The notes under the pieces were generated by a model. It was given only the letters and a program-made list of their open reading frames with translations, was not told the DNA's origin and searched no databases. A DNA stretch of 38,473 nucleotides from a virus. Both the position numbers and the translations under genes were made by a program. This document shows, piece after piece, positions 1 through 38,473 of the stretch; within the stretch, counting starts at the first letter, position 1, and each line of letters opens with the position of its first letter. The DNA lies in the IMG/VR virus record IMGVR_UViG_3300032893_000164, positions 1 through 38,473 of that record; one strand, written 5' to 3'.

Positions 1-127
1 GCGGTTCCGCTTAAGGTGGCTGTTCCTAATTCTCTCACGATAGATTCGACTAAGGTATCGACAACGACTCAGACGCAGGGAGTGGGTATCGCCACTAGAA
101 CGGCCGGATCGTTGAAAAACATCTTTT
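1..127. repeat. Terminal direct repeat, copy 1 of 2 (identical to 38347..38473); circular-closure overlap
   Basis: nt 1-127 read base-for-base the same as nt 38347-38473 (gcggttccgcttaaggtgg...gaaaaacatctttt). Confidence 0.95.
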
Positions 128-309
128 CCGATGCGACGATCGATTTCGTGATTCAGTTCGATGGATCTGACACGGCTGCGGTTTACTTCTCTGAAACGAC
201 TGGCGGAACATCTAACGCCCTAGACAAAAACAATGCGACCGCGAGCATCGCTTCCGGAAACATTCTAACCTATGATTTCACTATTCCAATTTCAGGATGG
301 AGCGGATGA
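1..309 (+). CDS. Tail fibre protein, C-terminal part (continuation of 37258..38473 across the circular junction)
   Basis: Frame is open from nt 1 (AVPLKVAVPNSLTIDS...). A codon starts at 38473, which equals nt 127, and this is in phase with the 16..309 ORF. Stop TGA at 307-309. Confidence 0.8.
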   Translation, partial: AVPLKVAVPNSLTIDSTKVSTTTQTQGVGIATRTAGSLKNIFSDATIDFVIQFDGSDTAAVYFSETTGGTSNALDKNNATASIASGNILTYDFTIPISGWSG

Positions 310-533
310 ATAAAAACGACCTAAAGGAAGCAGTCAAAGAGGCGCATAAAGAATGGCTCGAATCTAAATTTGCTGAGTTTGGCAGATGGTCATTGGGCGC
401 AATTGCTGTATTGATTTTTGGAGCTCTTATGTATTTTGTATTGTGGATTACTGGATGGCATAACGAATCAGTTCCATCTCCAGGAACCGATAGTCATGTT
501 AAACCATTTACTGGAAAGAAATTAGAGGGTTAA
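306..533 (+). CDS. Small membrane protein (75 aa)
   Basis: ATG at 306 overlaps the fibre stop as ATGA (alternative ATG at 297). Single hydrophobic helix WSLGAIAVLIFGALMYFVLWITGW. Confidence 0.6.
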   Translation: MNKNDLKEAVKEAHKEWLESKFAEFGRWSLGAIAVLIFGALMYFVLWITGWHNESVPSPGTDSHVKPFTGKKLEG

Positions 534-534
534 T

Positions 535-1071
535 ATGGCTAATCCTAGCACCCAAAATCAAACAGCCACAAATTCCATCTTAGATGAATTCAACAAACAA
601 GCTTATCTTGGAAACCAATACGTCGTCGGAGTCAATGCGATTACGATTGGTTCGGTCGGGACTGAATATCCTCTTTTAGTCATGACTAATTCTTCTAGTC
701 CATCCACTTCTCTTGCCCCGGCGCTTTCTTGTTTCCATAATCTTAGAAAGTTTTCTTGTGGTGATATTTCAGGTTCAACGGGAGTTTTGTTTCGGGTTTA
801 TTTGAATCCAACCAGCGTTTCCGGAGGTAGTTCCGTTACGCCAGTGAATGTCAGATCGGGCAGCAGCAATAAAAGCGTTTGCACTGTACTTAAACAACCC
901 ACCGTCGGAACAAAGGGAACTTTTTTGGCTGAATTTCCAGTGGGATGGGCAGCCCAAAATCAAAGTAATGCGATGATTATTGTGGATCCAGGTGATAGTC
1001 TTTTGATCACAGGAGAGCCTGTGTCTGGATCTACTACGGCCGTGGCGGAAGCCGTTTGGTACGAACTCTGA
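535..1071 (+). CDS. Hypothetical S/T/G-rich protein downstream of the tail fibre (possible fibre accessory or structural protein)
   Basis: 178-aa ORF starting 1 nt after the previous stop. Its stop overlaps the next start (TGATG). No motif I can name. Confidence 0.6.
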   Translation: MANPSTQNQTATNSILDEFNKQAYLGNQYVVGVNAITIGSVGTEYPLLVMTNSSSPSTSLAPALSCFHNLRKFSCGDISGSTGVLFRVYLNPTSVSGGSSVTPVNVRSGSSNKSVCTVLKQPTVGTKGTFLAEFPVGWAAQNQSNAMIIVDPGDSLLITGEPVSGSTTAVAEAVWYEL

Positions 1072-1484
1072 TGAAACTCACGGTTCAGAGATTTAGTTTT
1101 CAAGAAAAATGCACGATTGGTCATCTTCTCATCGACGGGAAAGATTCGGGCATTTTCACACTTGAGGACAAAGTCAGAGAACAGCCTGGGATCCAAGTCG
1201 ATCTTTGGAAGATTCCTGGCGAAACAGCCATTCCTCGAGGAACCTATAAGATCATCATTACTTTCTCAGAGCATTTTCAGCGAGATTTGCCGCTTCTAGT
1301 CGATGTTCCGGGATATCAGGGAGTCAGAATCCATACTGGAAACATCGATAGCGATACCGAAGGGTGCATTTTGGTTGGGAAAACTTGGGCCGGCGGTGAC
1401 TATATTGGTCAAAGCAGGGAAGCTTTTAATGAAATATTTCCGTTGATGAAATCAGCAAGTGCGATTGAAATAGAGGTAGTTTAA
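1071..1484 (+). CDS. Candidate endolysin / cell-wall enzyme (DUF5675-like, His...Gly-Cys motif)
   Basis: 137 aa counted from the internal ATG at 1071, which overlaps the upstream stop. Motif GVRIHTGNIDSDTEGCILVGK resembles the H-x(n)-GC catalytic signature of the YkuD/L,D-transpeptidase fold. Sits immediately upstream of the holin-like and spanin genes. Confidence 0.55.
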   Translation: MKLTVQRFSFQEKCTIGHLLIDGKDSGIFTLEDKVREQPGIQVDLWKIPGETAIPRGTYKIIITFSEHFQRDLPLLVDVPGYQGVRIHTGNIDSDTEGCILVGKTWAGGDYIGQSREAFNEIFPLMKSASAIEIEVV

Positions 1485-1507
1485 CCTTGAAATAAGGGGG
1501 ATCTATT

Positions 1508-1666
1508 ATGGCTTGGTTGCTTGCAAATTGGACTAGTCTGGCTGTGGCTGTTCTTTCTGTGGCCGAAATTCTTTCACTCTTCATAAAGGGGAATGGAACG
1601 ATTGCCGGCATTATTAACGCGATTAAGGGAATTCCTGGCGTGAAGGACCCTGGCATCGGGGAATAA
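1508..1666 (+). CDS. Holin-like small membrane protein (52 aa, below the ORF-track cutoff)
   Basis: Translated by hand: MAWLLANWTSLAVAVLSVAEILSLFIKGNGTIAGIINAIKGIPGVKDPGIGE. SD GGGGGA lies upstream. The TAA stop overlaps the next ATG (TAATG). Position is between the lysin candidate and the spanins. Confidence 0.5.
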   Translation: MAWLLANWTSLAVAVLSVAEILSLFIKGNGTIAGIINAIKGIPGVKDPGIGE

Positions 1667-1896
1667 TGGTTTTAGCGATTTTGAATGCTATTGCTGCCAT
1701 ACCAAGCCTGCTTGGGTATTTGCAAACTTTTGCTGCCCAGGTAGTGCTTTGGTATGTGCAGAGTCAGAATAACACGACTCTTTCGGCTATTGCCGATGCG
1801 GCAGCCTTTGCCGCCAAAGCCCAAACGGAGGCTGATCGATATGCGGCTGCCCAAAAGTGGAAAGACGCTCTTTCTCGGCCTAGGATTTCTGCTTAG
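1666..1896 (+). CDS. i-spanin-like protein (N-terminal TM helix plus Ala-rich helical tail)
   Basis: N-terminus MVLAILNAIAAIPSLLGYLQTFAAQVVLWYV followed by a charged helical segment. Its 3' end is overlapped in another frame by a lipoprotein gene. Confidence 0.6.
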   Translation: MVLAILNAIAAIPSLLGYLQTFAAQVVLWYVQSQNNTTLSAIADAAAFAAKAQTEADRYAAAQKWKDALSRPRISA

Positions 1897-2131
1897 TTCC
1901 TGCAGAAATTCCCATCCTCCCGCGATTGAAATTTGTATCGGCGACGGATTCGGAGGAGCAGACTGTATTGAGGCTGACGGAACTCAGAGATATCGAGCTC
2001 CTTCGGAGTTGAAGAATTACTGGATGACGAATCAGCCCGATATGCAAAACTTCTCGAGCTGGTGTTACGACACGTCGCCACAGATCACAGGCCGATTTAT
2101 GGACCGCATTTCCATGGCGACGGGCCGATAA
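1841..2131 (+). CDS. o-spanin (outer-membrane lipoprotein), overlapping the i-spanin 3' end
   Basis: Internal ATG at 1841 gives MRLPKSGKTLFLGLGFLLSSC, a signal peptide with lipobox L-S-S-C. Mature part is 96 aa, Cys/Pro-containing. This is the classic overlapped Rz/Rz1-type arrangement. Confidence 0.7.
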   Translation: MRLPKSGKTLFLGLGFLLSSCRNSHPPAIEICIGDGFGGADCIEADGTQRYRAPSELKNYWMTNQPDMQNFSSWCYDTSPQITGRFMDRISMATGR

Positions 2132-2134
2132 CTC

Positions 2135-2593
2135 TTAAGCCGAAACGGGCGTTCCGAGAGTAAGCAAAATCCCGTTCGGAAGACCCGCGGCCAGATCCAC
2201 CGCCAAAGAACCAGACAATGCCTGTCCCTGAACGGCTCCAGACGCGCTCACCGTCACCGTGCCAGAGCCAACGAGCGGCTGTAGCATGGCCGAGAGACCG
2301 TCTCCTGCCGGAGTGATGGTTGCAAGGCTTGCATCCGACACAGACCAGCTTAGTGGTCCATCAAATACATCCGACGTAGCAACGCCATTGAAAGCGGGCT
2401 GCGCGGTCACCTGTGCTTTCTGTCCAAGTCTCAAACTCATAAATGTGATCTCCTCGCCATCTTGATTGAAAAATACAATCGAGAGCCTGCGACGGCCATC
2501 AGACTCAGGAAATACTTTCAGTATAAACCAGGCAATCCATAAACCCGACAGATAACCGAGAAGAAAAAATAAGACCGACCAAAAGAAGTTCAT
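2135..2593 (-). CDS. Membrane-anchored protein with bacterial Ig-like (Big_2-like) domain
   Basis: Start at the internal ATG 2593 (MNFFWSVLFFLLGYLSGLWIAWFILKVF is a TM helix). The C-terminal LSWSVSDASLATITPAGDGLSAMLQPLVGSGTVTVSAS matches the Big_2 pattern. Last gene of the leftward operon. Confidence 0.65.
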   Translation of the reverse strand: MNFFWSVLFFLLGYLSGLWIAWFILKVFPESDGRRRLSIVFFNQDGEEITFMSLRLGQKAQVTAQPAFNGVATSDVFDGPLSWSVSDASLATITPAGDGLSAMLQPLVGSGTVTVSASGAVQGQALSGSLAVDLAAGLPNGILLTLGTPVSA

Positions 2594-2597
2594 TCTG

Positions 2598-3251
2598 TCA
2601 CCATTTTCCAAACTCGAGCGGAGTATTGACGTGTGCCTGAGAAAAAAAGTCAATTCCCGGCTTCACTGGATCAAAGGTTTCCCCGTATCGATCACAATCT
2701 AGTTCTTTATTGATATGCGTGAAGGGAAGAACGAGCTCCATTTTTTTACCGCAATGTTCCATGTAGTCGCCTTTTGTGAACTCGAGAAACAATGGGAATG
2801 CGTCTTCATTGATAATGTGAATCGACGCTTCTGGAAAGTTATATCTTTTACACCAGACGCTTTGCCAGCCGGTATTCGCGTCATTGATCCAGTCCGCCAT
2901 TCGACGAGAAAGCACGAAACTGTCCGAGTCAATGTAGATCAGCTTTTTAGCGCGACTCGTTTGAATGTAATGATTCATGGCATAGAGTCCACGCCAGCAG
3001 TATGGATACCAATCTCCGCCGCCGTGATTAAGCCTTAAGTTGAATCGAATCGATTCGAAATCGAACGAGTCGGTGAGCTGCTTCCAAAGATCATCTGGAG
3101 ATGCGTTGTCGAGAAGTAAAATTCGATCGAACTGAAGTTCTCCCTGGATGTTTAGATAATAATCAAGAAATTTGACGGTTCTCGCTAAGCGCGAAGATCC
3201 TGATTTATCTTCACCCTCGAGGAAACTTGTTGTCCAAAGAATGGTGCTCAC
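2598..3251 (-). CDS. Glycosyltransferase, GT-A/GT2-like
   Basis: LLLDNASPDD (like the GT2 DNxSxD motif) and YIDSDSF (DxD). 217 aa. 4-nt overlap with the upstream GT gene. Confidence 0.65.
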   Translation of the reverse strand: MSTILWTTSFLEGEDKSGSSRLARTVKFLDYYLNIQGELQFDRILLLDNASPDDLWKQLTDSFDFESIRFNLRLNHGGGDWYPYCWRGLYAMNHYIQTSRAKKLIYIDSDSFVLSRRMADWINDANTGWQSVWCKRYNFPEASIHIINEDAFPLFLEFTKGDYMEHCGKKMELVLPFTHINKELDCDRYGETFDPVKPGIDFFSQAHVNTPLEFGKW

Positions 3252-4234
3252 AAAATCTCGTTTAGCACGGGAATAAACTTATCAGCAGTCATATTGGCGA
3301 CGACCTTTTGCCAGCCAGGAAATTTGCGATAATCTCCCTTTTTAAAGCCAGAGCCATAGGTCTGGTAATAGCGATTAGGAGTGTTCGCATCTGGCTCAAT
3401 GGCTCGAAACTTATAGGTTTGAGAGCCTTTTCTAATCGGTGCGACATGGATGGGATCTACAAGAGTATATCCCGCCACAATCCATGTGTCGGTACATCCA
3501 GCTAGATGAATCATTCCTCCATCAAGTCCAATAATACATTTGGCTCCAGCGATGACGCCCGCGGCCTGGCAAAGAGTTGTTTTGTTGGTCAGATCAATTC
3601 CCTTCGCGCGGTCGATCGGCAGAAGCTGCGCCTTAAGTTCCATCTCATTAAACCCGATCTCAGCTTTTTCTTTTCCGATGAATACGGGCGTATAGCCTTT
3701 CGCCAACACATAGTCGATGAGTGCGTTCATGGTTGGAATCGGCATGGCTTTGATGGGTTCAGAGGCCGAGCTCACGAGACAAACATATTTTTCCGGCAAA
3801 TGGAATTCCTTAATGAAGAGTTCTTCTGGCCTCACCTGGAGATAGTTTTTCTTGTTCAGATCATAGATGTGTCGATCTGAAAGCATATGGAAGCCATAAT
3901 CAACCGGATGAGTACGCATACACGTATGATTGGTAATCCACTGCGTGCTCATTCCCTGAATGTCGTGCCGAAACTTAGCCTCTGCTCTCGAGAAGGGTCG
4001 AACGGTGCTGAGCGGAGGTAATACGTGTTTGGCGAATTCGAGCAAATAGTCAGGAACCCAGACATGGAAATGCGTCTCGGGATAATTCCGAATATTGTAG
4101 TCTACGGCCACGAGCTCGCAGATTAAATCGCCTGCCCCGCCATCGGTCAGAATATTATGGAATTCCGCGGGAGTTTTATGGATGGCCGAGATAAATGGAT
4201 CTGGTGTCTCTGTTTTTGTTTGCGATTGGATCAT
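3248..4234 (-). CDS. Glycosyltransferase, GT9 (heptosyltransferase)-like
   Basis: N-terminal GGAGDLI and C-terminal TTLCQAAGVIAGAKCIIGLDGGMIHLAGCTDTWIVAGYT resemble the GT9 signature (L..l..li..a.l.ig.DSG..HlAaa.g.p). 328 aa. Confidence 0.7.
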   Translation of the reverse strand: MIQSQTKTETPDPFISAIHKTPAEFHNILTDGGAGDLICELVAVDYNIRNYPETHFHVWVPDYLLEFAKHVLPPLSTVRPFSRAEAKFRHDIQGMSTQWITNHTCMRTHPVDYGFHMLSDRHIYDLNKKNYLQVRPEELFIKEFHLPEKYVCLVSSASEPIKAMPIPTMNALIDYVLAKGYTPVFIGKEKAEIGFNEMELKAQLLPIDRAKGIDLTNKTTLCQAAGVIAGAKCIIGLDGGMIHLAGCTDTWIVAGYTLVDPIHVAPIRKGSQTYKFRAIEPDANTPNRYYQTYGSGFKKGDYRKFPGWQKVVANMTADKFIPVLNEIL

Positions 4235-4388
4235 GTTTCGAGCAATATTTTTTGGGTTTAATAACGCGGGCCGCGCATCCTTTTCTCCAGCATTTGTTAA
4301 GTCGATGATCTAAACACAACATGTCTTTATTGCAAACTCGTTTTAAACAGCCTGGATGTCGGCATGGGCCCCAATCAGAATCGTGCAT
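4176..4388 (-). CDS. Small Cys/His-rich (zinc-finger-like) protein
   Basis: Two copies of C-x2-GC-x(n)-C-x2-H (CRHPGCLKRV..CLDH and CWRKGCAARV..CSKH). Its last 59 nt overlap the GT9-like gene. Confidence 0.45.
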   Translation of the reverse strand: MHDSDWGPCRHPGCLKRVCNKDMLCLDHRLNKCWRKGCAARVIKPKKYCSKHDPIANKNRDTRSIYLGHP

Positions 4389-4686
4389 TTGTTCCCCCTA
4401 TTGTCTTGGATGGCTTATTCTCTTCCTCAGCCTCAAGCGCGAAAGCCAACAACTCTTCAAGCGTTGGGGCGGCAACACTATAAGATCCGATCGGAGTATT
4501 TGGATACCATCGGAGTGTCCAAATCTCATCGGTAGCTATGGCCCTAGCTTTTGATTCGTCATCCTTCCAGTCTGGCGGACATTCAAGCTGGTCTTTGTCA
4601 TCGCACCATTTCTGAGCGGATTCGTAGTCATCCCGGTGCACGTTGTGCTCCAAGTACAGTCCGCATTTGTGTTTTGGAAGCTTCAC
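4375..4686 (-). CDS. Hypothetical acidic protein
   Basis: ORF 4375..4707 has only TTG at its 5' end. GTG at 4686 is preceded by AAGGGGAAAAA (SD). Confidence 0.55.
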   Translation of the reverse strand: MKLPKHKCGLYLEHNVHRDDYESAQKWCDDKDQLECPPDWKDDESKARAIATDEIWTLRWYPNTPIGSYSVAAPTLEELLAFALEAEEENKPSKTIGGTNARF

Positions 4687-4804
4687 TTTTTCCCCTTCGC
4701 AGACCAACCTGGACTTTCAAGCATAGATAAGCGCTTACTCAGTCCGCGACACCAGCTGAGCAAGAAGCCAACCAGAACCCATAAAACATCTTGAACTTGA
4801 AACT

Positions 4805-4990
4805 TCATTTCTCATCCTTCGCGTTCATCTCAGGACAATCCTTGCTTTTGTAACAGACGATGCATTGAAGCCAAACCCTGGCATACCGATTGTAAGTACA
4901 GACCGTATTCAAGCTCCATCGATGCCTTCCAATTAGACAATTGAACCGTTCCTTCCACCAACGGAACAGTGAGCATCCGAGAGGTCTCAT
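4805..4990 (-). CDS. Hypothetical small Cys-rich protein
   Basis: 61-aa ORF on the operon strand with CxxxxxxxxxxxC...CxxC spacing. No homology recognised. Confidence 0.4.
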   Translation of the reverse strand: MRPLGCSLFRWWKERFNCLIGRHRWSLNTVCTYNRYARVWLQCIVCYKSKDCPEMNAKDEK

Positions 4991-5008
4991 GTCACAGTCC
5001 AGAAAGAC

Positions 5009-5263
5009 TTATTGCCTACATTTGCAGTATTCATTGTCACAGAGTTTTCCGCCTTGGATGCACGTCTTCTCCTCGGGAATTGACTCAATGGGCCTATTCC
5101 ACTTATCCAAAAGCTTGAATATCGACTTTTTCCAGAATTCTGGGGCAAGAGCGGACACCGTATGTAACATGGCCCTATACTCATCTCGCTCTTCAATTAT
5201 TTCTGTTAGATAAGCGCATTCGCCGCATCTGACTCGGCCATGCGGTTCACAGGTGTTCATCAT
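5009..5263 (-). CDS. Hypothetical small Cys-rich protein
   Basis: 84 aa with CEPHGRVRCGEC at the N-terminus and CIQGGKLCDNEYCKC at the C-terminus (zinc-ribbon-like pairs). Confidence 0.55.
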   Translation of the reverse strand: MMNTCEPHGRVRCGECAYLTEIIEERDEYRAMLHTVSALAPEFWKKSIFKLLDKWNRPIESIPEEKTCIQGGKLCDNEYCKCRQ

Positions 5264-5293
5264 TTCTCCTTTGCAAACCGGGAAAGCATGTTC

Positions 5294-5743
5294 TCAAAAG
5301 TCATGTAGCACGCTCATGACCTCGTTCTCGCGCTCCCTTGGCGAATAGTATTTATTCATGGGCTCATCATCGGACACCATGATATACCCGCCGTAATATC
5401 CGTTGTGCTCGACCCTCGACTCAATCGTGACATATCCGGTGCTGGTCTTTATCTTTGTTCCCATTGTTTCGATGACTTCGCAGTTGTCGCGGTCATCTTT
5501 GACCGGAGACCATTCCGCGTTCTCAGCCTCAAGAATGGTCGCCCCGATGAGCGCCTCTGCGCCCGACACATTGGCGATAAAACAATGCGCGCAACAATCC
5601 CCCTCCCATGTCAGAAACAGCTTTCCAGTCTCCGTGTCGAGAATTATCAGGTCCTTTTCTTGATTTATTGACGCAGATTTAATGAATCGACCCACGAGTG
5701 CCTTGATGCCTAGATTCTTCATGCGGTAATTTTTACTCATCAT
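5294..5743 (-). CDS. Hypothetical conserved-looking phage protein (EGDCCAHC motif)
   Basis: Start at MMSKNY (5743), with a GGAGG SD and ATGA overlap with the upstream stop. 149 aa. Confidence 0.7.
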   Translation of the reverse strand: MMSKNYRMKNLGIKALVGRFIKSASINQEKDLIILDTETGKLFLTWEGDCCAHCFIANVSGAEALIGATILEAENAEWSPVKDDRDNCEVIETMGTKIKTSTGYVTIESRVEHNGYYGGYIMVSDDEPMNKYYSPRERENEVMSVLHDF

Positions 5744-5958
5744 TCCTCCTTTGCAGTCTTGTGAAAACACTTCTCTTTCCATTGTTCAATGAAGAAATCT
5801 ACGCTTGGAACTCTTTTGATGTGGTATTCCTCGGTAGGGGCGGCGGAATGGGTCTCGATTTCTAGTTCATCGGAACCCTCCCAATATGAGGCTGTGAAGC
5901 TAACGCCGTATTCTTTTGCGAAGCGTAGAAGCTTGTTTAAATCATATCGATCGCTCAT
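5740..5958 (-). CDS. Hypothetical protein (72 aa)
   Basis: Internal ATG at 5958 is preceded by GGAGGGACA. Its stop overlaps the next start. Confidence 0.6.
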   Translation of the reverse strand: MSDRYDLNKLLRFAKEYGVSFTASYWEGSDELEIETHSAAPTEEYHIKRVPSVDFFIEQWKEKCFHKTAKEE

Positions 5959-6074
5959 TGTCCCTCCGACACGTTCTTGTGAAGACTCTCTTCGAGCCAG
6001 TCGGCGATTGTTTCTGGAGATCTCCACAAAACACCGAATCTTCCCGCGTCAATTCCTGGTTTGAAGTGTCTGAC

Positions 6075-6320
6075 TCATTTCTTTCCCTCAAGTAAGTTCG
6101 CGTCAGGTAAGTTTTCCAGCCGCTCTATTTGATTCTGTGCGGCTTGGAGTTGAGAGCGAAGCCCATCAATCTCGGCGCGAGCCTCCCGCAAGGAATGTTC
6201 CAAACGATCCACCGCGCCAGCGAGCGAAGATACTTCATGCTTATCTGCCTTTCGTTCGATTTGAGATTCAAGACTTCTTAGATCATACCCAGTTCCAGAA
6301 AAGGGATTCGTGTGCAGCAT
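6075..6320 (-). CDS. Coiled-coil protein (81 aa)
   Basis: Heptad-like, E/R/L/Q-rich sequence (LESQIERKADKHEV...LRSQLQAAQNQIERLENL). Confidence 0.6.
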   Translation of the reverse strand: MLHTNPFSGTGYDLRSLESQIERKADKHEVSSLAGAVDRLEHSLREARAEIDGLRSQLQAAQNQIERLENLPDANLLEGKK

Positions 6321-6323
6321 GAT

Positions 6324-6626
6324 TTACTCCTTCGCGTACTGAGACGGTGTGTTCTCGATAGCGGCGCGGGCGATGATACTGAACTCGCAAGCCATGTCTG
6401 CCGCCTCTTCTCTTCCGACCTTCGTAGGTTCTTTTTTGGCTATCTTTCTGAGCGCATCTTCATAACGCTCAATTCTCGCCTGATCCCATAGTTGCTGTCG
6501 GAACGCAAAACGGTCAGTTATCCCCTTCAGTTCGCAAATCTCTTCCGCCATGCGCCCAGCACGATAACGCCAATCGCAGTCCGGGAATTCCTCGCGGTAA
6601 CGCTCTAAAATAACGTGCGGCTTCAT
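6324..6626 (-). CDS. Hypothetical protein (100 aa)
   Basis: ORF on the operon strand. 4-nt overlap with the upstream gene. Confidence 0.65.
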   Translation of the reverse strand: MKPHVILERYREEFPDCDWRYRAGRMAEEICELKGITDRFAFRQQLWDQARIERYEDALRKIAKKEPTKVGREEAADMACEFSIIARAAIENTPSQYAKE

Positions 6627-6862
6627 TCCTCCGCCTTTCCGTGCCCACTAGGACACTTCTTAAAAACGCCAGTGCTGGTCACTTTCCATGACTCATAAAC
6701 GCCCCATCGGGTTTCAGATCTTTTCCCTACCTGGCGACACACTGGCGTAACTACCGACTTAGGCCCCATTGCTGGGGGATGTCCAAGTCGGGGCTTAGGA
6801 ATTGGCTGGATGGGAAATCCATACGCCTTCTCACCATTCATGGCTACCAATTCACTCTTCAT
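6623..6862 (-). CDS. Hypothetical protein (79 aa)
   Basis: ORF on the operon strand, chained to its neighbours by overlaps. Confidence 0.55.
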   Translation of the reverse strand: MKSELVAMNGEKAYGFPIQPIPKPRLGHPPAMGPKSVVTPVCRQVGKRSETRWGVYESWKVTSTGVFKKCPSGHGKAEE

Positions 6863-7025
6863 GCTTCACGTTCTTCTCGGGCACATTGTCCGTCCGTTTC
6901 TTCAGACATCTCCGACAAGTTACGTCGTTCCAATCGGTGCTCATATTCGGATTGGCTTGACCACAAAGAGCTATAGGCATTCCAGGCCCATCCGCTGGCG
7001 CAATCATCTTGTGCGTTTTACTCAT
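6852..7025 (-). CDS. Hypothetical small protein (57 aa, below the ORF-track cutoff)
   Basis: Translated by hand: MSKTHKMIAPADGPGMPIALCGQANPNMSTDWNDVTCRRCLKKRTDNVPEKNVKHEE. The ATG overlaps the upstream stop (ATGA) and the stop overlaps the downstream start by 11 nt. It fills an otherwise unexplained 160-nt gap. Confidence 0.45.
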   Translation of the reverse strand: MSKTHKMIAPADGPGMPIALCGQANPNMSTDWNDVTCRRCLKKRTDNVPEKNVKHEE

Positions 7026-7222
7026 GACATGTTCCTACGAGGTCTCTTCTTGGTTTTCGGAAGCGCCCGGATGGCCTTTGCCCTAGCTTGCCCGGCCCGA
7101 GCCTCTTCCAACATCTTCCCGAGCTGAATCACGGTCTGGTTCCTGAAGTTCTCAATCTTGGATTTCAAGATGTCGAACTCACACCATGCGGCGGCTTCCC
7201 GAACTTTCGACTCATTGCTCAT
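7022..7222 (-). CDS. Hypothetical basic/helical protein (66 aa)
   Basis: Internal ATG at 7222 overlaps the DUF3307-like gene's stop as ATGA. Confidence 0.55.
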   Translation of the reverse strand: MSNESKVREAAAWCEFDILKSKIENFRNQTVIQLGKMLEEARAGQARAKAIRALPKTKKRPRRNMS

Positions 7223-7575
7223 GCGGACCTCAGAAGCGGAAGCGTGGCGATCAGACAACTCATGTGAATCGCCTGGTCAGCGCCGATCACGACAAAGAAG
7301 TCATGGACGCGCTTCTCGGCCCATAGCTTCTTGGTCATCCGAGACGTGACGTAGTCCACGCCGAAGTGGGCCGCTCCATTCATCAAGGCATAGGCCAAGG
7401 CGGAACCAAGCGGCGCAGTCCAACAAATACTCAAGAACAACGCGCCGGTATAAACCCCAATGTGCTTTCCGAGCCATACGTTCGAGCTGCTCTTTCCTTG
7501 GGCCATCGCGTTTGTCTGGAGAACAAAGTCACAGACGAAATGCGCCCAGATTATTAGATAAATTAACTTGGTCAT
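7219..7575 (-). CDS. DUF3307-like integral membrane protein
   Basis: N-terminal HFVCDFVLQT (the H-x3-DF-x-LQ signature of DUF3307) plus about 4 hydrophobic segments. 118 aa. Confidence 0.7.
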   Translation of the reverse strand: MTKLIYLIIWAHFVCDFVLQTNAMAQGKSSSNVWLGKHIGVYTGALFLSICWTAPLGSALAYALMNGAAHFGVDYVTSRMTKKLWAEKRVHDFFVVIGADQAIHMSCLIATLPLLRSA

Positions 7576-7614
7576 GTCACAGTCTCTTCACATATCTTCT
7601 CTTCGAAAATTTTT

Positions 7615-7941
7615 TTAGCCGTCGCCGTCGCCGTCGCCGGAGCCGGAGCCGGAGCCGTAGCCGTCGCCGTCGCCGTCGCCGGAGCCGGAGCCGGAGCCGT
7701 AGCCGTCGCCGTCGCCGTCGCCGGAGCCGGAGCCGGAGCCGTAGCCGGAGCCGTAGCCGTAGCCGGAGCCGTCGCCGGAGCCTACGCCGTCGCCGGAGCC
7801 GGAGCCGTCGCCGTAGCCGTCGCCGTAGCCGGAGCCGGAGCCGTAGCCGTAGCCGGAGCCGTAGCCGTAGCCGTAGCCGTAGCCGGAGCCGTAGCCGTCG
7901 CCGGAGCCTACGCCGTCGCCGGAGCCTCGTTGCTCATTCAT
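7615..7941 (-). CDS. (Gly-X)51 dipeptide-repeat acidic low-complexity protein (108 aa)
   Basis: ATG at 7941 overlaps the stop of the upstream gene (ATGA). MNEQR is followed by strictly alternating G-[S/D/Y/V] up to the TAA at 7615-7617. Same strand as the whole operon. Confidence 0.6.
   Translation of the reverse strand: MNEQRGSGDGVGSGDGYGSGYGYGYGYGSGYGYGSGSGYGDGYGDGSGSGDGVGSGDGSGYGYGSGYGSGSGSGDGDGDGYGSGSGSGDGDGDGYGSGSGSGDGDGDG
7618..7743. repeat. Three base-perfect 42-bp tandem repeats
   Basis: gccgtcgccgtcgccgtcgccggagccggagccggagccgta occurs three times (7618-7659, 7660-7701, 7702-7743). Encodes YGSGSGSGDGDGDG x3 on the minus strand. Confidence 0.95.
7618..7926. repeat. Trinucleotide-periodic GC-rich array (GCC alternating with GTC/GGA/GTA)
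   Basis: About 309 nt built only from the units gcc-gtc, gcc-gga, gcc-gta (plus two gcc-tac). Confidence 0.95.
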
Positions 7942-8390
7942 GAAATCACCTCTTCCCATCCGAGAACGGACAGTAATTTATCCCCCCACTCTCTCGAAAC
8001 GATGTTCTTAATATCGTCGGCGGTCATGGGCGACTCATCCCGATTGGCCTGTTTCAGTGCCAACCTACATCCGGCGGCACATGCCCCAGTGAGAAGGCGA
8101 AACTCATTGAGCGTAAACTTATGAGTCCGTCCTATTTTTTTGATCGATTCGCGAAGGGCTTCCATAGAGGGGCGCCGTGTTGGATCTTTCCAAAGTGCAT
8201 CCGCCACGGCGCTTGCGATGGTATCACCGTGAGCGCACCAATGGGTTCCGGCTAACGTAACGAAAAACCGCCTCTTCCCGCTTGAAAGCTTATAAATCTC
8301 AACCGTATGTCCATCGGAGGTTTGGCTGATGCGGATAGGCCCAATGATGTCTTCCATTAGCCCATCACGGTAAAGCTTTCTCACCTTCAT
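7938..8390 (-). CDS. Hypothetical protein (150 aa; HWCAHGDT and LLTGACAAGC motifs)
   Basis: Start at the internal ATG 8390, just after the upstream stop. Globular-looking composition. Confidence 0.7.
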   Translation of the reverse strand: MKVRKLYRDGLMEDIIGPIRISQTSDGHTVEIYKLSSGKRRFFVTLAGTHWCAHGDTIASAVADALWKDPTRRPSMEALRESIKKIGRTHKFTLNEFRLLTGACAAGCRLALKQANRDESPMTADDIKNIVSREWGDKLLSVLGWEEVIS

Positions 8391-8394
8391 CGAG

Positions 8395-8709
8395 TTAGTT
8401 CTTCCAATCTTGAATAGACTTGAAAGCTTCATCGGTCATCTCCGCAAGCTCGAGACCATTTGGATTGATAATGGTTACAGATGGAAGCTTGGCGCCGATA
8501 GAATGTCCGCCATTGGGTTTGAGACCGTTTGCCGCGACGTCGCTGATGGAACCGGACTTATCCCTCGTATAAAATCGCCAGAGCCGATAAGCATTATTGA
8601 GTGTCACCATTTGTGTGGCCGGATCAAACTCGGAAACTACACCGGCGTGAACTCCGGCTACATTGCCCCTCACAATTACCTTTTTCCCAATCATTTTATT
8701 ATTTGCCAT
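8395..8709 (-). CDS. Hypothetical conserved-looking phage protein (104 aa)
   Basis: Start MANNKMIGKKVIVR at 8709 with a GAAAGG SD. The pattern VIVR..AGVHAG...L.NA.RLW.F....S.S..A..G recalls a widespread phage family of unknown function. Confidence 0.7.
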   Translation of the reverse strand: MANNKMIGKKVIVRGNVAGVHAGVVSEFDPATQMVTLNNAYRLWRFYTRDKSGSISDVAANGLKPNGGHSIGAKLPSVTIINPNGLELAEMTDEAFKSIQDWKN

Positions 8710-8748
8710 ATTTACCTTTCTGTTTTTATCAAACCCTTTGCGCACTCT

Positions 8749-9534
8749 TCACGACTTTGCTTTCTTCTTTGTTTTCCCTTTCGCACGAATCGCACAGGCC
8801 TCTTTGAGGCTAGCGAGAGAGGAATCCCAAATCTTCGATTTGATCTCTCGCCAAAACACCGCTTTCGACGAGGCATCGGCGGCGGAGGCGGCGGCGTAGG
8901 CGGAGGCGGCGGCGGAGGCGTAGGCGTAGGCGGCGTCGGCGGCTCCGGCGACGGCGGAGGCGTAGGCGGCGTCGGCGGAGGCGGCGGAGGCGTAGGCGGC
9001 GGCGTAGGCGGAGGCGGCGGCGGCGGAGGCGGCGGCGGCGGAGGCGTAGGCGGCGTAGGCGGCGTAGGCAGCGGCGGAGGCAGCGGCGAGCCTCGCTCGC
9101 ATCGCCTCTCTCATTTTGGGCTTCAATTCAAGACAGAAGGCGCGCATTTCAGTCCACTCGCCAAATTTGAACTGACGAAGCGTTTTTGCTTCCGACTTCA
9201 AATCGAGCGCATCCGCCAAAATTGGAAGCGTCTTCGTGATGGAGTGATGAACCAAAAATTCGGTGCGCTCCCTGTGCTTGCCGTCTCGAGTTCCTATGAG
9301 TTTCGGGATCAATGGCTTAAGCTTTTGTCTTGATTCGTCATCCATTTGGTCATTCAGTCGAATCGCGTATTGAGTTAAGGCGGGGCATGCACACTCGGGA
9401 TGATCCGAAAATCCACCGCTGGTCACATAATCCACAGCTTGCATGACGCAAACCTGCCCGCTTAGTTCCTTTCCGGTTCCGGCGCGAAGCCTGAGTTTCT
9501 TGATCTCTTTCCATCGCTCCTGATTAATTTCCAC
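8749..9534 (-). CDS. Protein with a Cys/His-containing N-domain and a ~72-aa Ala-rich (A/S/Y/D) low-complexity tract
   Basis: GTG at 9534 sits 7 nt after AGGAGA (the ORF-track start at 9555 is TTG). N-domain contains CVMQAVDYVTSGGFSDHPECACPALTQYAIRLND. The tract is AAASAAAYAAYAAYASAAAASAAAASAYAAAYASAASADAAYASAVAGAADAAYAYASAAASAYAAASAADA. Confidence 0.7.
   Translation of the reverse strand: MEINQERWKEIKKLRLRAGTGKELSGQVCVMQAVDYVTSGGFSDHPECACPALTQYAIRLNDQMDDESRQKLKPLIPKLIGTRDGKHRERTEFLVHHSITKTLPILADALDLKSEAKTLRQFKFGEWTEMRAFCLELKPKMREAMRARLAAASAAAYAAYAAYASAAAASAAAASAYAAAYASAASADAAYASAVAGAADAAYAYASAAASAYAAASAADASSKAVFWREIKSKIWDSSLASLKEACAIRAKGKTKKKAKS
8872..9088. repeat. Trinucleotide-periodic GC-rich array (GGC with GGA/GTA/GTC guests)
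   Basis: About 215 nt of ggc-ggc-gga-ggc-gta-ggc... units; encodes the Ala-rich tract on the minus strand. Confidence 0.9.
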
Positions 9535-9625
9535 CTTCTTGTCTCCTTTTCTCAAGCATGTTCACAGTTTAAATCTCCATGACCCAACCACAGCGGCGCT
9601 CATTAAGAGAATCCAGTAAATCAAC

Positions 9626-9913
9626 TCAAGTAGTCTGCGTTTTAATTCTGATGTCATGTGGTCTTTCTCCATTGAGCGCCTCCCATGCAAGCAGCCTCAT
9701 CGCGCCTTCAGGACAGGGCTGATCCCACGGTTCTTTTGTTATGGCCTCTAGCGCGGCCCTCAGCTTGGATGTTATCTTCTCGTGCTCATTGAGTAAGTTA
9801 TTGTATGCATTCTTCCATCCCTCAAGCTCGCGTGCGCGCTCATCTTCAGCCTTAAACTTTTGATCCGCCTGCCACATCTCATGAATCATTGATGGCTTAT
9901 CAAATGCACCCAT
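9626..9913 (-). CDS. Hypothetical protein (95 aa)
   Basis: ATG is preceded by AAAGGAG. Helical, charged composition. Confidence 0.65.
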   Translation of the reverse strand: MGAFDKPSMIHEMWQADQKFKAEDERARELEGWKNAYNNLLNEHEKITSKLRAALEAITKEPWDQPCPEGAMRLLAWEALNGERPHDIRIKTQTT

Positions 9914-9945
9914 ATCAAACTCCTTTCGTCAAAAATTTACCTGGA

Positions 9946-9967
9946 CCGACTTTCAGAGCTAAGTCGG
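9946..9967 (-). terminator. Possible intra-operon hairpin / attenuator
   Basis: CCGACTT-8 nt-AAGTCGG spans the stop codon of 9959..10168. On the minus strand a T5 run follows about 9 nt downstream. Confidence 0.3.
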
Positions 9968-10168
9968 CCCGGCGAAATCAATCATGTCCTCAGTCACGGC
10001 CTTTTTGGCGGCGGCAAGAATTTGAAGCTGGGTCTTGAATGAACGCAGGATCTCGCGGCTTTGTGCGGCGATGGCGTCCGCTGTGGCCGGGTCCAGCTTG
10101 TTGTTCTTGACCTCATTCAGAGTTTCCCAAAGACGGGTCCTAAGTGTAACTGCGCTTAACTTGTCCAT
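9959..10168 (-). CDS. Hypothetical helical protein (69 aa)
   Basis: ORF on the operon strand; its 5' end overlaps the upstream gene by 29 nt. Confidence 0.55.
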   Translation of the reverse strand: MDKLSAVTLRTRLWETLNEVKNNKLDPATADAIAAQSREILRSFKTQLQILAAAKKAVTEDMIDFAGPT

Positions 10169-10673
10169 TTCGACTCCTCATCAATGCCTTGTTCAATGTC
10201 CTGTTTTGGAGTCTGATCTCGTAGGCACTCATTCGAGACCTGACCTCATCCTTGATGAGCATCGTTAAATAATGGGCCTCCCAAAAGGCCCCGAACTTCT
10301 TTTTGGCGCGGAACTTTCTGTCGTAGTCTTTCTTCTCAGCCTTGAGACCTGGCCGCTTCCAGTATTCCGCTAGATAGGCTTTCATCTTCCGCTTATATGC
10401 CGGGGTCTTGCGGATCAGTTTCATTCGCGCTTTAACGCGCTCTTTAGCAGCCCGGTACCATTCCTTTTTTTCGAGAAGCAACCGAGCGCGGTTCTTGTTC
10501 CGGTATTCGATGTCGTAAAGGCGCTTCAGTTCCTTGCGCTCGGCAACGGTCCGGTTCTTCCGCCGCGAAAGGCCGAAGCAGCGCCTATGGCACCATTTCG
10601 GTTCGCGGCCATAGTTGATGTAGCTCTGCTTGGCTTCAAACTTAGCTCCGCAGTGCTGACATTTCTTAATCAT
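10140..10673 (-). CDS. Zinc-ribbon plus highly basic (K/R-rich) protein, likely nucleic-acid binding
   Basis: N-terminal CQHCGAKF...CHRRC (CxxC...CxxxC). The remainder is very K/R-rich. The ATG directly follows the upstream TGA. Confidence 0.65.
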   Translation of the reverse strand: MIKKCQHCGAKFEAKQSYINYGREPKWCHRRCFGLSRRKNRTVAERKELKRLYDIEYRNKNRARLLLEKKEWYRAAKERVKARMKLIRKTPAYKRKMKAYLAEYWKRPGLKAEKKDYDRKFRAKKKFGAFWEAHYLTMLIKDEVRSRMSAYEIRLQNRTLNKALMRSRNGQVKRSYT

Positions 10674-11039
10674 TCATTGCTCCGCACTGCCTTTCACAGA
10701 AATAGTTTCTTTCAAAAATGGTCTGGCATGAGTTCCGGCCCAAACCTCGAGCGGTCCTGGGCCGTAATGTTGCCACAATCTCCGCTTCAGCCGCCATTCG
10801 GGAGTCTCGAATCCCTTCGCTTCGCCATAAAGTGGTTGATTCGTCTTAACATCTAAAAGTTCAAAATCCGGAACGTAGAGGATCCTAGCCGCGGTCAGAT
10901 AAATATGCGGCTCGGCTTGGACAAAAACAATTTCTTTCGCCTTTTCTCTCATTTGATAAATCCAACAAACGGCGCTTTCTAGTTTGCTTCGATGCGAATG
11001 ACCCTTGGCGCACAGAGACGCCTCATTTCCGTATTTCAT
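10674..11039 (-). CDS. DUF1064-like nuclease (PD-(D/E)xK-type)
   Basis: The pattern SKLE...Y.....I.......P...L......Y.PDF.L......Y.E.KG..T..W.LK..L matches my memory of DUF1064. 121 aa. Adjacent to the annealing-protein gene. Confidence 0.6.
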   Translation of the reverse strand: MKYGNEASLCAKGHSHRSKLESAVCWIYQMREKAKEIVFVQAEPHIYLTAARILYVPDFELLDVKTNQPLYGEAKGFETPEWRLKRRLWQHYGPGPLEVWAGTHARPFLKETISVKGSAEQ

Positions 11040-11677
11040 CGGTCTCTATCGAAGTTCGGGCTAAAGGTTTCCACCTGATCGCTTTCCATGGCGGCAATAT
11101 AGGCATAGGCGCGATCGACGAAATCCTTTACTTCGCCCGTGATGGGCTTGTTGGTCTTTTCGGCTTTTCCTTCGATATAGACGATGTAGCTTTTAAGGTC
11201 GTCAAGCTGGATTTCTTCGAGTTTTCTTTTGTTGTATTGGCCAAACGGAACGCGGTAGCCATCGTCTTTGTATATGCCATCGCCTGGCTCTGGGTTCTCT
11301 GGGTGTATTCCATAAGAACTTCCCACAGGAGAGTCGGCCAATCGACTGCCCTCATCGAGATCAGGGCTAAACTGGGTGCCAAAACCACAAAGCGCGAGAG
11401 CTCTTCCAACTGCACCCGTTTCAGCTTTTTCAGCATGATCCGAAAATCCTGCCTTGTCTTCAAACTTATGAGCAATGGCCATAATTCGTCCGGACTCATT
11501 TCGGATAATGGCTTTTGCGAACGTCTCGTCTTTTTGGCGGTTAACTTCTGTTTCAATGGACCATTCCTTTCGTTCTTCACGAAACCACACGAGCCTGTGC
11601 GCGACTTGTAGATAATCCTTCCCCTTGATGTTCATAAGGGGCAGTTCGGTCCCTGATTTCAGCTTGATTGTCTTCAT
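11036..11677 (-). CDS. Rad52/Sak-like single-strand annealing protein (putative)
   Basis: The core AEKAETGAVGRALALCGFG resembles the Rad52-family signature (x-S/T-x-A-x-x-R-A-L-x-x-x-G-x-G). 213 aa. SD GAGCAGAGGA. Confidence 0.55.
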   Translation of the reverse strand: MKTIKLKSGTELPLMNIKGKDYLQVAHRLVWFREERKEWSIETEVNRQKDETFAKAIIRNESGRIMAIAHKFEDKAGFSDHAEKAETGAVGRALALCGFGTQFSPDLDEGSRLADSPVGSSYGIHPENPEPGDGIYKDDGYRVPFGQYNKRKLEEIQLDDLKSYIVYIEGKAEKTNKPITGEVKDFVDRAYAYIAAMESDQVETFSPNFDRDR

Positions 11678-11792
11678 CTATCCTCTGCTCTAATCCACAA
11701 AAAAAGCACTCATCTGGGTTGCAAGTCATGTTTTTATGCTGCGCTTCCGCTTCAGCGAATGCTCGTTCTAGTTCCAACTCCTCTGGGTTCAT
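11577..11792 (-). CDS. Hypothetical small protein; 3' 100 nt overlap the annealing-protein gene
   Basis: ATG at 11792 overlaps the upstream stop (ATGA). The unusually long out-of-frame overlap lowers confidence. Confidence 0.4.
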   Translation of the reverse strand: MNPEELELERAFAEAEAQHKNMTCNPDECFFCGLEQRIDEDNQAEIRDRTAPYEHQGEGLSTSRAQARVVS

Positions 11793-11953
11793 ACAGCGCC
11801 GCATTCCTTCGCGTCGTCTTTCAAAATGATCTTAGCCAAAGCCGCCATCGCACCGAGATTGATGTTGACTAGGATCAATTGCGATGGGTCGGTCAAATCC
11901 AATTCTGCGGTCTTGACGGCGAGTTCGGCAAGTGATTGCGCGTGCGTTTTCAT
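11789..11953 (-). CDS. Hypothetical small protein (54 aa)
   Basis: Internal ATG at 11953 is preceded by AGGAAAGGGGAGA. Confidence 0.45.
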   Translation of the reverse strand: MKTHAQSLAELAVKTAELDLTDPSQLILVNINLGAMAALAKIILKDDAKECGAV

Positions 11954-12015
11954 ATCTCCCCTTTCCTGGGATTTATTCAAAGTAAGTTCTCTTCGCAACC
12001 ATTCAAGTATGAATG

Positions 12016-12297
12016 TTAAGCAACAATTTTAGGGACAATTCTCACTGTTTTATAGGTTGTGGTTTTGACGAGGTCGTGCTTGGCGAGTTCCTCGAGCGAG
12101 TAGAACTTGGTCACTTCTTTCATGCCGGCGAGAGACTGGCGCGTGACTTCGGCCACGTCTACCAGGAAATCCTTCGTCGAGAACGGCCCAAATTCCTTCG
12201 CAGCGGCCTTGATCTCGGCCAACTCCTCAGATGTCTTTCTAATGATTTCTTCCAATTGTGCGGCTCTCTTTAACATTTTATTCGTCGGTTTTTTCAT
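12016..12297 (-). CDS. First gene of the leftward operon, helical protein (93 aa)
   Basis: Start at MKKPTNKMLKRAAQ (12297). The 46 codons upstream in the ORF track are R/C-rich and look non-coding. Confidence 0.6.
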   Translation of the reverse strand: MKKPTNKMLKRAAQLEEIIRKTSEELAEIKAAAKEFGPFSTKDFLVDVAEVTRQSLAGMKEVTKFYSLEELAKHDLVKTTTYKTVRIVPKIVA

Positions 12298-12309
12298 TTG
12301 ATCAACCAG

Positions 12310-12326
12310 CCTTTCATACTGAAAGG
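12310..12326 (-). promoter_or_regulatory. 7-3-7 inverted repeat over the SD-like GAAAGG of the first leftward gene
   Basis: CCTTTCA-tac-TGAAAGG, 12 nt upstream of the ATG at 12297. Confidence 0.35.
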
Positions 12327-12494
12327 GAATGCATGCAGTATGCCGACGCGCGTCAAGGCTATATCGAATCTGGGGCGATAAAGCTGTGTAAAAAGTAGTC
12401 ACTCGCCTAAAACTTCTACAGCGCTCCGCGCACAATCTGGTGGAAATGCGAAGTTATGCACTAAGCTCTAGTAATCATTTGCATTAATTTCTAA

Positions 12495-12511
12495 TTGAGA
12501 ATGATTCTCAA
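12495..12511. promoter_or_regulatory. Perfect 8-1-8 palindrome, operator candidate (Fur-family-like 7-1-7 core)
   Basis: TTGAGAAT-G-ATTCTCAA. On the minus strand it is flanked by TTGATT (-35-like) and TAGAAA (-10-like), so it would fill the promoter spacer. Confidence 0.5.
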
Positions 12512-12566
12512 AATCAAATACGAATTGTTTTGGAAATTGCGTAAATTTTCTTGTAACCCCTTAGAA

Positions 12567-12582
12567 ATCCCCGAAAGGGGAT
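12567..12582 (+). other. Hairpin with GAAA tetraloop, followed by CGTCGTTT
   Basis: ATCCCC-GAAA-GGGGAT; the motif CGTCGTTT is at 12585-12592. Confidence 0.5.
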
Positions 12583-12606
12583 CGCGTCGTTTGTCTTTGG
12601 TTCCCA

Positions 12607-12631
12607 GGGGCTGAAATTACATGAAAGCCCC
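12607..12631 (+). other. Hairpin (6-bp stem, 13-nt loop), followed by CGTCGTTT
   Basis: GGGGCT-13 nt-AGCCCC; the motif CGTCGTTT is at 12641-12648. Confidence 0.4.
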
Positions 12632-12657
12632 CTTCCTCCCCGTCGTTTCCATCTCCA

Positions 12658-12685
12658 TTGAACTTTTACAAGCATTGGCTACAAT
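12658..12685 (+). promoter_or_regulatory. Sigma70-like rightward promoter candidate
   Basis: TTGAAC (12658-63), 16-nt spacer, TACAAT (12680-85). About 65 nt upstream of the first rightward ATG. Confidence 0.4.
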
Positions 12686-12751
12686 AAAGTAAATAGGCAG
12701 TACGGCGCACATCGGAACCACTAATCTTCGTTTTCGGGCGGAGTGTATCAA

Positions 12752-12961
12752 ATGGATGACCGATTCAATTCTGACTCGACCGTCTATAAGAAACCCGATG
12801 AATTCCCTTCATGGAAGGAATCGTTTACGGTCTTGGAGTATTTTCAAAAGGCGTTCTCTCTCGGTCAGCAAAATCACCGCTGTGTTCAAAACATGAGAAA
12901 GTTTTTCCCTCGAACTTATGAGGAAGCGGAAAGGCTTGCTTTTAAGACGATGCCACTTTAG
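12752..12961 (+). CDS. Hypothetical protein (69 aa), first rightward gene
   Basis: ATG at 12752 sits 8 nt after GGCGGAG (the ORF-track start at 12743 is GTG). Confidence 0.5.
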   Translation: MDDRFNSDSTVYKKPDEFPSWKESFTVLEYFQKAFSLGQQNHRCVQNMRKFFPRTYEEAERLAFKTMPL

Positions 12962-12971
12962 CGTTTGTTGC

Positions 12972-13283
12972 ATGAGACTTGTTCAGTTCATCAACAACCG
13001 CACCGAAGAACTCATGCACGACCAGGAGGAAATCAAAACCTACTCGCTGGCGAGGGATGCGGAAGGTGAAGCGCTTCGTTCTTTTCTTCGAATGACTCGT
13101 TCAGCGCTTCAGTTCTTCATGCTGTTTAAAATTTTCTTTCACTATCTCGCCGTGAAGTGCGGACTCGTTTCTGCGCCTGGTGCGCCGCTTGCTCAAAAAA
13201 AGATTGACGAGCACAATAAAAAACTGAAAAAGCTTGGAATGAAAGACTTGAAAATGGTGACGGGGGAGAAATCGAATGCCTAG
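12972..13283 (+). CDS. Hypothetical protein (103 aa)
   Basis: The internal ATG at 12972 avoids overlap with the previous gene. Confidence 0.5.
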   Translation: MRLVQFINNRTEELMHDQEEIKTYSLARDAEGEALRSFLRMTRSALQFFMLFKIFFHYLAVKCGLVSAPGAPLAQKKIDEHNKKLKKLGMKDLKMVTGEKSNA

Positions 13284-13464
13284 GACGCCTGAAGAGATTA
13301 ACCAGGAGTTCGCTAATACATGTGCCGCTCTCGGCGACAGCTATCATCAGCGGGACGTTGTACTGCCCGAAAAGATCTCTCGCTTGGTTGAAAAGGTTTC
13401 TGATCTTAGAAAAGAACATGCAGAAGCAGTCAAGGCGCAGGAACAGGCGAAGGCCGTCCAGTGA
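13276..13464 (+). CDS. Hypothetical helical protein (62 aa)
   Basis: SD GGGGGAGA upstream; chained by short overlaps to its neighbours. Confidence 0.55.
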   Translation: MPRTPEEINQEFANTCAALGDSYHQRDVVLPEKISRLVEKVSDLRKEHAEAVKAQEQAKAVQ

Positions 13465-13661
13465 GCGAAAAAGACTGGAAGCGCGAGAGGATTTGGCAGA
13501 CGCTCGAGAGCCATTATCCTGACGAGATCAAACTGATCCACCAGATGCAGCACAAGGACATGAAGCTGTTTGGCAAGATTCAGCCGGCGACTGATAAGAA
13601 ACTCGATGAGCTCATGGACCGTGTCGTGAGAGACAATAAGCGCCGCAGGGGGGAAATTTAA
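13461..13661 (+). CDS. Hypothetical protein (66 aa)
   Basis: GTGA/ATGT-type coupling with the flanking genes. Confidence 0.55.
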   Translation: MSEKDWKRERIWQTLESHYPDEIKLIHQMQHKDMKLFGKIQPATDKKLDELMDRVVRDNKRRRGEI

Positions 13662-14194
13662 TGTGGCCTTTTGGAACCGCTAAACGAAATACACGATTTA
13701 CCTCAACCGACACAATTCTTAAACAGATGCAGGAGCGCCGCCCGCTCCCCATGGGAGTGAAAGATTTCCATGAATGGTCGGATAGAATTATTGCCGGCGC
13801 CTGTATTCCCGGCGTCACGCCGCGATCTCAGAAGTTTGCTCTCGCCGACATGATTCTTCATCTGGGTCCGACTGAGTCTCATAAGGAAGATGCGTTCTTC
13901 ATTCACTCGCTTAGAAAGGCTGCCGTCAATCAAGTGGCTGATGAGATGCGGCGCTCGATTCGAGACGACGCAAAGGCTGAGCTCGCTAAACAGGAAGAGA
14001 CCGCTAAGAAGCTTGAGATCGAGAAGCGTCATGAAGACCAGATGGCTGGCTGGACGCAGGAAGAAAAAGACCAGTTTATTCATAATCTCTATCTGCAGGA
14101 AAATAAGGTCGTAAACATTTCCAATCAACCCGCCGCAGCTACGGCATCTACTGAAGGTGCTCAGAGTGCGACGAAAGAACGACCCGCAACTTGA
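13661..14194 (+). CDS. Hypothetical protein (177 aa)
   Basis: Long ORF on the operon strand. The antisense ORF 13703..14260 has skewed, S/R/L-rich composition. Confidence 0.65.
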   Translation: MWPFGTAKRNTRFTSTDTILKQMQERRPLPMGVKDFHEWSDRIIAGACIPGVTPRSQKFALADMILHLGPTESHKEDAFFIHSLRKAAVNQVADEMRRSIRDDAKAELAKQEETAKKLEIEKRHEDQMAGWTQEEKDQFIHNLYLQENKVVNISNQPAAATASTEGAQSATKERPAT

Positions 14195-14582
14195 GCGGCT
14201 CCTCGATGAATGGGATGAAATATTACGCGCAACAGGATTCAAAGACATTGAAAGGCGCATTGGTCATGATCGCGTTCTTATTCAATATTCAAGCAATTGC
14301 TATCGACAAGCGGATCCCACCACAAGAGAAAGCAAAGAATCCTATTACGAGCAACTTAGCGCCAAAGTTCAAACGCATCGATTTGAAAACGAGACCGATC
14401 GATTCGTTATGTTTCACATCGCTGACGGGGTTAGGATCAAGACGATTGTAGAGTTACTGGCTGAAATGGGTCAGAGCATTCATAGGCAGACGATACGTTT
14501 TATTATTCGCCGCTACGAGAACTTATGGGGAATCAAGATGTGGTCGAACCGGCAAATGAACCTGAAGACTCGTATCAAATAA
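14157..14582 (+). CDS. Putative HTH DNA-binding protein (possible regulator)
   Basis: C-terminal IKTIVELLAEMGQSIHRQTIRFIIRRY looks like a helix-turn-helix. Non-ATG (GTG) start; exact start uncertain. Confidence 0.55.
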   Translation: MLRVRRKNDPQLERLLDEWDEILRATGFKDIERRIGHDRVLIQYSSNCYRQADPTTRESKESYYEQLSAKVQTHRFENETDRFVMFHIADGVRIKTIVELLAEMGQSIHRQTIRFIIRRYENLWGIKMWSNRQMNLKTRIK

Positions 14583-14986
14583 TTACCTACGTCGGCCAAT
14601 CTCTGCCGAGCGGCAAGGGAAGCCTTAAGTCTTTGGTTCTCAGTCGGTTCATGCGAAGTTTAAGGTACGGTAATAATTATTTTGAACTCATTGATAGCGA
14701 TCCCTATTTCCAAGTGTATGAGGCTTATATAAACTCGCTCCTTGCCAGGCCGGATACGAAAGTGAAGTTTGCGGTTCTCTCGGATGATCACGACAACGTC
14801 TTAGGCTTTGTCGTCATCGAAAACCACAAGCTTCATTATTGCCATGTTCAAAAGGATTACCGTCGCCAGGGGATCGCCGCAGCCTTATGTAAAGAACCGT
14901 TTAGCGTGATCACGCATATTACGCATACGGGACTCACCATTTGGAATAACAAATTTCCGCTTGTTAAATTTAACCCATTTGCTTGA
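14525..14986 (+). CDS. GNAT-family N-acetyltransferase-like protein
   Basis: VLGFVVIENHKLHYCHVQKDYRRQGIAAALC contains the acetyl-CoA motif R-x-x-G-x-A after a beta-strand. The start overlaps the previous gene by 58 nt, so the start is uncertain. Confidence 0.55.
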   Translation: MGNQDVVEPANEPEDSYQIITYVGQSLPSGKGSLKSLVLSRFMRSLRYGNNYFELIDSDPYFQVYEAYINSLLARPDTKVKFAVLSDDHDNVLGFVVIENHKLHYCHVQKDYRRQGIAAALCKEPFSVITHITHTGLTIWNNKFPLVKFNPFA

Positions 14987-15000
14987 CGTGAAAGGATTTT

Positions 15001-15336
15001 ATGAAACTGAAAATCTCTTATGCCGAACTCCATACGGGTCTCTTTCTTGGGGGAACCAACTTCGGGACAAAGCTTGACTCGAGCAAGCGAACGGACCTGA
15101 AGATGACGTATGACAAAGAAGAAAAAGAACTCGTCATCGAATGGAACGGAAAGACTGCGTTTCTGCCAAGCACCTCTGTCGCAAGCTATCAGGTTTTCGA
15201 AGAGAAAAAACCGGAAGAGATTCGCCCGACGCATAAAAGCCATCCTCAGAAGCGCGGCATTGCTTCTGCCCAAGTCCAGACTCCGATGGGCCATGTGTTT
15301 CAAGGTGAGGGTGCGGGACAAACCGGGAGAGGCTAA
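15001..15336 (+). CDS. Hypothetical protein (111 aa)
   Basis: SD GAAAGGA upstream. The stop overlaps the next ATG (TAATG). Confidence 0.65.
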   Translation: MKLKISYAELHTGLFLGGTNFGTKLDSSKRTDLKMTYDKEEKELVIEWNGKTAFLPSTSVASYQVFEEKKPEEIRPTHKSHPQKRGIASAQVQTPMGHVFQGEGAGQTGRG

Positions 15337-16037
15337 TGGAACACATTACTCAGAAGCCACTGGCTAGTCGGGATCCCGATTTTATCGTCTATGCCAAAAA
15401 CATGGCTGAAGCTATTGCCAAAGCCGGTAAATCAGAAAAAGTTCAAAAATCGCGAGAACTCAGAGCCTATAGAGACACGCTATCGGCGGAACAAAAGATC
15501 GAGTTCGACAAATCCATTCAAGCCCCATCAATGCGAGCAACTATGGAACGCCCCAAGTCCATGGACGCTGAATGGCAAAATCGTCCCATTCCTCCAGAAG
15601 TGATCGAGCAATGCAAAAAGATCAGAGAAGCAAAGACCGATGAAGAACGAGCCAAGCTGGTTAACCAAGGCTCTTGGGATCCAGGACAAATTCAAATCAT
15701 TGAAGCGCACCGCAAGAATTCTAAGAACACATTGGGACAGAGCGAACTCTCAGCGACAACCGACCAAAGGCGTCTTTCAGCCATTGAGGCTTTTGTACAT
15801 TCACCTCCGGCTAAACTTACGCCAGAAGAGCGCGATAAGCTGATGAAGATGAGCGGCTATACTCCGCCCCCTCCGCCACTCGAGGACGACCAAGTAAAAG
15901 CCACAGAAAGCCTTATGACTCGATTTATAAATTGGATTAAAGGCGAAGCGCAAAAGTCTGACCTCGAGCTCGAATCAAAAAGCTATGTTCAGATTCAAAA
16001 AGAAAGAGCTGACTATGAGCGGCGAAAAACCCGTTGA
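15336..16037 (+). CDS. Hypothetical charged/helical protein (233 aa)
   Basis: Long ORF containing IQAPSMR, a motif shared with the next gene. Confidence 0.65.
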   Translation: MEHITQKPLASRDPDFIVYAKNMAEAIAKAGKSEKVQKSRELRAYRDTLSAEQKIEFDKSIQAPSMRATMERPKSMDAEWQNRPIPPEVIEQCKKIREAKTDEERAKLVNQGSWDPGQIQIIEAHRKNSKNTLGQSELSATTDQRRLSAIEAFVHSPPAKLTPEERDKLMKMSGYTPPPPPLEDDQVKATESLMTRFINWIKGEAQKSDLELESKSYVQIQKERADYERRKTR

Positions 16038-16386
16038 ATCAGAAATCCAATTCCTGCTCAGCCTAGTCCTGAACCATAAGTTGAGTTCAGAAGTCAAAAA
16101 GCTGTGCTTGGAAAGAATTGGAAAGATTGAAGAGAGCCTTCGCGCATCCCCCGTGACTTCCCCGCGGTCCGTCTCTCTTCCCGTCGTCGGTACCATTGGA
16201 AACGGCGTCATTCAAGCCCCATCGATGCAACGCATTCTAGAGCAAGCCCAAGTTCCTCCGCCTGTCGCTGCTGCGCCCGTTCATATTCCTCCGACCGCAA
16301 GAGACAAAGAAACCGGGATGGTAAACGTGGTAACATCGACTACGCCAGGGGGAAGTACCCGCGGACCGAGCAAAGTATTCAGGTAA
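16015..16386 (+). CDS. Hypothetical Pro/Ser-rich protein (123 aa)
   Basis: Internal ATG at 16015. Contains IQAPSMQ. Confidence 0.55.
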   Translation: MSGEKPVESEIQFLLSLVLNHKLSSEVKKLCLERIGKIEESLRASPVTSPRSVSLPVVGTIGNGVIQAPSMQRILEQAQVPPPVAAAPVHIPPTARDKETGMVNVVTSTTPGGSTRGPSKVFR

Positions 16387-16410
16387 TAAACTGTTTTACA
16401 GTACACAACA

Positions 16411-16746
16411 ATGCCATTTGAAAAAGGAAGATCAGGAAACCCGAATGGCAGACCGCCGGTCGTTCTCCCTGAAGTTCAAAGGGCAATCGATGCGAATCGA
16501 AACGCAATCAAGGTTCTCATTCTCCAAAAGCTTGATCCGAAGGTTGAGGCTTGGATTGAAAACATCATTGATGAAGGAACAGAGCAAGGCGACGCCATTA
16601 GACTTAAAACCCTCTTGGAGCTAGTCTTTGGAAGAATCCCAGTGGCCGAACCAGAATTCCAACTCTCCGACGAAGAAAAACTCCTTGTTCTCGCCTTCAG
16701 AGAACGTAAACGAGCTCTCCCCTCTAGCGAACCAACTTCTGGATGA
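16411..16746 (+). CDS. Terminase small subunit-like protein (DUF5681-like N-terminus)
   Basis: The N-terminal FEKGRSGNPNGRP motif is typical of a class of small terminases. Lies immediately upstream of, and overlapping, terL. Confidence 0.6.
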   Translation: MPFEKGRSGNPNGRPPVVLPEVQRAIDANRNAIKVLILQKLDPKVEAWIENIIDEGTEQGDAIRLKTLLELVFGRIPVAEPEFQLSDEEKLLVLAFRERKRALPSSEPTSG

Positions 16747-18193
16747 AATCTACCAAAAAGGGCTTTCCTCACTTCGAAGGGTAAAGCCATTTGACTGGCG
16801 CTCCATCGCCTTCGACAAGCAAATAGCGTTCATCGAAGATCCGCACAGGCTCAAAGCATCTTTCACGACTCGCCGCGGAGCCAAATCCTACACAGACGGA
16901 ATCTATCTCCTGAAAGAGGCCGAAGAAAACCCAGGTTGCAATTGCCTCTACCTCGGACTCACACGACTCAGCGCGAAAGGCATTATTTGGAAGGACGTGC
17001 TTAAACATATCAATACTCGTTGCGATTTGGGGGTTACGTTTAATGAAACTGAGCTCACAGCTACAACTCAAAATGGATCCGTTATCTACTGCGCCGGCGT
17101 GGACGTGGATGAAAATGAGCGTAAAAAACTTTTCGGACGCAAGTACAAACTTATTGTGGTCGATGAAGCCGCTCTTTACGGGATTGATCTTGTTGATCTG
17201 GTTTATGTTGTGCTTCGACCTGCTCTGGCTGATCTCCGGGGGACAGCAGTCTTATCTGGAATGGCCTCAAACATCACGCGCGGACTGTTCTACGACATTA
17301 CAACCGGCAAAGAACAGGGCTGGAGTCTTCACAAATGGTCCGCTCATGATAACCCTCATGTGGCGAAGCAATGGCAGGAAGAACTCGACTTCATCGCAAA
17401 GCATCAGCCAGAGCTCATGCAAACCGCCCGCTTCCGCCAGGCGTACCTCAATGAATGGGTCGTCGACGAAGAAAAGCTAGTCTATAGGTTCAACCATGAA
17501 AAAAATACATACCGAGAGCGACCTCAAGCGCGTCCTGATGGCTGGACTTACATCCTTGGCGTTGATCTTGGCTGGGAAGACGATAATGCTTTTGTGCTCT
17601 GCGCATTCCATGAAAACTTACCTGAACTCTTTGTTCTCAGGACATACAACAAACCGAAAATGACCTTTGACCAGGTCGTCGTGAAGATTAACGAGTTCAT
17701 GCAGGATCCGAATTTCCCCCCCTGCAAGGTGATCATCGACGGAGCCAATAAGCAGGGCGTCGAATCCATGCGCGTCCGCTCGAGCATCCCCTTCGAATTC
17801 GCAGACAAGCAAGGCAAAGTTGACTTCATTGAGATGCTAAATGGGGATTTGGTTCAGGGCAAAGTGAAGATCAATGTGAATTGCACTGAACTCATCGATG
17901 AGATGAAAGCACTCATCTGGAAGACCGATGGCGATATCATCGTCATCCCGAAGAAAGAAGAACCCCGCCTTCCTAACCATTTGTGCGACGCGTTCCTTTA
18001 CGCTTGGCGCAATGGCTATCATTACCAGCATGAGCCGGAAGTAAAGAAGATCGTAGTCGGTTCGCGCGAATGGTACCTCAAGCAGACTGAAAACCAATGG
18101 GAGCGCGAGCGCGCTGCAATCGAGAAGCAGCAAGGCATTGGAATTGGTTCTGGATGGCCGGATGATTCGAATTCAGGCTGGCCAAGCCAGTAA
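16628..18193 (+). CDS. terL: Terminase large subunit
   Basis: Deviant Walker A TTRRGAKS and Walker B KLIVVDEAA. A C-terminal nuclease-like half with conserved acidic residues. 521 aa. No in-frame ATG before residue ~212. TTG at 16628 sits 7 nt after GGAG. Confidence 0.85.
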   Translation: MEESQWPNQNSNSPTKKNSLFSPSENVNELSPLANQLLDEIYQKGLSSLRRVKPFDWRSIAFDKQIAFIEDPHRLKASFTTRRGAKSYTDGIYLLKEAEENPGCNCLYLGLTRLSAKGIIWKDVLKHINTRCDLGVTFNETELTATTQNGSVIYCAGVDVDENERKKLFGRKYKLIVVDEAALYGIDLVDLVYVVLRPALADLRGTAVLSGMASNITRGLFYDITTGKEQGWSLHKWSAHDNPHVAKQWQEELDFIAKHQPELMQTARFRQAYLNEWVVDEEKLVYRFNHEKNTYRERPQARPDGWTYILGVDLGWEDDNAFVLCAFHENLPELFVLRTYNKPKMTFDQVVVKINEFMQDPNFPPCKVIIDGANKQGVESMRVRSSIPFEFADKQGKVDFIEMLNGDLVQGKVKINVNCTELIDEMKALIWKTDGDIIVIPKKEEPRLPNHLCDAFLYAWRNGYHYQHEPEVKKIVVGSREWYLKQTENQWERERAAIEKQQGIGIGSGWPDDSNSGWPSQ

Positions 18194-18207
18194 AGTGTCA
18201 TTTCGGA
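18193..18207 (+). repeat. 15-mer AAGTGTCATTTCGGA, copy 1 (copy 2 at 24855..24869)
   Basis: Exact match. Starts at the last base of the terL stop and is followed by the hairpin GGTTTC-agatag-GAAACC (18209-18226). Confidence 0.9.
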
Positions 18208-18234
18208 CGGTTTCAGATAGGAAACCATCGCCCA

Positions 18235-18459
18235 ATGCTTCCATTTCTCAAAGATAAACGTGAAGGCTCGGTATCCGAACCGCCTAGCACCATTCGCAGG
18301 GATCCTGATGATGGCGCTGACTTCGACTCGCTCGAGGTAGCAGCCCAGGACCTATGCGATGCTGTTCATTCCAGAAACTATAAAGCTGTGGCTGAGGCGC
18401 TGAGAGCTGCTTTCGAGCTCTGCGATTCTGAGCCGCACGAAGAGGGACCGCATGAGTAA
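18235..18459 (+). CDS. Small acidic protein (74 aa)
   Basis: ORF between terL and the structural genes; D/E-rich. Confidence 0.6.
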   Translation: MLPFLKDKREGSVSEPPSTIRRDPDDGADFDSLEVAAQDLCDAVHSRNYKAVAEALRAAFELCDSEPHEEGPHE

Positions 18460-18970
18460 TTATCTGATTCTCAATCAGCCGCAGGTATTCAGTGGTCTGG
18501 GTACGCTCACTTACACGGTTGCAACCACGGGCAATTACAATGTTCAATTCAGCGTCACGGTTCCAGAGGCCACGGTATCGGGTTCCGGCGCAGGTTCGGG
18601 CCAGGGCTTGGGAGCTGGCACTGGCGGCGGCGGCGAGGGATTCACTGGCGGAGACCTGGGTACTGGACACGGTGGTGTTGGCCAAGGCTTTGGGGCAGGG
18701 AACGGCTACCAGCAGCCCCCCGCGGCCGGTTCGAATCAAACAACTTCTGGATCGGCGGTTACTTCTGGACTTTCGGTTGTCGTGAACAACAATGGTTCGC
18801 CCATCTTCACAGCGCCGATGCTGGCTGTTGTCCAGGGCTCACTTCAGTTCAAGTACAGTTTTCAGGCCACGGCTGCTGATTCGATCACTGTAGTTCTCTC
18901 GTCTTCGACCGCCACGGATAAAGCTTTGAACGCTATCGTCTCTACAACCACTATCGGACAGGGGTTCTAA
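18452..18970 (+). CDS. Putative virion protein, paralog A (with Gly-rich insert)
   Basis: Shares GLGTxT, GxYxVQ, NNGS and A-x-D-x-x-TVVLSS with the next gene. Has an extra ~50-aa G-rich segment. Confidence 0.7.
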   Translation: MSNYLILNQPQVFSGLGTLTYTVATTGNYNVQFSVTVPEATVSGSGAGSGQGLGAGTGGGGEGFTGGDLGTGHGGVGQGFGAGNGYQQPPAAGSNQTTSGSAVTSGLSVVVNNNGSPIFTAPMLAVVQGSLQFKYSFQATAADSITVVLSSSTATDKALNAIVSTTTIGQGF

Positions 18971-18971
18971 T

Positions 18972-19337
18972 ATGGCTGCTATCGTCGGACAAAATGCAGG
19001 TCAAAGCTTGATGTTTGAAGGCTTGGGTACGTTTACGCTTCTCGCATCTGCTCCCGTCGCTGGGCTTTATCAGGTTCAGGGAAACATCTCGCTTCCACTA
19101 CTGAGAGATGGTCCCGGCCCCTCTCAGTATGCGGGCGGCGCAGGCCCATCGTCTGTCCAAGCGACCGTTAAAAACAACGGATCAAACGTGATGGTTGGAA
19201 TTGCTGGAGCCACGGGCTTTTCTACTCAGGTGACCTTAGCCGCCGGCGATGCGCTGACTGTGGTTCTTAGCTCTGCGGCCACTGAAGATGTTGGCACGAA
19301 TGTGATCAAAACCACCGCTACCGTTAGCCTGATCTAA
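18972..19337 (+). CDS. Putative virion protein, paralog B
   Basis: Collinear motif matches to 18452..18970. Starts 1 nt after its stop. Confidence 0.7.
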   Translation: MAAIVGQNAGQSLMFEGLGTFTLLASAPVAGLYQVQGNISLPLLRDGPGPSQYAGGAGPSSVQATVKNNGSNVMVGIAGATGFSTQVTLAAGDALTVVLSSAATEDVGTNVIKTTATVSLI

Positions 19338-19346
19338 GGAGTCAAC

Positions 19347-20117
19347 ATGTCGAATATGGCTGTCGCTTATGCGATGAAGAAACGAAAGAAGATGGCCAAG
19401 GGCGGCCCCACTCCTGACATGGAGAAGGGTGTTCATAAGCCCATGATTGGAAAGCCTGGCACTAGCTATGCTGGCCAGGAGTCGCAGAATCCTCAGGATC
19501 CAGAGCGCCACGCGGCCAAGGCCAAGCATATGGCCATTCTCGAAGAGATTCGGTCGATGAAAAAGCCTGAGTTGATGGCTGAGGGGGGAGAGCCAGCCTA
19601 CAAATCTGAATATGGCGTTAAAGACCTTGGGCAAGAAGGGGTTCATCATCAGGCTGGCCGCTTGCCAAAGGGACAATCCGACATGGGCAGATCGGTTCGT
19701 CGGGGCGATTATGAAGGCGCCAAAAGAGTTGCTTGGGATAAAATCACAGAACAGAGACCGGTGGGACACAGAACTCGCACCGAACTTATGGCCGAAGGCG
19801 GATGCGTCAGCGAAGGATGTCCCGGCTGCGAAAGCTGCCTTTCCGATTCCGATCCCGTGGTGATGAAGGTGATGATGGGCAGAGCCAAGGGATACTCCGA
19901 AGGCGGCAAGGTCGCTAACTCCGATGAGATTGAAGCAGGCTTTATGCCTAATGAGTTTGATGACCTTCATCTGCGCGATGATCTTGAAGAGCATTACACA
20001 GGCGCAAACTCAGGTGATGAGCTCGGAGACGAGCAGGAAGACGAAGACCGCGCCGACATTGTAAAGCGCATCATGAAGTCTCGAGCCAAGAAAGACAGGA
20101 TGCCAAACCCTGCATGA
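19347..20117 (+). CDS. Hypothetical virion-associated protein with four Phi-A-x-G-G motifs
   Basis: Contains MAKGG, LMAEGG twice and YSEGGKV. Basic N- and C-termini and an acidic C-terminal stretch. 256 aa. Confidence 0.7.
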   Translation: MSNMAVAYAMKKRKKMAKGGPTPDMEKGVHKPMIGKPGTSYAGQESQNPQDPERHAAKAKHMAILEEIRSMKKPELMAEGGEPAYKSEYGVKDLGQEGVHHQAGRLPKGQSDMGRSVRRGDYEGAKRVAWDKITEQRPVGHRTRTELMAEGGCVSEGCPGCESCLSDSDPVVMKVMMGRAKGYSEGGKVANSDEIEAGFMPNEFDDLHLRDDLEEHYTGANSGDELGDEQEDEDRADIVKRIMKSRAKKDRMPNPA

Positions 20118-20377
20118 TCCAGAATCTCAAAGACCTTGAGAGACTTCTCAAGCTTTGCAGAAAGCAGGGAGTCACAGAGGTAAAATTAGGCGATGTTGAA
20201 TTGAAGTTCGGGGATTTGCCCCCCGAAAGCCGCCCATCTCGAGATCAAGACCTTATTCCCACAGACAATCCCTATGCAGACTTTCCGGATGGGGAGCTCA
20301 CGCCAGAGCAGCTCATGTTCTACTCTGCCGGCGGACTTCCGCAGGATGATCCTTACCGAAAGGATAATCCGCAATGA
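20114..20377 (+). CDS. Small protein preceding the portal (87 aa)
   Basis: ATGA overlaps at both ends. Confidence 0.65.
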   Translation: MIQNLKDLERLLKLCRKQGVTEVKLGDVELKFGDLPPESRPSRDQDLIPTDNPYADFPDGELTPEQLMFYSAGGLPQDDPYRKDNPQ

Positions 20378-22314
20378 AGGTTTCGCAGCCTAAGCATTCC
20401 CTGAATAAAATCGTCATGAAAACGAAGCCCAAAGGTGATCTCACTGGGCGGGGAATGTTGGCTAAGTGGTGGTTGGCTGAAGATGAAGCGAAGCTTGCCA
20501 CCGAACTGTGCGGAACCGCAGCCTACCTCAAGACCAATCAGACCTACCGCATGAGGCAGCTTGCTTGCGATGTGCGCCTTTACTGCGGACTTTCGATCTA
20601 CTCTTACGCAGGCTCAAACGTGTCCAAGATGGACATGACGAAAACCCTTCCGGATGACCGGCCTACTTTCAATTTGATTCAGGCGTGTACTGATACGCTC
20701 GTATCTCGCCTATCTCAAGACAGACCCGAACCTAAATTTCTCACCGATAACGCGGATTATAAGCAGCGTCATCTCGCACAACGCCTGAATCAATTCATGT
20801 TGGGTGAGTTCTACCAAACCAAAGCCTACGACAAAGCAGTCAAGATGCTCCGTGATTGCATCGTCATGGGTGTTGGATGTCTCAAGGTCTATGAAGGCGA
20901 TGACGGCAAGGTTTGTGTAGACCGAGTTTTAGTCACCGATCTTTTCACGGACGAAAATGATTCTCTCAACGGCGATCCTCAGACGATGTACCAGCTTAAG
21001 CTCATGGACCGTGAAAAACTCATGTCCAACAGTTCTAAGGCTGCACAGGGGATCATTCGTGACACACCCAATAGCTATCCTGATAACTCTCCTGATTCTG
21101 GGCGCACTATTGCTGATCAAGTCATGGTGGTTGAAGCCTGGAAACTTCCTTCTGGACCTGATCCTACTGCTCCTAACTATGTCCCTGGTCGTCATGTCAT
21201 TGCTACCGTGAATGGCGTCATCTTAGACGAACAGTGGAACAAGCCCAAATACCCGTTTGTGTTCCTGACCTATCAGGATCCGTTCTTAGGATTCTTTGGA
21301 AAGGGACTTGCAACTCAGCTTTTCGGTACTCAGCTGACTCTGAATCGCATTCTTTATACGATTGCGAGAGCGATTACTCTGGTGGGCGTGCCGCGCGTAT
21401 TCCTCGAGCAGTCTTCTAAGGTCGTCAAAGCGCATAACAACAATGAAATTGGCGTGATTGTCACCTATTCGGGTACAAAGCCCAGCTATGAAGTGGCTCC
21501 ATGCAATGCTCCTGAGCTCTACGCCGAGCGAGACAAGCTGATTCAGTATGGATTCCAACAGTGCGGCGTCTCTGCGATGCAGGCCACAAGCCAAAAACCC
21601 GAGGGACTGACGAGTGGCGCTGCAATTCGGTCCTATGACGACATCTCCAATGACCGTTTTGCCGAACTCTCGAAGAAATACGAGAACGTCTTTGTAGAAC
21701 TCGCCTATCATATTGCAGATCTCGCGAAAGATATCGCAGAGCGTGACGGTAAATACGAGACTGTTTATCCGAATAAGGACGGCACGAAGGAAGTTGATCT
21801 TCCTGCCATGAAGTTCCTGAAGGACCCGTTCATCATTCAATGCTTCACTGAGAGTTCGCTCCCCCGTTCGCCTGCAGGCCGTATGCAGGCCGTCACGGAA
21901 TACGTCCAGGCTGGATTGTTCTCAATCAAAGAAGGTCGCCGCTTGATGAGAACTCCCCAGGACCTCGAGCAAAACGAGCAGCTGGATAATGCATCTGAAG
22001 AGAGAATCTTTATGATGCTCGACGATATTGTGGAATCAGGCAAATACACTCAGCCCGACATGTTCATTGATCTGGACTTGGCTACTACTTTGACAGTCCA
22101 GTACATCAATCTCTATCTTGCGGCCAAACTCGAGGAAAAGAAGGCCGACATGCTCAGGACCTTCTTTAGCCAGATTCAGGCGTTGAAGCAGGCAGCGGTG
22201 CCGCCGGCTCCTCCGATGGCTCCGCCGAATGTTTCACAGGCCAATCCACAACCACTTCCACAGAGTCCGTTAGTACCGAACGCGGTCCAGCAGCCACAGC
22301 AAGGGGCCGCATAA
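20374..22314 (+). CDS. Portal protein
   Basis: 646 aa. Position is between the terminase and the scaffold/capsid genes. Pro/Gln-rich C-terminal tail. Confidence 0.8.
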   Translation: MKVSQPKHSLNKIVMKTKPKGDLTGRGMLAKWWLAEDEAKLATELCGTAAYLKTNQTYRMRQLACDVRLYCGLSIYSYAGSNVSKMDMTKTLPDDRPTFNLIQACTDTLVSRLSQDRPEPKFLTDNADYKQRHLAQRLNQFMLGEFYQTKAYDKAVKMLRDCIVMGVGCLKVYEGDDGKVCVDRVLVTDLFTDENDSLNGDPQTMYQLKLMDREKLMSNSSKAAQGIIRDTPNSYPDNSPDSGRTIADQVMVVEAWKLPSGPDPTAPNYVPGRHVIATVNGVILDEQWNKPKYPFVFLTYQDPFLGFFGKGLATQLFGTQLTLNRILYTIARAITLVGVPRVFLEQSSKVVKAHNNNEIGVIVTYSGTKPSYEVAPCNAPELYAERDKLIQYGFQQCGVSAMQATSQKPEGLTSGAAIRSYDDISNDRFAELSKKYENVFVELAYHIADLAKDIAERDGKYETVYPNKDGTKEVDLPAMKFLKDPFIIQCFTESSLPRSPAGRMQAVTEYVQAGLFSIKEGRRLMRTPQDLEQNEQLDNASEERIFMMLDDIVESGKYTQPDMFIDLDLATTLTVQYINLYLAAKLEEKKADMLRTFFSQIQALKQAAVPPAPPMAPPNVSQANPQPLPQSPLVPNAVQQPQQGAA

Positions 22315-22359
22315 CAACTCCACAATCCTCTGAAGCAACAGGGGGGAAGGATTCATAGT

Positions 22360-23394
22360 ATGAAAGTCACACCATTAGCCCAGGGAACGGGTGCGCCTGC
22401 AGGTGCCACGGTTGGCCAGGAAAGAATGCCAGCCGACAAGATCGCAGCAGCAAAAGCAATTGCTGCCGGTCAAAATCCAATGAGGTTAGCGGAGTCAGAC
22501 ACTCCTACGGATCCTCAAGTCGAACGCGCCAAGCGGTCTATCCGCCGCATTAAAATGCGCACAAACGCATCTCCTGACAGATTCGATCCAAATGCCCCTG
22601 TGGAAGCTGCTCCTGCAGCGGAGCCTGCCGCACCTGCGCCTGTGGCAGAAACCCCACAAAGTGGCATTTCCGACACAAGTGAACCGACTCAAGTGCCGGA
22701 AGAGACCAAGCCTTTGAGTCCTCAGTTTGCCGCACTGGCTCGCCAGAAGCGGGCGCTCCAAGTGAAAGAGCGCGAGTTGGCAGAAAGAGAAGCCAAGCTT
22801 AATCAGCCCGCAGGGGAAGATTATGTTTCGAAGGCTGACCTTCTCGCTAATCCCCTGAAAGTGTTCGAGCTCGGCGTGACATACGACCAGCTCACTGAAG
22901 CCTTATTGGCTAACCAATCCGGAATCACTCCTGAACTGAAAGCCCTGCAAGCGAAGGTCGAAGCCCTTGAAAAAGGCGTCGATACCAAGCTGACAGAGCG
23001 TGATGCACAAGCGAAGCAGCAAGTTCTCGCAGAAATGACGAGAGAAGCTAAAACGCTTGTGGCCGAGGGAGAGGATTACGCTTTGGTCCGTGAGAAGGGC
23101 TATGTGCCGCAAGTCATCCAGCTGATTGATCAGACTTACGAGAAGACAGGAGAAATCCTAGACGTTCCGTATGCTCTCAGTCTAGTCGAGGAGCAATTAC
23201 TCCAGGATGAGTTGAGAATCGCGAATCTCGAGAAGATTCGAAGCAAACTCACGCCGGCTCAAGTTGAAGCCCAGCAGCAACAACAAAAACCAGTTCCTAC
23301 GATGAGAACATTAACCAACCGCGATGGCGCAACGCCTGCTCTCGGTCGCCGAGAACGAGCAATGCTAGCTTTCGCCGGTCAACTAAAAAGGTAA
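22360..23394 (+). CDS. Scaffolding protein
   Basis: 344 aa, A/E/Q/K-rich coiled-coil composition. Located between the portal and major capsid genes. Confidence 0.7.
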   Translation: MKVTPLAQGTGAPAGATVGQERMPADKIAAAKAIAAGQNPMRLAESDTPTDPQVERAKRSIRRIKMRTNASPDRFDPNAPVEAAPAAEPAAPAPVAETPQSGISDTSEPTQVPEETKPLSPQFAALARQKRALQVKERELAEREAKLNQPAGEDYVSKADLLANPLKVFELGVTYDQLTEALLANQSGITPELKALQAKVEALEKGVDTKLTERDAQAKQQVLAEMTREAKTLVAEGEDYALVREKGYVPQVIQLIDQTYEKTGEILDVPYALSLVEEQLLQDELRIANLEKIRSKLTPAQVEAQQQQQKPVPTMRTLTNRDGATPALGRRERAMLAFAGQLKR

Positions 23395-23403
23395 GGGTGA
23401 CAT

Positions 23404-24711
23404 ATGGCTATTGCGCCAGTCTATGCCAACTCCTCCAACCAGATTGCTGCGTTGAAGGAATTGTACACGGACGATAAAGACTACATGAAAAATATCGTTT
23501 ATTCGAAGAATCCATGGCTTGCCATGATTCCGAAAAACGAGAGTCCAGATGGTTTTGCGGGTAAATACATCCCGGTTCCGCTGGAATACGGCAATCCTCA
23601 GGGCCGTGCACACATCTTCGCTAACGCTCAGAATCAGCAGACTGCTTCTGACGTGGTTAGCTACTTCGTGTACGCGGTTCAGGACTACCAGCTTGTTACC
23701 ATCACGAACCTGTTGATGGAGCAGACGAAGAGCAATGCCGGCGCGTTCGTCGATGAAGCTTCCAGGACCATGGATAATGGCTTCCGGAACTTGTCGAATA
23801 ACATGGCGTTTGAGCTCTTCTCGGGCGGTACGTCGTCTCGCGGCCAGATCGGTTCTGGCGGTGTCAGCGTTTCAGGTACGACTCTCAGCTTCACGCTTCT
23901 CAACACTCAGTCTGTTGTGAACTTCGAAGGGGGGATGACACTCCAGGCTTCGACGACCGACGGCGGTGCTGCTCTCACGGGCAGCGGATCTGCAGTTCTC
24001 GCGGCTCAGGTGACTTCGGTCAACCGCGGAACGGGCGCTATCACGGCCGTTGTCGTGCAGGACACCTACAGCTCGACTTGGGCTGCTAACGACTATCTCC
24101 AGGTTTACGGGGATATCGGTACTGCGGGCGCTTCGACGATTGCGGGTATGCTTGGACTCTCGGGCCTTGCGGCTTGGGTTCCTTCGAGTGACCCTCTTTC
24201 GACCGATAACTTCTGGGGTGTCAACCGTTCGGCGGATCCGACTCGTTTGGCCGGTCTCCGGTACAACGCGTCTGCTCAGTCGATTGCTGAAGGTCTCACT
24301 TCCGCGCTTGCCTTGGGCAACCGAGAAGGTGCGGCGTTTGACCTGATCATCATTGACTTCCTGTCCTACAGCTCGCTCATTAACGAGCTCGGCGCGAAGG
24401 TTCAGTATGTTCAGCTCGAGCATGATGAAGTGGAAGTGGCTTTTGAAGCCATTCACTTCCATTCGGCTTACGGCAAGATCCCGGTGCTTGCTGACCGTTC
24501 TTGCCCGCAGCAGACGGCGTATTGCTTGACCATGGATACGTGGAAGCTTCGCACGCTCGGAAAGGCTCCTCATATCCTGACTTACGGTATGGAAGGGCTT
24601 GAAGGGCTGCGCGTTGGCAATGCGGATGCTCTTGAAATCCGTATCGCCTACTACGGCAACGTCATCAATAGCGCCCCTGGCTATAACATGTACGTTCAGC
24701 TGTCGGCTTAA
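23404..24711 (+). CDS. Major capsid protein
   Basis: 435 aa. Follows the scaffold gene and is followed by a terminator. Strong SD AAAAGGTAAGGGTGA. Confidence 0.8.
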   Translation: MAIAPVYANSSNQIAALKELYTDDKDYMKNIVYSKNPWLAMIPKNESPDGFAGKYIPVPLEYGNPQGRAHIFANAQNQQTASDVVSYFVYAVQDYQLVTITNLLMEQTKSNAGAFVDEASRTMDNGFRNLSNNMAFELFSGGTSSRGQIGSGGVSVSGTTLSFTLLNTQSVVNFEGGMTLQASTTDGGAALTGSGSAVLAAQVTSVNRGTGAITAVVVQDTYSSTWAANDYLQVYGDIGTAGASTIAGMLGLSGLAAWVPSSDPLSTDNFWGVNRSADPTRLAGLRYNASAQSIAEGLTSALALGNREGAAFDLIIIDFLSYSSLINELGAKVQYVQLEHDEVEVAFEAIHFHSAYGKIPVLADRSCPQQTAYCLTMDTWKLRTLGKAPHILTYGMEGLEGLRVGNADALEIRIAYYGNVINSAPGYNMYVQLSA

Positions 24712-24728
24712 GGCTTATTCGAAAGAAT

Positions 24729-24766
24729 AAGGGGGGCTCTCCAGGGATGGGGGGCCCTTTTTATTT
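24729..24766 (+). terminator. Rho-independent terminator candidate after the capsid gene
   Basis: AAGGG(ggg)CTCTCC-agggat-GGGGGGCCCTT, a stem with a 3-nt bulge and two G-U pairs, followed by TTTATTT. Confidence 0.5.
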
Positions 24767-24768
24767 GG

Positions 24769-24851
24769 GGGAGGATAGCTCAGCGGTCAGAGTACTCGGA
24801 TTGGCTAATAAACCATCCTAGGGGTCCTTGGTTCGAATCCAAGTCCTCTCA
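24769..24851 (+). tRNA. tRNA-like gene with canonical acceptor, D and T arms but a 27-nt anticodon arm (10 nt too long); isotype undetermined
   Basis: Acceptor GGGAGGA/TCCTCTC (G2-U71). U8, D arm GCTC-AGCGGTCA-GAGT, variable loop GGGTC, T arm CTTGG-TTCGAAT-CCAAG, discriminator A. No encoded CCA. The anticodon region is CTCGG-ATTGG-CTAATAA-ACCAT-CCTAG. Confidence 0.6.
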
Positions 24852-24854
24852 CCC

Positions 24855-24869
24855 AAGTGTCATTTCGGA
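24855..24869 (+). repeat. 15-mer AAGTGTCATTTCGGA, copy 2
   Basis: Exact match to 18193..18207. Starts 4 nt after the tRNA-like discriminator base. Confidence 0.9.
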
Positions 24870-24959
24870 TATTAGTGAGGTCTTACATATTGTGAGGCGT
24901 ACTGCCGCTTAGGTGCCTGGGGCCAGCGGAGAGAAATTCCCAGGATAGGAGCTACTATC

Positions 24960-25652
24960 ATGAGTGTCGTTCGCGGATACCTAAACGGCGGTAATTTTTA
25001 TTCTAACGTCGCTAAACCCATCGATATCAACCTGAACTTCATTGTGGACCATACCAACGGCAACGGCCTTGGTATTCGTTCCCTGAAGTCTAATGGCTAT
25101 GTGCGTAACGTGTTTATGAACACGAATCAGACGCCGGGATCGAATGACGGGTACACGAATCCCAATCCCGCAGCCGGCTTTGCCTGGATTCAGCTTAAAA
25201 ACAATTTCAACTACTATCTGGGCGGTTTCTCTGGTTTCGTCAGTCAGACGACTGGATCAGCCACGAGCACGACGAGCGGAAATGCGTATGTGATCCGAAC
25301 CCTCGGAACAACAACTTTGGCGCAATGGCAGACCGCGGGTCTTCCTCCCGGATTTACTCCGACCGTTGGCCAGGCGTTTGTTGCGAAGGCGACGGGTGCT
25401 ATCGGCGGAACCGGAACTGTTACTTCTCCTTCTGTTTCTGGAATTACGTGTGTCGAGGTGGTTGGAGACACGAATCAGATGATCGCCAATAGCAATATCG
25501 CGTCTTATGGAGGTGCCTGGCTCTTGGTTCAATTTCTAGGAGCCACAAACTCGAGTACGACCACGCTTATTCCAACGGCTCCAGCAGATAATGCGGCCGT
25601 AGGGATGACCATTCGCATGGATGGCTCGAGCGTTACGATTGACGGCATCTAA
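24960..25652 (+). CDS. Abundant-looking virion protein (230 aa; decoration or tail-related)
   Basis: SD AGGAG. Own upstream leader and a strong downstream terminator. G/T/S/N-rich beta-type composition. Confidence 0.8.
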   Translation: MSVVRGYLNGGNFYSNVAKPIDINLNFIVDHTNGNGLGIRSLKSNGYVRNVFMNTNQTPGSNDGYTNPNPAAGFAWIQLKNNFNYYLGGFSGFVSQTTGSATSTTSGNAYVIRTLGTTTLAQWQTAGLPPGFTPTVGQAFVAKATGAIGGTGTVTSPSVSGITCVEVVGDTNQMIANSNIASYGGAWLLVQFLGATNSSTTTLIPTAPADNAAVGMTIRMDGSSVTIDGI

Positions 25653-25660
25653 CTCAGGTT

Positions 25661-25700
25661 GGGCCCAGAGACCTATCTCTCCTCTCTGGGCCCTCTTTTA
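25661..25700 (+). terminator. Rho-independent terminator
   Basis: Perfect 11-bp stem GGGCCCAGAGA / TCTCTGGGCCC with an 11-nt loop, then TCTTTT. Confidence 0.8.
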
Positions 25701-25710
25701 AGGAAACTCC

Positions 25711-26778
25711 ATGGCTGTAACGGTTCCTTATCAAGTTCAAAACCTGGTTGCCGAACAGGCAGACGGCAACATTTGCCTCACTTGGACCGGATCCCAGGGA
25801 GCTACCGGATATAATATTCAGCGCTCGACGGATGGGGTCAATTTTTCAGATCTTGCGACTACAGGAGTGACCACTCAGTACATCGATTCTCTGCCAGGCA
25901 TTGGAATCATGTACTACTACCAAGTTGCTGGCACGAATACCTCCGGAACTGGGACCTATAGCTCGATCGCTCAGATGGTTGCTGCTCCCCCCTCTGAAAT
26001 GTCTCTCTTTGAGATGAGGCTTAGAGCTCAGGAGTGTGCGGATCGAGTCAATTCTAATTTCGTGATCACTCCGGAATGGAATTCATTCGCCCGTCTTGCG
26101 ATGTATGAGCTCTACGATATTCTCATGACCTCTTATGAGGATTACTTTGCTTCCAATTACGTTGCGATTCAGACGAATGGCACGACGGCCAATTATCCTC
26201 TTCCTGATGGAGCGACTAATTATCTCGGCGGAAATTATAATGGTGTTTCTGGTGCTCCTGCTGCTGCATTTTATAAGCTGGCTGGTGTGGACCTGAATGT
26301 AAACACCAGCGTTTTGACGCCTTCTCGAGTTTCACTTCTCAGATTCGACTTCATCAAGCGCAATCAATATGTTTACCCGAACAGCACGAGCACTATTTAC
26401 GGCGTCTACAACATGCGTTATCGCCTTATGGGGAATAACATTAATATTATTCCTACTCCTGCTGGTAATCAGACTCTGATTCTTTGGTATTCCCCTCGCC
26501 TTCCCGCTCTCTTGAAAGATTCGGACGTGACCACTCTCGGAATCTCCGGATGGTTGAGATACGTGATTGTCCGGATGGCGAAATACGCGCTCGACAAGGA
26601 AGAGGGGACCGACACTTCGAAGCTTGATCAGGAGATCATCTATCTCAAGCAGAGGATCGAGCAGGCTGCAAGTAACAGAGATGCGGGACAGGCGGACGTA
26701 ATTTCGGAAACACGTTGGGATGGAATTTATGGTGGAAATGGATTTGCAGGCGGCGGTGGAAGCCAAGGGGGTTGGTGA
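25711..26778 (+). CDS. Virion protein with an N-terminal fibronectin type III domain (adaptor or tail-associated)
   Basis: The N-terminus VQNLVAEQADGNICLTWTGSQGATGYNIQRSTDGVNFSDLA...YYYQVAGTNTSGTG matches the FN3 pattern. Gly-rich C-terminus. Confidence 0.75.
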   Translation: MAVTVPYQVQNLVAEQADGNICLTWTGSQGATGYNIQRSTDGVNFSDLATTGVTTQYIDSLPGIGIMYYYQVAGTNTSGTGTYSSIAQMVAAPPSEMSLFEMRLRAQECADRVNSNFVITPEWNSFARLAMYELYDILMTSYEDYFASNYVAIQTNGTTANYPLPDGATNYLGGNYNGVSGAPAAAFYKLAGVDLNVNTSVLTPSRVSLLRFDFIKRNQYVYPNSTSTIYGVYNMRYRLMGNNINIIPTPAGNQTLILWYSPRLPALLKDSDVTTLGISGWLRYVIVRMAKYALDKEEGTDTSKLDQEIIYLKQRIEQAASNRDAGQADVISETRWDGIYGGNGFAGGGGSQGGW

Positions 26779-27062
26779 TGAATCTTCCCCAGAAGCTTCC
26801 ACTCGATCTCATGCAGACCAAATGGTCGGCTATATTGAACCCTCTTCTCCAGAATCCATTAAACTCCATCAATATTTTGAAGAACATTTCGCTCTCGAAT
26901 GGATCGACGGTAATCAATCACGGTCTAGGGAGACAGCAGCAAGGCTGGTTTATTTCTGACATTCAAGGCGCTGCCACTATCTACCGCTCTGCTCCGTTCA
27001 ATGCTCTCACTCTTACACTCACCAGTAACGCTGCCGTTACGGTAGATATTGGAGTCTTCTAA
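26778..27062 (+). CDS. Small tail-associated protein (94 aa)
   Basis: ATG at 26778 overlaps the upstream TGA. MNLPQKLPLDL...INHGLGRQQQGW. Confidence 0.65.
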   Translation: MNLPQKLPLDLMQTKWSAILNPLLQNPLNSINILKNISLSNGSTVINHGLGRQQQGWFISDIQGAATIYRSAPFNALTLTLTSNAAVTVDIGVF

Positions 27063-28156
27063 TGGCGAATACTACGACTTCTCCAAACATGGGGTTGGTT
27101 GTTCCAACGGTCTCTGTGGATCCAGGACCCGATTGGGCAAATAATATCAACGCCAGCCTTTCTATTGTTGATCAACACAATCACTCCTCTGGTTCTGGCG
27201 TTCAAATCAACCCGGCCGGAATCAATATCAACTCAGATCTTCCTTTCAACGGGAACAATCTGACTCTGGTTAGATCAACTCGTTTTTCTGTTCAGCCGGC
27301 CGCTCTTTCTGGAGTGAGCGACCTGGGTTGTCTCTATGTCACGGGCGTTGATCTTTATTACAATGATGAAAACGGAAACCAGATTCAACTCACGGCCGGA
27401 GGAACGGTCAACGCCACGTCTTCAGGCATCTCAAGCGGCACGGCTTCTGCCTCTTTTATTGGCGGAACTCTAGTCGTAAATTCAGCTTCAAACACTCCGG
27501 CCAATGTTCAGTGTGGTTCTGTTCTCATTGGAAATGTTGTTGCTGCAAGTAAGTTTTGTACTTTGTCGGTCCAAAATTCACTTGCTAGCAATTATGCTTT
27601 GACTCTTCCGACTATTCCCGTATCGACTAGTTTCGTCACGATAGATTCTAGCGGTAATATGGGTACATCCTCTGGAGTATCTGCTGCTCAGATTGCATCC
27701 GGGAGCATCACTGGATCTCAGATCGCCACTCAGACCGTTGCTCAATCTAATTTGGCATTGAGGTCTACAGGAACAACCGTAGGAGCTGGTGGGGTTGCGA
27801 TTAGCAATGCGGCTGTTTCGTTTATCACGAACTCCACAAGCTACGTATCCGTTACGAATCTGTCGGTCACGATTACCACTACTGGCCGGCCTGTTTTTAT
27901 TGGTCTTCAGAATACGACCACATCAAGCACACAAGCCTATATATTCGCAGCGTCGAGCGAAACCGGATTTATTGAGCTATTGAGAGGATCAACCTCTATT
28001 TCAACCTATTCGTATCAGGGACAGGTTCCTCCGCCCACCTGCATGATCATCGATGCAGTTTCATCTGGAACTTATACATATAGTATCAAAATGAAATCAG
28101 GCGCGGGCGGTAATGTGGAAATTCAAACACTCAGCCTTATCGCCTATGAAATTTAA
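27062..28156 (+). CDS. Tail fibre/spike-like protein
   Basis: The N-terminal GLVVPTVSVDPGPDWANNINASLSIVDQHNHSSGSGVQI is a motif I associate with phage fibre N-termini. S/T/G/N-rich body. 364 aa. Confidence 0.75.
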   Translation: MANTTTSPNMGLVVPTVSVDPGPDWANNINASLSIVDQHNHSSGSGVQINPAGININSDLPFNGNNLTLVRSTRFSVQPAALSGVSDLGCLYVTGVDLYYNDENGNQIQLTAGGTVNATSSGISSGTASASFIGGTLVVNSASNTPANVQCGSVLIGNVVAASKFCTLSVQNSLASNYALTLPTIPVSTSFVTIDSSGNMGTSSGVSAAQIASGSITGSQIATQTVAQSNLALRSTGTTVGAGGVAISNAAVSFITNSTSYVSVTNLSVTITTTGRPVFIGLQNTTTSSTQAYIFAASSETGFIELLRGSTSISTYSYQGQVPPPTCMIIDAVSSGTYTYSIKMKSGAGGNVEIQTLSLIAYEI

Positions 28157-31100
28157 ATGCTGCAAAAGACCAATGTAAATATCAATTTCTCGCAGGGATT
28201 AGATACTAAGACTGACCCGAAGCAGGTTCAGATCGGTAAGTTTCTATCTCTCGCGAACTCGATATTTACAAAGGGCGGATTGCTTCAGAAACGAAATGGC
28301 TATCAAGCGCTTCTCTCTGCGACCACGGCCGGAACTCCTGCGGCATCCTACCTAACCACGTTCAACGGGAATCTGACCGCGATTGGGAATAGCATTAACG
28401 CCTATTCGCAGAGTTCAAAGTCATTTGTCAGCAAGGGGTCGATTCAGCCGATGGAACTGGCGACCATGCCGCTCATCCGAAATAACATCAATCAGACCCA
28501 GTGCGATTCGGCTATTGCTTCTAATGGGCTCATCTGCACGGTTTATTCGGAAACCAACGGGGCTTCGACCGATTATCGCTACGTCGTGGCCGACGCTACC
28601 ACTGGACAAAACATCATTGCTCCTTCTGCGCTTCCAACTCTGGCCGGAGGAACAATTACCGGATCGTCTCGCGTTTTTATCGTCGGATCATATTTCGTGA
28701 TTGTCAGTCAGGTTCAAGTGACAGGCACGACTTATCTTCAATATTGCTCAATGCCGATTACGAACGTGAGCCTGATTTCTCACGCGCAAAACACCTATGC
28801 GGAAGCTTATGTTCCGATCTCGAGCAATCCCGGATGGGATGGAGTAGTAACCAACAACACGCTCGTAATCGCATATAACACGACGGCAGGCGGCCAGGGC
28901 GTCCATGTTACGTCTTTGACGGCCGCGCAAATTGCTTCAAATCAGGCGAGCTCTGTCGTTCATGCATTTACGAACGCAGCTTATAAGGCGTCTCTTCTGT
29001 CTCTCTGCGTCGATGCTACAGAAAATCCAAATATCGTCTACATTAGCTTTTGGAACTCAACCAGTACCAATAGCTATACCGCAGCCGTCTATCTTGGGTT
29101 CGGAACAATTACGACACAATTTGCCCCTCAAGAAATGACCGTCACTCAGCCTGTGGCCAATATTACTTCGGCTGCGCAGAGCGGGGTTTGCACGGTCTTT
29201 GAAGAAATCACAAATGCCTATTCCTATGATGCAGGCATTCCGACAAATTATATTGTGTCTGTGACCTGCAATCAGACCGGAACTGTGGGCATGAGTTCTC
29301 CGGCGATCGTTCGTTCCGTTGGTCTTGCCTCTAAAGCGTTCATCGTCAATCAGGTTATTTACTTCCTGGCCAGTTACCAGAGTTCTTATCAGCCGAGTTA
29401 TTTCCTCATCAACGGATCGACGACGACTGCGGCGAATCCCGTTGTGGCCGGAAAGCTTGCCTATGAAAATGGCGGCGGCTATCTGACTCTTGGCCTTCCG
29501 AATGTCACTATTTCGAATGGGAATGTCGCTCAAATTCCCTATTTGTATAAGGATCTAGTCGAAGCACTGAGCACAACTGCCAATTCTCAGCAAACGACCA
29601 CAGGCGGAATCTATAGTCAGACTGGCATAAATCTTGCGACTTTTACTATCGGCACAAGTGGACTCGATTCGGCGGAAATCGGGAATGATTTGCATGTCTC
29701 TGGCGGGTTTCTTTGGATGTACGACGGCTATTTGCCGGTCGAACATAATTTTTTCCTCTGGCCAGATAATGTAGAGGCGACTTGGAGCGCGTCTGGCGGC
29801 AGTATGCAGGCTCAGCCGGACAATATGACGAATACGAACGCCTATTACTATCAGGCGCTCTATTCTTGGGCCGACAATCAGGGAAATATCTTTAGATCGG
29901 CTCCAAGTATTCCAATCGCCGTGACAACTACCGGATCTGCGGCCACAGGATCCGTGACGGTCAAGATTCCGACGCTTCGTTTAACCTACAAAACCTTGAA
30001 TCCGGTCAAAATCGAGCTCTATCGATGGAGCGTCGCGCATCAGACCTATTATCAAGTGACGAGCATCTCTTCTCCAACTCTGAATTCCACGACAGTTGAT
30101 TCGATTTCCTATGTGGATACGTTGGCGGATTCATCGATTGTAGGAAACAATATCATTTACACGACTGGCGGCGTGATTGAGGATATCAATGCGCCGGCAT
30201 CTAACCTCATCACGCTTTTTGATACGCGACTTTGGCTTGTGGATGCTGAAGATCCAAATCTTCTCTGGTTTTCTAAGCAAGTCATTGAAGCAACGCCTGT
30301 CGAAATGTCCGATCTGTTGACTTTTTACGTTGCTCCGACTACAGCCGCCCAGGGAAGCACAGGACCCATCACGGCTATCGCTCCGATGGACGATAAGCTG
30401 ATCATTTTCAAACGCAATGCGATCTATTACATCAACGGAACTGGACCTGATAATACTGGCGCTAACAATAATTACAGTCAGCCTATTTTTATTACCTCGA
30501 CGGTAGGTTGTGCCAATCAGGCGAGTATTATTTTCACGCCTAGCGGCCTCATGTTTCAAAGCGACAAGGGAATTTGGCTCTTGGGCCGCGGTCTCGAGAC
30601 GCAATACATCGGAGCTCCGGTTGAGGCATTCAATTCCGCAATGGTTCAATCGGCGGTCAATATTCCGGAGACAACACAGGTCAGGTTTACGCTCTCAACG
30701 GGCGCTACCCTCATGTACGACTACTATTATCAGCAATGGGGTACTTTCATCGGCATTCCCGCTGTCTCTGCCTGTATTTTCGAGAATCTCCATACCTTTT
30801 TGAACGAATTTGGCCAGGTTTATCAGGAAAATCCTGGATCCTATGTTGATGGATCAAATCCGGTGCTCATGTCCTTCACGACGGGCTGGTTGAACATGGC
30901 TGGCGTCCAGGGGTACATGAGAAGCTACTGGTTTTTCCTTCTGGCTCAGTATCTCTCGCCGCATAAACTTCAGGTGGAAGTGGCGTATGATTACAATCCA
31001 TCTCCCGAGCAAAGCACGCTCATTTCCCCAACTAATTTCAGCCCAGCTTACGGCGGCTCGAGTCCTTATGGCCAGAATGCTTATGGCGGTTCAGGGGATC

Positions 31101-31285
31101 TCGAGAATTGGCGCGTGTTTCTGGCCAAACAGCGATGCTCGGCTTTCCAGGTCAGCGTTCAAGAGGTTTATGATTCGACCTTTGGCGTGGCCCCTGGGGC
31201 CGGGTTCACTATGTCGGGGCTCAATCTCGTTTACGCCATCAAAAAGGGTTGGAGAACCATTTCGGCGGCGCATTCCGCGGGGTAA
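28157..31285 (+). CDS. Large tail protein, T7 gp12 (tail tubular B / nozzle)-like
   Basis: 1042 aa. The N-terminus NFSQGLDTKTDPKQVQ...GGLLQKRNG parallels T7 gp12 (GGISQQPD...GLQKRP). Position is before the internal-protein genes. Confidence 0.7.
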   Translation: MLQKTNVNINFSQGLDTKTDPKQVQIGKFLSLANSIFTKGGLLQKRNGYQALLSATTAGTPAASYLTTFNGNLTAIGNSINAYSQSSKSFVSKGSIQPMELATMPLIRNNINQTQCDSAIASNGLICTVYSETNGASTDYRYVVADATTGQNIIAPSALPTLAGGTITGSSRVFIVGSYFVIVSQVQVTGTTYLQYCSMPITNVSLISHAQNTYAEAYVPISSNPGWDGVVTNNTLVIAYNTTAGGQGVHVTSLTAAQIASNQASSVVHAFTNAAYKASLLSLCVDATENPNIVYISFWNSTSTNSYTAAVYLGFGTITTQFAPQEMTVTQPVANITSAAQSGVCTVFEEITNAYSYDAGIPTNYIVSVTCNQTGTVGMSSPAIVRSVGLASKAFIVNQVIYFLASYQSSYQPSYFLINGSTTTAANPVVAGKLAYENGGGYLTLGLPNVTISNGNVAQIPYLYKDLVEALSTTANSQQTTTGGIYSQTGINLATFTIGTSGLDSAEIGNDLHVSGGFLWMYDGYLPVEHNFFLWPDNVEATWSASGGSMQAQPDNMTNTNAYYYQALYSWADNQGNIFRSAPSIPIAVTTTGSAATGSVTVKIPTLRLTYKTLNPVKIELYRWSVAHQTYYQVTSISSPTLNSTTVDSISYVDTLADSSIVGNNIIYTTGGVIEDINAPASNLITLFDTRLWLVDAEDPNLLWFSKQVIEATPVEMSDLLTFYVAPTTAAQGSTGPITAIAPMDDKLIIFKRNAIYYINGTGPDNTGANNNYSQPIFITSTVGCANQASIIFTPSGLMFQSDKGIWLLGRGLETQYIGAPVEAFNSAMVQSAVNIPETTQVRFTLSTGATLMYDYYYQQWGTFIGIPAVSACIFENLHTFLNEFGQVYQENPGSYVDGSNPVLMSFTTGWLNMAGVQGYMRSYWFFLLAQYLSPHKLQVEVAYDYNPSPEQSTLISPTNFSPAYGGSSPYGQNAYGGSGDLENWRVFLAKQRCSAFQVSVQEVYDSTFGVAPGAGFTMSGLNLVYAIKKGWRTISAAHSAG

Positions 31286-31287
31286 CG

Positions 31288-31620
31288 ATGAGCTTTTACG
31301 CAGATTACTTGATGGAGCGAACCGAAGACCGAATTATCGAGACCGATATCGGATTTGCGACCTATCGCTTCATTCCAGAGACTAAATCGGTCTATATCAT
31401 CGACCTCTATATTCATCCCGATCACAGACAAAAGGGGAAGGCAAGTGCCTTAGCCGACTCTATTGTAGCAATAGCGAAGCAACGCGGTTGCACTGAGTTA
31501 CTTGGAAGCGTTGTGCCATCAAATAAGGGATCCACTTCCAGTCTCAAAGTTCTTTTGGGCTATGGAATGCGCCTAAAGAGCAGTGCGAATGACTTTATCG
31601 TTTTTTGTAAGGAGATCTAA
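31288..31620 (+). CDS. GNAT-family N-acetyltransferase (110 aa) inside the virion module
   Basis: YIIDLYIHPDHRQKGKASALADSIV (motif A, R-x-x-G-x-A) and LLGSVVPSNKGSTSSLKVLLGYGMRL (motif B-like). ATG at 31288 is just after the upstream stop. Confidence 0.75.
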   Translation: MSFYADYLMERTEDRIIETDIGFATYRFIPETKSVYIIDLYIHPDHRQKGKASALADSIVAIAKQRGCTELLGSVVPSNKGSTSSLKVLLGYGMRLKSSANDFIVFCKEI

Positions 31621-32856
31621 GTGGGTGCGATTGGCGGATTTCTAGGATTCGGCGGCGGAGCAAGTGGAACCGGCTTTGCGGCACCTGCTCCATCAACCAT
31701 CGCAGCTCCGACGACTCCAGACCAGATTTCTGGCGCTTATTCTGGCAATCAAGCCGCTCTCGCTGCTCAACAAAAGCTTCTCCAAGCACTCCAAGCCCAA
31801 AATGGCCTAGCCAACCAGTCCCAAGTCTATAATCAGCTTCAGGGTGTTGTAAGCGGAACGGGGCCTAATCCTGCTCAGGCGATGCTCAGTAATGCCACAG
31901 GCCAGAATGTCGCCAATCAGGCGGCACTCATGGCTGGCCAGCGCGGAGCATCTTCGAATGTGGGATTGCTTGCAAGGCAGGCTGCACAGCAGGGTGCGGC
32001 GACTCAGCAACAGGCGGTGGGCCAAGGCGCAGCCCTTCAGGCTCAGCAATCACTCAATGCTTTGACTGGGGCTGGAAATATCGCCAATACCCAAGTTGGT
32101 AATCAGATTGCGGCGACGACCGCTAACACCCAGGCGCAGCAACAGGAACAGCAACAGCTTTTAGCCGCTCTTCAGGGGTACAATACCAATCTCACCGCAT
32201 CTCAGCAGAGTGTGAATGCTGGCAATACAGCACTTGCCCAAACGGGCATGGGTGCTCAGCAGGGACTGCTTGGCGGTCTTCTTAATGGCGCTGGTGCTGT
32301 ACTTGGCGGCGGGGCAAGTGGCGGCGAGGTTAAAAAATACGATGAAGGGGGACAGGTTTCTACCTCTTCTGATCCAGACTATAATGGTGCAAACGCTCCA
32401 TTTGCTCCCCCCGGATCCATGGCCTCTCAAATGGCGTCTGCGCCAGTGGTTGCACCGACTCCTCCGCCCGTTCAAAGTAAGTTCGGCCAGTTTTTGAAAA
32501 CTCTCGGAACCACTTCACAACCACAAATGTCGAATTCTGTAGGCGGCGGGGGGCAAGCGCAGAATCCGCTTTTCCAAGGCATGTCGTCTTTTAGCTCGAG
32601 TCTCTTTGGCGGCGATGACGCCGGAGCTCGTGGCGGAAATGTGGGCTCGAAGCTAAAAACAGGCGGAAAGGTCCCTGGAAAGCCCACGGTCGGCGGCGCA
32701 GTCAATAGCTATAAAAACGATAACGTGAAGGCTTTGTTAAGTCCTGGAGAAATCGTCATTCCGCGATCGGTGACAATGTCGAAAGATCCGGTTCGGGGTG
32801 CGGCTCAATTCGTCGCTCAAGTGGTTGCCAAACGCAAGGCTAAGGGGGCCAAGTGA
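31621..32856 (+). CDS. Internal virion / ejection protein (Q/A/N/G-rich, 411 aa)
   Basis: GTG start 6 nt after AAGGAG. The C-terminus has GGEV, YDEGGQV, KTGGKVPGKP and LSPGEIVIPRSV. Confidence 0.7.
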   Translation: MGAIGGFLGFGGGASGTGFAAPAPSTIAAPTTPDQISGAYSGNQAALAAQQKLLQALQAQNGLANQSQVYNQLQGVVSGTGPNPAQAMLSNATGQNVANQAALMAGQRGASSNVGLLARQAAQQGAATQQQAVGQGAALQAQQSLNALTGAGNIANTQVGNQIAATTANTQAQQQEQQQLLAALQGYNTNLTASQQSVNAGNTALAQTGMGAQQGLLGGLLNGAGAVLGGGASGGEVKKYDEGGQVSTSSDPDYNGANAPFAPPGSMASQMASAPVVAPTPPPVQSKFGQFLKTLGTTSQPQMSNSVGGGGQAQNPLFQGMSSFSSSLFGGDDAGARGGNVGSKLKTGGKVPGKPTVGGAVNSYKNDNVKALLSPGEIVIPRSVTMSKDPVRGAAQFVAQVVAKRKAKGAK

Positions 32857-34667
32857 AAGGGCTCGATTTAAGAAAGTTTCATAAAGTTAGGGAAGATGCC
32901 AAATTGGCCATTTTGAGTCATCCGGATGGCCATGAGATTCGAATTGCGAAGTCCGTAATCTCGCCAAGTCTAAGAGAACAGCTTTCTAAGTTGAAAATGG
33001 CCGATGGCGGAGATGTAGAAAAGAAAGATGAGTCCATCACAGCCACAGCAAAATCTTTGTCTCGTGCTGGCGAAAAGATGAAGGGCATTAAAGGCGTTCA
33101 CGAGCCGAGCCGCAGTAATCCTCAAGGCGGAACCAGCGTTGCTGGAGAATATTCTCAATTTGGCGCTCCAGGTAGCCCAATGAGCGGGGTTCCAACTGCA
33201 AAGCATTTGCACCGCCAAAAACTTGAGGAAATGAAGGCCATGCCTAAGCCGCCGCTCATGGCCGACGGCACAAATCCAGATGATTCTTCGCAAGCGCCGC
33301 TCGAGATCTCGCAAGTTGATCCTAATAGCACTGAAGGCAAAGGCTTGGCACAATTGACTCCACAAACGCCTTCTCAACCCATGGATCCAGAGAGTCCAGC
33401 TCCCGCCATTGACCGAGTTCCGGCTTCCCAAATGGGTCCTCCGGCTCCGGAAGCGGGTCCTGCCGCTATTGATGACTATTCTCAGAATACTGCAGGCGAT
33501 CCGAATCAAATTAATCCGGCTCAGATCAAGCAGGAATTGACTCAAGAGGATCAGGCTTGGCAGAATGATTTGAACAACGGGCATATCCATCCCGAAACCT
33601 ATTCTAGTCTTTTTGCCAAGAAAGATACGCTCGGAAAAATTGGAACTATCTTCGGTCTAATGATGAGCGGAGCGGGATCCGGTCTTTCTCATCAGCCCAA
33701 TGCGCTTTTGGGCATGATGAACCAACAGATTAAAAACGATCTAGACGCACAAGTTCAGAGCAAAACGAATGCTCAGAATTACCTGAAAATCAATCTTCAG
33801 CAGCAACTTCAGCAAGGTCAGCTTGCCAAGATGGTCCAGGAAGGAAAGCTAAACGAAGCGCAGGCAAGAGCTGCGCTCATTAATGCAAATGTAAGTGCTT
33901 ATGCGTTGGCTAATATTCAGATGAACCGTGCCGCACTCCATAAGATGACTCAAAACATTCAAAAACTTCCATTAGGGTCTCCGCAAAGAGTCCAGGCGGA
34001 AAACACGCTAGCTATGATGTTTCAGGGCGTGAACAATGAAAATTTCAACATTGCCGATCGCGCTGCAGCCGCCGCAGCTCTGGCTGGAACGGCAACCCAG
34101 TCTGGATCTGGTTCCGAAGCCGCTTTCCAAAGAAAAGATTTGGCTTTGAGAATGTCTGGAAACGATAAGCTGGCTCAGAATATGGAAGACAAACATATCC
34201 CTGGCATCAAGGGAGAGGCGTCTATTCCTTTGAATTCTGCTGATAGAGAGCAAATCAATAGCGGAATCACATTTCAGCAGCAGCTCGATCGATTCAGAAA
34301 CTGGACGCAGGCGCATTCCGGGGATTTGAGTCCTGCGGATATCAATGAGGGCATGGCGCTCTCTGCTGGCTTGAATAATGCCTATCGCCAGGCTACGCAC
34401 GGAGGAGTCTTTAAAGAATCTGAAAATCAATTTATCGGCAAGGTCATTGATGAGGATCCGACTAAGTTCTTTAATAGCATTCGAGTCATGCCGAAATTAG
34501 ACGCCGTAAAACGTGATTCCGCGGCTCAGCTTGATCAGCTTTTGAAAAGCAAAGGATTTGCAGGTTATTCTGGATCTTCTAGCGGCGGGTCTCAGCCTCA
34601 ATACAAGATTGTGAATGGGGTTAAATATAAGCGTGGTCCAAAAGGCGAAGCCATTCGGGTTAAATAA
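32853..34667 (+). CDS. Internal virion / ejection protein (604 aa)
   Basis: Position and size are like T7 gp15-class proteins. Contains KMADGGDV and LMADG. Confidence 0.7.
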   Translation: MKGLDLRKFHKVREDAKLAILSHPDGHEIRIAKSVISPSLREQLSKLKMADGGDVEKKDESITATAKSLSRAGEKMKGIKGVHEPSRSNPQGGTSVAGEYSQFGAPGSPMSGVPTAKHLHRQKLEEMKAMPKPPLMADGTNPDDSSQAPLEISQVDPNSTEGKGLAQLTPQTPSQPMDPESPAPAIDRVPASQMGPPAPEAGPAAIDDYSQNTAGDPNQINPAQIKQELTQEDQAWQNDLNNGHIHPETYSSLFAKKDTLGKIGTIFGLMMSGAGSGLSHQPNALLGMMNQQIKNDLDAQVQSKTNAQNYLKINLQQQLQQGQLAKMVQEGKLNEAQARAALINANVSAYALANIQMNRAALHKMTQNIQKLPLGSPQRVQAENTLAMMFQGVNNENFNIADRAAAAAALAGTATQSGSGSEAAFQRKDLALRMSGNDKLAQNMEDKHIPGIKGEASIPLNSADREQINSGITFQQQLDRFRNWTQAHSGDLSPADINEGMALSAGLNNAYRQATHGGVFKESENQFIGKVIDEDPTKFFNSIRVMPKLDAVKRDSAAQLDQLLKSKGFAGYSGSSSGGSQPQYKIVNGVKYKRGPKGEAIRVK

Positions 34668-36685
34668 TGCCTAGTTTTTTCACAGTCGATCGAGGATTGC
34701 CCTGCAGAAACCCCAGCTGTAAGAGCTATGGACGACCTCATCCCAACTGCAATTGCTATGCATTTAAGGCCGAAGGCGGAGAAGCGGAAAGCGTTTGCTC
34801 TTCCATGCAGCCGCATAACCGAGAATGCGAATACTATGCAGATGGCGGCGATGTTTTGCCGTCTTTTGATGCTCTCGATGACGATAGTTCAAATCCTAAT
34901 CCACAACCAACTTCTGATCCATCCACACAGTCTTTTGACGACCTGGTAGACGACAATACCGTTCCGGCCTCTACTGGGCTCAAGTTTGATGACCTAAAAG
35001 ATGATCAGGAGAAATACGGGACACCGGCTCAACAAATCGGAGCTGGAATTGAGGGTTTGGCTCAGGGAGTTTTATCCAAGCCTCTCGCCGTATGGGCAGA
35101 AACTCATTTGCTTGGTCAAAACCCAGAAGACATTGCGGGTAGAGAGTCCGTAAATCCAATTACGCATGCGGCTGCTGAAGCGACTGGTCTTGTTGGCGGA
35201 TTCTTAACCGGAACCGGAGAGGCCGGACTCATTGCGAAGGGCGTTGGAAAGATTATTCCTGAAGCCATCGGAGCGGCAGGAACTCTCGGTAAAATTGGAT
35301 CTGCCGCAGTTAAGGGATTCATTGAAAACGCAGCCATTCAGGGTACCGATGAAATTGGAAATGCGATGCTTGGAAAGGGAGATCCAGAGACTCCCTGGGC
35401 AAGTGCAGCGGCTCACATGGGTGCGGCTGGAATTCTTGGGGGCATTGGCGGCGCTGCCTTTGGCACAGGTCGTGCGGCATTGAAAGCTATCGGAGAATCT
35501 CAGTTAGGTACCCGGATAACGGACTTTTTGTCTGGTATCGGTGCCGCATCTCGCGGGGAGGAAATGCCTGGCGGTGCCATGTTTAATGCCGGCATGAAAT
35601 TTTATAATAAGGGCATTGGTCAAATCGTTAAAGGTGCGGCTAGGACCATTACAGATGTACTTGGCGGAATCGCTGGGGCTAAGTCGAATGTTCCTGGGGG
35701 CGGTGCTATTGGAACAGTTTTGGCTGACCATGTTGCACCCTACATTGAAAAGTTAATTGGCAGACCCATTACGGGTGTTGCTCAAAAGTATATCCCCGAG
35801 GCGGTCATGAAAATCCTGACCGCAGGAGACATAACTGGGGTCTGGGATGCGATTAATTATGCGCACCACGTTGGCAGTGGAGCTCAGCTGATTAACAAAG
35901 GCATTTCATCGGTGTTCAAGGCTGGTGGACAACAGGCTGTGGAATTTCAGGCATCGGAAAATGCACGAGAGAAATTAAAGCATTACATTCAAGAGGGCGG
36001 ATTAAACCAGCAAATTCAATCTCAGCAGCAACAGGATCAAGTCCAGCCGTTTCCGTTTGCTCATGGCGGGGAAGTTCCGGAAAAGCCGCTTCCTCCGCAG
36101 CAGCCTGTTCTTCAAAACACGGATCCTATTTCAAAGCACTGGCCTGATCAGGGAATGCTCATGAGCGCCGCTAAAGGTCGAATCGTCAATTATTTGAATT
36201 CCGTGCGCCCACTTCCTCCCGTCGGCCAGCTTCCTTATGATGAACATCACGAGGATCCTCATCAAAAACGAGTTTATGACCGAGCAATTGATATTGCTCT
36301 ACAGCCCATGAGTATTTTGAATCACATTAAATCAGGAACGCTTGATCCGGAGACCTTGCAGCATTTTACGAGTATGTATCCCGAACTCCATAGCCATCTG
36401 TCTAAGAAATTAACCGAAAAGATTATGCAGACTAAGATGGATGAGGAGAAGCCGAATTACAAAGTCCGGCAATCTATGTCTTATTTCTTAGGAGCTCCGC
36501 TGGATAGCACATTTACTCCGGCTTCGATTCAGGCGGCTCAAAGTGTTTTTATAAATAAACGCCAACAGCAAATCCAAGCGCAGCCGCCAATAAAAGTAAA
36601 AAAAGGAACCGCGCCGCTTTCAAAGGCATCTTCTCAATACGAAACGCAATCTCAAGCGTCTATTGCTAGACAGAGGAACAGCTAG
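34667..36685 (+). CDS. Internal virion / ejection protein (672 aa)
   Basis: Cys-rich N-terminus (CRNPSCKSYGRPHPNCNC). Contains YYADGGDV and FAHGGEV, plus a Gly-rich hydrophobic middle. Confidence 0.7.
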   Translation: MPSFFTVDRGLPCRNPSCKSYGRPHPNCNCYAFKAEGGEAESVCSSMQPHNRECEYYADGGDVLPSFDALDDDSSNPNPQPTSDPSTQSFDDLVDDNTVPASTGLKFDDLKDDQEKYGTPAQQIGAGIEGLAQGVLSKPLAVWAETHLLGQNPEDIAGRESVNPITHAAAEATGLVGGFLTGTGEAGLIAKGVGKIIPEAIGAAGTLGKIGSAAVKGFIENAAIQGTDEIGNAMLGKGDPETPWASAAAHMGAAGILGGIGGAAFGTGRAALKAIGESQLGTRITDFLSGIGAASRGEEMPGGAMFNAGMKFYNKGIGQIVKGAARTITDVLGGIAGAKSNVPGGGAIGTVLADHVAPYIEKLIGRPITGVAQKYIPEAVMKILTAGDITGVWDAINYAHHVGSGAQLINKGISSVFKAGGQQAVEFQASENAREKLKHYIQEGGLNQQIQSQQQQDQVQPFPFAHGGEVPEKPLPPQQPVLQNTDPISKHWPDQGMLMSAAKGRIVNYLNSVRPLPPVGQLPYDEHHEDPHQKRVYDRAIDIALQPMSILNHIKSGTLDPETLQHFTSMYPELHSHLSKKLTEKIMQTKMDEEKPNYKVRQSMSYFLGAPLDSTFTPASIQAAQSVFINKRQQQIQAQPPIKVKKGTAPLSKASSQYETQSQASIARQRNS

Positions 36686-36868
36686 CGACCGGATTTGGGT
36701 CCGATTACGCCAGCCGACCACAAAATAGCCACGGTAATAACAGCTTCCCAAAATGCACTCATTTTCAACCTCAATCCCATTCTCTCATAATTGACGCACC
36801 AAGTCAAGAGTGTCATCTGGGGCATGGGTAGATACGAGGCCATAAGCCTTAACCCAAGAGGAGTATCT

Positions 36869-37261
36869 ATGTCAGATCGCCCGCTTATAGCACCCATCTT
36901 CAATAAACCTTTGATTTCTGCGGGCGACATGTCCGGAAATATCACGGGACCAGCCACTGTCATTCAGCGACTTCCCGGAATCTCTTACGATATTAAATGG
37001 ACCGGAAATCCAACCGGAACCTTCGCTGTCCAGGTTTCTAACACCTACGCCATCAATCCAGACGGATCGGTTGCGAATGCCGGGAATTGGACCTCTCTTC
37101 CGACCGCATCGTTTACCGGAACTTATCCTGCGCCCGCGGGGAGTGGCGGCACTGGATTTTTAGATGTTGTGGGCACTGAGGCTTATGCCGTTCGTCTCAT
37201 TTACACGGCTGGCAGCGGTTCTGGCTCCCTTACGGTTGTAGCCGCGGCGAAGGTACTATGA
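36869..37261 (+). CDS. Virion protein preceding the tail fibre (130 aa)
   Basis: ATG at 36869 follows AGAGGAG. The stop overlaps the fibre start (ATGA). Confidence 0.7.
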   Translation: MSDRPLIAPIFNKPLISAGDMSGNITGPATVIQRLPGISYDIKWTGNPTGTFAVQVSNTYAINPDGSVANAGNWTSLPTASFTGTYPAPAGSGGTGFLDVVGTEAYAVRLIYTAGSGSGSLTVVAAAKVL

Positions 37262-38473
37262 CTTACGCTAGGTACAATGGATTAGCGGGGGCCGGTTCTA
37301 GTTCCGGAGTTACAAGCCTCAATACCTTGACTGGGGATATTACATTAGCTGCGGGAGCGAATATCACCATCACTCCGAGCGGTCAGACTCTTACCATTTC
37401 GGCCACTGGAGTAACCAGTGGAAATCTTACTGATGCTGGAACAGACGGAATTACAATTACAGGTGGAACTGGTGCTGTAATTGGTTCCGGAACATCGATA
37501 GCTCAGCATGTCGCAGATGCGACTCACAACGGTTATCTTTCATCTTCAGATTGGAGTACTTTTAACAGTAAGCAATCGGCTGGAAATTATATTACCGCTC
37601 TTACTGGCGACGTGACGGCCTCTGGTCCTGGATCGGTTGCAGCCACCCTTGTGGCGACAAGTAATGCCACCCTTACGACTCTTTCTGCATTGACCACAGC
37701 ATCGTCTCTTGCATCAGTTGGAACTATCACATCTGGAACATGGAGTGCGACAACCGTTGCGGTCAATAAAGGCGGCAGCGGACAAACGTCCTATACCGAT
37801 GGTCAACTGTTGATCGGAAATTCATCTGGTAATACGCTTAGTAAAGCAACGTTAACAGCTGGAACTGGAATAGCGATTACAAATGGGAATGGATCGATCA
37901 GCATTGCCGCAAGCGGCGCGCCGGCTCTGAGTGTTACTGGCGTAAAGACTGGCGCATATAACATTCAGACGACTGATAACGTTGTTCCTTGCGACTCTTC
38001 TGGGGGCACCTTTGCAGTGGTGCTTCCAACGGCATCTGGAAATAGTGGTCTTCAGATCGAGGTCAAAAAAGTCGACAGCAGCTTTACGGTGGTCACAATA
38101 AACACCACGTCTAGTCAGACTATTGATGGTGTGACATCCACTAAACTCGCCACTCAATATGAATCAATCACAGTCGTATCGGATGGCTCTAACTGGCTTG
38201 TCGCAGTTCGACGAATTCCATCCCAATGGGCTACAGTCACTCCTACATGGACGGGACTAGGCACTCCTTCAGCAAATAATGGTTTCATGCGCAGAGAGGG
38301 CGATTCTCTGAGGATGAGGGGCACAGTAACAAGCGGTACTTCTACTGCGGTTCCGCTTAAGGTGGCTGTTCCTAATTCTCTCACGATAGATTCGACTAAG
38401 GTATCGACAACGACTCAGACGCAGGGAGTGGGTATCGCCACTAGAACGGCCGGATCGTTGAAAAACATCTTTT
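37258..38473 (+). CDS. Tail fibre protein, N-terminal 405 codons (open at the window end; continues at nt 128 and stops at 309; 465 aa in total)
   Basis: Not in the ORF track because it has no stop inside the window. Hand translation: MTYARYNGLAGAGSSSGVTSLNTLTGDITLAAGANITITPSG...GYLSSSDWSTFNSK...VAVNKGGSGQTSYTDGQLLIGN, which are typical fibre repeat motifs. Confidence 0.85.
   Translation, partial: MTYARYNGLAGAGSSSGVTSLNTLTGDITLAAGANITITPSGQTLTISATGVTSGNLTDAGTDGITITGGTGAVIGSGTSIAQHVADATHNGYLSSSDWSTFNSKQSAGNYITALTGDVTASGPGSVAATLVATSNATLTTLSALTTASSLASVGTITSGTWSATTVAVNKGGSGQTSYTDGQLLIGNSSGNTLSKATLTAGTGIAITNGNGSISIAASGAPALSVTGVKTGAYNIQTTDNVVPCDSSGGTFAVVLPTASGNSGLQIEVKKVDSSFTVVTINTTSSQTIDGVTSTKLATQYESITVVSDGSNWLVAVRRIPSQWATVTPTWTGLGTPSANNGFMRREGDSLRMRGTVTSGTSTAVPLKVAVPNSLTIDSTKVSTTTQTQGVGIATRTAGSLKNIF
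38347..38473. repeat. Terminal direct repeat, copy 2 of 2 (identical to 1..127)
   Basis: Same 127-nt string as the window start; lies inside the open tail-fibre reading frame. Confidence 0.95.

Follow-up and report, generated by a model that had tools for sequence, protein, structure and literature searches.

This locus raises the question of whether a perfectly regular dipeptide repeat is a gene and, if so, what its product could do for a phage. The window is the whole stretch of DNA that was analysed, 38,473 nucleotides of the virus record IMGVR_UViG_3300032893_000164. The open reading frame (ORF) lies on the minus strand (7615–7941), ends in TAA and encodes 108 aa with a pI of 4.05 and a net charge of −15. 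Re-translation from 7941 to 7615 gave MNEQR, 51 unbroken Gly-X dipeptides and a last Gly before the stop, exactly as the original prediction had read it. The array made up 103 of the 108 residues. X was Ser (20), Asp (15), Tyr (14) or Val (2), and Ala was absent. All 14 Tyr stood in a G-Y-G context, and GSGDGVGSGDG was found twice, at residues 6 and 48.

Immediately upstream of the stop codon, 126 nt of the gene (7618–7743, minus strand) were made up of three 42-bp copies, which encode YGSGSGSGDGDGDG three times. A comparison of the copies confirmed that they are base-identical. Tandem Repeats Finder reported 7616–7926 with period 6 (51.8 copies) and period 42. One codon was used per residue: GGC (52), TCC (20), GAC (15), TAC (14) and GTA (2). 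The GC content of the gene was 75.8% vs 49.8% for the window, in keeping with the earlier description of a GC-rich gene in an otherwise balanced genome. The next-longest strict run of Gly and non-Gly in the six frames of the window comprised 7 dipeptides vs 51, so the long run is not due to chance. The codons of the gene differed from those preferred by the phage. Single-codon use thus reflects amplification, and codon optimisation was rejected as its cause.

The three 42-bp copies are the most recent expansion of the array, and this block is likely a hotspot of slippage or assembly collapse. For each of the closest relatives (L031, L032, L033 and the P0002 contig), the assembled sequence stopped at or just inside the array. 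As short-read assemblies break there, the three perfect copies in the window could be a collapsed count. The locus had been predicted to be prone to slippage and variable in length, and this was borne out. Two relatives (L019 and L020) were 99.5–99.9% identical, yet they differed by a 60-bp in-frame indel in the array, and the number of tandem Gly-X (GX) genes per genome ranged from 1 to ~10.

The gene is one of a large and widespread family of phage (Gly-X)n proteins that has yet to be characterised. Every close relative had this gene at the equivalent position; codons and length differed, and the frame, the alternation and the amino acid pattern were conserved. Viral contigs were also scanned without bias for (GGCNNC)9GGC, which allows any NNC codon at X, and at least 120 loci matched. 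Although NNC can encode 15 non-Gly residues, X was Tyr, Asp, Ser or Asn in 93% of cases. Across 34 intact GX genes, 83–100% of the Gly positions were kept. All 34 products were net acidic (−3 to −15) and almost devoid of Lys and Arg. The proteins were 26–137 aa long. GX modules were fused N-terminally (52), C-terminally (47) or internally (16) to small domains of at least 31 clusters, including DUF7666, DUF6745, DUF6948, TIGR02996 and the N-terminal half of the partner protein described below. Like the other family members, the window protein has at least 10 unbroken Gly-X dipeptides as a near-whole product or terminal module, an X dominated by Tyr, Asp, Ser and Asn, hardly any Lys, Arg, Glu or Gln, and a net negative charge.

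An open frame alone is no proof of coding here, because the Gly frame of a GGC-NNC hexamer array is free of stops by construction. The case for coding comes from codon turnover, in-frame fusions and start signals. Among relatives, G-[S/Y/D/N] was kept with changed codons: GGC, GGG or GGA for Gly; TCC, TCT, AGC or AGT for Ser; TAC or TAT for Tyr; and GAC or GAT for Asp. Ser codons TCN and AGY cannot be synonymously interconverted in one step. Alternative frames of the arrays, compared among relatives, gave unrelated peptides in each genome, and none was conserved. In-frame fusion of GX to folded domains was found in 115 of 116 database proteins.

The start signals formed a putative translational coupling element (7938–7952, minus strand). 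It consists of a Shine-Dalgarno sequence GAGGTGA (7952–7946), a 4-nt spacer and an ATGA stop/start overlap (7941–7938); the overlap had already been noticed in the original prediction. The element also encodes the C-terminal tail ...WEEVIS of the upstream gene. In relatives, the tail GW[EDSN]EV.S with ATGA recurred behind every tandem GX gene. About 2 of ~11 GX copies in one relative (L012) were frameshifted. A promoter/terminator scan showed no enrichment over shuffles, and Rfam gave no match in the GX region. From comparison at the sequence level, the ORF is very probably a real coding gene of a cassette family linked to DUF6948.

The DUF6948 gene (8395–8745, minus strand) was assigned through Pfam PF22253 (E = 2e-11); its probable start at 8694 gives 99 aa. 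It was the most conserved member of the cassette, with 70–92% identity across related loci. A large search with DUF6948 returned 671 homologs, none bearing a functional name. In the unbiased set, a DUF6948 gene abutted GX in 71 of 100 viral loci. The order DUF6948 then GX was found in 58 of 59 loci, with a median of 24 nt from the stop codon to the first Gly-X. Fusions of the two were also seen (P0166, P0236 and L060). In the window, the order is DUF6948, partner and (GX)n, and this three-gene order was common to all close relatives. The window array lies on the same strand as DUF6948 and close downstream of it, with tight junctions and the partner gene between.

Only DUF6948 and the partner co-occurred with GX across relatives. 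A GT9 glycosyltransferase (3248–4234), considered as a modifier of the Ser-Gly repeat, was rejected as it showed no such co-occurrence, and neither did DUF3307 or an Ala-rich ORF. The cassette was surrounded by genes for recombination and replication (RecT, exonuclease, SSB and NinB).

The partner gene (7938–8390, minus strand) encodes 150 aa, or 164 aa from an alternative upstream start at 8432. It had 247 homologs, none of them named and none with a Pfam domain. The partner is a new domain family; its AlphaFold model reached a pLDDT of 89.9, with a predicted N-terminal beta-sheet and a helical bundle. Foldseek of the model against the PDB gave no match below E = 0.02 and no hydrolase fold, and PDB searches with the partner and DUF6948 profiles gave no match. 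A set of 1.84 billion representatives contained 106 clusters of the family, and in most of these the domain was placed C-terminal to an array of leucine-rich or other repeats. In distant homologs, the domain followed LRR_5, LRR_8, FNIP or other repeats. GX–partner fusions were found in L024, L025, P0237, P0247 and cluster 5, and in the first three the domain was C-terminal to GX. A scan of a genome collection found distant partner relatives only. A helical 'GAC' motif, considered as common to the partner and other GX-fused domains, was rejected (hhalign probability of 21% over 14 columns).

Cultured phages carry the module as well: Ralstonia phage NK-7, Pectobacterium phage Koroua and Iodobacter phage phiPLPE, each with a different genome context of the cassette. 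Pectobacterium phage Ymer is a further carrier. GX with Ser, Tyr, Asp or Asn at X, adjacent to DUF6948, was found in phages of diverse hosts, and also in a Chthoniobacterales metagenome-assembled genome. The original prediction had missed the conserved cassette with DUF6948 and the His/Cys domain of the partner, the wide, fusion-prone (GX)n module and these carriers, as well as the earlier published record of the DNA repeat in phiPLPE. The terminase of the window was ≤27% identical to those of cultured phages, and megablast of the region against cultured phages gave no match.

Database searches with the GX protein offered little for a function. Pfam, PHROG, NCBIfam and PADLOC returned a spurious sub-threshold TrAA12 low-complexity match only, and a PDB sequence search returned low-complexity noise only. 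No family giving a functional hint was found with PADLOC, PHROG and Pfam. Literature searches for phage Gly-X proteins and the DUF names found nothing relevant except one paper on phiPLPE (PMC3391216). The earlier statement that no characterised phage protein is alike therefore held in these searches. AlphaFold, run on an alignment of 41 sequences, gave a pLDDT of 36.4 and no secondary structure, where low confidence is no proof of disorder and a monomer model is blind to intermolecular beta-sheets.

The explanation that we tentatively prefer combines a coding cassette gene, an array driven by slippage and a disordered interaction arm. The cassette is a mobile accessory unit with DUF6948 directly upstream of GX genes and, in the window's clade, the partner between. 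GX is translationally coupled to the partner through the Shine-Dalgarno sequence in the partner's last codons and the ATGA overlap. The array changes by replication slippage or unequal recombination of units that are multiples of 6 nt. This accounts for the one codon per residue in each genome and for the fast change in length and gene copies. Selection keeps three traits: Gly as every other residue, an X that is small and polar or else aromatic (Tyr/Asp/Ser/Asn), and a net negative charge with scarce Lys and Arg.

How the product would act is a somewhat more tentative part of this explanation. It may be an intrinsically disordered, multivalent interaction arm defined by its composition, in which Tyr, Trp and Phe would be stickers and acidic Gly/Ser/Asp/Asn stretches would be the spacer. 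The arm would act jointly with DUF6948 and the partner domain. It may also fill the architectural place that leucine-rich or solenoid arrays occupy in distant partner homologs. Speculatively, it could bind or sequester a component of the host or of a competing phage early in infection, an accessory function of the conflict type. As DUF6948 and the partner have neither a functional annotation nor a structural relative, 'interaction arm' is an argument from architecture alone. The strict period-2 alternation is not obviously needed by a disordered arm; it could be inherited from the repeat unit or indicate a beta-type structure.

The comparison with leucine-rich repeat (LRR) and solenoid arrays of other phages extends to their location, which is N-terminal to the partner domain or next to it, and to the variable number of repeats. 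Those arrays differ in being folded repeats of 20–25 residues, while GX has a 2-residue unit, no predicted fold and, in the window's clade, one or more genes of its own. A likeness to [G/S]Y[G/S] low-complexity domains had also been proposed. FUS/hnRNP-type prion-like domains do resemble GX in the regular Tyr within Gly and Ser, in the predicted disorder and in the constraint on composition instead of sequence. By this analogy, a multivalent weak-interaction mode is plausible. The likeness did not extend to a Gln/Asn-rich and nearly uncharged composition, as the window protein has 1 Gln, 1 Asn and 15 Asp. At the family level, GX differs in the absence of Gln, in 14–24% Asp, in perfect period-2 order and in being a stand-alone gene of prokaryotic viruses.

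A broader proposal is possible but rather doubtful. DUF6948 with (Gly-X)n could be an undescribed, widespread mobile module whose hyper-mutable dipeptide repeat is the adapting component. Slippage would tune the length of this repeat and its composition of Tyr, Asp, Ser and Asn. It might, for example, neutralise an immune or nucleoid factor of the host as a multivalent or condensate-forming sponge. DUF6948 (here with the partner) would be the constant adaptor, and the array a contingency locus at the protein level.

Among the alternatives to the disordered arm, self-assembly of a silk or amyloid type is unlikely but fares best. The chains would form beta-strands, all Gly on one face and Tyr/Ser/Asp on the other, and their stacking into a fibril or gel would yield an intracellular scaffold or trap. 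The strict alternation over 51 dipeptides and the conserved Gly in the 34 genes agree with this, as a beta-strand needs such periodicity and a mere spacer does not. The NK-7 homolog XCO36015.1 is annotated in GenBank as 'fibroin heavy chain-like protein'. Dipeptide repeats of poly-Gly-Ala from C9orf72 are a precedent for amyloid. However, X was Asp in 18–24% and Tyr in 20–36% of positions, with almost no Ala. The close packing between GAGAGS sheets in silk crystallites is disfavoured when one face carries like charges and bulky rings. AlphaFold gave no strand propensity, and the short proteins were often tails or loops on soluble small domains.

Of the fibroin-like character claimed earlier, the long Gly-X alternation stood; an Ala-based X, fibroin homology and a predicted structure did not. 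Bombyx-type silk fibroin, (GAGAGS/GAGAGY)n, shares with GX the long strict alternation, Ser and Tyr among X, and a homogenised repeat in multiples of a hexanucleotide that is hard to assemble. It differs from the acidic GX proteins, with Ser, Tyr, Asp or Asn at X and essentially no Ala. Fibroin is also secreted, very large and bounded by N- and C-terminal domains. GX proteins are short, cytoplasmic and without terminal domains; the window protein has only the 5-residue N-terminus and no predicted beta structure. Poly-GA/GR/GP from C9orf72 and the Gly-Ala repeat of Epstein-Barr virus EBNA1 are likewise Gly-X dipeptides from hexanucleotide repeats. The EBNA1 repeat, which hinders proteasomal unfolding, shows that a Gly-rich repeat can be functional in a virus. 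The C9orf72 products arise from pathological repeat-associated translation, whereas GX is encoded by a dedicated gene that is conserved and has start signals of its own. EBNA1 has an irregular internal tract, and the X residues of GX are mixed (Tyr/Ser/Asp). Two further repeat classes did not fit. RTX beta-roll Ca2+ repeats (GGxGxDxUx) have a nonapeptide period, a GG doublet and a conserved Asp; the window array has no GG, and its period is 2 residues (6 nt). The Gly at every second residue also sets it apart from collagen-like phage proteins, (G-X-Y)n, with Gly at every third.

Slightly less likely than self-assembly is a polyanionic nucleic acid mimic or decoy, which had been among the roles first proposed. 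On one side of an extended chain, Asp carboxylates ~7 Å apart, a spacing like that of backbone phosphates, would stand for these and Tyr rings could stand for bases, and the protein would titrate a DNA/RNA-binding defence or nucleoid protein of the host. The net acidity of all 34 members, with scarce Lys and Arg, agrees with the original proposal, as do the median pI values of DUF6948 (9.5) and the partner (9.0) in the window's clade and the position of the cassette among recombination and replication genes. In one relative (L004), pentapeptide-repeat proteins, a group that includes known DNA mimics, lie near the cassette. The charge density, however, was modest and variable (6–18% Asp+Glu), and some members were dominated by Asn, Ala, Trp or Cys (L002a and L012). 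The known mimics Ocr and ArdA use rigid folds, whereas no fold was predicted for GX. No homology to anti-restriction families was found with Pfam and PHROG, and acidity is all that GX has in common with Ocr and ArdA. Electrostatic pairing of a basic DUF6948 with acidic GX was rejected as a general feature, as it applies to the clade only and the pI of the family spans 5.5–10.7.

A role of GX as a substrate or a cis/trans regulator of an enzymatic partner is improbable. A putative His68/Cys118(/Asp23) dyad or triad would cleave, ligate or cross-link Gly-rich peptides in a RiPP- or sortase-like manner, or GX would deliver the enzyme to its target. His68, Cys118, Asp23 and Lys82 (164-aa numbering) were invariant in 36 sequences that are 18–51% identical to the window protein. 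In the model, Cys118 directly precedes the helix 119–128 and His68 lies within a strand. Several short genes in tandem, hypervariable at the core, are reminiscent of arrays of precursor peptides, and a repeat array with a Cys domain recalls LRR-enzyme effectors. Against this, ~86% of the unbiased GX loci had no partner-family gene nearby and were paired with DUF6948 only. The partner model matched no hydrolase fold. Unlike RiPP precursors of the microcin B17 type, the window protein has no leader peptide beyond five N-terminal residues, and the operon ORFs yielded no member of the YcaO, McbBCD, radical-SAM or peptidase families.

Equally improbable is a two-gene toxin/antidote-like or exclusion module with an aggregation-prone GX and DUF6948 as its chaperone or neutraliser. 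The tight coupling, mobility and fixed gene order in varied contexts would fit, as would the rapid evolution of the downstream member, GX. In Koroua, the cassette sits like a moron between tail genes on the opposite strand. Nevertheless, no similarity to toxin-antitoxin or defence families was found, GX also occurs in fusions with dozens of unrelated domains where DUF6948 is absent, and there was no sign of toxicity.

Marginally less probable still is a tolerated by-product, i.e. a selfish, expansion-prone repeat that is translated without a function of its own. Concerted evolution, rapid length change and the occasional frameshifted copies in L012 are what it would predict. The non-random X, the recurrence of Gly-[S/Y/D/N] next to DUF6948 in phages of diverse hosts and the repeated recruitment of the module as a fusion partner are not.

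If the product of the coding cassette gene is functional, the family is a natural and conserved one in which a dipeptide repeat forms the entire protein, a type otherwise familiar mainly from silk and pathological repeat translation. Phages would then use slippage-prone low-complexity proteins as evolvable tools. The cassette offers a first entry point to DUF6948, the partner domain and DUF7666-type domains, three families as yet without annotation, and GX arrays explain a recurrent assembly breakpoint in viral metagenomes. The module is present in cultured phages of Pectobacterium, Ralstonia and Iodobacter, so that all this can be tested at the bench.

The least probable reading, a non-coding GC-rich hexamer array that is a recombination or attachment site with an incidental ORF, would suit the frame that is open by construction and the integrase adjoining the cassette in L032, the P0002 contig and MW202898, but it is contradicted by codon turnover that conserves the peptide pattern and not the DNA, by the ATG starts, Shine-Dalgarno sequences and stop/start coupling at the arrays, by the in-frame fusions, by a free length variation unlike that of an att core, by the empty Rfam result and by the absence of an integrase from the recurrent neighbours and the scanned window ORFs, and is thus largely refuted.

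This reading had been put forward for a repeat of the same kind. The GC-rich '(KMGCCG)35' repeat of phiPLPE was described as non-coding and, speculatively, as an attachment site (Comeau et al. 2012, PMC3391216). For the window array, codons differ between genomes under a kept peptide pattern, start signals and the in-frame fusions of the family speak against an untranslated repeat, and no integrase was found in the scanned window ORFs. The phiPLPE array uses the same four codons (GGC, TAC, GAC and TCC) as the window array. Judged by these sequence features, it is an unannotated member of the conserved coding family, which corrects the published non-coding reading and adds a missing gene to the phiPLPE genome. 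The array lies directly 3' of the DUF6948 gene phiPLPE_84 and, although unannotated, has start signals.

The GX gene (7615–7941, minus strand) encodes MNEQR, 51 unbroken Gly-X dipeptides and a terminal Gly before a TAA stop. At X, Ser occurs 20 times, Asp 15, Tyr 14 and Val 2, and a single codon is used per residue type (GGC ×52, TCC, GAC, TAC and GTA). The final 126 nt (7618–7743) are three identical 42-bp copies, each encoding YGSGSGSGDGDGDG, and the motif GSGDGVGSGDG is present twice, at residues 6 and 48. Tandem Repeats Finder reported periods of 6 and 42 over 7616–7926. The GC content of the gene is 75.8% vs 49.8% for the window. The GX start lies on the stop of the upstream gene (ATGA, 7941–7938, minus strand), preceded by the Shine-Dalgarno sequence GAGGTGA (7952–7946, minus strand); these signals fit translational coupling. 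The original prediction had described the flawless array, the perfect copies, the duplicated motif, the one-codon usage, the overlap and the GC-rich gene in a balanced genome, and translation and codon counts reproduced each. The product has a computed pI of 4.05 and a net charge of −15. No other strict Gly-nonGly run in the window, whatever the frame, exceeds 7 dipeptides.

The window ORF is a coding gene. Codon turnover is the decisive evidence for its reading frame. Gly is GGC in the window and the related loci L001, L002 and L005; L003 has GGG, L006 has GGA and L004 mixes codons. Ser is encoded by TCC, TCT, AGC or AGT across these loci, and no single synonymous step connects TCN with AGY; for Tyr the codons are TAC or TAT, and for Asp GAC or GAT. 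The G-[S/Y/D/N] pattern is kept despite these differences. A different frame conserved in relatives would have spoken against the gene, and the peptides encoded in the other frames and on the opposite strand are unrelated from genome to genome (Ala-Thr, Met-Gly-Leu, Val-Trp, Arg-Ser). Hence, selection acts on the Gly-X protein, and both its composition and its alternation are under selection. An Rfam search of the region gave no match. Codon optimisation as the cause of single-codon use was ruled out, as the array codons are not those preferred by the phage (TCC 13% of Ser, GTA 12% of Val, GAC 40% of Asp, TAC 43% of Tyr). Single-codon use therefore reflects recent amplification of a few units, i.e. 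concerted evolution.

Relatives carry the gene in the same slot with frame and alternation conserved and length variable, as anticipated. The 34 intact GX genes encode 26–108 aa, the window gene being the longest of that set. Gly positions are conserved at 83–100% (100% in 22 of 34), and all 34 products are acidic (net charge −3 to −15). Loci L019 and L020 are 99.5–99.9% identical, yet differ by a 60-bp (20-residue) in-frame array InDel. The variation matches slippage-driven concerted evolution, and the length range and this InDel bear out the predicted slippage-prone locus. Genomes carry from one to about ten tandem GX genes. The maximum is in L012 (924–2800), where X is Ala, Asn, Asp, Trp, Cys or Thr and the genes are each coupled through GWNEV[LT]S and ATGA; about two of these copies change frame within the array, by either pseudogenisation or assembly error. 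In many genomes, GW[E/D/S/N]EV.S followed by ATGA closes each tandem unit. This tail is the same as the C-terminus of the partner, the gene adjoining GX upstream, and contains the Shine-Dalgarno sequence and the stop/start overlap that serve the next gene. As it is absent from the window GX gene, the last of its coupled series, we read it as an element for coupling rather than a peptide motif with a function.

The array is also a systematic breakpoint of short-read assemblies: contigs of the closest relatives (L031, L032, L033 and the P0002 contig; partner 81–100% identical) all end within ~45 bp of the array start. The repeat copy number in the window is uncertain for this reason, and truncation or false circularisation at such genes may affect many viral contigs.

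The window GX gene belongs to a cassette with the partner (7938–8432, minus strand) and a DUF6948 gene (8395–8745, minus strand; Pfam PF22253). Partner relatives were found in 18 IMG/VR contigs, and all close relatives have at least one (Gly-X)n ORF beside the partner. Among 21 minus-strand window genes compared with the related loci, co-occurrence with GX was confined to the partner and the DUF6948 gene; it was not seen for the GT9 glycosyltransferase, the DUF3307 gene or the Ala-rich ORF. To avoid a selection tied to the partner, IMG/VR was also scanned for the bare DNA pattern (GGCNNC)9GGC, giving at least 120 loci. Of those listed, 116 have a Gly-frame ORF, with X being Tyr (36%), Asp (24%), Ser (22%) or Asn (12%), together 93% where any NNC codon was permitted. 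Among the matches listed, 71 of the 100 loci that could be analysed have a same-strand DUF6948-family gene abutting GX. With a broader profile applied to these matches, DUF6948 precedes GX in 58 of 59 loci, the median distance from the DUF6948 stop to the first Gly-X is 24 nt, and L060 is the sole outright DUF6948-GX fusion. The partner family is present in just 14 of 116 loci among the same matches. The core pair is therefore DUF6948 plus (GX)n, and the three-gene form of the window is a variant of its clade. Further genes that recur nearby among the matches listed resemble, by sequence, cytosine methyltransferase, RecT, exonuclease, SSB, NinB and HTH regulators. That the pair forms an evolvable phage module of a new type is a real possibility, though less likely than not.

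GX is a modular unit. Searched against 5.8 billion proteins, the window GX protein gave 116 matches, nearly all metagenomic proteins of 90–190 aa with a 40–100-residue (G-[YSDN])n stretch. This stretch lies N-terminal (52), C-terminal (47) or internal (16) relative to a small globular part. The globular parts form at least 31 sequence clusters, the largest being DUF7666-like (35); others include DUF6745, DUF6948 and TIGR02996, and one is homologous to the N-terminal half of the partner (hhalign 96.8%, E = 2e-10). The genomic contexts checked were phage-like, again with DUF6948 just upstream.

The partner, with homologs P0237–P0341, belongs to an undescribed domain family. None of its 247 close homologs is named or has a Pfam domain, and the family has no counterpart in Pfam, PHROGs or NCBIfam. 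Its AlphaFold model is confident (pLDDT 89.9) and shows a beta-sheet followed by a helical bundle; a PDB fold search gave no match, and BFVD returned longer phage proteins, one automatically named 'Lamprin' and another 'E3 ubiquitin-protein ligase'. An exhaustive profile search found the domain in 106 clusters, in most of them C-terminal to a repeat array: BspA-type LRR_5, LRR_8, LRR_4, FNIP, other solenoid-like repeats, or GX in true or degenerate form. It usually forms the C-terminal end of phage proteins that contain LRRs. GX-partner fusions are encoded in L024 and L025. By this architecture, GX occupies the place that folded binding repeats hold in relatives. His68, Cys118, Asp23, Lys82 and a TGAC motif are invariant in sequences just 18–51% identical to the window partner, which may point to an active or metal site. 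The annotation 'ribonuclease inhibitor' given to homologs in Riemerella phages CRP5 and CRP6 probably stems from their LRR part. In L004, a pentapeptide-repeat protein (1435–1908; ANLSGADLSG...) with a small C-terminal domain lies ~0.4 kb downstream of the GX cassette, another repeat-plus-small-domain product in the region.

The AlphaFold model of the GX product (41-sequence alignment) has a pLDDT of 36.4 and zero secondary structure, which is consistent with a disordered monomer and carries no information on intermolecular assembly. Our leading reading, held tentatively and at somewhat less than even confidence, is a disordered, acidic arm in which Tyr residues would act as stickers and Gly, Ser, Asp and Asn as spacers. 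It would bind through multivalent weak contacts, jointly with its constant companions DUF6948 and the partner, in an accessory role early in infection. Assembly of silk or amyloid type is unlikely. The strict alternation noted in the original prediction stands, and the GX product does not pass the defining tests for fibroin. Nor does it pass those for [G/S]Y[G/S] prion-like domains, RTX repeats, collagen-like proteins and RiPP precursors. Nucleic-acid mimicry by the acidic product is a little less probable again, and the DNA-mimic tests failed. GX as substrate or guide of a His/Cys enzyme and a toxin/antidote-like pair including GX are both improbable. A neutral by-product is slightly more improbable still. 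GX is conservatively placed among Gly-rich low-complexity proteins.

DUF6948 homologs were also found in cultured phages with a GX gene immediately downstream: Ralstonia phage NK-7 (XCO36015.1, 137 aa, annotated 'fibroin heavy chain-like protein'), Pectobacterium phage Koroua (XDF89605.1, 89 aa, hypothetical) and, in a degenerate version, metagenomic MW202898. With cultured hosts, the module is directly testable. In Iodobacter phage phiPLPE, GX is an unannotated 81-aa open frame (L156 1164–1409, i.e. EU876853.1/NC_011142 46045–46290, minus strand) that directly follows phiPLPE_84 and has a likely ATG start at its fourth codon, a Shine-Dalgarno sequence and four codons identical to those of the window. 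Comeau et al. 2012 (PMC3391216) listed precisely this array, at 46,046–46,255, as the non-coding '(KMGCCG)35' repeat. A non-coding attachment site is the least probable reading of all, as codon turnover, start signals and fusions argue that the array is a gene. The two other repeats in the same table, from vibriophage CP-T1 (15-bp unit) and vibriophage 138 (42-bp unit), have unit lengths divisible by 3 and could be coding as well. The array was already known as DNA (2012) and one homolog as 'fibroin-like'; the literature searched gave no account of a protein family, no DUF6948 link, no proposed function and, as predicted, no characterised phage protein of this kind. When low-complexity regions of prokaryotes and phages were surveyed, aromatic residues were heavily under-represented in them and the largest phage region found had 115 aa, 46% of its protein (PMC6821194); by that measure, a Tyr-rich region spanning 95% of its protein is atypical.

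The window is phage-like (terminase 16628–18193, portal 20374–22314) with no close relative among cultured phages (terminase ≤27% identical to any). Just upstream of the cassette, ORF 8749–9555 (minus strand) contains a 74-residue Ala-rich array (8866–9087; AAASAAAYAAYAAYAS...) built from GCC ×46 plus TCC, TAC and GAC, the non-matrix codons it has in common with the GX gene. This ORF has a weak phrog_3416 match only and is not conserved in relatives; a 307-aa poly-Gly ORF (8410–9333, plus strand) is its antisense artefact. Immediately downstream of GX lies a DUF3307/phrog_2470 membrane protein gene (7219–7575, minus strand; category 'moron, auxiliary metabolic gene and host takeover'), which is not conserved beside the cassette in related loci. 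The heptosyltransferase-like GT9 glycosyltransferase (3248–4234, minus strand; Pfam E = 5e-13), in the same leftward gene block as GX, may modify host LPS. Between late genes, ARAGORN predicted an 85-nt tRNA with anticodon CTA (amber-suppressor type; 24769–24853, plus strand). TAG is the stop in just 4 of 50 ORFs, and the terminase frame stays open across one in-frame TAG (16622–16624) immediately upstream of its called TTG start (619 codons vs 521). Together, these observations may reflect suppression or recoding of TAG in late genes.

Follow-up and report, generated by a model that had tools for sequence, protein, structure and literature searches.

The 83-nt tRNA-like gene at positions 24769..24851 (+) of the phage DNA analysed here combines a canonical tRNA body with a central arm that takes the place of the anticodon arm and is 8-10 nt too long. 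The source is an uncultured phage known from a metagenome assembly, of which a stretch of 38,473 nt is hereafter referred to as the window. Judged from its sequence, the gene may well encode a functional non-decoding tRNA mimic, in which the anticodon stem-loop has been swapped for an irregular hairpin. It is a module inserted between the terminator of the capsid gene and the promoter-like region and leader of the next late gene, and it is present in a small clade of a very large family of uncultured podovirus-like phages. Comparison of the family members indicates that the tRNA body is under selection, the arm retaining only its length class and its hairpin character.

A canonical tRNA body

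Searching the window with the Rfam tRNA model RF00005 by means of Infernal, one of the checks named in the original prediction, yielded a full-length match at 24769-24851 (+) with a score of 46.6 bits (gathering threshold 29; E 5e-7 over the whole window), in which model positions 1-71 are all matched. ARAGORN also reports a tRNA gene at these positions, and the family model R1 scores it with 105.9 bits. Orthologs were identified in the same slot of two related phages, namely L099, which is complete (L099:1812-1892), and L198, of which only the 3' part is present (L198:1-28); the ortholog comparison is one of two complete sequences (window and L099) and one fragment. The L099 ortholog reaches 46.3 bits with RF00005, and in both complete copies it is solely the anticodon region that stays unaligned.

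Direct reading of the sequence bore out the parts that had been described as canonical, i.e., a 7-bp acceptor stem with the single wobble pair G2.U71 (24769-24775 / 24844-24850), a D arm with an 8-nt D loop containing G18 G19 (24778-24793), the 5-nt variable loop GGGTC (24822-26), the T arm CTTGG-TTCGAAT-CCAAG (24827-24843) and the discriminator A (24851), all on the plus strand. Acceptor and T stem possess the 7/5 configuration together with a variable loop of 5 nt, the T54-Psi55-C56 and G53:C61 positions of a canonical elongator tRNA are present, and the nucleotides engaged in tertiary interactions (U8, A14, G18G19 and R15:Y48, here G15/C48) are complete in the window and L099 copies. Right 3' of the discriminator follows CCC (24852..24854, +), and the alignment of window, L099 and L198 revealed that 'ACCC' is kept in 3/3 family members, which implies that the CC of the 3' CCA end is encoded. 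The remaining Rfam families, tmRNA and Y RNA included, gave zero matches even at E values up to 10. Descent from a known phage tRNA was considered and rejected, the similarity found being generic only (E 0.2-0.7).

The over-long central arm and the question of decoding

As originally noted, 27 nt (24795..24821, +) separate A26 from the variable loop where 17 nt are normal, the respective stretch of L099 comprising 25 nt. In the window gene, Infernal assigns an insert of 17 nt to the place of the 7-nt loop of the model. Folding of the window arm, suboptimal structures included, gives 2 bp, a C.U mismatch, 4 bp, a bulged U and a further 2 bp closed by the 8-nt loop CUAAUAAA, with -5.4/-4.9 kcal/mol. 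Among the folds proposed at first, it is hence the 6-bp stem with a bulged U and an 8-nt loop, complemented by two outer pairs, that is thermodynamically preferred, and not the mismatched stem of about 10 bp. The arms of window and L099 share a layout of 2 bp, a Y.Y mismatch, 3-4 bp, a bulged U and 2-4 bp, the L099 arm being capped by a GGAA tetraloop. The MFE structure of L099 is a clean cloverleaf with this tetraloop, and for the window copy the cloverleaf and the MFE structure are equal in energy (-24.9 and -25.0 kcal/mol, respectively). Both arm hairpins are weak (-5 to -6 kcal/mol) and only modestly steadier than shuffled sequences, with P ~0.05 for the window and 0.11-0.15 for L099 (n = 2 members). 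Absence of the extended stem from relatives had been named as a finding that would speak against the original prediction; the extension is present in the sole ortholog that shows this region.

In the normal tRNA register the window arm presents no credible anticodon loop, and neither window nor L099 possesses a 5-bp anticodon stem with a 7-nt loop containing U33 and a purine at position 37. It is highly improbable that the gene specifies a decoding tRNA after all, be it by means of a mini-intron of 8-10 nt or of an odd loop offering an amber CUA, an AAU or a 4-base anticodon. Such an assignment could draw on the ARAGORN output for the window, which is Pyl(CTA) when intron-less and Ala(GGC) with an 8-nt intron, and on the fact that the window arm formally has an 8-nt loop with U as its second nucleotide. 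For L099, however, ARAGORN calls Leu(GAG) intron-less and Pro(CGG) in intron mode, so that the orthologs agree in neither anticodon nor isotype, and four anticodons over two orthologs and two modes speak against a mini-intron tRNA. The originally suggested ARAGORN search with intron mode included thus confirmed that a gene is called but returned discordant anticodons. An archaeal-type bulge-helix-bulge motif consists of a 3-nt bulge, a 4-bp helix and a 3-nt bulge at the exon-intron junctions; no such motif was found in the arm, whose predicted folds show one 1-nt bulge and one 1x1 mismatch. The catalytic core of a group I intron comprises at least 200 nt, and with just 8-10 nt of extra sequence an intron of this kind is impossible. 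The deletions which had been thought to restore a Pro-UGG or a Gly-UCC anticodon have no counterpart in the L099 ortholog. Considering the discordant calls, the GGAA tetraloop and the lack of a bulge-helix-bulge, the suggestion of a tRNA that needs unusual processing is disfavoured.

An amber-suppressor or Pyl identity was likewise rejected, given that U33 is missing from the CTA model, that the model deforms the D arm and that L099 does not yield it; long uninterrupted ORFs in the standard code give no hint of stop-codon recoding. The GNRA tetraloop that caps the L099 arm leaves no possible anticodon, so that the family can hardly be able to read codons. Finally, natural decoding tRNAs possess anticodon stems of 5 bp, at most 6 bp (PMC7609411), and considering the conserved geometry of tRNAs, a stem of 9-10 bp would displace any anticodon relative to the acceptor end.

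Genomic setting and distribution

The ORF upstream of the element (23404..24711, +; 435 aa) was assigned as a putative major capsid protein gene based on its homologs and the gene order. It has more than 2,000 homologs, is preceded by a portal and a scaffold-sized ORF, and lies within the gene order portal-scaffold-X-?-adaptor. In the Pfam scan, its match to SU10_MCP remained sub-threshold (17.2 bits, cut-off 24.1), and the originally proposed location in a capsid region is therefore tentative. The capsid gene is followed by an intrinsic terminator (24725..24766, +), identified by terminator scan and folding as a G+C-rich hairpin (-27.4 kcal/mol, z -5.55, 0/200 shuffles equally stable) with a U-tract (UUUUUAUUU) behind it. 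An equivalent terminator was found in relatives. In the window, 2 nt separate its end from the tRNA-like gene, for which no promoter was found; with a strong terminator just upstream, expression of the gene could be low.

On the downstream side, intergenic comparison and folding revealed a conserved promoter-like motif (CATTTyGGA..TnAGTGAGG) together with a small hairpin at 24880-24898 (24856..24898, +), a region which occurs in relatives both with and without the tRNA-like gene. It is followed by a conserved H-type pseudoknot that lies within the leader of the downstream gene (24901..24944, +), identified by comparison of 42 loci, in which, in this order, ACUG, S1 (24905-09 / 24925-29), AGAGAAAU (24930-37) and S2 (24916-22 / 24938-44) were distinguished. 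Here, S1 is fully paired in 81% of the 42 loci (control 5%) with 29 distinct stem sequences, and S2 in 93% (control 13%) with 38. The pseudoknot, for which Rfam yields no match, lies next to the slot and outside the tRNA-like gene. The gene behind it (24960..25652, +) encodes 230 aa and has more than 1,200 homologs. The description of the element as lying between two terminators therefore holds for its upstream side but not for its downstream side, where the terminator scan found none and where the hairpins, being followed by GCGUACUG and AGAGAAAU instead of a U-tract, represent the promoter-like region and the pseudoknotted leader.

Pfam scans of about 40 window proteins revealed neither a tRNA-related enzyme nor a Ro60/TROVE protein, an RNA ligase or the like, and agree with the original statement that an integrase is missing. 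An attP remnant, thought unlikely at the outset, was rejected, as next to the missing integrase the element is a full tRNA rather than a 3' part and no duplication accompanies the empty site. The slot as such is insertion-prone, and homing-endonuclease-like ORFs reside there in other loci. A structured-looking insert in the slot of L001 was dismissed, its fold being equal to that of shuffled sequences (z -0.02).

L099 and L198 were found via the contigs of the nearest capsid homologs and the nearest homologs of the downstream protein. Since each of the three members derives from an assembly of its own (ENA ERZ27256510 for the window, the Logan runs SRR29078211 and SRR14194064 for L099 and L198), and these are independent, an assembly artefact was rejected. 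When applied to 590 kb of related loci, the family model R1 yields no match beyond the window, L099 and L198. The element is missing from about 90 other related loci, and it was found to be absent from L100-L104 and L199-L204. L204 carries the same terminator and is missing the 86-nt module as a clean indel, i.e., it documents the empty site. Together with the element-free loci this identifies a discrete accessory module, which is dispensable, as about 90 related phages manage without it. No further members emerged from viral, metagenome and genome collections when these were searched with the exact 3'-half 22-mer, with a pattern of D arm, long spacer and T arm, or with relaxed 3'-half and degenerate T-arm/acceptor patterns. 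The two metagenome matches, L196 and L197, proved to be unrelated tRNA-cluster phages, and the 91 viral contigs retrieved with the T-arm 21-mer contain ordinary tRNAs of many isotypes, large-intron tRNAs or 3' fragments. When class-I D arms with 8-12 additional nt were sought in general, 18 viral matches were obtained, in all of which the extra length resides in the variable region. Other irregular tRNA-shaped genes were observed in the same phage family, two of them in L074 and one in L019.

The location, flanked precisely by the capsid terminator and the next leader and in the orientation of the late genes, would suit an element that acts as 'punctuation', with RNase P and 3'-processing cutting the tRNA body from the late transcript, thereby separating the capsid mRNA, whose 3' end would be protected by the terminator hairpin, from the downstream message and leaving an excised RNA devoid of function. 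All that RNase P requires is the acceptor/T-arm stack, the elbow and RCC, and these are precisely the parts that are conserved, the ACCC tail being kept and the arm sequence being free. Furthermore, the substrates of RNase P include tRNA-like domains of non-coding RNAs (PMC4201824). Such a role is nevertheless unlikely. Most relatives keep the terminator, the promoter-like motif and the leader without the element, L204 with a precise empty site, and the operon hence has no need of punctuation. Moreover, the promoter-like motif downstream of the element suggests that the next gene has a transcription start of its own, the 3' end of the capsid mRNA is already set by the strong terminator, and the lengthening of the arm, where plain retention would do, is left unexplained.

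Selection on the tRNA body

Between window and L099, the tRNA scaffold is identical at 48/56 positions (86%), whereas the 4-fold degenerate sites of the capsid gene agree at 92/211 (44%), a difference with P about 8e-11; flanking non-coding DNA is 60-64% identical. In addition, compensatory exchanges were identified, namely 4:69 from A-U to G-C in L099 and 49:65 from C-G to A-U in L198. L099 further shows the changes 5:68 from G-C to G.U and 10:25 from G.U to G-C, and G2.U71 is kept. The conservation of the scaffold and the compensatory stem changes speak against a decaying pseudogene, one of the meanings considered in the original prediction.

That reading, in which an ordinary phage tRNA received an insertion in its anticodon arm and now drifts to loss, would account for the patchy occurrence of a dispensable gene missing from some 90 relatives, for its location in a slot that takes up homing-endonuclease-like ORFs elsewhere, for arm hairpins which are marginally non-random and for the lack of a detectable promoter. 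It is judged improbable by us, as decay does not fit a scaffold conserved so far above the neutral sites, nor compensatory substitutions in acceptor and T stems across three lineages, nor the fact that both complete copies, at about 46 bits each, have every tertiary-interaction nucleotide. What is more, an extension of similar size is found at the same place in both copies, which makes the extension older than their split and means that the body was selected after the divergence.

The arm follows a different course, with 9/27 positions (33%) identical between window and L099. As this is below the 60-64% of the flanking non-coding DNA, the hairpin might be thought of as a payload that binds a lineage-specific protein or RNA and therefore diverges fast, the body of this natural 'tRNA scaffold' providing processing and stability only. 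Its architecture, a hairpin in place of the anticodon stem-loop, is that of the engineered scaffold (PMC3753655), and the two arms share a pyrimidine-pyrimidine mismatch as well as a bulged U, as is typical of protein-binding hairpins. Yet the apical loops are unrelated (8-nt CUAAUAAA as opposed to a GGAA tetraloop), the hairpins are weak, and 33% is no lower than what saturation at neutral sites predicts, considering the 44% of the 4-fold sites, so that free drift under a pairing constraint suffices. No site complementary to the arm exists elsewhere in the window; this deprives an RNA-binding payload of a target there and led to the rejection of an antisense role. A payload function of the arm thus appears quite unlikely.

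Comparison with known systems

The closest architectural parallel is the engineered 'tRNA scaffold' (Ponchon and Dardel; PMC3753655), in which likewise acceptor, D and T arms are kept and the anticodon stem is prolonged by a hairpin. Chimeras of this type, with a hairpin replacing the anticodon arm, are stable in bacteria, where they are recognised by cellular factors and undergo precise processing (PMC3753655). While the scaffold is man-made, the phage element is natural, its insert amounts to a net +8 to +10 nt and it has no evident payload.

YrlA-type Y RNAs are also non-decoding and contain a module resembling the D, T and acceptor parts of tRNA that carries tRNA modifications; for one of them, cleavage by RNase P and addition of CCA were demonstrated, and YrlA-type RNAs were reported in 22 bacteriophages (PMC4201824). 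In these RNAs the tRNA-like module is internal and the molecule ends in a long Ro60-binding stem, whereas the ends of the phage element form a normal 7-bp acceptor stem. A Ro60/TROVE gene within ~4 kb and a GNCGAAN0-1G motif are further characteristics of YrlA (PMC4201824), but no TROVE protein is found among the window proteins scanned, and the tRNA-like gene has neither a terminal Ro-binding stem nor an Rfam Y-RNA match.

Non-canonical tRNAs are known from soil and peat bacteria and phages, i.e., allo-tRNAs, SelC*-type tRNAs and those of peat and forest-soil polycistrons, and some of them were proposed to be regulatory non-coding RNAs rather than decoders (PMC5389517, PMC7609411). They possess 8/4 or 9/3 stems, long variable arms, anticodon stems of up to 6 bp and 7-nt loops (PMC5389517, PMC7609411). 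The phage element, in contrast, has the canonical 7/5 body with a 5-nt variable loop, is aberrant solely in its anticodon arm and shows none of the stem configurations or the long variable arm of allo-tRNAs and tRNA-Sec.

Ordinary phage tRNAs are patchy accessory genes as well; they include variants that escape the anticodon nucleases of the host by way of altered anticodon loops, and the leading idea on phage tRNA genes links them to defences that target tRNAs (PMC10264068). These tRNAs still decode, with 5-bp stems and 7-nt loops, while the present family is without a usable anticodon. In the tRNA-like domain of tmRNA, acceptor and T arm are similarly joined to a long helix at the place of the anticodon arm. 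However, tmRNA is characterised by G3:U70, the lack of a true D stem, pseudoknots and a tag ORF, as compared to G2.U71 and 83 nt in the phage element, and neither the ARAGORN tmRNA search nor Rfam identified a tmRNA here.

Proposed mode of action

With the non-decoding tRNA mimic as the favoured reading, the following sequence of events is suggested. The element would be co-transcribed with the late capsid message, either via read-through or via anti-termination of the upstream terminator. RNase P would then cleave at G1, and the 3' end would be trimmed to A-C-C and subsequently completed to CCA; a bacterial precedent is given by a tRNA-like domain of a non-coding RNA that is cleavable by RNase P and can receive CCA (PMC4201824). 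The tRNA body may allow the RNA to fold, to become modified and to persist like a tRNA, which is the principle of the engineered 'tRNA scaffold', and the lengthened arm would serve to exclude it from the ribosome. It is by its tRNA body that the RNA is envisaged to act, on a host factor which recognises either the elbow or the acceptor end of tRNAs.

For a tRNA mimic, the most plausible role is that of a competitor or decoy for a tRNA-directed activity. A decoy or sponge and an RNase P/Z punctuation element, both proposed initially, are each compatible with the finding that the body is conserved while the arm is free to vary in sequence. What stands against a decoy is that, when acting stoichiometrically, it would face the large cellular tRNA pool. 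A more far-reaching version, which is tentative and rather doubtful, assumes that a soil/peat phage clade evolved an anticodon-less tRNA mimic that titrates a tRNA-targeting defence enzyme of the host. Here, the mimic would be co-expressed with the capsid gene, matured by the tRNA enzymes of the host and kept from the ribosome by its long arm, and would serve as an uncleavable or unmodifiable tRNA analogue, its target being e.g. an anticodon nuclease or a toxin that modifies the acceptor end. The genes in L074 and L019 could then be further tRNA decoys of a broader phage class, one that has gone unrecognised to date and whose members the standard tRNA finders would mislabel or miss.

Implications for phage tRNA genes

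Codon supply is the usual explanation for phage tRNA genes, to which the replacement of host tRNAs that were destroyed by defence nucleases was added lately. With three sequences at hand, the family described here is a lead rather than an established class. Its ARAGORN labels 'tRNA-Pyl(CTA)', an apparent amber suppressor, and 'tRNA-Leu(GAG)' could be misread as recoding of the genetic code in metagenomic phages. A phage tRNA gene that is selected and yet non-decoding would demonstrate that selection can be for the tRNA body by itself, and it points to tRNA mimicry at the RNA level, be it as decoy, competitor or processing handle, as an accessory function of phages.

Sequence and fold of the tRNA-like gene

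The tRNA-like gene locates to the plus strand of the window at 24769-24851 and reads GGGAGGA-TA-GCTC-AGCGGTCA-GAGT-A-[CTCGGATTGGCTAATAAACCATCCTAG]-GGGTC-CTTGG-TTCGAAT-CCAAG-TCCTCTC-A, followed by CCC. It was matched end to end by the Rfam tRNA model (positions 1-71) with 46.6 bits, the gathering score being 29, and constitutes the sole Rfam match in the window; together with a call by ARAGORN this confirms the tRNA-shaped gene of the original prediction, whose canonical tRNA features were each found by direct reading within 24769-24851. The overlong anticodon arm likewise holds true: the bracketed central arm (24795-24821) comprises 27 nt instead of the normal 17, and 17 nt were scored as an insert where the Rfam model has the 7-nt anticodon loop. 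In the thermodynamically preferred fold of the arm, 2 bp are followed by a C.U mismatch, 4 bp, a bulged U and another 2 bp, with a loop of 8 nt at the tip; the full cloverleaf and the MFE structure are isoenergetic (-24.9 and -25.0 kcal/mol, respectively). No ORF of at least 80 aa overlaps the element on either strand in the ORF map, and RNA matches on the minus strand were at noise level only.

Relatives and distribution

The window represents nearly the whole of a 38.7-kb metagenome contig (ENA ERZ27256510), and its capsid belongs to a very large family, with more than 2,000 homologs at E <= 1e-100. Among 78 IMG/VR loci with a capsid identity of 58-87%, the tRNA sequence of the window is absent from all. 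In most of these loci the capsid gene is separated from its downstream neighbour by a spacer of 150-210 nt that consists of terminator, promoter-like motif and leader, as compared to 248 nt in the window, hence the tRNA-like gene is an insertion in this slot. The closest capsid relative, L099 (Logan SRR29078211, 92% amino-acid identity), possesses a tRNA-shaped gene of 81 nt in the corresponding place (Rfam, 46.3 bits), the anticodon region of which is again unaligned. Contig L198 (Logan SRR14194064) starts inside a third copy, of which the variable loop, T arm, acceptor 3' strand and ACCC are present, and continues into the same region downstream. When the family loci (590 kb) were scanned with a covariance model derived from both complete copies, only these three were identified (105.9, 100.1 and 26.1 bits), and pattern scans of viral, metagenome and genome collections revealed no further members. 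In L204, a near-identical terminator (…GGGGGCCCTTTTTATTTGG) runs directly into the promoter-like region, so that the element, at about 86 nt, is a clean indel.

Elsewhere among the relatives, homing-endonuclease-like ORFs or other inserts occupy the slot. Small ORFs resembling free-standing homing endonucleases reside in the slot of L019, L015/L016, L100-L102, L201 and L202/L203, those of L202/L203 having a precomputed Pfam Endonuclease_7 match and that of L019 a GIY-YIG-like motif recognised by eye; given these varied ORFs, the slot is a hot spot where mobile or accessory sequences insert. The slot insert of L001 (4440-4565, ~120 nt), which by eye looked like a four-way junction closed by GCUGCGG/CCGCAGC, finds no support as a structured RNA, its predicted folding energy being at shuffled level (z -0.02).

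Conservation of scaffold and arm

Identity between window and L099 amounts to 82% for the capsid DNA, 60% for the terminator region, 81% for the tRNA 5' part, 33% for the long arm, 90% for the tRNA 3' part, 64% for the promoter-like region and 78% for the leader. As neutral yardstick served the 4-fold degenerate sites of the capsid gene, which are near saturation (92/211, 44% identical). Against this, 48 of 56 positions in the scaffold agree (binomial P about 8e-11), and stem changes in L099 keep the pairs (4:69 A-U to G-C, 5:68 G-C to G.U, 10:25 G.U to G-C), as does the T-stem change 49:65 from C-G to A-U in L198; G2.U71 and the ACCC tail are unchanged across the copies. Scaffold identity above neutral and pairing-preserving changes together document that the tRNA body has been under purifying selection since the lineages split. 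The suggestion of a decaying pseudogene is thus disfavoured, as the body is 86% identical with compensatory changes while neutral sites saturate.

The arm diverged to the level of unrelated sequence. Nonetheless, the comparison with related phages called for by the original prediction revealed that L099 keeps an overlong arm of 25 nt with the same layout (2 bp, Y.Y mismatch, 3 bp, bulged U, 4 bp), the compensatory changes being seen in the body. This arm is capped by a GGAA (GNRA) tetraloop, and the MFE structure is a clean cloverleaf. As the arm hairpins exceed shuffles in stability by a modest margin only (P 0.05 and 0.11-0.15) and just two sequences are at hand, too few for a covariation statistic, selection on the arm structure is no more than suggested.

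Decoding capacity

ARAGORN labelled the element 'tRNA-Pyl(cta)', whereby without introns the CTA 'anticodon' is forced into a loop with G32 G33 and the D arm is broken; with introns allowed, Ala(GGC) with an 8-nt 'intron' was obtained, so that both models are non-canonical. For L099 the calls were Leu(GAG) or Pro(CGG) with an intron, conflicting with the labels of the window. A mini-intron would require a bulge-helix-bulge motif or a group I core, plus an identical mature product in orthologs. Neither motif was found and the mature products differ between window and L099, hence a tRNA in need of unusual processing, as considered in the original prediction, is disfavoured. Decoding by the unspliced molecule was rejected as well, as decoding calls for an anticodon stem of 5 bp, rarely 6 bp, with a loop of 7 nt (PMC7609411), which the element lacks. 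As modelled, the GGAA tetraloop of the L099 arm cannot present an anticodon. The ORF map of the window gave no sign of stop-codon recoding.

Flanking regions and further genes

Upstream of the element a strong intrinsic terminator hairpin with a U-tract was identified (24725-24766, -27.4 kcal/mol, z -5.6). The proposed position between two terminators therefore stands for the upstream side only, the downstream hairpins being devoid of a U-tract and part of conserved regulatory sequence. The naming of a capsid region is retained as putative (gene 23404..24711), based on a sub-threshold SU10_MCP match and a portal-scaffold-X-?-adaptor gene order.

Just 5' of the ribosome-binding site of the 230-aa gene (24960-25652) resides a conserved H-type pseudoknot (24901-24944), which is widespread in the phage family, occurs at equivalent positions in L001-L104 and L198-L204, and is ordered ACUG, stem 1, linker, stem 2, linker, stem 1', AGAGAAAU, stem 2'. 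Stem 1 has full complementarity in 81% of 42 loci (cross-locus control 5%; 29 distinct stem sequences) and stem 2 in 93% (control 13%; 38 distinct stem sequences). No Rfam family matched the pseudoknot, whose probable role is that of a translational operator or riboswitch-like element; the leader of a more distant clade (L050-L062, L073, L075) is analogous yet different.

The 3' end of the capsid gene is apparently interrupted in L068 (~3960-4300), L059 (~2885-3250) and L062 (~3690-4010) by an insert of some 250-300 nt that is conserved and structured (…CTCTGATTGACTTGGAAGCC…GTGAACGACTAAGTGAGA…GATGCGATAGTCTGA…), beyond which the last capsid codons resume; it looks like a candidate group I intron in the major capsid gene. 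Elsewhere in the window, a 153-aa protein (14525-14986, plus strand) has weak GNAT acetyltransferase matches (best 22.4 bits, below the cut-off of 27); some GNAT toxins act on aminoacyl-tRNA. On the minus strand (2598-4234), a family-9 glycosyltransferase (heptosyltransferase-like, 49.4 bits) adjoins a weak GT2-like ORF, and these genes may serve host surface modification in a phage of about 38 kb.

Other irregular tRNA-shaped genes

A minimal detector considering the acceptor stem and a canonical T arm only, which gave 0 hits in five shuffles of the 590 kb of loci, revealed tRNA-shaped genes to be rare in the phage family: only the elements of the window and L099 and two in L074 were found, all of them irregular. 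This hints at irregular tRNA mimics recurring in these phages, whose relatives stem mostly from metagenomes of soil and peat, environments from which irregular tRNAs were previously reported (PMC5389517).

A second, unrelated tRNA-shaped family occupies the same slot after the capsid terminator in L074 (4425-4509) and L019 (5165-5253). Its members are 85-89 nt long, have a CUGUUAA loop (Asn-like GUU anticodon) and G73, encode the CCA end and carry a GAAA tetraloop on a long variable arm; the T loop of the L019 copy is degenerate (GGCGGGG). ARAGORN called both tRNA-Asn, and the Rfam tRNA model detected neither at E < 1. A third irregular element, picked up by the minimal detector and weakly by the family covariance model (15.6 bits), resides in the next intergenic region of L074 (5535-5605); its acceptor has 7 bp, its T arm is canonical (UUCGAUU), its D arm vestigial, and its long central arm consists of 4 bp, a U.U mismatch, a further 4 bp and a loop of 10 nt.

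Eighteen viral contigs, many of large gut phages (L079-L096, e.g. L085:3707-3792, L083, L079), carry class-I-looking tRNAs of 84-86 nt with an additional 8-12 nt in the variable region; some have unusual loops (e.g. TTATAAA, TTTATAA) and may be suppressor-type or otherwise non-standard. In unrelated phages (L196, reverse strand, about 470-660; L106, L110, L125-L127 and others), tRNA genes with the same T arm as the element have anticodon-region inserts of roughly 35-100 nt or are 3' fragments only; ARAGORN called none, and these are likely intron-containing tRNAs or att-site remnants.

Proposed role

The defining features of YrlA, tmRNA, allo-tRNA and intron-containing tRNA were checked and are not those of the element, for which ARAGORN and Rfam gave no match to tmRNA, Y RNA or other RNA families; the tRNA-like modules of YrlA Y RNAs are loosely comparable. 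The literature, incompletely covered and hence giving absence of evidence only, yielded no natural tRNA-shaped gene, whether phage or bacterial, that combines an otherwise canonical body with an anticodon-less central arm of 9-10 bp. Judged from three sequences, the element is a variant form of non-decoding tRNA-like RNA.

As no sigma-70-like promoter was found ahead of it, the element is probably transcribed as an extension of the late capsid message beyond the terminator. It possesses all parts recognised by RNase P and the 3'-end machinery (acceptor/T-arm stack, intact elbow, A73-C-C) and, by analogy, would be matured and stabilised like a tRNA. An engineered tRNA scaffold of the same architecture, which works alike, is matured and stabilised in this way (PMC3753655), and a tRNA-like Y RNA domain is cleaved by RNase P and has CCA added (PMC4201824).

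With two of the originally proposed meanings disfavoured, a decoy or sponge and RNase P/Z punctuation remain. Pure RNase P punctuation, setting the capsid message apart from the next gene, is weakened by close relatives that share the operon layout but are without the element. A hairpin payload carried by the tRNA body is weakened by the unrelated apical loops of window and L099; no complementary target of the arm was found in the window. Neither a Ro60/TROVE protein nor a tRNA-processing gene is recognisable in the phage genome, nor is an integrase, as had been stated.

The element was shown to be an accessory, non-decoding tRNA-body RNA gene under selection. Its lengthened arm would prevent it from working on the ribosome, and in the preferred reading its tRNA body would mimic tRNA or compete for a tRNA-directed activity of the host.
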